This document shows positions 1-28,401 of a stretch of DNA of 28,401 nt, piece after piece. How positions within the stretch are numbered: the stretch's first letter is position 1; every line of letters begins with the position of its first letter. Under the pieces are notes generated by a model. That model saw nothing but the letters and a program-made list of their open reading frames with translations, was not told where the DNA came from and ran no database searches. The stretch comes from Candidatus Onthoplasma sp. (lineage in GTDB: Bacteria; Bacillota; Clostridia; Christensenellales; UBA1242), in the NCBI GenBank assembly GCA_045120995.1, contig JBGVFL010000063.1:1-28401 (forward strand). Reading direction: 5' to 3'. The position numbers and the translations under genes were made by a program.

Positions 1-291
1 TGGTAATAATGCGATGTTTCTTGCACGTTTAATTGCAACTGTTAATTCTCTTTGGTGACGAGCACAAGTTCCAGTTTGACGAGAAGAAATGATTTTACCT
101 TTTTCTGTAACATATTTCTTAAGTCTGTTTGCATCTTTATAATCAATAACTTTTAAGTTTTTATCTTCACAGAAAGCACAAACTTTTCTTCTATTTTTGT
201 TGTGTTTGAAGAATTTCTTTCTTTCTGTAACAACTTTAGTTTCAGCTTTAACTTCAGTTGGTTGAACAACTTCTTCTTTAACTTCTGACAT
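1..291 (-). CDS. rpsR: 30S ribosomal protein S18 (3' end runs off the window)
   Basis: Not in the ORF track; translated by hand from ATG at 291 (SD AAGGAG at 300-305): [97 protein letters not shown]. It has the S18 signature (IDYKD, TEKGKI, AIKRAR), the zinc-binding CxxC/CxxH form, and follows rpsF-ssb. Confidence 0.97.
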
Positions 292-377
292 ATTTTTTTC
301 TCCTTATTTTTTTCTTCGAAATTCGACTTCGTTATAATTTAAAATTTTATATTAAAAAGGCACGTTTATTCATTTGC

Positions 378-785
378 CTAGAATGGTAAATTGTCATCAT
401 CAATAGGTTGAAGATCACTAACAGGAACGCTTCCTCCCATTGCCATTCCGCCTTCAGCTGTTCCGTCATTTTTAGAAGACAAGAATTCAACTTCATCAGC
501 AACGATATCAACTGAGAAACCTTTTGTTCCGTCAGCCTTTTCATAATTTCTTGTTTGAATTGAACCAGAAACAGCAATTTTGTTTCCTTTCTTTAAAAAT
601 TTTGCACAGTTGTCTGCTGTTCCTCTCCAAGCTGTAACGTTGAAGAAATCTGTATCTCTTCCACCTTCAGCGTTAGAAAATCTTCTGCTAACAGCAATTG
701 ACATTCTGCAAACTGAAATTCCACTTGTTGTTGTTGAAATTTCAGGATCTCTTGTTAAATTACCAATTAAATAAACTTTATTCAT
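378..785 (-). CDS. ssb: single-stranded DNA-binding protein
   Basis: MNKVYLIGNLTRDPE OB-fold start, acidic C-terminal tail DDDNLPF, located between rpsF and rpsR. Confidence 0.97.
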   Translation of the reverse strand: MNKVYLIGNLTRDPEISTTTSGISVCRMSIAVSRRFSNAEGGRDTDFFNVTAWRGTADNCAKFLKKGNKIAVSGSIQTRNYEKADGTKGFSVDIVADEVEFLSSKNDGTAEGGMAMGGSVPVSDLQPIDDDNLPF

Positions 786-856
786 AACAACTCCGTTTAT
801 ATCTTGCCACGCAAGATAATTTTTCTTTAAACCATTAGTTTTCTAACAGTTTTAAA

Positions 857-1138
857 TTACTTAGCAACAATGATATATCTCATAATGTTGTTTGTAATTG
901 ATAATAATGAACCCAATCTGTTTGGAACATTTGATTCAGCTGTGAAATTAACTAAAACATAAAAACCATCACGTTTTTTATTGATTTCGTAAGCTAATTT
1001 TTTGTTTCCAAGTCTTTCAACTGATTCAATTTTGCCATTTTCCTTTTCAATCATACCATTAACTTGAGCGATAAGAGCTTCTTTTTCTTCATCACTTGAT
1101 TGAGTTGGGATAATGTAAACCAATTCGTAACTATTCAT
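857..1138 (-). CDS. rpsF: 30S ribosomal protein S6
   Basis: YELVYII..., LGNKKLAYEINKKRDGFYVLVNF, IMRYIIV motifs; SD GGAGG; first gene of rpsF-ssb-rpsR. Confidence 0.97.
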   Translation of the reverse strand: MNSYELVYIIPTQSSDEEKEALIAQVNGMIEKENGKIESVERLGNKKLAYEINKKRDGFYVLVNFTAESNVPNRLGSLLSITNNIMRYIIVAK

Positions 1139-1182
1139 TTTTAACCTCCTTGTGGACTTATGACCTAAAATTAGGTAAGGAA
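1139..1182 (-). ncRNA. S6:S18-binding rpsF leader (cis-regulatory RNA)
   Basis: The minus strand reads TTCCTT-ACCTAA-tt-TTAGGT-cataagt-CCA-c-AAGGAGG. The anti-SD UCCUU pairs with the SD, and there is an inner hairpin and an unpaired CCR just before the SD, matching the known S6:S18 leader architecture. Confidence 0.75.
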
Positions 1183-1242
1183 CATAGCGAATTATCTCGA
1201 CTTTTTACGCTATGTTTAGTTAAAAAACTTTTAACTGTGCGC

Positions 1243-1271
1243 ATTATATCACAAATAGAAAAAAAAATCAA
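1243..1271 (-). promoter_or_regulatory. sigma-A promoter of rpsF-ssb-rpsR
   Basis: Minus strand TTGATT (1271-1266), 17 bp, TG-a-TATAAT (1248-1243). Confidence 0.75.
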
Positions 1272-1317
1272 GTGTTAATTTAAAATATTATATGTAATTT
1301 ATATTTAATGGTTATAA

Positions 1318-1343
1318 AGAAAAAAGAGCAGACTTGCTCTTTT
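1318..1343 (-). terminator. intrinsic terminator of the 131-aa orphan
   Basis: AAAAGAGCA-4-TGCTCTTTT stem with T tract, overlapping the stop codon. Confidence 0.75.
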
Positions 1344-1737
1344 ATAGATTTGTTATCACTTCTGCTTCTTTGATTCCGTGAACATATTTATTATTCAACT
1401 CTTTGAATGTTTTCCTGTTTTGTTCACTTTTTAATTTCTTACCTATTGACTTAAGTTCTTTAACCTTTTTTATAAAATGGCTTTCTTCTAAATCGCAGAA
1501 TTCAGCTAAGTTAATAAGTTCGCTATATATTAAGACTATTTTTTGCATTTCATCAATAAAGAATTCATAATATTTTTCCAAACCCTTAAGTTCCCATTGA
1601 TTTCCATCTTCCATATTTTGAATTTTTTTTAAAATTCTTTTTGCCACTCTAATCCAGGTTTGCCAGCCTTCTTTTGCGCTCTTCATATCATCAATATTCA
1701 TTTCAACATAATCCATTTCGCAATCAAAGTTTTTCAT
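1342..1737 (-). CDS. hypothetical protein, 131 aa, predicted helical
   Basis: ORF with SD GAGGTG, its own consensus promoter and a terminator; no family recognised. Confidence 0.75.
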   Translation of the reverse strand: MKNFDCEMDYVEMNIDDMKSAKEGWQTWIRVAKRILKKIQNMEDGNQWELKGLEKYYEFFIDEMQKIVLIYSELINLAEFCDLEESHFIKKVKELKSIGKKLKSEQNRKTFKELNNKYVHGIKEAEVITNL

Positions 1738-1754
1738 AAATTCACCTCATTGTT

Positions 1755-1783
1755 ATTATATATACCAATTAGAATTTTGTCAA
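1755..1783 (-). promoter_or_regulatory. consensus sigma-A promoter of the 131-aa orphan
   Basis: TTGACA (1783-1778), 17 bp, TATAAT (1760-1755). Confidence 0.8.
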
Positions 1784-1791
1784 TATTGATG

Positions 1792-3618
1792 TTATTCAAT
1801 GTTCTCCGCCAAGAAAATAGTTTTAAACTTTTTATTTTTCTTATAAAGTTCTTCAAATGTTCCAGAGTCTACAATCTCTCCTTTTTCTAAAAAGAAAATT
1901 TTGTCAACATTTTTAATTGTAGACAGCCTGTGAGCAACAATAACAACAGTGCTTTTCCCTTTAATATTATCAATGCTCTTCTTGATTTGATTTTGAGAAA
2001 TGTTATCCAAACTACTCGTGCTTTCATCAAAAATAATAATAGGCGATTTTCTAAGCATTGCTCTTGCAATAGCAAGACGTTGTTTTTGTCCACCGCTTAG
2101 TTTTATTCCACTTTCTCCAACCCGAGTGTTAATTCCTTCTGGCAATTCAGCAATAAAATCTTCCAAAGCGCTTTCTTTTATTGCTTTATTAATATCTTCA
2201 TCTGTTGCATCTGGTTTCGCTAAAATCAAATTCTCTTTAATAGTCATATCAAATATATAAGGGAACTGATTCACTAATGATATCGTGCTTCTAAGGGTTT
2301 CCTTACTTAATGTGTTGATGTTTACTCCGTCAATTAAAACTCCACCTTTGTCTGTTTCATTAATTTTTGAAATAAGATTTAAAATTGTTGATTTACCACT
2401 TCCCGAAACCCCCACAAATGAAACTGTTGTATTAGGTTCAATTGTGAAATTAATTTTGTTTAAAACTTTCTTTTTGCCAACTTCAATTCTTTTAGGAATG
2501 TAAATTTTTAACTTATGCTTTTTAACGTATTTCTTTTCTTTTTCAATAAGTTTTTTGTCTCTTTCAGCAAATTCAGGATAAGAAAATTCAACATTCTTAA
2601 ATTCAATTTTGCCTTTCTCTTCTTTTAAAACACGATTACCAAACTTTTCTGTTTTATACTCTATGTCTGTATATAATTCATTAATTCTTTCTATTGCTAA
2701 ACTAATGTCTGTGAAACAATTTGAAACATTTCCAAAAACTCTTGTTAAATAAAAGAATGAATGTCTATTCGAATAGATAATCATAAATGAAGCTAGGGTC
2801 ATTAATCCTTTATTCATAAAAACGATTGAAATAATAAGAACAATTGATTGAAGAATTGTAATGAGCGAATTTGTACCCGTCCAAAGCGACCAATCCCATC
2901 TTTCAAAAGTTAAATATTTCTTTTTATAATCATTATAACCCTCTTCGGTTTTGTTCTTTAATGTTTGTTCTAGATTTAAAGACTTAACATCTCGCTCACT
3001 TCTAATGATTTCGTTTAATAAACTATCAACTTTTTCACTAGAAACTTTCATTTCTTTTCTGTTTTTCTTTCTTTTTCCTCTTCTGAATTTTTCAATAAGT
3101 GAAGAGATAACAATTCCAACAACGGCAACCAAACCAACCCAAATGTTTATTGTGCAAATATAAACAAACATAACTAGATTTGACAAAACATCTGTTGCTT
3201 GACCGATTATTGTTCCAATATTTTCAAAAATTGCTCTTGGGTCAGATGAAATTCTTTGCATAAAGCTAGCAGTGTTATGCTGAGAATATGATTGTGATGA
3301 AATTTTAAATGCTTGTTCAGCAACATCAACACTCATTTTATTAGTAATTGCAACATAAAGTTTACAATAATTTAATCCGTTTACTAAATATAGAACTCTT
3401 TGAAAAATCAAACAAACAGATATGGTTAAAATTAGTTTTATTGCCGGTATGTAAGAAGCTTGAGTTAACATTTCAATTAATTTCGCAAAACTAATCGTTG
3501 TTAAAATATCTATTCCGCCGGTAATTAAATAAATAAACACATAAAAAAATAGTCCAGCTTTATGTGCAGCAAAATATTTCCCAAATTTAAAACATTTCGT
3601 ATCTTTTGTTTCTGTCAT
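1792..3618 (-). CDS. ABC transporter, fused permease/ATPase (MdlB/type IV exporter family)
   Basis: N-terminal transmembrane helices; Walker A GVSGSGKST, signature LSGGQKQR, Walker B IIIFDE, H-loop IVAHRLSTI. Confidence 0.93.
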   Translation of the reverse strand: MTETKDTKCFKFGKYFAAHKAGLFFYVFIYLITGGIDILTTISFAKLIEMLTQASYIPAIKLILTISVCLIFQRVLYLVNGLNYCKLYVAITNKMSVDVAEQAFKISSQSYSQHNTASFMQRISSDPRAIFENIGTIIGQATDVLSNLVMFVYICTINIWVGLVAVVGIVISSLIEKFRRGKRKKNRKEMKVSSEKVDSLLNEIIRSERDVKSLNLEQTLKNKTEEGYNDYKKKYLTFERWDWSLWTGTNSLITILQSIVLIISIVFMNKGLMTLASFMIIYSNRHSFFYLTRVFGNVSNCFTDISLAIERINELYTDIEYKTEKFGNRVLKEEKGKIEFKNVEFSYPEFAERDKKLIEKEKKYVKKHKLKIYIPKRIEVGKKKVLNKINFTIEPNTTVSFVGVSGSGKSTILNLISKINETDKGGVLIDGVNINTLSKETLRSTISLVNQFPYIFDMTIKENLILAKPDATDEDINKAIKESALEDFIAELPEGINTRVGESGIKLSGGQKQRLAIARAMLRKSPIIIFDESTSSLDNISQNQIKKSIDNIKGKSTVVIVAHRLSTIKNVDKIFFLEKGEIVDSGTFEELYKKNKKFKTIFLAENIE

Positions 3619-3643
3619 AATACCCCCTACTTTCCTATTTAAA

Positions 3644-3673
3644 ATTATAATTTATTACAAATAACTGTGTCAA
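3644..3673 (-). promoter_or_regulatory. sigma-A promoter of the ABC transporter
   Basis: TTGACA (3673-3668), 18 bp, TATAAT (3649-3644); SD GGGGG before the ATG. Confidence 0.7.
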
Positions 3674-3716
3674 TAGTTATTTAAAAATAAAGTTAACTTT
3701 ATTTTGCAATTTTGTC

Positions 3717-3817
3717 TTTACTTTCGCATATATTTATGCTATAATGAAATTGAAAATAATCAACAGAGAGAAAAACTCTCTTTTTTTATTTACTTTTGTT
3801 TAATTTTGTGCTATAAA
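3717..3817 (+). promoter_or_regulatory. two tandem promoter-like elements upstream of metG, separated by a terminator-like hairpin
   Basis: TTTACT(3717)-17-TGcTATAAT(3740-3745) and TTTACT(3789)-17-TGcTATAAA(3812-3817); AGAGAG-aaaaa-CTCTCT-T6 at 3765-3787. Confidence 0.55.
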
Positions 3818-3842
3818 TAATAACAAATTAAGGAGTTTTATT

Positions 3843-5843
3843 ATGAGTGAGTTTATTCGTCCAAGACCCAATTTCCCTAAAAAAGCAGTTATAACTTCTG
3901 GAATGCCATATGGAAATAAGTTACTTCACTATGGTCACGTTGGAATGACACTTAGAGCAGATGTTTTTGCTCGTTTTATGCGTGATAGAATTGGAAGTGA
4001 TAACGTTATTTTCGTTTCCGGAACAGACTGCTATGGTTCTCCAGCTTTGGAGAGCTTTAGAAAACTCCAAGAATCAACTGGATATAGCGGAACATTAAGT
4101 GATTATGTTGAAAGCAACCACGTGAAGCAAGCAGAAATATTTAAAAAATATGAAATCGGTTTTAATGGATACTATGCTTCAGCTTTAGGAAGAGCAAAAG
4201 AAATTCATGAAGAGGTTTGTGCTGATTTTTTAAACAAATTAGTTAAAAATAATATGGTAACAAAACATTCTTCTTTACAATTCTTTGATAGAAAATTCAA
4301 CACTCTATTAAATGGTCGTCAGGTTGTTGGAAAATGCCCTATAGATGGTTGTTTGAGTGAGCATGGTTATGCTGATGAATGCAGTTTAGGGCATCAATAT
4401 CTTCCTCAAGATTTGATTGATCCTGTTAGTGCATTAAGTGGAGAAACCCCAGAACTTGTTAAGATTGAAAATTTATATTTTGACTTAGATAAATGTATAC
4501 CTGTTTTAACTGATTGGATTGCTTCAATTGAAAGAGAAAAAGACACGCCATCTTTTATGGTTAAAGAAATTAAAGAATTCTTCAAATTACCAGAAATCTA
4601 TATTAAACGTTCATACGCTGAAGAGTTAAATGCTTTAAGCAGTGTTCTTCCTCCGTATAAAGATATAAGTGTTAGTGAAAAAGCGCCAAGCATAACAATT
4701 CAATTTGAAACATTACCTCTTCGTGAAAAAGCTTGCGAAATATTATCTCAAAATGGAATTAGATATAGAACAGGAAAAACCCTAACTCCATTTAGATTGT
4801 CTGGCGACATATCTTGGGGAGTTCCTTGTCCTGAAGTTGACGGACTTAAAAATCAAACTTTCTATGTTTGGCCAGAAAGCTTATTTGCTCCGATTTCATT
4901 TAGTAAAACATACCTTGAAAGCATAGGCAAAGATGAAAATGAATGGAAAAAATACTGGTGTTCTAAAGATGGTAAAGTTTACCAATTCCTAGGCGAAGAC
5001 AACCTATATTTCTATGGTCCAGCTCAACAAGCAATGTTTATTCATTATAATGGTGAAAAATCAAACATAAATGCAGACAATGGCGAATTACAAATTACAA
5101 AAATTAATCCAATTAAATCAATTTTATATTTAAATCAAAAAGCAAGTTCATCTGGAAGTTTAAAACCACCAATGGCTGAAGAATTTTTGAATTACTACAC
5201 TCCTGAACAATTTAGAATGCACTTCTTAGCTATGAACTTAACAAATAACAATGTTAGTTTAATGCCAAAGGCATTTAATCCTGATGCTAAAGACGAATTA
5301 GACCCAATGGTTAGAGAAGGAAACTTATTGACTAATGTTTACAATAGAATTTTAAGAACCATTTTCTATTCAACGCAGAACCACTTTAACGGTGTTATTC
5401 CTAAAGCTGAAATTAGTGATGATGTTATGAAGATGTGTGAAAAAGCAATTCTTGATGTTGAAATGTTTATGCACGATAAAAAATTCCATCAAGTTTATAA
5501 TACTTTAGATGTATTCATTAGAAACATTAACAAGTTCTGGGTTAAAGATGTAAACGGAGCAGATGAAGAAAAACTCAAATCATTAACTGTAAACACTCTT
5601 CAAATGTTATTCGTAGCAAACACCTTGCTTCACCCAATTGCTCCTAGTGGAACTGAAAATGTGGCTGATTATATTGGTCTTGATAAATGTAAATGTTTTA
5701 ACTGGGAAAATATTTTTGGTTCATTCTATAACGTTTTATTAAAAGATAGAGGTTTAACGTTAACAACTCTTAAAGAAAAAGAAGATTTCTTTGCTCGCCA
5801 CCCTTGGCAATTAGAAGAAATGCTTAAACAAGAAAATAACTAA
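3843..5843 (+). CDS. metG: methionine--tRNA ligase (no C-terminal Trbp111-like domain)
   Basis: ITSGMPYGNKLLHYGH (HIGH motif), FVSGTDCYG, Zn knuckle CPIDGC...ADECSLGH, RLSGDISWGVP, YVWPES, KMSKS-equivalent KASSS; SD AAGGAG. Confidence 0.93.
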   Translation: MSEFIRPRPNFPKKAVITSGMPYGNKLLHYGHVGMTLRADVFARFMRDRIGSDNVIFVSGTDCYGSPALESFRKLQESTGYSGTLSDYVESNHVKQAEIFKKYEIGFNGYYASALGRAKEIHEEVCADFLNKLVKNNMVTKHSSLQFFDRKFNTLLNGRQVVGKCPIDGCLSEHGYADECSLGHQYLPQDLIDPVSALSGETPELVKIENLYFDLDKCIPVLTDWIASIEREKDTPSFMVKEIKEFFKLPEIYIKRSYAEELNALSSVLPPYKDISVSEKAPSITIQFETLPLREKACEILSQNGIRYRTGKTLTPFRLSGDISWGVPCPEVDGLKNQTFYVWPESLFAPISFSKTYLESIGKDENEWKKYWCSKDGKVYQFLGEDNLYFYGPAQQAMFIHYNGEKSNINADNGELQITKINPIKSILYLNQKASSSGSLKPPMAEEFLNYYTPEQFRMHFLAMNLTNNNVSLMPKAFNPDAKDELDPMVREGNLLTNVYNRILRTIFYSTQNHFNGVIPKAEISDDVMKMCEKAILDVEMFMHDKKFHQVYNTLDVFIRNINKFWVKDVNGADEEKLKSLTVNTLQMLFVANTLLHPIAPSGTENVADYIGLDKCKCFNWENIFGSFYNVLLKDRGLTLTTLKEKEDFFARHPWQLEEMLKQENN

Positions 5844-5845
5844 CT

Positions 5846-5876
5846 AAAAAATGAGTGTTCGTAACACTCATTTTTA
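5846..5876 (+). terminator. intrinsic terminator of metG
   Basis: AAAAATGAGTGTT-cgt-AACACTCATTTTT, 13-bp stem. Confidence 0.85.
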
Positions 5877-5943
5877 TTTTATGTCAAAATATCTCAACCA
5901 AATTATTTTTATTTTAAATGTTTTTGTGATATAATATCTCCAT

Positions 5944-6630
5944 ATGAACAAATCAGCCACAAGAATAATTAAAAACATATTGAGTTCAATTTTAGTTGTT
6001 CTAATTTTTTTGTTCGCTTTCATAACTTTAATAAATGTTTCATATACTGCAATTTATTCAAAAACTCAAGTAAGAGGATTTTCAATGCAACCAACTTTAA
6101 ATATAAATATGAAAGACTCTAACGCCAAAGGTGACACAATTTATATTAATATTTATAGTTCATTCACAAATGATGATATTGTTGTTGCAAAAGTAAATTG
6201 GTATGAACACTATATTATTAAACGCATTGTTGGAACTCCAAATGATAAGGTTCAAATAAAAGATGAGGGAACCCATTTCGGCGTATACGTAAACGATAAT
6301 CTTTTATATACAAAAGTAAAAACTGGTTCAGCCTTAACATATCCAAGAACTGGAAGTGTTGGCTACTATGCAGACTATCTTGATTTTTTAGAAAATGATG
6401 AATTTAAATCTTGGGTCAAAGAAGAAAATGGAAAAAAATATATCCAGCTTGGAGAAAATGATTATTTCCTTATGGGTGACAATTGGGGGCAAACTACAGA
6501 CAGCATAAGTCACGGACCTGTAAAAACCACAGAAATAATTGGTAAAGTTGATTTAATTCTAGATGTTAAAGAAGATAAACCATATATGGCAACTTGGTTT
6601 TTTATTAAAAAATTATTTTCAATAAATTAA
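5944..6630 (+). CDS. lepB: signal peptidase I
   Basis: N-terminal TM helix, catalytic Ser in GFSMQPTL, Lys in IIKRIVG, box E YFLMGDN...DS. Confidence 0.92.
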   Translation: MNKSATRIIKNILSSILVVLIFLFAFITLINVSYTAIYSKTQVRGFSMQPTLNINMKDSNAKGDTIYINIYSSFTNDDIVVAKVNWYEHYIIKRIVGTPNDKVQIKDEGTHFGVYVNDNLLYTKVKTGSALTYPRTGSVGYYADYLDFLENDEFKSWVKEENGKKYIQLGENDYFLMGDNWGQTTDSISHGPVKTTEIIGKVDLILDVKEDKPYMATWFFIKKLFSIN

Positions 6631-6639
6631 AAAATAATT

Positions 6640-6669
6640 AAAATTAAGCATTTTTTGCTTAATTTTTTT
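6640..6669 (+). terminator. intrinsic terminator of lepB
   Basis: AAAATTAAGCA-5-TGCTTAATTTT followed by Ts. Confidence 0.65.
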
Positions 6670-6743
6670 AATTTTTAATGAATATTTTATATTTTTTGAA
6701 TATTTTTTTATTGTTAATAAAAAATAAAATAAAAGGAGAACAT

Positions 6744-7907
6744 ATGAAATTAAAAAACTTTTCTAAAATTTTAATTTTTCAATTAATTTTATTTTTATTA
6801 ATAAGTTTAGTGTTATCAACAAAAGGAAATATTATTTTAAAGGCAAGTTTTAATTCGGATATAAATCATAAATCAAGTGTTTTAATTGAATATAATAGTG
6901 GTAAAATTTTAGTTGATAACAATTCTAATTTAAAACTACCAATTGCAAGCGTTACAAAATTAATGACCATATTGTTAACTTTGGAAGAAATCGATTCAGG
7001 TAAATTAAATTTAACCGATAAAATTTTAGTGAGCGATAACGCAAGTGGAATGGGCGGAAGTCAAATTTTCTTAGATGCAAATAGCGAATACGATGTGGAA
7101 CAACTCTTAAAATCAGTGATTATTTCAAGTGCCAACGATAGTTCAGTAGCCCTTGCAGAACACCTAGCTGGCAGTGAACAAAATTTTGTTAAACTTATGA
7201 ATGAAAAAGCTTATGATTTAGGTTTAATCAACACCCATTATTCAAACTGCACAGGACTACCAACAAATGATGGCTATTCTTCAGCCTATGATCAAGCGAT
7301 CATCTTAAAACAAGTGCTTTCTCACGATTTGTATCACAACTATTCTTCTATTTGGCTTGAAGATTTCGTTCACCCTAGTGGTAGAATTACACAAATGACA
7401 AACACAAATAAATTATCAAGATATTATGATGGTTGTATTGGTGGAAAAACAGGTTCAACAAACCAAGCAAAATATTGTTTAGCTGTTGGAGCAGAAAAAA
7501 ACAATGCAAAATATATTGCTGTGGTTTTGGGTTCTGAAAATAGCAAAGAAAGATTTAAACTAGCAAGCGATTTATTGAATTATGGATTTGCAAATTTCGA
7601 AAGCAAAACACTATTGTCAAATCAAGATTTGGTTGATAAAACAATTAAGGTTCGAGGCAATGAAACAAATATTAATTTAAAATGCGAAAAAGAATATTCT
7701 ATCATCACAGAAAAAAATAAAACAATAAATTACTCTTTAAACTTTAACCTTCCAACACAACTAAAAAGCATTAAAGAAAATCAGGTTGTTGGAACAGTAG
7801 ACATTGTTATTGATGGCGTTATTGTTGAAACAATAAATATTTTATCTTGCAACACTTTTTCTGAAACATCAATTTGGGAAAATTTTAAAGAAATAATAAA
7901 TTCTTAA
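6744..7907 (+). CDS. dacF: D-alanyl-D-alanine carboxypeptidase (peptidase S11, DacF-like)
   Basis: SxxK (SVTK), SxN (SAN) and KTG motifs; MGGSQIFL typical of DacF; signal peptide. Start moved to ATG 6744 after SD AAGGAG. Confidence 0.85.
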   Translation: MKLKNFSKILIFQLILFLLISLVLSTKGNIILKASFNSDINHKSSVLIEYNSGKILVDNNSNLKLPIASVTKLMTILLTLEEIDSGKLNLTDKILVSDNASGMGGSQIFLDANSEYDVEQLLKSVIISSANDSSVALAEHLAGSEQNFVKLMNEKAYDLGLINTHYSNCTGLPTNDGYSSAYDQAIILKQVLSHDLYHNYSSIWLEDFVHPSGRITQMTNTNKLSRYYDGCIGGKTGSTNQAKYCLAVGAEKNNAKYIAVVLGSENSKERFKLASDLLNYGFANFESKTLLSNQDLVDKTIKVRGNETNINLKCEKEYSIITEKNKTINYSLNFNLPTQLKSIKENQVVGTVDIVIDGVIVETINILSCNTFSETSIWENFKEIINS

Positions 7908-7914
7908 AATAATA

Positions 7915-7942
7915 AAAAATACGGATTTTTATCCGTATTTTT
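7915..7942. terminator. bidirectional terminator between dacF and alaS
   Basis: AAAAATACGGAT-tttt-ATCCGTATTTTT between convergent genes. Confidence 0.85.
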
Positions 7943-8002
7943 GCTATTTTATAGTATTTTTAATGAATTTTTTAATATTTTTTAATAAAATTCATTATTT
8001 AA

Positions 8003-9832
8003 TTAAAAGTTAATAACAGCCTTAATTCTTCTAACTCCAGCAGAAACCGCTTCTTGTTTTGCTATTTTAAAGTTAACAAGTTCGCTAGTATTGTTAGCGT
8101 GTGGTCCACCACAAATTTGGAAATCAACATCGCCAATTTTATAAACAGAAACAATTTCATCTTCTTCGGCTTTATGAATTCCATATCCGCCTTTATTTTT
8201 TGCCTCAGCAAAAGTCATTTCTAATCTTTCAACTGGAATAGAATTTTTAATTGCATTATTAACAAATTCTTCTAAGTCTTTAACTTCTTCATCTGTTAAT
8301 TTTCTATCAAAATTGAAGTCGAAACGAAGTCTTTCACTTGTTATATTGCTACCTTTTTGTTCAACTTGTGGCCCAAACATTTTTCTAAGTCCTGCAAGCA
8401 AGATGTGGTTTGCTGTGTGAAGGCGAGTTGTCCAAACACTGTCATCAGCAAGCCCACCTTTAAATGTTCCAGCACTAGCAGTTCTAGCAAGCTCTTGATG
8501 TTGGCGGAAAGCCTCATCAAAACCTACTTTGTCAACTTCATAACCTCTTTCGTTTGCCATTTCAATTGTCATTTCAATTGGGAAACCAAAAGTATCAAAA
8601 AGTCTAAATGCAGATTTTCCATTGATTACTTTTTCTTCAACATAATTTGGATTTGATTGCTTCATAAATTGATTTTTTCTTTCCAAACCATTTATAACTT
8701 TTTCAAATTCCTTATTACCTAAAGACAATGCTTTGTTAAACTTTTCTATTTCTCTATTTAATTCTGTTAAAATGAATTCTTCTTTCTCTAAAAGATAAGG
8801 GTAAGTCTCATTGTAGATGTTTTCAATAAACATTTTTGCAATGTTACCAATTTCATTTAAAGGTAAATTAATTTCGTTTGCATATCTAACAGCTCTACGA
8901 ATTAATCTTCTTAAAATATAACCAGCTCCAACATTGCTTGGTAATATTCCATTTTTATCTCCGATTAACATAACACTTGTTCTTGTATGGTCTGCAACAA
9001 TTCTCATCGCACGAGTTATTTTTTCATCAACACCGTATTCAATATTAATAACATTTTCTAAATGATTAATAACATCAATAAATAAATCTGTTTTATAAAC
9101 ATCTCCCGTGTTGTTTAAGAAAACTAGCAATCTTTCTAATCCCCAACCTGTGTCAACATTCTTTTGTTTTAAAGGAATATATTCATTATCCCCAATTCTT
9201 TCGTATTGCATAAATACGTCATTTCCAACTTCAACAAATCTTCCACAATCACAAGCGGGGCTACAATCTTTTGAACACGCTGGTTTATCTGTTATATAAA
9301 ACATTTCACTATCTGGCCCACAAGGTCCACGTTCTAATTCCCACCAATTTTCTTTTTTAGATAGGAAGAAAATATTCTCTTTTTTAATTCCACTTTCTTC
9401 TCTATATCTTGCAGTTTCCTCATCTTTTGGAACATCTTCATTTCCTTCAAAACATGTTACAGCAATGCGTTCTGGGTTAAACTTTAAAACTTGAGTTAAA
9501 AGTTCGTAGCTCCATTGAGTTCGTTCTTTTTTAAAATAATCTCCCAAGCTCCAACTTCCCAACATTTCAAAGAATGTGCAATGTGAGCTATCACCAACTT
9601 CTTCAATATCAACAGTTCTAACACAGCCTTGAACATTGCAAAGTCTTGTTCCCATTGGGTGTTTTTTACCTAATAAATAGGGCATTAATGGTTGCATTCC
9701 TGCAACATTAAACATAACACCTGTTGTTCCGTCTCCTATTAAAGAAACCGCTCCACAGTCAACGTGTCCTCTTTTTTTATAAAAATCAAGCCAAGCTTTT
9801 CTTAGTTCTTTACTTGTAAATTTAAATTTCAT
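8003..9832 (-). CDS. alaS: alanine--tRNA ligase, short form without C-Ala domain
   Basis: FNVAGMQP, FFEMLGSWSLGDYFK, VDTGWGLERL, GYILRRLIRRA; editing motifs HTANH and CGGPH; ends at GVRRIKAV. Confidence 0.95.
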   Translation of the reverse strand: MKFKFTSKELRKAWLDFYKKRGHVDCGAVSLIGDGTTGVMFNVAGMQPLMPYLLGKKHPMGTRLCNVQGCVRTVDIEEVGDSSHCTFFEMLGSWSLGDYFKKERTQWSYELLTQVLKFNPERIAVTCFEGNEDVPKDEETARYREESGIKKENIFFLSKKENWWELERGPCGPDSEMFYITDKPACSKDCSPACDCGRFVEVGNDVFMQYERIGDNEYIPLKQKNVDTGWGLERLLVFLNNTGDVYKTDLFIDVINHLENVINIEYGVDEKITRAMRIVADHTRTSVMLIGDKNGILPSNVGAGYILRRLIRRAVRYANEINLPLNEIGNIAKMFIENIYNETYPYLLEKEEFILTELNREIEKFNKALSLGNKEFEKVINGLERKNQFMKQSNPNYVEEKVINGKSAFRLFDTFGFPIEMTIEMANERGYEVDKVGFDEAFRQHQELARTASAGTFKGGLADDSVWTTRLHTANHILLAGLRKMFGPQVEQKGSNITSERLRFDFNFDRKLTDEEVKDLEEFVNNAIKNSIPVERLEMTFAEAKNKGGYGIHKAEEDEIVSVYKIGDVDFQICGGPHANNTSELVNFKIAKQEAVSAGVRRIKAVINF

Positions 9833-9843
9833 AATTTTTCCTT

Positions 9844-10515
9844 TTATAATGCACTTTCTATTTTACACTCTAGCCCTAAATTAGTCAAGATATCTTTATG
9901 AATTTCATCTATAGTTTTTATATCACCATTCTTTGTGCAATCAATAACAATCCAGTTGAATTTCTTAGCAACATAGTTTGCTTTTTCATAGGCATTAATT
10001 AAATGATTATCATCTTTTTCAAGAATATCTTTTTGTTCTCCATTTTTAAGTTCTGCTCTAGCCCTTGCAAGTTTCATACTAATCTCAACTGGAACATTCA
10101 AAAATAAGGTCTTATCGGGTTTTGGTAGAGCCAATTTCCCAAATTCAAAATCAGCAATCCAATTTAAGAATTCATCTAATTCCTTTTTATCTTGTATTCT
10201 GGTTGATTGATGAATCATATTGCTTGGAACATATCTATCAAATAACACAAAATCATAATCTTCAACATTAATTTTAGACATTGTTGCAAATCTATCAACA
10301 GCATAAAAAGCGCTGGCTTGATAACCATTTATATCGTTTGTGTTTTCACCAAACTCACCTCGCAAATACATTTTAACAAGTGTGCTAGATTCACTTTCAT
10401 AGTTTGGAAAACTAATCTTTTTTACCTTATAACCTTGTTTTACTAAATAATTATAAAGCAAGTCAGTTTGAGTTTTCTTTCCACAGCCATCAGTTCCTTC
10501 AATATCAATAATCAT
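9844..10515 (-). CDS. tmk: thymidylate kinase
   Basis: P-loop IEGTDGCGKKTQ, FDRYVPSN motif; SD GGAGG; promoter TTGAAT(10560-10555)-16-TGaTAAAAT(10538-10533). Confidence 0.9.
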   Translation of the reverse strand: MIIDIEGTDGCGKKTQTDLLYNYLVKQGYKVKKISFPNYESESSTLVKMYLRGEFGENTNDINGYQASAFYAVDRFATMSKINVEDYDFVLFDRYVPSNMIHQSTRIQDKKELDEFLNWIADFEFGKLALPKPDKTLFLNVPVEISMKLARARAELKNGEQKDILEKDDNHLINAYEKANYVAKKFNWIVIDCTKNGDIKTIDEIHKDILTNLGLECKIESAL

Positions 10516-10635
10516 AAATCCTCCGTTATTTTATTTTATCATAAATCAAATTTTATTCAAAACAATTAAGAGACGCATTAATTAATATTGACTAAGATTA
10601 TTGACAAATCAAATTTTAAATATTAATATATTAGT

Positions 10636-12153
10636 ATGAAGAAAGTTGGAAAGTATATAATTATAACATTATTACTATTATTAGGATTGTGTTGTGTTGG
10701 GGGACTATACTTATTTTTCGTGCCAAATTCAAGTCTTTTTAATATAACTTATATTAACTTGCATTCTCTGCAGAAAACAGCAAAGTTTTCAACTCATAAT
10801 ATCAGCAGTATTGAAGTTAATTCAAGATCTTACGACGTAGTAGTTCTTCCTCACTCTGAAGATGAAATTTATTTAGAAGTTAAATCAAGTTCGTTTGGGT
10901 TTGTATTAAAACAAAATAAACATACTAAAATTACTTATAAAATTAAAAACAATGTTTTAATATTTGATGTTACAGAACCTCATGGATTTGCAATCAAAAA
11001 CGATTCAGAAGTAAGACTTTATTTACCAAAAAAGCAAGCTTTTAACCTAAAACTTTCTAATAAAGATGCACAAACTGAAATAACAAATAAAGATATTTAC
11101 TTAAACGATTTTACGTATTCAACTAATAGTGGTGACCTATTATTAAAAAAATTATCTATTAACGGGAAACTAAATCTAAATCTTAATAAAAGCAAATGTG
11201 AGCTAGATTCTTCAGTTGTAACGAAATCAAATGAAGCTGAAACTTCTAATAATGTTGACTTAAGTTTAACCACTGGAAAATTTTATGCTAAAAATTCAAT
11301 TCTAAGAAATATAATAATAAAGAATAACAACAGAGGAACAATAATTTTAGGCGAATGCGCCGATATTGATGAATTCAAACCTTCAGCCGGAGGTCAGATT
11401 GTTGCAAAAAAAGTTATGCATATTAATGTTGATGCGAGCGACACAATCATTAACATCAATGAAAAAGCCCAACACGCAAATATTAATCTCACCGGATCTG
11501 GTAAAGTTTATATTGCAGAGCTAGAAGGTGATTCAAGAATTACAACAAATTCAGGGAACATAACAGTTAATAAATGTAAATCAAATTTAACTGCCTACAC
11601 AGATGAAGGTAATATAACCATCAAAAAAGCTTATAAAACAATTGCAACCAAAACACAATATGGAAACATTGATGTATCATTCAGCGAAGATGCGGAACAT
11701 TATTCAAAAACAGCTGAGTATCCTTCAAGAGTTTTACATGCAATTCTTCATAATGGAAAGCTAACAGCTAAAGGTGTTGAACATATAGGATTTAACAACT
11801 CCATAGTAAGCAAGGATTCTGAAGCCTCTAGTGGAATTGTTGTTACAGGAAACGGTAGAGTTCATTTAGAAATGAGTGATGTTTGCGGTGATAATAATAT
11901 TGTTGGAAAAAATGGAAGCGTATACGTTGTTGTAAATCATTTGTCGGTTTATAAATTAACAACAAATCCAACAACTCCAACAAAAGGAAATGTTAGAGTT
12001 AACCTAATGCAAGTTTCAAATTATTTTGGATATAGAACTAAGAGTGAAGTTATAACTTATGTAAATAGCACATCATCAAGCTACAATAATAACACTTTAA
12101 CAGTTTCAACCGAAAAAGGTGATTTAACATTGCTAGACACAAAATTATGCTAA
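10636..12153 (+). CDS. membrane-anchored protein with DUF4097-like (putative adhesin) beta-strand repeats
   Basis: N-terminal TM segment, then repeated T-x-SGNI-x-V type motifs (TNSGDL, TNSGNITV, TDEGNITI, TQYGNIDV, TEKGDLTL). Confidence 0.65.
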   Translation: MKKVGKYIIITLLLLLGLCCVGGLYLFFVPNSSLFNITYINLHSLQKTAKFSTHNISSIEVNSRSYDVVVLPHSEDEIYLEVKSSSFGFVLKQNKHTKITYKIKNNVLIFDVTEPHGFAIKNDSEVRLYLPKKQAFNLKLSNKDAQTEITNKDIYLNDFTYSTNSGDLLLKKLSINGKLNLNLNKSKCELDSSVVTKSNEAETSNNVDLSLTTGKFYAKNSILRNIIIKNNNRGTIILGECADIDEFKPSAGGQIVAKKVMHINVDASDTIININEKAQHANINLTGSGKVYIAELEGDSRITTNSGNITVNKCKSNLTAYTDEGNITIKKAYKTIATKTQYGNIDVSFSEDAEHYSKTAEYPSRVLHAILHNGKLTAKGVEHIGFNNSIVSKDSEASSGIVVTGNGRVHLEMSDVCGDNNIVGKNGSVYVVVNHLSVYKLTTNPTTPTKGNVRVNLMQVSNYFGYRTKSEVITYVNSTSSSYNNNTLTVSTEKGDLTLLDTKLC

Positions 12154-12180
12154 AAGGAAGAACTTAATCTTCCTTTTTTT
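12152..12180. terminator. bidirectional terminator overlapping two stop codons
   Basis: AAAAGGAAGA-6-TCTTCCTTTT(TTT) between the convergent DUF4097-like gene and cwlD. Confidence 0.8.
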
Positions 12181-12868
12181 AAATTGAAGTATTTCCTAGA
12201 TATAAAAGAACACCCCTTGTTATAGCCTCAACAAGTTGTTTTTTATAGGCAGAAGAATTTAATAATCTTTCCTCTTCTGCATTTGAAATAAAACCACATT
12301 CAATTAAAACAGATGTATAATAGCTACAGTTTAGCATATAGTAATCTCCTACTTTTCCACTCAAACTTCTTGCGCCACAGTAAGTTGCAATAGATTTTTG
12401 TATAATGTCAGCACATTGATTTCCAGATTTATCGCCTTTTCTATAATAGGTCATAGCTCCTTTTGCCGATTCGCTTTTAAAACTATTCATATGAATACTA
12501 ATAACCAAATTAGGATTTGCTTTCTTTATAATTTTGTAGCGAGCATTCATATCACTCGTTTTTTTATTTTTTGCAAATTCAGAATATAAACCATCGTCTG
12601 ATTTTCTTGTCAATATAACTTTATATCCTTGTTTAACCAAACTCTCTTTTAATAAAAGTACATATTCCAAATTAATCTCTTTCTCAATCGTTCCATTAAC
12701 ACCTATGCTTCCACCATCTCTTCCACCATGGCCAGCATCAAGAACAATAACATATCCGTTAAAGCGTGAAACGCTTAAATCAACCACCTTCGCATAACAA
12801 AAACTTAAAACAAACATTATCAAAAACAAGCATACAATAGCCTTATGTTTTTTCATATATTTAAACAT
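12179..12868 (-). CDS. cwlD: N-acetylmuramoyl-L-alanine amidase (Amidase_3, CwlD-like germination enzyme)
   Basis: VIVLDAGHGGRDGG, EKEINL, ISIHMN, SVLIECGFISN; signal sequence; KKTSDMNAR segment resembles CwlD. Confidence 0.8.
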   Translation of the reverse strand: MFKYMKKHKAIVCLFLIMFVLSFCYAKVVDLSVSRFNGYVIVLDAGHGGRDGGSIGVNGTIEKEINLEYVLLLKESLVKQGYKVILTRKSDDGLYSEFAKNKKTSDMNARYKIIKKANPNLVISIHMNSFKSESAKGAMTYYRKGDKSGNQCADIIQKSIATYCGARSLSGKVGDYYMLNCSYYTSVLIECGFISNAEEERLLNSSAYKKQLVEAITRGVLLYLGNTSI

Positions 12869-12946
12869 AATCTATTCTATTTTAAAATGAAAACTTAAAT
12901 ACCTAAACAAGCTCTGTTATTCAATAGAATTATGTCTTTTTTTGAG

Positions 12947-13024
12947 TTATACACACGAAAAATGTACTTTTCCACAGGATTTCCACAAGTTATCCACAGA
13001 GTTATCCACAGGCTGTGGATAACT
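12947..13024. promoter_or_regulatory. DnaA-box cluster (6 boxes) outside oriC
   Basis: TTATACACA 12947, TTTTCCACA 12968, ATTTCCACA 12979, TTATCCACA 12990, TTATCCACA 13002, TGTGGATAA 13014. Confidence 0.85.
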
Positions 13025-13106
13025 TTTAGGGCAACGAGAATGTATTTTTATTAAATTCGTGCATTTTTTATATTATATTTTTATCAAATATGATATAATA
13101 ATAATT

Positions 13107-14087
13107 ATGAATACTTATGATAACTTAGTGAAAATTAAAAACTCAAAATCCGTTTGTTTGATTTCTCATATAGAACCAGACCCAGATGCAATTTCAAGTA
13201 TGGTTGTTTTGAGAGACTTTTTAATGCAATATTTTGAAATAAAACAAGTAGACATATTTGCTGAATACTCAAACCTCTCTGATGGGTTGTTGGAAATTTT
13301 AGATGGGTTAGAAATTAATCCCGATAACAAAGATTACGATACAGCAATTATGCTTGATGCGCCAAATATAGATAGGTTAGGTTCTTTCAAAAACCTTTTT
13401 GAATCTGCAAATAATAAAATTGTAATTGACCACCACGCAACAAACAATTTTGCTGGAGACATTAACATCGTTGAGATTTGCAGTTCAACCTGTGAGATAA
13501 TTTATTCCATTTTAAAAGAGTTCAACTTTAATATCACAAAAGAAAATCAAGGCAAATTATATGCTGGAATAATAACAGATACAAATAATTTTACTGTTGG
13601 TGAGATAACCTCAAAAACATTCTCAATCGCAAGTGAGTTTACACAAACTATAAATAGAGATGAAATTTATAAAGCATTTCTAGCAAGTAACACCTTAAAA
13701 AATATGCAACTTTTATCTTTGGCAATTGAAAACATTAGCTCTTACGACCATAATCAAATTATAATAACTTACATATCAAACGAACATGCAAAAAAATACA
13801 ATACTTCACACGACGACTTTTGCGGCCTTGTAAATAAAATTGCCACAATTAACAGTTCAAAATTAGTATGTCTAATTGAACCACAGGAAGATTGCTTTTA
13901 TGTTAGTATGCGAGCTAAAAATGGTTACGACGTTTCAAATATTGCAAAATCGATGGGAGGCGGAGGTCACGTAGGTGCGGCAGCATTTACATCAACTTTA
14001 ACATTGAATGAAATTCAAGATTTAATTTTAATAAAATTTAGAGAAGAACTAAGAAAAAACACATTCAAAAAGTCAAAAATTTTCTAA
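13107..14087 (+). CDS. nrnA: DHH/DHHA1 phosphoesterase (NrnA-like nanoRNase/pAp phosphatase)
   Basis: SHIEPDPDA, MLDAP, VIDHH, GIITDT, GGGGHVGAA motifs. Start placed at ATG 13107, 7 nt after TGaTATAAT. Confidence 0.85.
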   Translation: MNTYDNLVKIKNSKSVCLISHIEPDPDAISSMVVLRDFLMQYFEIKQVDIFAEYSNLSDGLLEILDGLEINPDNKDYDTAIMLDAPNIDRLGSFKNLFESANNKIVIDHHATNNFAGDINIVEICSSTCEIIYSILKEFNFNITKENQGKLYAGIITDTNNFTVGEITSKTFSIASEFTQTINRDEIYKAFLASNTLKNMQLLSLAIENISSYDHNQIIITYISNEHAKKYNTSHDDFCGLVNKIATINSSKLVCLIEPQEDCFYVSMRAKNGYDVSNIAKSMGGGGHVGAAAFTSTLTLNEIQDLILIKFREELRKNTFKKSKIF

Positions 14088-14148
14088 CAAGCGCAAACAA
14101 ATAATCAAGGCGCCAAACACAAAAGCGCCACACAATAAATTATGCACC

Positions 14149-14178
14149 AAAAAAAACAGACGTTTAGTCTGTTTTTTT
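14149..14178. terminator. bidirectional terminator between nrnA and parB
   Basis: AAAAAAACAGAC-5-GTCTGTTTTTTT. Confidence 0.85.
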
Positions 14179-14184
14179 CTATTT

Positions 14185-15066
14185 TTATCTTAAAACAATA
14201 TCATAAATTCTATCTAAATCATCTTGTGAATAATAGTCAATATAGATTCTACCTTTCCTATCATTACCAATAACAGAAACTTTCGTTCCTAATTTTCTTT
14301 GCATTTCAGATATAAAATCTTGAAGTTCATCGCTAGGAAGTTTTGGTGATTTCTTTTTCTTTTTATTTCCCAATATAGCTTCTACTTCTTTTTCAAGATC
14401 TCTTACAGTTAATTTATCTTTCGCAACTTTTTTAGCTAGGATAATTTGTGTTGTGTAATCTTCTATTGAGGCTAAGATTTTTGCATGACCAAATGAAACC
14501 TTTCCTTTTTCAACCAAATCAATAACTTCAGGATATAAAGATAAAATTCTTAAAGAGTTCGCGATTGCAGAGCGCGACTTACCTAAGCGCTCAGCCACCT
14601 TTTCTTGCGTTAACCCATATTCTTCCATCAATTGCTTTATTCCTTTCGCAACTTCAACAGGGTTTAGGTCTTCTCTTTGTAGGTTTTCAATAATGGCAAT
14701 TTCTGCTATTTGTTTATTGCTATATGTCTTTACAATTGCATCAATTTCCCTTAATCCACAAATTTTGCAAGCTCTAAATCTTCTTTCACCGGCTATTACC
14801 ATATATCCATCTGGCATTTCATTTACAATAATTGGTTGTATTAAACCGTGAATTCTAATGCTTTCAGCCAATTCATTTAAACTATCCTTATCAAAATTCT
14901 TTCTTGGTTGATTTGGGTTTGTATAGATCTTGTTTAATTCAATTTTTTGAACATCACCCTGTCTCATATCATAAGCAGTAATAGATTTTTCTTTTTTTTC
15001 TGTTTTAACTTCTTCATCATAAACTTTTAATAAGCTGTCTAGACCTCTTCCTAGTCCCATTTTCAT
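14185..15066 (-). CDS. parB: ParB/Spo0J CTPase partition protein
   Basis: GLGRGLDSL (ParA-stimulating peptide), NPNQPRK, arginine patch GERRFRA, IENLQREDL, HTH TQEKVAERLGKSRSAIAN. Start at ATG 15066 after SD GGAGG. Confidence 0.96.
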   Translation of the reverse strand: MKMGLGRGLDSLLKVYDEEVKTEKKEKSITAYDMRQGDVQKIELNKIYTNPNQPRKNFDKDSLNELAESIRIHGLIQPIIVNEMPDGYMVIAGERRFRACKICGLREIDAIVKTYSNKQIAEIAIIENLQREDLNPVEVAKGIKQLMEEYGLTQEKVAERLGKSRSAIANSLRILSLYPEVIDLVEKGKVSFGHAKILASIEDYTTQIILAKKVAKDKLTVRDLEKEVEAILGNKKKKKSPKLPSDELQDFISEMQRKLGTKVSVIGNDRKGRIYIDYYSQDDLDRIYDIVLR

Positions 15067-15083
15067 ATATTTCCTCCAAAAAT

Positions 15084-15099
15084 TGTTCCACGTGGAACA
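15084..15099. promoter_or_regulatory. parS site 1
   Basis: Perfect palindrome TGTTCCACGTGGAACA, the Firmicutes parS consensus. Confidence 0.95.
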
Positions 15100-15188
15100 T
15101 TTACTATTATAATTATAAATTATTTCACCTATGCAAGTCAACTATTTATTATTAGTTTTTTTAAAACTGTCGGAATTTCACAATAAAA

Positions 15189-15204
15189 TGTTCCACGTGG
15201 AACA
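15189..15204. promoter_or_regulatory. parS site 2
   Basis: TGTTCCACGTGGAACA; the palindrome extends to 24 bp (15185-15208). Confidence 0.95.
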
Positions 15205-15429
15205 TTTTGTAAACAAAGCTGAAAATTATTGATTTTTTTAAAATAATAATAGTTGGTTATAAATTAAAACAGAACTTTTAAATACAACAACAAATATATA
15301 GGCATATTAGTTTGTTTTAATGGTATTGTAATATTGTTGAAAATAAAACAAAACAATATTGTTTCTCCAAAGATTGAATAATAAATATTAATATCTAAAA
15401 CTTATTATTTGAAGATAAAAATAAAAAAA

Positions 15430-15445
15430 TGTTCCACGTGGAACA
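15430..15445. promoter_or_regulatory. parS site 3
   Basis: TGTTCCACGTGGAACA; the palindrome extends to 26 bp (15425-15450). Confidence 0.95.
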
Positions 15446-15457
15446 TTTTTAAACAAT

Positions 15458-16219
15458 TTATTGTTTTCTTAGGAATTCTTCTGCCAAGTTTTTATAAGCA
15501 ACAGCTCCTTTACTTTTATTATCATATAAAACAATAGGTTTTCCGTGACTAGGACTTTCAGCCAAACGGATATTCCTTGGAATATATGTTTCATAGACCT
15601 TTGCTCCGAAATACTTTTTGATTTCTTCACTAACCTGAGAAACAAGATTGCTTCTGTTGTCTTTCATTGTTAACAACACGCCCTCTATCTCAATATTTGG
15701 ATTTAGTTGCATTTTAACTAGGCGCACAGTATTCATTAATTGACTTAATCCTACAAGCGCAAAATATTCGCATTGAATTGGAATAATTATTGAATCCGTT
15801 GCTGTTAAAACATTAACTGTTAATAATCCAAGTGAAGGCGGACAATCTATAAATATATAATCATATTCGTTCTTGACTGTTGCCAACGCTTCTTTTAAAA
15901 CTTTTTCTCTATTATCAATATAAACTAAATCAACTTCAGCTTCAGACAAATCAACTGTTGATGGAATAACATCAAGCCCTTTCATTACAGATGGATAAAT
16001 AGCGTCACGAACAGGAGCTTCTCCCAAAAGAACCTCATATATAGACTTTTGTTCCTTATTTATTTCAACGCCAACGCTTGAACAGGCATTCCCTTGAGGG
16101 TCAATATCAATCAAAAGAACCCTTTTACCAGCAGAAACAAGATACGCTGCTAAATTTACGCAACTAGTTGTTTTTCCTACGCCGCCTTTTTGATTAGTTA
16201 CTGCTACAATTTTTCCCAT
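15458..16219 (-). CDS. parA: ParA/Soj ATPase
   Basis: Deviant Walker A NQKGGVGKTT, IDIDPQGNA, DCPPSLGLLT, PIQCEYFAL, IPRNIRLAESPSHG. Start at ATG 16219 after GGAG. Confidence 0.96.
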   Translation of the reverse strand: MGKIVAVTNQKGGVGKTTSCVNLAAYLVSAGKRVLLIDIDPQGNACSSVGVEINKEQKSIYEVLLGEAPVRDAIYPSVMKGLDVIPSTVDLSEAEVDLVYIDNREKVLKEALATVKNEYDYIFIDCPPSLGLLTVNVLTATDSIIIPIQCEYFALVGLSQLMNTVRLVKMQLNPNIEIEGVLLTMKDNRSNLVSQVSEEIKKYFGAKVYETYIPRNIRLAESPSHGKPIVLYDNKSKGAVAYKNLAEEFLRKQ

Positions 16220-16403
16220 ATAATCTCCCACAATCATTTTAATATTTTTTTAAAATTTTTGCAATTAAATTTTGTTTAAAATATTATAATTTTCACTAAA
16301 AACACATTAAAAAGTGCTATTTTTATTGATTTTTGCAAAAAATTAGTTAAAAATTTGACTTAAATCATATATTGTTTTAATCTAATTGTATAGGAGAGAT
16401 ATT

Positions 16404-17057
16404 TTGACTGAATTTTTACACAACATTTTTGCAACAGTTTTCAACGATAATATTATTCTTGCAACAATATTAATTGCAATGATACCAATTATAGAAATTA
16501 GGGGAGCAATACCATTCGCTGTTAACACGGACATTTGGGGGCTTGCAGTTGCTATGAATAGATGGGAGGCTTTTGGCTGGAGTTTATTGGGAAGTTCCAT
16601 AATAGTCCCAATAATAGCCTTAGTTTTTCTACCATTAATTAATTGGCTTAAAAAAACAAAATTATTTTCAAAACTTGCAGTGGGATTTGAAAACAGAATA
16701 AAAAGCAAAACAACAAACATATCCAACACCGATGAAAAGAGCGGGCTTTTTAGCAAATCGTACTGGAAAAAAATGTTAGCAGTTTTCATTTTTGTAGCAA
16801 TTCCTTTACCTTTAACTGGGGTTTGGACAGGAACTTGTGTTGCAGTATTTATTGGGTTGGATTATATTTCATCGTGTTTAAGTGTAATAACAGGGAATAT
16901 TGTTGCGGGTCTTTTAATAACGTTAATTTTAGAGTTTTTCCCGTGGCTTAACAACTACTTAATATACATATTTTTACTTTTAGTCTGCATAATTTTAGCA
17001 ATAGAATTGATTAAATTTTTAAAGAATAAACATATGCGCTCAAAGAATGGACAGTAA
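16404..17057 (+). CDS. small multi-drug export family membrane protein (COG2426)
   Basis: IAMIPIIEIRGAIP and FVAIPLPLTGVWTG signatures, several TM helices; TTG start at 16404 after SD AGGAG. Confidence 0.8.
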   Translation: MTEFLHNIFATVFNDNIILATILIAMIPIIEIRGAIPFAVNTDIWGLAVAMNRWEAFGWSLLGSSIIVPIIALVFLPLINWLKKTKLFSKLAVGFENRIKSKTTNISNTDEKSGLFSKSYWKKMLAVFIFVAIPLPLTGVWTGTCVAVFIGLDYISSCLSVITGNIVAGLLITLILEFFPWLNNYLIYIFLLLVCIILAIELIKFLKNKHMRSKNGQ

Positions 17058-17083
17058 GTTTTATACTGCGCCATTCTTTTTTT
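17042..17083 (+). terminator. terminator overlapping the stop of the COG2426 gene
   Basis: AAAGAATGG...CCATTCTTT stem, inner CAGTA/TACTG pairing, T tract. Confidence 0.65.
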
Positions 17084-17133
17084 CTCTTAATAATCTTATT
17101 TGTAAAAATATTAAATTATTTTTATGTAAAGTC

Positions 17134-17162
17134 TTGCATTAAACAAATCTTTATGTTATAAT
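17134..17162 (+). promoter_or_regulatory. sigma-A promoter of tRNA-Arg
   Basis: TTGCAT-17-TGtTATAAT. Confidence 0.7.
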
Positions 17163-17184
17163 GAATTGCGTAAAAATATTATAT

Positions 17185-17261
17185 GCGTTCTTAGCTCAGC
17201 TGGATAGAGCGTTGGTCTACGGAACCAAAGGCCAGGGGTTCGAATCCCTTAGGACGCACCA
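17185..17261 (+). tRNA. tRNA-Arg(ACG)
   Basis: Cloverleaf: acceptor GCGTTCT/AGGACGC, D-arm GCTC/GAGC, anticodon arm TTGGT-ctACGga-ACCAA, T-loop TTCGAAT, encoded CCA. Confidence 0.97.
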
Positions 17262-17286
17262 AACAACTCAAATGGGTTGTTTTTTT
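17261..17286 (+). terminator. tRNA-Arg terminator
   Basis: AACAACTCA-aa-TGGGTTGTT followed by Ts. Confidence 0.75.
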
Positions 17287-17355
17287 GTTTCAAAATTTAA
17301 AAACGGTATTTACAATTATTAATAAGTGTGTTATTATATCGATAGGAGAAATTTT

Positions 17356-17574
17356 ATGTTACCATTAACAGTTTTAAAACATAAGAGAGCAAAATATAGA
17401 GTTATGAAAACTAAAGACTTAGAAGATTTGTTAGCTCACGAAAAACGCTCGTTGAAACTTCAAAAACAAAGTGTAGGTTTAACCTCAACAGAACAAAAAA
17501 TTATAATGATTGAGGAAGAGTTGAAAAATAGGGAAATTAACAATAATTCAACACCCTTAAACATTGACTTTTAG
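17356..17574 (+). CDS. hypothetical protein, 72 aa, coiled-coil-like
   Basis: ATG 17356 after SD AGGAG; promoter TTTACA(17309)-17-TGtTATTAT(17332-17337). Confidence 0.6.
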   Translation: MLPLTVLKHKRAKYRVMKTKDLEDLLAHEKRSLKLQKQSVGLTSTEQKIIMIEEELKNREINNNSTPLNIDF

Positions 17575-17626
17575 ATTATGTTGTGATACAATTTCGACAA
17601 ATAAAACAAATTAAGGTGGTGGTTAT

Positions 17627-18151
17627 ATGTCATTGTTAGAAGAACTTGAACAAATTGAAGAATTAAAAGAAGCTGAACCTATAGCAGAATCAGAATCTAA
17701 ATGCTTTAAAGTGGGTAGAAGTGAGGGAGCTCCCTATTTATTCCACGATTTTGAGGAATATTGTGACTTGATGGGGCATGGAGTTGTTTTCTATTCCACT
17801 GGTGTTTTAATGTATATGAAAGATAAGAATAAAGACTTTGAAACTAGTCGTTCATACGTTTTCCACAATAACGAAAAAATGGAAGTTTTAAAGGCTCATA
17901 ATAGACGAAGTCAATTCAACCCTGAAACAAGAACAAGCAAATATTTGCCACCAATTAAAGATATTGAAGTAAAAGTTTTTGAAGACTATGTTTACTCAAG
18001 AGAAACAATGTTTGAAACCAACGAAATTAAAGAAACTTTGATAGAAATAGCCACTGGTAAAGAAGTTGGAATTGATGATGTTAAAGAAGCTTTGAGAAAT
18101 AAAGGATTTGAAGATTTCACAATTAAAGACCAATTGAGTTTTGATATATAA
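17627..18151 (+). CDS. hypothetical protein, 174 aa, acidic, ends in QLSFDI
   Basis: SD-like AAGGTGGTGG; promoter TTGACT(17564)-17-TGaTACAAT(17587-17592); terminator at 18151-18173. Confidence 0.8.
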   Translation: MSLLEELEQIEELKEAEPIAESESKCFKVGRSEGAPYLFHDFEEYCDLMGHGVVFYSTGVLMYMKDKNKDFETSRSYVFHNNEKMEVLKAHNRRSQFNPETRTSKYLPPIKDIEVKVFEDYVYSRETMFETNEIKETLIEIATGKEVGIDDVKEALRNKGFEDFTIKDQLSFDI

Positions 18152-18173
18152 AAGCATCTAAAGATGCTTTTTT
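18151..18173 (+). terminator. terminator after the 174-aa orphan
   Basis: AAAGCATC-taaa-GATGCTTT followed by Ts. Confidence 0.75.
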
Positions 18174-18231
18174 ATTTTTTTATTTTAAATATATCTTGCA
18201 AGTAAGTTTATGCTGTGATATAATAGAATGT

Positions 18232-19527
18232 ATGAAAACTATTGTGTCTTTAGCAACTCCACCTGGAAATAGTGGTGTTGCTGTTATTAGAATTAGTGGT
18301 GAACAATCTAAAGATATTTTGCAAAAACTAATTAAACAAGATATTGATTTTGAACCAAGAAAAATGTATTTGAAAAATGTTTATTTTGGTGAATTAGTTG
18401 ATAGATGTCTTGTTGTGTTTTTTCGCGCTCCTTTTAGTTACACAGGCGAAGATGTTGCAGAAATTCAATCACACGGAGGCTACTATTTAGCACAACAAAT
18501 CATTAATGAATGTATAAATTTAGGTTGCTCTTTAGCTGAAGCAGGTGAGTTTAGTAAACGCGCTTTTATCAACGGCAAAATGAGCATTGACCAAGCTGAA
18601 GGAATAATGGATTTAATAAACGCTGAAAGCGAAATGCAAGCCAAAGCAGGAAGCAATTTAATGCAAGGAAAATTAAAGAAAAAGATTGAAGATTATCAAA
18701 ATTCTTTAACTGAAATCCTTGCTGAAATTGAAGCCAAATTAGACTACCCAGAATATGAATATACTGATGATGAAACCTCAAATATTAAGTTGAAAATTGA
18801 AAATTTAATTAAAGAATTTTCCTCTTTGGTCAATGAAAGCAAAAGCGGACTCATGATTAAAAACGGAATAAAAGTTGCTATTGTTGGAGCTCCAAATGTT
18901 GGTAAATCAAGCCTTCTTAACGCACTCACAAAATCTGATAAAGCAATCGTTACAAACATTGCAGGAACAACTCGTGATATTGTTGAAGCAGAGTATGAAT
19001 TTAATGGAATTATTTTCCGTTTGTTTGACACTGCCGGTATCCATGAAAGCAGTGATATTGTTGAGAAAATCGGAATAGATAAAGCACTAAAAACTCTTGA
19101 TGATGCAGACCTTGTTTTGAAGGTTAGTTCGCCAGATGATATATGCCAAATCAATACCGATAAACCATATATTGATGTATTTAATAAAACTGATATTTTA
19201 AAAGAAAAACCCGATAAAAAATATTTTTATGTTAGCGCAACAACCAACGACAATATCGATAGTTTAAAACAAGAAATATTTAACAAAACTATAACCGGAA
19301 GTTTAAAATCTGATAAACTTTATTTAACAAACACTCGTCATATTGAGGCAATAAAACAAGCAAAACTTGCGCTTGAAAATGTTGTTGAAATCTTTGATTT
19401 TTCAACAATGGATATTATTTCAAGTGAAATAAAAACCGCTTGGAATTCTCTTGGAGAAGTTAGTGGGGTTACAAGCGATGAGGCTATTATAGATAAAATC
19501 TTTTCTAAGTTTTGTTTGGGGAAATAA
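18232..19527 (+). CDS. mnmE: tRNA U34 modification GTPase MnmE (TrmE)
   Basis: TIVSLATPPG, SYTGEDVAEIQSHGG, G1 GAPNVGKSS, G2 IAGTTRD, G3 DTAG, G4 NKTD, C-terminal FSKFCLGK. Start at ATG 18232, 7 nt after the -10 of TTGCAA-17-TGaTATAAT. Confidence 0.97.
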   Translation: MKTIVSLATPPGNSGVAVIRISGEQSKDILQKLIKQDIDFEPRKMYLKNVYFGELVDRCLVVFFRAPFSYTGEDVAEIQSHGGYYLAQQIINECINLGCSLAEAGEFSKRAFINGKMSIDQAEGIMDLINAESEMQAKAGSNLMQGKLKKKIEDYQNSLTEILAEIEAKLDYPEYEYTDDETSNIKLKIENLIKEFSSLVNESKSGLMIKNGIKVAIVGAPNVGKSSLLNALTKSDKAIVTNIAGTTRDIVEAEYEFNGIIFRLFDTAGIHESSDIVEKIGIDKALKTLDDADLVLKVSSPDDICQINTDKPYIDVFNKTDILKEKPDKKYFYVSATTNDNIDSLKQEIFNKTITGSLKSDKLYLTNTRHIEAIKQAKLALENVVEIFDFSTMDIISSEIKTAWNSLGEVSGVTSDEAIIDKIFSKFCLGK

Positions 19528-19560
19528 TAGAAATTTTAATTAAAATTTAGTGAGATTATT

Positions 19561-21423
19561 ATGGAAAATTTTATAGAACATTACGATGCGATAGTTATTG
19601 GAAGCGGACACGCAGGAAGTGAAGCGTGCCTTGCTCTTTCACGTCTTGGAAAGAGAACTTTGTTAACCACATTAAATTTAGATAGCATTGCATTTTTAGC
19701 GTGTAATCCATCAATTGGAGGAACTGCAAAAGGGCAACTTGCAAGTGAAATTGATGCTCTTGGTGGCGAAATGGGGGTTAATGCAGATAAGTCACTTTTA
19801 CAACTTAGAATGCTTAACTCTGGAAAGGGTCCAGCAGTTCAATCTCTTAGAGCACAAGTCGATAAAGTAACCTATCACACAGAGATGAAACACACAATTG
19901 AACGCCAAGAAAATCTTGATGTTTTACAATGTGAAGTTGCTGAAATTTTAGTTGAAAATAATAAGGTTGTTGGCATTAAAACAGGTATGGGAGAAGTGTT
20001 CTCATGTGATGCAATTGTTGTTGCAACAGGTGTCTATTTGAATGCAAAAATCATCATTGGAGATTACACAAAAAACACAGGACCAAACGGGTTTGAACCA
20101 AGTAATTTATTAACAAAATCTTTAATGGATTTAGGAATAGAAATTCGTCGTTTTAAAACAGGAACTCCTGCAAGAGTAGACGGAAAATCTATTGATTACT
20201 CTAGGTTTGAGATTCAGCCAGGAGACGATATTCAAACAAGCTTTTCATCGCTAAATAAAAAGGTGAAAAATAAACTCCCTTGCTATCTTGGTTACACCTC
20301 AACTGAAATGCACGAATGCATTAGAAACAACATTGATAAAGCGCCTTTATACTCAGGAAAAATTAACGGAATTGGTCCAAGATATTGCCCTAGTATTGAA
20401 GATAAAATTATGCGCTTCGCAGATAAGGAACGTCATCAACTTTTCTTAGAACCAGAAAGTGAAAACAGTGATGAAGTTTATGTTCAAGGAATTTCAAGCA
20501 GTATGCCAAGCGAAATTCAAAGAAAAATGTATAAGCTAATTCCTGGCTTTGAAAATATCAAAATAATGCGATTTGCTTATGCTATAGAATATGACTGTAT
20601 CAACGCAACAGAACTTAAAAACAACCTTGAAAGCAAGCATATAAACGGCCTTTTCTTTGCTGGCCAAATCAATGGAACTAGCGGTTATGAAGAAGCTGCA
20701 GCGCAAGGAATTATGGCAGGAATTAATGCTCAAAAATATATTGATAACGAGCCTGCTTTTGTGTTAGGCAGAGACCAAGCATACATTGGTGTTTTAATCG
20801 ATGATTTAACTACAAAAGACATTGTTGAACCTTATAGAATGATGACAAGTAGAGCAGAATATCGCCTTATTTTAAGACAAGATAATTGTGATTTGCGTCT
20901 TACAGAAATTGGAAGAAAAATAGGTCTTGTTGATGATAAACGTTATAAGATTTTTAATAAAAAATTAAAACAAATTGAAAGCGTTTATAATCAATTAAAC
21001 ACAATGTGTAATCCTTCAAAATTAACAACACTTTTCACTGAGAAAAACGAAAGTTTGCCTCACGGAGGATTAACCTTAAAAGATTGTATTAAACGAAATC
21101 GTATTACTATTTTCGATGTGAAATCTCACTTTAATTTATTTGATAATATTCCAAATAACATCTTGGAATACGTGAATACTGAAATTAAATATGAAGGTTA
21201 CATAAAGAAAGAACTTGAACAAATTGAAAAACAAAAAAAGACAGATAATATAGCTTTGCCAGACATTGACTATTCGGAAATTAGCGGTCTTCGCCTTGAA
21301 GCAAGGCAAAAACTTAATAAATTTAAACCCGCAACAATCGGCTCTGCAAAACGTATTGATGGAGTTAGTCCAAGCGATATTAATGTTTTGTTAGTATTCT
21401 TAAAAATGAAAGGCTTAATTTAA
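19561..21423 (+). CDS. mnmG: tRNA uridine-5-carboxymethylaminomethyl modification enzyme MnmG (GidA)
   Basis: FAD motif VIGSGHAG, CNPSIGG, NSGKGPAV, GPRYCPSIEDK, AGQINGTSGYEEAAAQG. Confidence 0.98.
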   Translation: MENFIEHYDAIVIGSGHAGSEACLALSRLGKRTLLTTLNLDSIAFLACNPSIGGTAKGQLASEIDALGGEMGVNADKSLLQLRMLNSGKGPAVQSLRAQVDKVTYHTEMKHTIERQENLDVLQCEVAEILVENNKVVGIKTGMGEVFSCDAIVVATGVYLNAKIIIGDYTKNTGPNGFEPSNLLTKSLMDLGIEIRRFKTGTPARVDGKSIDYSRFEIQPGDDIQTSFSSLNKKVKNKLPCYLGYTSTEMHECIRNNIDKAPLYSGKINGIGPRYCPSIEDKIMRFADKERHQLFLEPESENSDEVYVQGISSSMPSEIQRKMYKLIPGFENIKIMRFAYAIEYDCINATELKNNLESKHINGLFFAGQINGTSGYEEAAAQGIMAGINAQKYIDNEPAFVLGRDQAYIGVLIDDLTTKDIVEPYRMMTSRAEYRLILRQDNCDLRLTEIGRKIGLVDDKRYKIFNKKLKQIESVYNQLNTMCNPSKLTTLFTEKNESLPHGGLTLKDCIKRNRITIFDVKSHFNLFDNIPNNILEYVNTEIKYEGYIKKELEQIEKQKKTDNIALPDIDYSEISGLRLEARQKLNKFKPATIGSAKRIDGVSPSDINVLLVFLKMKGLI

Positions 21424-21492
21424 TCTCTTCCAATAAGAAAGTGCTATAAAAAATTTGACTTAAAATTTTATTTTTTTTATAATTAAAAGCGT

Positions 21493-22170
21493 ATGTTACT
21501 AACTGATTACCAAAACTTAATTAATAAACATAGAGATGAGTTTGATACTTATTATCAAGAACTTGTTTCCTATAACGATAAAGTAAATTTAACAGCTATA
21601 ACAGAGCGAAATGATGTGTTTACAAAGCATTTTTTAGATAGCATTTTATCAATTGATGCAATACCAGAAAACGCTACCGTTGTTGATGTTGGAACTGGAG
21701 CAGGATTTCCAAGTTTACCTTTAAAAATAGTGCGTCCAGACATTGATATAACAATGGTTGATAGCTTAAATAAACGTGTAGCTTTCTTAAATTTAATATG
21801 TAATAAATTAAAAATTAAATCTAATAATGTTCATGCTCGTGCTGAAGAATTTGCAAAAGAAAATCGTGAAAAATTTGATGTTGCAGTTGCTCGTGCTGTT
21901 GCCAAAATGAACACTCTTTTAGAATATCTTTTACCACTTGTTAAAGTTGGTGGAATTGTTATTGCCTATAAAGGAAGTAACCTTGCTGAAGAGTTTATGG
22001 ATGCCGAAAACGCTCTTGAAGTTTTGGGTGGAAAAGTTTTAAAATCTATTCGTTTCGATCTTCCTAATAGTTATGGTGAAAGAAATATTGTTATTATAGA
22101 AAAAGTTAAAGAAACACCTAAAAAATACCCTAGAGATAAGAATCAACCAAAAACAAATCCTATAAAATAG
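21493..22170 (+). CDS. rsmG: 16S rRNA m7G527 methyltransferase RsmG (GidB)
   Basis: NLTAITE, KHFLDS, DVGTGAGFPS, ARAEE, ARAVA motifs; follows mnmG. Confidence 0.96.
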   Translation: MLLTDYQNLINKHRDEFDTYYQELVSYNDKVNLTAITERNDVFTKHFLDSILSIDAIPENATVVDVGTGAGFPSLPLKIVRPDIDITMVDSLNKRVAFLNLICNKLKIKSNNVHARAEEFAKENREKFDVAVARAVAKMNTLLEYLLPLVKVGGIVIAYKGSNLAEEFMDAENALEVLGGKVLKSIRFDLPNSYGERNIVIIEKVKETPKKYPRDKNQPKTNPIK

Positions 22171-22175
22171 ATGAT

Positions 22176-22207
22176 AAAAAAGATGCTTAATTAGCATCTT
22201 TTTTTTA
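22176..22207. terminator. bidirectional terminator between rsmG and the 210-aa orphan
   Basis: AAAAAAGATGCT-taatt-AGCATCTTTTTT. Confidence 0.85.
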
Positions 22208-22208
22208 T

Positions 22209-22841
22209 TTAAACATTGATATCTTCATATGAGTTTTTAATTAAAGTTCTCATACCTTCAAGTTCACGTTTTTCTTTCTTAATTTCAGCAATTTTCATTT
22301 CTCTTAAATGAGGTATTTCATATATTGCTTGTTCATTATTTTTTTCTTGAATCATTCTTTCGATTAAAGAAATTTGATTCCTTTTTTCTTGTTGTTTTAG
22401 TTCTTTAAATTTATCCCAAATAAAATCTCTTAAATTTGAATAGTCTTTTAACAAGGCAGTCCAATCTCTTATTTCAAATCCACATAAACAATATAGTGTG
22501 TCATTATATTTACCTAAAGAGTAAACTTTAGTTTCTTCGCCATTTTTAACTTCAATCCAAAGTGAATTATCGTTTTTATTTAATAATACTTCCGCTTTGT
22601 TTTTAAAGTAATCTTCTAGAATAGAAACAACTATTTCTTTTCCAACTTCAAACATACGATTTAAAACACTTTTTGTACATTGAAAATAAACATCTCTACT
22701 TAAACCTTTATATGATTCAAATTGTTCAGGGATTATCTTACTATCAATTTCTTGAATTCTTAAAAATATTTTCTTTTCGTCTGCAAACTTAATAAGTTTT
22801 CTTCTCTCTTCAATTAAACTTTTAAACTCTTCGAATTTCAT
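22209..22841 (-). CDS. hypothetical protein, 210 aa, C-terminal coiled coil
   Basis: SD AAGGAG; promoter TTGACA(22895-22890)-16-TGaTATACT(22873-22868); shares the terminator with rsmG. Confidence 0.8.
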   Translation of the reverse strand: MKFEEFKSLIEERRKLIKFADEKKIFLRIQEIDSKIIPEQFESYKGLSRDVYFQCTKSVLNRMFEVGKEIVVSILEDYFKNKAEVLLNKNDNSLWIEVKNGEETKVYSLGKYNDTLYCLCGFEIRDWTALLKDYSNLRDFIWDKFKELKQQEKRNQISLIERMIQEKNNEQAIYEIPHLREMKIAEIKKEKRELEGMRTLIKNSYEDINV

Positions 22842-22914
22842 AAATTCTCCTTTAATAATCTATAAAAAGTATATCACAACATTTATTTTTGTCAATACCT
22901 CTTTCCTTATATAA

Positions 22915-22971
22915 ATGCGCGCACGTACGCATACGTACATACGCGTGTATATACGCGCGCGTGCGCGCGTA
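22915..22971. repeat. 57-bp perfect alternating purine-pyrimidine tract (Z-DNA-forming candidate)
   Basis: ATGCGCGCACGTACGCATACGTACATACGCGTGTATATACGCGCGCGTGCGCGCGTA; every step alternates; 34/57 G+C and 14 CpG steps by hand count. Confidence 0.9.
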
Positions 22972-23131
22972 AGAGAATTTTTTAAATAAAAAATATTCCT
23001 AAAATCAATAAACACTATTAAATTGCTGTAAATTTGTGTTTTTTAGGTTAAAACAATTAATTTTTTTAAGTTTTTTTATAATATTAAATAAAATTGACAA
23101 CTTGTTTTTATTTTTATATAATGACAACATA

Positions 23132-24208
23132 ATGAAAATAAATAACTTAGAACTTAATAACTTTAGAAACTACACTTACTCAAAAACAACTTTTAACGAT
23201 GGCTTAAATTTTATTGTTGGCTCTAATGCTCAAGGTAAAACAAATATGCTTGAAAGTATTTATCTTCTTAGCGTTGGTAAAAGTCCAAAGAATAGTAAAG
23301 ATAAACAGATTATTCGTTTTAATCAAAATAAAGCAAAAGTAGGTGTTAATTTTTCAACAGTTGCTGGAAATAAAACAATAGAAATGTATTTAGATAAATC
23401 AGATAAGAAATCTATAAAAATAAATAATTTAAATATATTAAAACTAACTGAACTTGTAGGAACTTTATCTGTTGTTTATTTCAGCCCAGACGAACTTAAA
23501 CTTATTAAAGAAGTTCCAGAAGATAGAAGAAACTTTTTAGATGTTTCAATAAGCCAATTTGATAAAACTTATTTATATGATTTAATGAAGTATAATCGCA
23601 TTCTAAAAATGAGAAATCAAATATTAAAAAGTTTAGATTCGGTTGAAACAAAACTTGAGCAATTAAAACTTTTTACTCCTCAACTAATTGATACGGCTGA
23701 AAGAATTATTAAAAAAAGATTGAATTTTATTGAAAATCTTAATAAAATCGCAAAAAACATTCATAAAACAATAACAATTGAAGAAAATTTAAATATTTCA
23801 TATTCATATTATTTAAAAGAAAATTTATCTATTAAGGAAGACTTGGAAAAACAATTTAAAGAATCAATTCAAAAAGAGATTGATTTGGGTTACACTTCTA
23901 TTGGTCCCCATAGAGATGATATTATTTTTAAAATTAATGATTTGGATTGTAAGAGCTATGCAAGTCAAGGTCAACAAAGAACTGTTGCTCTTGTTGTGAA
24001 ATTATCTTTAATGGAAGTTATAAAAGAAGAAATTGGTGAATATCCAATTCTACTTCTTGATGATGTATTAAGTGAACTAGACGCTGGAAGGCAGGAACGT
24101 CTTTTAAATATGACAACGAAATACCAAACGTTTATTTCTTGCACTTCTATACCAAAAACTAATTTACCTTATAATAAAAAGGAAATTCAAAACGGAAAAG
24201 TTTTATAA
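23132..24208 (+). CDS. recF: DNA replication/repair protein RecF
   Basis: LNNFRNY, Walker A GSNAQGKTN, GPHRDD, SQGQQR, LLLDDVLSELD. Start at ATG 23132 after TTGACA(23094)-17-TATAAT(23117-23122). Confidence 0.95.
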   Translation: MKINNLELNNFRNYTYSKTTFNDGLNFIVGSNAQGKTNMLESIYLLSVGKSPKNSKDKQIIRFNQNKAKVGVNFSTVAGNKTIEMYLDKSDKKSIKINNLNILKLTELVGTLSVVYFSPDELKLIKEVPEDRRNFLDVSISQFDKTYLYDLMKYNRILKMRNQILKSLDSVETKLEQLKLFTPQLIDTAERIIKKRLNFIENLNKIAKNIHKTITIEENLNISYSYYLKENLSIKEDLEKQFKESIQKEIDLGYTSIGPHRDDIIFKINDLDCKSYASQGQQRTVALVVKLSLMEVIKEEIGEYPILLLDDVLSELDAGRQERLLNMTTKYQTFISCTSIPKTNLPYNKKEIQNGKVL

Positions 24209-24229
24209 GTGCCAGCAGGCACTTTTTTT
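24207..24229 (+). terminator. recF terminator
   Basis: AAGTGCC-agca-GGCACTT-TTTTT. Confidence 0.8.
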
Positions 24230-24238
24230 ATTTTTTGT

Positions 24239-24494
24239 TGTGGATAAACCCTTATGTGTAAAAGTGGATAACTTTAAATTTGTTTTTTTAATTAAAAAAT
24301 TTCTCAACTTAATATTAAAACTTTTTTATTGTTTTTACTATTTTTTCTAAAATAAACCTGCAAAATCACTGCTTTTTAACCAAATTGGTTGAATTTTATT
24401 AAATTTTTAATATTGAAATTTAACTCTAAATAAAATTGTCGATTGAAAAGTTATCCACAATGCTATTGACTTATTCATCAAATTAATGTATAAT
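24239..24494 (+). promoter_or_regulatory. dnaA promoter region with DnaA boxes
   Basis: Boxes TGTGGATAA 24239, TGTGTAAAA 24255, AGTGGATAA 24263 (1 mismatch), TTATCCACA 24451; promoter TTGACT(24466)-17-TATAAT(24489-24494). The box 6 bp upstream of the -35 fits known dnaA autoregulation. Confidence 0.85.
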
Positions 24495-24516
24495 AAAAAT
24501 ATTAAGAGGTGGGATT

Positions 24517-25866
24517 ATGTTTTTACTTGACCAATGGAAAAAAGTTTTAAACAAACTTGAAAATGAAGTTACTGCTGTTACTTTCGATTTATGGATTAAC
24601 ACTTTAACTCCAATTCAATATGCAAACGATGAACTAATTATTTTAGCTCCAAGTGTAACTGCTAAAAACCAAGTTAAACAACCCGGCATTTTTGAAAAGA
24701 TAACAAAATGTGTTCGCCTTGAATTCACTCCTTACACTTTTGTTAGAATTATGGAAAGTCAAGAATATGAAGCAAGCATTCGCAAACAAGAAAAAGAACT
24801 TGATAGCATAATGAAAGAACAACCAAATTTAAAATCAAAATTTAACAAAAAGTATACATTCGAAAATTTCGTTGTTGGTAAATCAAATCAAGTTGTTTGT
24901 GCCGCTATGCAAAGCGTTGCGCAAAACCCTGGTCAAAAATTTAATCCTTTATTCATTTATTCTGGAGTAGGTTTGGGAAAAACCCACTTACTTCACGCTG
25001 TTGGAAATTATTTAAACGAACACAGACCCGAACTTAACGTGTTGTATGTAACTTGTGAAAAGTTTACAAGTGACTATATTCAATCAATCAATAACAGCAA
25101 AGAACGTTCTAATCAAGAATTTAGAAATAAATATCGTAATGTTGATGTTTTAATGGTTGATGATATTCAAGCTATCAAAGGCAAAATTAGCACACAAGAA
25201 GAATTTTTCAATACTTACAATGAACTTTATCAAAACAATAAACAAATCATTATTGCTTCAGACCGACCACCAAAAGAAATGAGTGAGTTGGAAGAAAGAC
25301 TTCGTTCTCGTTTCAGTTCTGGCTTAATTCAAGATATTCAAGAACCAGACTATGAAACAAAGGTTGCAATTATTAAAAAGAAATGTAGTCAAGAGGGTTA
25401 TCTTGTTGATGAAGATGTTGTCGACTTTATTGCACACAAAACAGGAACAAACATTCGTGAAATGGAAGGAATTTTATCTAAGGTTGTTTTCTTTAGTGGA
25501 CTTCTTGGCAAAACTCACACAACAATAGAAGATGCTTATGAAGCTTTAAAAGATTATGGCGAAACAGAAAGAACAGACTTAGATGCAGATAAAATCATAA
25601 ACACTGTGTGTGATTTCTTTAAAGTTACTAGAGAAGAGCTTGTTGGTAAAAAGAAAAACAAAGAAATTGTTGAACCAAGACAATTGTGTATCTACTTAAT
25701 CAATGAAATGTTAAATATTCCTCTAACAGCAATTGGAACATTGCTTGGAGGAAGAGATCATACAACTATTATGCACGCAAGAGATAAAATTGGTAACCAA
25801 GTTAAAGTTAATCCTCACATTAGAACTTTGGTTAACGATATAAAATCTAGACTTTTAAAATATTAA
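24517..25866 (+). CDS. dnaA: chromosomal replication initiator DnaA
   Basis: YTFENFVVGKSN, NPLFIYSGVGLGKTHL, LMVDDIQ, RLRSRFSSGL, domain IV GGRDHTTIMHA; SD GAGGTG. Confidence 0.99.
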   Translation: MFLLDQWKKVLNKLENEVTAVTFDLWINTLTPIQYANDELIILAPSVTAKNQVKQPGIFEKITKCVRLEFTPYTFVRIMESQEYEASIRKQEKELDSIMKEQPNLKSKFNKKYTFENFVVGKSNQVVCAAMQSVAQNPGQKFNPLFIYSGVGLGKTHLLHAVGNYLNEHRPELNVLYVTCEKFTSDYIQSINNSKERSNQEFRNKYRNVDVLMVDDIQAIKGKISTQEEFFNTYNELYQNNKQIIIASDRPPKEMSELEERLRSRFSSGLIQDIQEPDYETKVAIIKKKCSQEGYLVDEDVVDFIAHKTGTNIREMEGILSKVVFFSGLLGKTHTTIEDAYEALKDYGETERTDLDADKIINTVCDFFKVTREELVGKKKNKEIVEPRQLCIYLINEMLNIPLTAIGTLLGGRDHTTIMHARDKIGNQVKVNPHIRTLVNDIKSRLLKY

Positions 25867-25868
25867 AG

Positions 25869-25898
25869 AAAAGGCGAGAATTTAAATCTCGTCTTTTT
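25869..25898 (+). terminator. dnaA terminator
   Basis: AAAAGGCGAGA-7-TCTCGTCTTTT. Confidence 0.75.
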
Positions 25899-25899
25899 C

Positions 25900-26490
25900 T
25901 TCGTTTATTTTGGCAATTTAATAGAGTTTATTCAATGAGAGCATAACAAAAACGCATTTTTATTATGCTGAAAAACGATAAAAATCAAGTTGTCCACACC
26001 AAAATTAGAGATATCAACAACTCAATCCACTTAGTTACACACAAAATATGTGGATAAAAATTGTGCTGATTTTGTCGAATTTTATTACTTCTACCACTAG
26101 ATATTGTTATTTTAAAAGTTGTCCACATTTCCACTTTGCCTAATTAAAAAAACACTACCAAAAAATAAAAAAATATATTAAATAAAAGCGCATATGTGCA
26201 CTATGCGACTTAAATTTTTTAACTAAATCATTTGATAAAAATAATAATATTTATTAAATAATAATTTGATAAATAAAAAGAACTGAAAATGTGCGAAAAA
26301 CTCTATAAAATACTATTTTTAAGCTAATTTGATAAATAAAAAAATCAAATAAAAATTAAAGATAAATTAAGAAATAAATTAATATATATATAATTATATA
26401 TTTAAATATAAACAAAAAAACTGTGGATTTGTGGATAACTTTTAAGAAGTAAAAAACTATAAAATATTTCTTAAAAATCGAGTAAAAGAT
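25900..26490. other. oriC (dnaA-dnaN intergenic origin)
   Basis: 750-bp gap between dnaA and dnaN. DnaA boxes at 25990 (TTGTCCACA), 26049 (TGTGGATAA), 26119 (TTGTCCACA) and the 26422/26430 overlapping pair; Spo0A box TGTCGAA at 26073; very AT-rich 26210-26420. Confidence 0.8.
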
Positions 26491-26519
26491 TTGACATATT
26501 TTAGAGCGTTTGGTAGTAT
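26491..26519 (+). promoter_or_regulatory. sigma-A promoter of dnaN
   Basis: TTGACA-17-TGgTAGTAT. Confidence 0.7.
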
Positions 26520-26616
26520 AGTGTTGTATTATGATTTTGATGTAGGGGACAGAATCAAACAAGCTCATTTGCAGAATATTTGAGCAATTATTAAGAAAAA
26601 TGAGGAGTTAAGAAAA

Positions 26617-27714
26617 ATGAAATTTAGATGTGATGGACTAGAATTAAGCGAAGCTATAAGTGTTGTGTCTAAAGCTATTAGCAGTAAAACAACCAGTCAA
26701 ATTCTAGAAGGAATTAAAATGGTTTGCGCTGAAGATAAACTTATTTTGTCCGCTACTGATTTAGAAATGAGTGTTGAAAAAACAATTAGAGCCGAAGTTT
26801 ATAATGCTGGAGAAACAGTTGTTCCTGGTAGATTGTTTGGTGAATATATTAAAAAATTAACAAACGAACAAATTGAGTGTGAATTAAACGAAAAAAATCA
26901 ACTAAGAATTGCTTATACTGATAGTGAAGGAACATTACAATGTATGGAAATCAGTGAGTTCCCTCAAATTAAAGAAGTTGAGAAGAATGATTTCTTTGAA
27001 TTAAGCAAAGAAGATTTCAAGGCTTTAATAAACAACGTTTATTATGCTGTTGCTCAAGATGATAGTCGTCCTATTTTGAAGGGTATTTTAATTGAAACAA
27101 CTGGCACAAATATTCGTGCTGTTGCTGTTGATGGTTGTCGTCTTTCTATCGCAAACAAAACTTTAGTTAACACAACTTCAGACTTTAGAATTATTGTTCC
27201 AGGAAAAAATATCTATGAAATTATGAAAATGATGGATAATGAAGGAACAATAAAAGTTTTTGTTCATTCAAATAACATTATGGTTGATCTTGGTGACACT
27301 ATTGTTGTAAATCGTTTAATAGACGGACAATTTATCAACTATAAACAAATTGTTCCAAAGGATTTTTCAACTGTTGTAACAATCAACAAAGAACAACTTG
27401 AAGATGCTATTGATAGAGCTAGTGTTCTATCACGTATTGATAAAAATAACCTCGTAAAATTCGACATTAAAGAAAAGAACTTAATGTTAACATCAAATAG
27501 TGAAATTGGTAACACAAAAGAAAATATAACAGTTGGAGTTAAGGGTAATGACTTAAATATCTCTTTCAACTCAAAATATTTCAGCGATTGCTTAAGAGTT
27601 ATTGATAACACATATGTTAAAATGAACCTTAATTCAGCAATTCAACCTTGCGTTATCACACCATGTGAAGGCGAAGATTTTGTGTTCTTAATTCTTCCTG
27701 TTAAGGCTCGTTAA
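26617..27714 (+). CDS. dnaN: DNA polymerase III beta sliding clamp
   Basis: LSATDLE, RPILKGIL, AVDGCRL, RLIDGQFINYKQIVP, FNSKYF, LILPV; SD GAGGAG; follows dnaA. Confidence 0.98.
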   Translation: MKFRCDGLELSEAISVVSKAISSKTTSQILEGIKMVCAEDKLILSATDLEMSVEKTIRAEVYNAGETVVPGRLFGEYIKKLTNEQIECELNEKNQLRIAYTDSEGTLQCMEISEFPQIKEVEKNDFFELSKEDFKALINNVYYAVAQDDSRPILKGILIETTGTNIRAVAVDGCRLSIANKTLVNTTSDFRIIVPGKNIYEIMKMMDNEGTIKVFVHSNNIMVDLGDTIVVNRLIDGQFINYKQIVPKDFSTVVTINKEQLEDAIDRASVLSRIDKNNLVKFDIKEKNLMLTSNSEIGNTKENITVGVKGNDLNISFNSKYFSDCLRVIDNTYVKMNLNSAIQPCVITPCEGEDFVFLILPVKAR

Positions 27715-27730
27715 ACCACTATAAAATAGA

Positions 27731-27770
27731 AAGTTATCCACATTACAACTAAATTTGTGGATAACTTTTT
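27731..27770 (+). terminator. dnaN terminator-like hairpin whose arms are two perfect DnaA boxes
   Basis: AAGTTATCCACA(27731-27742)-13-TGTGGATAACTT(27756-27767)-TTT. Confidence 0.7.
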
Positions 27771-27781
27771 TTGTTATTTAT

Positions 27782-27810
27782 TTGCTATAAATTTTAGATT
27801 GTGATAATAT
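27782..27810 (+). promoter_or_regulatory. sigma-A promoter for the tRNA-Ser transcript
   Basis: TTGCTA-17-TGaTAATAT; implies a leader of about 230 nt before the tRNA. Confidence 0.6.
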
Positions 27811-27834
27811 GCATATAGCCAACAGGAATTAAAA

Positions 27835-28035
27835 ATGTCGCAAAAGATTGGTGTCCTCACGAAACGAATGTTTCGAAGGGTAAAAGGAGTAAGCGAGCAA
27901 AGGTTTATATTTGCAGTCAGCAAACTAGCAATAGCGAGACTTGCGACGTATGGAGAGTTGTTGGAGTGGTTTAACCCTAAAAATTATCAAGTAATTTTCA
28001 GGGGACCCGAATTTTGTTCAACCACTCAGCAGTTT
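27835..28035 (+). ncRNA. structured non-coding leader upstream of tRNA-Ser (unassigned)
   Basis: Outer stem GTCGCAA(27837)/TTGCGAC(27941); hairpins CGAAAC/GTTTCG, GCAAA/TTTGC and CTA-GCAA-TAG; then a tRNA-5' copy that pairs with an antisense segment. No family recognised. Confidence 0.45.
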
Positions 28036-28048
28036 AATATTATAATTT

Positions 28049-28136
28049 GGAGAGTTGTCGGAGTGGTTGAACGTGTCGCTCTCGAAAAGCGATAAGGTGA
28101 AAGCCTTCGGGGGTTCGAATCCCCCACTTTCCGCCA
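28049..28136 (+). tRNA. tRNA-Ser(CGA)
   Basis: Acceptor GGAGAGT/ACTTTCC, anticodon arm TCGCT-ctCGAaa-AGCGA, long variable arm AAGGT-gaa-AGCCTT, T-arm GGGGG-TTCGAAT-CCCCC, G discriminator, encoded CCA. Confidence 0.96.
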
Positions 28137-28155
28137 GAAAAACAGAGGAGGAAAA

Positions 28156-28401
28156 ATGAAACAAAACTTAACATTAAACGAACAAAAAATTCTTGCATCA
28201 AAAATTTTAAAGGTTGATATTAGTATTATTGAAAAGGTGGGTTTTGTTTTTCCTGATTCTGAAGTGTTGGTTGTTACAATTTCAAATGAAGGAACAGAAA
28301 TTCCCCTAAACTATAAAGGTGGAGCAACAACTTTAATTGTGGATAAAAAAGGAGAATTTCTTTTATATTCAGGATCAAGATTATCTATATCTCAATTGTT
28401 T
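28156..28401 (+). CDS. hypothetical protein (3' end runs off the window)
   Basis: SD GGAGG then ATG 28156; open for 82 codons to the window end (MKQNLTLNEQKILASKILKVDISIIEKVGFVFPDSEV...KGGATTLIVDKKGEFLLYSGSRLSISQLF). Confidence 0.7.
   Translation, partial: MKQNLTLNEQKILASKILKVDISIIEKVGFVFPDSEVLVVTISNEGTEIPLNYKGGATTLIVDKKGEFLLYSGSRLSISQLF

Follow-up and report, generated by a model that had tools for sequence, protein, structure and literature searches.

The window analyzed in this work, i.e., the whole 28,401-nucleotide stretch (contig JBGVFL010000063.1, forward strand), originates from Candidatus Onthoplasma sp., a representative of animal-gut bacteria (Clostridia, Christensenellales, family UBA1242) with genomes of approximately 0.8–1.1 Mb (PMC12306168). 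The genes of the locus are arranged in the order mnmE, mnmG, and rsmG (plus strand), a gene encoding a 210-aa orphan protein (minus strand), an alternating purine-pyrimidine (R/Y) tract, and recF, dnaA, and dnaN (plus strand). The rsmG gene (21493–22170, plus strand; Pfam GidB, 1.9e-49) is, judging by synteny, the ancestral upstream neighbor of the element described below. A terminator scan placed a bidirectional terminator hairpin (22176–22204, unstranded) in the gap between rsmG and the orphan gene (22209–22841, minus strand), for which a promoter of the TTGACA-16-TATACT type was called (22868–22895, minus strand). On the other side of the tract, the recF promoter (TTGACA-17-TATAAT, 12/12; 23094–23122, plus strand), which is conserved across the genus, precedes recF (23132–24208, plus strand, ATG at 23132; Pfam SMC_N), the gene found 3′ of the element in the genus. 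The dnaA gene (24517–25866, plus strand) is located 3′ of recF and is followed by the dnaA-dnaN spacer (25867–26616, unstranded), which contains DnaA boxes and AT-rich DNA and is the probable oriC. DnaA boxes cluster at 24239–24459 (5′ of dnaA, unstranded) and at 25990–26438, and together they probably constitute a bipartite oriC, of which the former cluster is the part nearest to the tract.

The R/Y tract itself (22915–22971, unstranded) was described in the first-pass annotation, made from the sequence alone, as strictly alternating, and re-counting gave the same result: 56 of 56 steps are R/Y over 57 bp. The G+C content of about 60% and the 14 CpG steps within AT-rich surroundings, given in the same annotation, were also reproduced (59.6% G+C and 14 CpG, with flanks of 16%). 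The remaining intergenic spacer around the tract comprises 233 bp and has a G+C content of 16%. The steps of the tract are CG (14), GC (11), TA (8), AC (6), GT (6), AT (5), TG (3), and CA (3). As was pointed out previously, the tract contains the palindrome ACGCGCGCGT (22953–22962) and a 9-bp inverted repeat (arms 22917–22925 and 22960–22968), while the distances proposed for the two promoters correspond to 19 bp between the tract and the leftward −35 box and 122 bp between the tract and the recF promoter. Flipons are recognized at the sequence level as uninterrupted alternations of at least about 12 bp that are rich in CG or CA/TG, and in the tract 14 CG and 6 CA/TG steps were found within one unbroken run.

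Within the whole assembly (793,665 bp, 65 contigs, 30% G+C), the second-longest R/Y run has 15 bp, and the number of runs of at least 57 bp expected by chance, at the genome's own step-alternation frequency of 0.458, is about 4e-14. The possibility of a generic scattered repeat, raised in the first-pass annotation, was checked genome-wide, and only a single copy was present in this genome (57 bp versus 15 bp for the runner-up). The other concern, an assembly artefact, was addressed with contigs. A Logan contig from the probable source sample covers positions 22465–23600 with zero differences, and a bovine-gut contig from an independent study covers positions 22724–23028. The tract in the latter is equally long and differs by G>A at 22919, a single transition that leaves the alternation intact. 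The tract is thus supported by contigs from two samples; this population support consists of contigs and not raw reads, so rare length variants could escape. The independent-sample contig, together with homologous tracts in independent metagenome-assembled genomes (MAGs) of relatives, ruled out an assembly artefact, and the tract is real and unique in its genome. A microsatellite or contingency locus was rejected as well, since the steps are mixed, there is no pure repeat, and the independent run is of equal length.

The comparison of 64 genomes of the genus showed that relatives keep the tract and its alternation, a point on which the first-pass annotation had made its reading dependent. R/Y runs of at least 28 bp are present in 28 of these genomes, and 25 of the 28 fetched loci occupy the same syntenic place, i.e., 3′ of rsmG or a DegV gene and 5′ of recF (the DegV gene replaces rsmG as the upstream neighbor in one clade). 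The survey of the regions upstream of recF in the remaining genomes revealed additional tracts of 22–28 bp and remnants of 10–17 bp, and altogether a GC-rich alternating tract of 22–69 bp is located at this place in about half of the 64 genomes, or about 33. In the genomes of the genus that have no tract, either the synteny is broken or AT-only, TATATA-type repeats occupy the position; about 20 of the tract-free genomes retain the gene order. When mapped onto a recF tree, the tract was found in both basal divisions of the genus, which indicates that the element is ancestral in the genus, and parsimony required 5–7 state changes, read as losses. Such a number of losses, along with about half of the genomes being without the element, means that it is dispensable. 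No tract was detected within 2.5 kb of recF at nine loci of sister lineages outside the genus (recF 41–47% identical). Judged from these sequence comparisons, Candidatus Onthoplasma has carried this element for a long time, and the tract is its representative in the analyzed genome.

The element has a common anatomy. In the direction of recF, it consists of a pyrimidine-rich flank, (TA)3–4, a conserved core, a variable CG/TG/CA extension, a terminal CGCGCG, and a purine-rich flank AGAGA. The core consensus derived from 28 species can be given as ATTATATATACGCGTACGCG / TATATACGCGTACGCG, and the TATACG motif within it is invariant across these species. In the analyzed genome, the promoter-proximal core (22946–22973, plus strand) is the sole match of model R1, built from 28 relatives (E-value 5.9e-6), and it is homologous to the genus-wide core, with (TA)n followed by CG-rich alternation. 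The remainder of the tract (22915–22945, unstranded) is a clade-specific, fast-evolving extension, which, when aligned with the four closest species, keeps its alternation but not its letters. About 40 extra alternating bases are placed between the left flank and the core in this clade, and because of them its tracts reach 57–69 bp. The pyrimidine-rich left flank CTTTCCTTATATAA (22901–22914, plus strand) is identical or near-identical in the close clade, and its counterparts in other clades are TTTCTTTCAT / CTTATCCT. The purine-rich right flank AGAGAA (22972–22977, plus strand) corresponds to AGAGA / AGGA following the tract in most relatives and to TTATATAAT in the DegV-type clade. In relatives, the canonical terminator (with a T-run) of the upstream gene precedes the element. 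The element lies anywhere between about 5 and about 250 bp from the recF −35 box, and such variable spacing speaks against a mechanism precisely coupled to the promoter.

The first-pass annotation had also proposed that selection acts on the alternation itself, and the pattern of substitutions in two clades bears this out. Within the tracts of the five closest species, there are 31 variable columns with transitions only and 1 with a transversion, versus 65 and 137, respectively, in their flanks. In a second, independent clade (seven species), these numbers are 19 and 0 for the tract, in which all indels are of even length, versus 7 and 70 for the left and 20 and 133 for the right flank. Over both clades, the tracts thus have 50 transition-only columns and 1 with a transversion. 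Transitions and even-length indels are, therefore, nearly the sole changes tolerated in the tract, next to flanks that are rich in transversions and hardly alignable, with the exception of the conserved flank motif and the promoter. It should be added that the G+C content of the tracts stays at 50–68%, compared with about 30% for the genomes of the genus and about 16% for the spacers. Single breaks of the alternation occur in four species (genomes G079, G049, G054, and G018) and a full decay to AT in one (G016), which shows that mutation does reach the tract and that the intact copies are maintained. From these substitution patterns, we conclude that the R/Y alternation and the CG richness are constrained, whereas the letters of the extension are not.

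Two earlier suggestions based on the immediate neighborhood did not hold in the genus. The setting between divergent promoters, on which the proposed supercoiling effect was originally based, is confined to the analyzed genome and one close relative, and most relatives have an upstream terminator, the tract, and the recF promoter in co-orientation. As the orphan gene (present in 3 of the 64 genomes) is an accessory gene that was inserted next to rsmG, on the near side of the tract and outside the element, the divergent-promoter geometry in this genome is a local accident. The same distribution, compared with a tract present in about half of the genomes, speaks against the orphan protein as the binding partner of the tract, and no match to this protein was found in Pfam, NCBIfam, PHROG, PADLOC, or Atlas. 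Several observations concern the variability of the locus. The cassette with the orphan gene was inserted on one side of the tract in genomes G000 and G019, G019 and G079 have a MITE-like inverted-repeat insert 3′ of the tract, G006 has an IS91-like gene beside it, and the tract is the end point of many MAG contigs.

The copies of the element are not limited to recF. The core model has at least one match in 37 of the 64 genomes of the genus, with the recF site scoring best, and every match with an E-value below 1e-5 is the recF locus. Weaker matches recur at other places, i.e., in the dnaA-dnaN spacer (in the clade with inverted dnaA), 500–600 bp 5′ of the 23S rRNA gene (in six genomes or more), and 5′ of the operon of the S10 ribosomal protein, where in genome G067 the copy adjoins the probable −35 box. 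One further match is located inside a PBP2-type gene, in which the peptide YDIYVRARNV is encoded with rare CG-rich codons in four genomes; in the analyzed genome the near-identical peptide YDVYVRARNV uses AGG GCT AGA. No rRNA or S10 copy is present in the analyzed genome, where the core model matches the tract alone. The polarity of the element is fixed at the recF locus and variable at the other loci. Among 147 sampled genomes of other UBA1242 genera, such elements were found in 9, one of them 5′ of S10. With one copy in the analyzed genome and few in relatives, placed at recurrent, non-random loci, the element was not regarded as a generic scattered repeat.

The relation of the tract to the replication origin, suggested in the first-pass annotation, stood in part. 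Its proximity to oriC is supported by the DnaA-box clusters nearby (24239–24459 and 25990–26438) and by the short copies in the dnaA-dnaN spacer of relatives; a role specific to dnaA or oriC is not, as a large clade with dnaA inverted, so that it converges on recF, still has the tract before recF. The copies 5′ of rRNA and ribosomal-protein operons also count against such a specific role, and the insulation or tuning of dnaA by the tract is speculation. In the dnaA-dnaN spacer of the analyzed genome, the longest R/Y run has only 14 bp. No DnaA boxes (up to 1 mismatch) were found in positions 22842–23131, the nearest cluster being located at 24239, and the tract was consequently rejected as a component of oriC (a DnaA-box cluster or an unwinding element), given its GC-rich composition.

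To describe the energetics of the tract, we used published B-Z energies (PMC3024258), i.e., 0.7 (CG), 1.3 (CA/TG), and 2.5 (TA) kcal/mol for a dinucleotide and 5 kcal/mol for each junction. These values were combined with melting parameters in a simplified model of the competition between the B-Z transition and strand separation (one run of each, positions 20900–24900). The Z scoring proposed in the first-pass annotation (SIBZ parameters) pointed to the tract as the only Z-capable site of its 4-kb neighborhood, with a predicted B-Z onset at sigma of about −0.035 to −0.043, depending on the domain size, which is near the onset of (CG)8–12; nucleation is predicted in its promoter-proximal last 16–22 bp. 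In the competition model, 325 of the 326 candidate Z runs of these 4 kb fall in the tract. The modelled probability of Z-DNA rises from 0.15 at sigma −0.035 to 0.87 (0.7–0.9) at −0.04. With parameters for 0.15 M salt, the tract dominates, and its modelled Z segment lengthens little by little, reaching about 52 bp at −0.06; with parameters for 0.01 M salt, melting of the AT-rich flanks outcompetes the tract beyond −0.045. Energetically, a flipon is defined by a B-Z transition at attainable sigma in the presence of competing transitions, and the simplified model yielded such a transition for the tract.

According to the model, the transition occurs at levels of total supercoiling that are physiological. 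The mean unconstrained supercoiling in model bacteria is approximately −0.025 to −0.03, i.e., less negative than the predicted onset, and hence a switch would need transcription-driven or transient stress. The analyzed genome encodes topoisomerase I (topA) and two GyrA/ParC homologs; with genes for gyrase, topo IV, and topo I present, supercoiling is actively set, and a lost topoisomerase as the reason for needing a torsional sink was rejected. The search for the Z-alpha domain (PF02295) gave zero matches in the 88.7%-complete assembly, but also zero in 14 control genomes.

Taking these results together, we consider the tract a strong natural candidate for a Z-DNA supercoiling switch, on the strength of its sequence and evolution. 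The reading to which we tentatively give preference, at somewhat short of even chances, is that of a supercoil-driven B-Z switch that would act as a local torsional sink before recF-dnaA-oriC. The tract lies in spacer DNA outside the predicted transcripts, which extends from a terminator (in the analyzed genome, from a divergent promoter) to the strong, leaderless-type recF promoter, near dnaA/oriC. Negative superhelical stress would build up in this spacer through gyrase or through transcription leaving the recF promoter (here also the orphan promoter), and the CG-rich, promoter-proximal 16–22 bp would be the first to flip to left-handed Z-DNA. The Z segment would then extend stepwise into the CA/TG/TA-containing extension, and a full flip would remove up to about 10 helical turns. 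In this manner, the stress on the surrounding 16%-G+C DNA, on the promoter, and possibly on oriC would be capped, with a return to the B-form once the stress drops. We infer both the formation of Z-DNA in the cell and buffering or insulation, as opposed to another effect of the alternation, as the selected function. The location of copies before heavily transcribed operons (23S rRNA and S10) and in oriC spacers, in either orientation, fits such a symmetric role of DNA structure.

Not all features of the element are needed for the propensity to form Z-DNA. The (TA)3–4 and the core TATACG(CG)TA, which are kept as sequence and recur elsewhere, exceed this need and suggest a protein that reads the sequence. 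Accordingly worded, the alternative is that the element is an operator or landing site of a DNA-binding protein (a regulator of growth operons or an architectural/nucleoid protein) recognizing the (TA)n-CGCG-TA-CGCG core with the palindrome TACGCGTA and perhaps spreading along the extension. Besides the conservation of the core as sequence, with TATACG invariant in 28 species, it draws on the conservation of the flanks (CTTTCCTTATATAA and AGAGA) and on the recurrent, regulon-like pattern of copies at recF, 23S rRNA, S10, dnaA-dnaN, and in other genera of the family. It leaves unexplained, however, the 10–50-bp extension, variable in length and sequence yet perfectly alternating and GC-rich, and it has to accommodate a single site in the analyzed genome as well as variable orientation and promoter distance; the adjacent orphan is too rare in the genus to be this protein, and no candidate protein emerged. 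We regard this alternative as doubtful but worth serious consideration, and it would be compatible with the Z-DNA switch if the protein in question recognizes alternation or the Z-form. A neutral origin through a locus-specific mutational process, in which an ancestral microsatellite of the (CG)n/(TA)n type undergoes dinucleotide slippage, decays with a bias toward transitions, and leaves an alternating by-product with no selected function, has the advantage that transitions and 2-bp slippage automatically preserve alternation. AT-only alternating or near-alternating remnants found in place (e.g., G016 has a run of 20 bp, and G041 and G067 have tandem repeats of the TATATA type), the tracts split by one break (G079, G049, G054, and G018), and the several losses are also in line with it. 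At such divergence, however, neutral DNA is randomised, as seen in the unalignable and transversion-rich flanks, and a G+C content of 50–68% in a 30%-G+C genome needs either back-mutation toward GC or selection. Since, moreover, the tracts are not pure repeats, their length is equal in an independent population sample, and no other R/Y run longer than 15 bp exists in the analyzed genome, hence no general generating process, we find a neutral origin quite improbable.

Other roles in which alternation of the DNA could be favored comprise a preferred site of type II topoisomerases (gyrase or topo IV), a barrier that keeps RNA polymerase from reading through or supercoils from diffusing, and a fragile site at which insertions and rearrangements start. 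The position of the element, always right after a terminator and before a strong promoter, would suit them, as would the fact that the locus is a hotspot of change (orphan cassette, MITE-like insert, IS91-like gene, dnaA inversion, and contig ends). Repeats of alternating purines and pyrimidines are preferred by eukaryotic topoisomerase II, and the E. coli RNA polymerase is blocked in vitro by Z-DNA. A fragile site, though, is expected to be selected against and not maintained, and a barrier would be a variant of the Z-DNA reading and not independent of it; as a group, we judge these roles unlikely. The least probable in our opinion, and to be held very improbable, is a role as RNA, i.e., a stable leader hairpin, a small RNA, or a structure that terminates transcription or protects a 3′ end. 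The CG-rich alternation is self-complementary (minimum free energy (MFE) of −22.1 kcal/mol with DNA parameters), and a simple scan called a terminator-like site on the minus strand (22945–22918), but no gene ends at this site and no consistent T-run follows the GC-rich end. Furthermore, the tract of the analyzed genome is located between the −35 boxes of divergent promoters, while in relatives it lies 3′ of the canonical T-run terminator, i.e., outside the predicted transcripts, and its folding is not above that of alternation-preserving shuffles, with helices that differ among species and no common architecture. The search against Rfam 15 gave no hit at the gathering score, and at a loose E-value only sub-threshold eukaryotic miRNA models appeared. 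The cruciform considered in the first-pass annotation fared similarly, as the MFE was no better than that of alternation-preserving shuffles (21 species, mean z of −0.55), and the 9-bp arms are not conserved.

Several more specific candidates were rejected. The tract is not the intrinsic terminator of rsmG, because in relatives the terminator of that gene lies upstream of the tract (in the analyzed genome at 22176–22204). A hidden promoter at the TATAAT-like (TA)n end was dismissed, as there is no −35 box or TGn, no consistent gene after it, and no promoter called in the tract. It had been considered since many copies read ...TATATAAT... on the strand with the GC part upstream. A dif/Xer site, parS, a LexA box, and a protelomerase target, prompted by the CCTTATATA flank or the TACGCGCGTA-like centers, were discarded, since the tract lacks the second arm or the symmetry and does not lie where such sites belong. 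A driving role of CpG methylation was also set aside, since no C5-methyltransferase domain was found in the analyzed genome, for which the genome-wide observed/expected ratio of CpG is 0.67.

The Z-DNA switch preferred here can be compared with several known systems. Engineered (CG)n and (CA)n inserts have reportedly been used as in vivo probes of supercoiling in E. coli (Rahmouni and Wells 1989, cited in PMC13463272; Peck and Wang). The tract shares with flipons and such (CG)n probes its perfect R/Y alternation, its richness in CG and CA/TG, the predicted onset near that of (CG)8–12, and its location on the upstream side of a promoter, where negative supercoils arise through transcription. 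In contrast to the engineered probes, it is natural, chromosomal, single-copy, and maintained by selection across a genus at one syntenic locus, and it has a (TA)n-core-extension design with conserved flanks; it is not known to have a Z-binding protein. Contingency loci composed of (TA)n are located between the −35 and −10 boxes of Haemophilus fimbrial promoters. Like such dinucleotide loci, the tract is composed of dinucleotide units and differs between species by 2-bp length steps, but unlike them it is no pure repeat, lies outside the −35/−10 spacer at about 5 to 250 bp from the promoter, and is of equal length in an independent sample. FIS sites and UP elements are the upstream activators of E. 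coli rRNA promoters, and the copies found in relatives 70–600 bp 5′ of 23S rRNA genes and adjoining the −35 box of the S10 operon promoter are reminiscent of them. Those activators are AT-rich or defined protein sites; the analyzed genome has no rRNA or S10 copy, and we know of no FIS-like factor here. Finally, the tract resembles the sites of stress-induced duplex destabilization (SIDD; PMC2211533, PMC3343103) in being intergenic and upstream of a promoter and in its proposed action under superhelical stress, in competition with AT melting. SIDD sites are AT-rich and melt, whereas the tract, GC-rich within DNA of 16% G+C, would take up the stress by a change of handedness before its flanks melt.

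In the literature searched, we found no account of this element or of a conserved bacterial tract of such kind near recF, and no natural bacterial tract kept at one locus across a genus with the alternation itself selected. According to a 2026 review, direct in vivo evidence for Z-DNA in bacteria is limited, and the support is mostly computational or biochemical (PMC13463272). Whether Z-DNA has a selected function in bacteria at all is a long-standing question, for which the described element offers a natural test case. Its evolutionary signature, i.e., the conservation of alternation, of G+C richness, and of even-step length changes, points at a physical property and not at the letters, and nature also supplies variants between 22 and 69 bp long, as well as losses, in a defined setting by recF-dnaA-oriC.

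A broader hypothesis, which we hold to be rather unlikely at present, is that Candidatus Onthoplasma and, patchily, UBA1242 possess a small family of Z-DNA "torsional capacitors" fronting recF-dnaA-dnaN, oriC, 23S rRNA, and S10. In these reduced genomes with few regulators, (TA)n-CG-rich tracts placed in terminator-to-promoter spacers would link superhelical stress with the initiation of replication and with transcription related to growth. If this is true, it would be the first natural, selected family of Z-DNA regulatory elements in bacteria. If the element is instead a protein site, it would define a regulon that joins ribosome genes with those of replication in a gut lineage that is uncultured and has a reduced genome.

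Within the window's clade, recF, dnaA, and dnaN are all co-oriented (window 23132-27714). In a large clade of the genus (loci L043-L049), dnaA is inverted with respect to recF: the two genes are convergent, and the probable oriC lies between the divergent dnaA and dnaN. The recF promoter (window 23094-23134) is almost identical in sequence across the genus. Since its -10 element ends 9 nt before the ATG, with no Shine-Dalgarno sequence in between, recF is, judging from this arrangement, probably leaderless. No recF match at E ≤ 1e-30 was obtained in the whole genomes of two relatives, G006 and G010 (completeness 95-99%). It is also worth mentioning that in G006 (locus L155) a copy of the element adjoins an IS91-like Rep_1/Zn_Tnp_IS91 gene.

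About 11.5 kb from dnaA, in the spacer preceding the gene at window position 13059, lies a tight group of five or six DnaA boxes (window 12947-13022), including three perfect ones; their density exceeds that of the clusters around dnaA itself.

Where synteny is kept but the GC-rich tract is missing (L124 of G041, L126 of G067, L005 of G008, and L007 of G016), the corresponding spacer has AT-only tandem or near-alternating TATATA-type repeats, with a unit of approximately 27 bp in G041. In several relatives (L020, L021, L022, L025, L036, and L038), the metagenome-assembled contig ends no further than about 50-250 bp from the tract, which points to the tract or the repeat-rich DNA around it as a cause of breaks in short-read assemblies. 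A MITE-like insert immediately follows the tract in two close relatives, G019 (L041, about positions 2229-2370) and G079 (L040); it carries inverted repeats at its ends (TGTCATTCTGAGC ... GCTCAGGATGACA), is present in two or three copies in G079, and is absent from the window.

GC-rich alternating runs were found inside coding regions as well. One of them, 32 bp long, lies at positions 1500-1531 of contig C30 of G047 (L017), within an ORF encoding a REP_ORF2-G2P replication-protein domain; the ORF is probably part of a small replicon, of a phage or plasmid-like kind, that ended up in the bin of this genome. Furthermore, the gene of a PBP2-type transpeptidase contains an internal 21-bp GC-rich alternating run in four relatives (L151, L153, L161, and L167 of G005, G058, G055, and G017, respectively), in which the conserved peptide YDIYVRARNV is encoded with the rare codons CGC GCG CGT; the nearly identical peptide of the window's own genome, YDVYVRARNV (contig C36, about position 3900), uses AGG GCT AGA. 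This CG-rich run could reflect selection at the nucleotide level within a coding sequence, or it could be one isolated peculiarity that was inherited.

Follow-up and report, generated by a model that had tools for sequence, protein, structure and literature searches.

Rickettsia palindromic elements (RPEs) have been catalogued in R. bellii, where protein genes contain 53 of the 526 copies and the tmRNA gene contains one (PMC1458961). Among insertion sequences, IS1549 and IS1634 are accompanied by long direct repeats of variable length, from 8 to 514 bp (PMC2266710), and bridge RNAs carry guide segments that match both strands of their target (PMC11208160). Here we describe a locus in Candidatus Onthoplasma in which a partial copy of a tRNA 5' end, a hairpin and an inverted tRNA segment precede an intact tRNA-Ser(CGA) gene. 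Our preferred reading, to which we give a probability of about 0.65, is that an undescribed repeat of MITE/RPE-like kind left these three parts as the scar of its insertion and of the accompanying target duplication.

The window analysed is one entire contig of 28,401 nt from a metagenome-assembled genome (0.79 Mb, 30% GC, labelled G000). It carries dnaA (24517-25866), dnaN (26617-27714) and, separated from dnaN by a 335-nt spacer, the tRNA-Ser(CGA) gene on the plus strand (28049-28136; called by ARAGORN and scoring 50.8 bits as an Rfam tRNA). Directly after dnaN lies a palindrome with 22-nt arms and two TTATCCACA-type DnaA boxes (27721-27777), which may serve as the dnaN terminator, as a site for DnaA binding, or in both roles. 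A DnaA-box palindrome flanking dnaN keeps its position across the genus (L083-L087). A putative tRNA-Ser promoter was located by eye on the plus strand and comprises TTGCTA followed by an extended -10 element, TGTGATAAT (27782-27808); it scores under threshold in a consensus scan, and the orthologous loci L084 and L085 have related sequence at the matching place. A search of the stretch from this site to the tRNA gene found no terminator, and the whole leader block is probably co-transcribed with tRNA-Ser(CGA). In RNA data, related sequence came from a single metatranscriptome run and was confined to the dnaN 3' end. An 86-aa open reading frame that overlaps the tRNA (27835-28095) has no Pfam match and was treated as spurious. 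Downstream of the tRNA, a further frame of at least 82 aa, also without a Pfam match, is cut by the contig end (28156-28401), and the genes at this place differ in G011 and G020. In L087 (2595-2830) the slot after dnaN holds tRNA-Ser(GGA) in place of tRNA-Ser(CGA), followed by an rpmH-like frame, so the identity of the tRNA here varies within the genus.

Between the putative promoter and the tRNA the leader begins with a full-length copy of a repeat that we term D (27834-27950, plus strand). It is followed by the partial tRNA copy, or decoy (27951-27975, plus strand), which matches 28048-28072 at 23 of 25 positions, with mismatches to the tRNA at 27962 and 27972. The earlier note on this DNA had reported 22 matches in 24, which holds for the tRNA part alone, and the direct repeat extends by one extra base. 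Next comes a hairpin module, M, on the minus strand (27970-28008), which in minus-strand reading consists of GGGTCCCC, the hairpin, AGGG and an A-rich tail. Its arms (27975-27986 and 27992-28003) pair at 11 of 12 positions around a 5-nt loop and form the enclosed hairpin that the note had described (27975-28003). A short A/T linker (28009-28015, plus strand) joins M to the antisense, in which tRNA nt 13-24 recur in inverted form (28016-28027, plus strand). Sequence comparison bears out both pairings claimed for this segment, 12 of 12 with the D-arm region at 28061-28072 and 11 of 12 with the decoy at 27964-27975. An AT-rich spacer (28028-28048, plus strand) completes the leader. The possibility, raised in the note, that this layout is unique to one assembly can be set aside. 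A 650-nt contig from an unrelated run (X4) covers 27807-28300 with seven substitutions and spans the module without a gap, so the layout is real, and it is also seen in other species, which were assembled independently; an assembly artefact is thereby ruled out. Three strain variants from runs X3 and X4 (G27952A, G27955A and T27962C) all lie inside the decoy. Three of the seven differences over 494 nt thus fall in its 24 nt, and 27963-28211 contains none. Two of the variants alter bases 1 and 4 of the acceptor-like strand and the third regains identity with the real tRNA.

D is a structured RNA-like repeat of about 118 nt. The copy in the leader scores 104 bits (E 2e-23) with a covariance model built from 15 copies (A2, R1), and a search with this model places D in 62 of 64 Candidatus Onthoplasma genomes at 2-39 copies per genome of about 1 Mb. 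G000 itself has 6-7 copies, those elsewhere in the genome lying at C24:4999-5108, C31:5969-6077 and 6389-6482, C21:16222-16330 and C32:6363-6429, and two of its copies stand immediately 5' of tRNA-Leu(UAG) and tRNA-Gly. The helices of D covary, and the ratio of 13 G.U to 5 A.C pairs on the plus strand favours that strand. The leader has no Rfam match besides the tRNA; at E values up to 10 there are only weak sub-threshold matches, those near the tRNA being overlaps with the tRNA itself, and the related loci return tRNAs only. Known RNAs were considered and rejected as identities for D: SRP RNA sits on C15, type A RNase P RNA sits on C14, and 6S RNA, likewise ruled out, was not found anywhere in the genome. 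The family appears to be undescribed so far.

Direct repeats scoring at least 15 border 42% of 59 full D copies, as against 1% of permuted controls, and they are unusually long at 17 to more than 50 nt. One perfect 36-nt repeat, for example, corresponds to the last codons of a gene, and repeats of about 50 nt are found at other copies. Short inverted flanks show a weak enrichment (19% versus 9% in controls). On these figures we rejected a closing stem of inverted flanks as a family-wide origin of the antisense. As inverted flanks are not general, the antisense would be specific to events of the M type.

D is also strongly associated with the ends of tRNA genes. By eye, about one third of the copies in G005 and G057 adjoin tRNA genes or partial tRNA copies, and some stand immediately 5' of a tRNA. 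After one copy come nt 1-35 of tRNA-Ile, some 165 nt ahead of the real tRNA-Ile; after others, with the intact gene likewise nearby, come tRNA-Leu nt 1-25 or the 5' end of tRNA-Ser(GGA) as reverse complements. At three loci in these genomes (L162, L169 and L182) the 3' end of D (…GACGNT) exactly meets the reverse-complemented 3' end of a tRNA, the tRNAs being Asn, Arg and Ser-CGA; read on the tRNA strand, the tRNA end runs into antisense D. From its sequence this junction would fit tRNA-primed copying. Protein genes are also entered by the repeat. At C24:~4960-5110, an FtsW/RodA-like frame is continuous at its 3' end with D and reads on into the repeat for about 20 codons, and beyond the element stands a second copy of the gene's last ~38 nt. 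The fusion is kept in three species (G000; L024 of G020; L026 of G009). Two further short repeats travel with D in G005 and G057 (L162, L164, L165, L190), in L086 and at C31 of G000: one that begins GTCATACCGAG lies 3' of D copies among these loci, and one that contains TTGCTTGCAAAATGATTAAAGCAGGCAAA lies 5' of D and, in L086, before tRNA-Ser.

M itself is probably an inverted and truncated 5' domain of a D-family element, to judge from a shared motif and a recurring arrangement. The 5' domain of D has a signature of GGGTYCCC, two bases, an A/U hairpin, (A)GGG and an A-rich tail. Searched as GGG-NN-CCC-N16-38-AGGG-N-AA, this signature occurs at three sites in the 0.79-Mb genome, two D copies and the minus strand of 27970-28008, compared with 0.1 in shuffled genomes. 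At several loci in G005 and G057 a full copy of D runs directly into an inverted 5' domain of D, and the same composite with a linker is found in G000, G006 and G007; most D copies have no such right arm. At one position of the stem, five of ten aligned M copies have a plus-strand A x C, which is G.U on the minus strand, a polarity like that of D. The covariance model R1 aligns to M by its 5' part at E 0.34, and as this score is non-significant, the homology of M and D rests on the motif and the recurring arrangement. A profile search with nhmmer, D against the M copies, gave 0 hits; the M sequences are too short for it and the motif count was used in its place.

The layout recurs in the genus. 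A strict pattern and a covariance model (A3, R2), run over the 64 genomes, place M in about 12, at one locus each, with tandem copies in G010 and G007. It stands before tRNA-Ser(CGA) at the same dnaN locus in G000, G011 and G020, and before tRNA-Ser(GGA) in G010 (as two tandem 99-nt units), G018 and G002, immediately behind a good promoter in G010 and G002. The note had asked whether other tRNA loci and related genomes share the layout, and six genomes do so, before two tRNA-Ser isoacceptors; the other class II tRNA genes of G000 do not have it. Beside tRNA-Leu(UAA) M is rearranged and in opposite orientation (G006, G065, G067 and G007, in tandem in the last), G069 has it with a tRNA 3' fragment, and in G074 it has no tRNA context. 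The order at the Ser-type loci is constant: tRNA nt 1-17, a CTTTTAC-like junction, M, a few bases, the antisense to the D-arm, an unconserved AT-rich spacer and the full tRNA. At the Leu-type locus L043, sense tRNA-Leu from -4 to 11 is followed by inverted M, nt 13-25 and inverted D, with the real tRNA-Leu 50 nt further on.

The boundaries of these parts suggest how they arose. In G011, G020, G010, G018 and G002 the match of the upstream copy to the tRNA ends after nt 17. From this comparison, nt -1 to 17 of the decoy would be the target duplication, and nt 18-24 would overlap the element's own CTTTTAC-like junction. The copies also extend past the mature 5' end of the tRNA (AAAT in G018, TTATTAY in G010, CTAT in G006), which marks a duplication at the DNA level and not a convergent design of the RNA. 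In G011, G020, G002 and G018 the position equivalent to the linker is a sense copy of tRNA nt 18-24, which runs directly into its own reverse complement. This junction in four sister modules has the appearance of a fold-back or template-switch mark. Compared with its own tRNA, the antisense equivalent covers 12-14 nt in G010, 12 of 13 in G018 and at least 9 in G002; it is imperfect in G011 and degraded in G020.

The module is sporadic in its distribution. Over the 46 orthologous dnaN loci compared, it was found at 3 of about 27 dnaN-linked tRNA-Ser(CGA) loci examined. It is missing from the three closest relatives examined with a tRNA downstream of dnaN (L083, L085 and L086; 95-97% DnaN identity, 27-36% divergence at fourfold sites), all of which retain tRNA-Ser(CGA). 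L083 has the promoter and tRNA only, D directly adjoins the tRNA in L085, and a different element precedes it in L086. G011 and G020 have the module, at fourfold divergence of 53-56% (53% in G011). Between G000 and G011 identity is 31/33 in the M core, 80/88 in the tRNA, 74/108 in D, 12/23 in the tail and 18/41 in the spacer, the last at random level and so showing no interspecies conservation. The identity of M against saturated silent sites could reflect constraint. Before tRNA-Ser(GGA), however, the distal stem of M varies freely, and shared recent ancestry, by spread or re-insertion, fits this variation better than constraint.

The sporadic distribution bears directly on the central claim of the earlier note, that the leader is a dedicated maturation switch in which the antisense pairs with the decoy first and with the real D-arm afterwards, gating the folding of tRNA-Ser(CGA) and its processing by RNase P. 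The two alternative pairings, with a kinetic and a thermodynamic winner, were reproduced by prefix folding: in prefixes that end at or before 28060 the antisense is predicted to pair with the decoy, and from 28075 onward, once the real D-arm is present, the minimum free energy (MFE) fold pairs it with that arm instead. A switch is also favoured by the occurrence of the layout before two tRNA-Ser isoacceptor genes in six genomes, where the antisense tracks the local tRNA, and by the promoter-like site with no terminator found behind it. However, the MFE fold predicted for 27951-28136 (-65.8 kcal/mol) is a misfold, in which the antisense and spacer pair with the real 5'/D-arm region and the decoy supplies the 5' strand of the acceptor stem. 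The best folds with the real acceptor stem reach -51.5 kcal/mol, 14 kcal/mol above it. No ligand, sensing domain or input signal is evident for the leader. The genome also has a tRNA-Ser(UGA) gene, on contig C45. This tRNA should decode UCG too, by wobble.

Duplex energies separate the two pairings on which such a switch would depend. Against a shuffle background of about -12.5 to -13 kcal/mol, the tRNA:tail duplex is predicted at -25.2 kcal/mol in G000, -26.2 in G010, -23.4 in G018, -21.7 in G002 and -17.3 in G011, and at -11.9, which is background, in G020, where the antisense has decayed. This pairing is thus kept in four to five of six lineages, and in four of them is strong (-22 to -26 kcal/mol) and matched to the lineage's own tRNA. 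The decoy:tail duplex rises above background in G000 only (-16.3 kcal/mol) and lies between -10 and -13 kcal/mol in the other five lineages. With decoy:antisense pairing strong in G000 alone, the two-state design is not conserved. The hairpin, moreover, is a fragment of a dispersed repeat family, and partial tRNA copies beside D are common at other tRNAs. Together with the module's presence at so few of the dnaN-linked tRNA-Ser(CGA) loci and its absence from close relatives with the same tRNA, these results make a dedicated switch decidedly unlikely. A switch of tRNA maturation would be a new regulatory principle, and the evidence points away from it.

The persistence of the tRNA:tail duplex raises the alternative that M and the antisense form a domesticated, guide-like module, whose hairpin is a handle and whose class II tRNA antisense acts on folding, modification or turnover. 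In both Ser and Leu types an antisense to the tRNA 5' region always follows the M-oriented hairpin by 0-8 nt, and the Leu-type RNA would be antisense to tRNA-Leu from -4 to 11 and 13-25. The base of the hairpin and AACCC are invariant in ten aligned M copies and nearly so in four later ones, the distal stem covaries, and the tRNA:tail duplexes of four lineages fall at -22 to -26 kcal/mol. This must be set against the sporadic occurrence of M, in about 12 of 64 genomes, against the A x C mismatch that half of the copies have in the plus-strand stem, and against the copies in G074 and G069, which do not show this pattern or have other tRNA fragments instead. An associated protein gene was not found, and the RNA data with related sequence reach the dnaN 3' end only. 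We regard a domesticated guide as unlikely. Stated more broadly, as a working RNA module derived from the D family that pairs with the class II tRNA D-arm, the idea has an outside chance. Such a module would act in cis on tRNA-Ser and in trans on tRNA-Leu, delaying or steering folding, processing or modification, and the decoy would be a by-product. A functional leader device of some kind thus keeps a small share of the probability, since the lasting complementarity between antisense and tRNA is not fully accounted for.

Two established classes of element could have left similar traces. A direct repeat of a tRNA segment around foreign DNA, with an intact tRNA beside it, is the classical att pattern, and the contig ends 265 nt past the tRNA; the leader could then be the decayed att scar of an integrative element of integrase type, a phage or an island whose attachment site was the 5' half of the tRNA. 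The repeats, however, are only 73 nt apart, and what separates them is a piece of a repeat family dispersed in the chromosome. D copies show this pattern too, at the 3' ends of protein genes and at other tRNAs, and by eye no recombinase or integrase frame lies near the inspected loci. To our knowledge, duplication by the integrases known to target tRNAs affects the 3' part of the gene. An att scar is accordingly very improbable. The note had itself offered, as its alternative, the scar of an element that integrates at tRNA 5' ends; a scar comes close to the reading we favour, and the involvement of an integrase-type element does not stand.

The second class is the IS110 family. The hairpin would belong to a bridge-RNA-like end, with loops matching the tRNA target in sense and antisense. 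On a low-GC, unrelated metagenomic contig (L198/L270), an IS110-family recombinase frame (PF01548, E 2.8e-33) is preceded, at a distance of about 75 nt, by a near-identical hairpin. Against this, the recombinase is present in 0 of the 64 genus genomes, the match of R1 to the L198/L270 leader is non-significant (E 0.27), and the metagenome pattern search itself enforced most of the shared motif. We also know of no IS110 insertion that makes duplications of 17-50 nt, and consider a remnant of this type highly unlikely. Most contigs returned by the metagenome pattern scan were environmental and unrelated, and no additional Onthoplasma loci came from it. An M-like hairpin (CCCTAAAAA..TTTTCAGGGAACCC, the A x C position included) is an intergenic repeat in many unrelated sediment contigs with a GC content of about 0.5; on the low-GC contig its minus-strand instances are L198:433-462 and L270:1732-1761, and L196, L207, L216, L224, L238 and others are further contigs with it.

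For the insertion scar, our preferred reading, the following course of events can be proposed. M, as a short derivative of D, would have entered the tRNA-Ser(CGA) gene at its D-loop region, and the 5' part of the gene, from about nt -1 to 17-24, would have been duplicated as a long direct repeat of target-site type. A target duplication of 17-50 nt near a gene end leaves one intact gene and one truncated copy, and in a tRNA gene no other kind of insertion would survive. The outcome would be the intact tRNA downstream and the truncated copy upstream, adjoining an older full D copy. The inverted D-arm copy, a perfect 12-mer in G000, may have arisen with the insertion or soon afterwards, and we infer a fold-back origin for it. 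As a side effect, the leader may misfold some tRNA precursors.

Several observations count against a scar. The 64 genomes yielded no transposase partner: both DDE_Tnp_1 (PF01609) and the IS110 recombinase (PF01548) are present in 0 of 64, a count to be read with the caution that metagenome-assembled genomes may miss IS copies. The reverse transcriptase domain RVT_1 occurs in 11 of 64 genomes, unrelated to D copy number. The antisense is not simply explained by the insertion habit of D, given the 19% versus 9% frequency of inverted flanks, and its complementarity to the tRNA is strong and lineage-matched in four of six lineages. Neutral decay alone would predict such complementarity only in the case of recent insertions or of frequent gene conversion. 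M and D, moreover, are linked as homologues by a motif signature, the model score being non-significant (E 0.34). D itself may be a new kind of structured element, mobile or retro-mobile, which captures the ends of tRNAs and leaves target duplications of 17-50 nt with no known transposase.

The locus brings to light a structured and apparently undescribed family of repeats carried by gut Candidatus Onthoplasma in their reduced genomes, one that clusters at tRNA gene ends and has long target duplications, partial tRNA copies and no visible transposase. It also carries a caution, as partial tRNA copies with complementary partners can be insertion footprints that mimic designed RNA switches. The retained tRNA-antisense segments could conceivably affect tRNA supply.

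In comparison with known systems, the leader resembles T-box, attenuator and riboswitch platforms in having two mutually exclusive 5'-leader helices, as predicted, with a kinetic and a thermodynamic winner. It differs from them in that no sensing domain is evident, no Rfam model matches, the alternative helix is not conserved and the element is dispensable in close relatives; the product would also be a tRNA and not an mRNA. The likeness to tRNA att sites lies in the direct repeat of a tRNA segment around an insert, with the intact tRNA retained. Here, however, it is the 5' part that is duplicated, the insert is only 73 nt, no recombinase accompanies it and the habit extends to non-tRNA sites. 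Like MITEs, D is multi-copy, dispersed, shorter than 300 nt and non-autonomous, with target-site duplications, and where D is joined to an inverted D 5' domain, the composite resembles a MITE in its long terminal inverted repeats. Unlike MITEs, most copies lack the right-hand inverted repeat and the internal helices covary in an RNA-like manner, and D is set apart from MITEs and from IS1549 and IS1634 by the absence of an IS1634-like/DDE_Tnp_1 transposase from the 64 genomes. With the RPEs D shares a short length (100-150 nt), structure, multiple copies, a reduced genome and no recognisable transposase, and both occur inside protein-coding and RNA genes, as D does at the 3' end of the FtsW/RodA-like frame. 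The two are unrelated in sequence, and D is distinguished by its long flanking repeats and its strong association with tRNA gene ends; we know of no partial gene copies beside RPEs that would correspond to the decoy. How D has spread in genomes of 1 Mb is a question of the same type as that posed by the Rickettsia palindromic elements.
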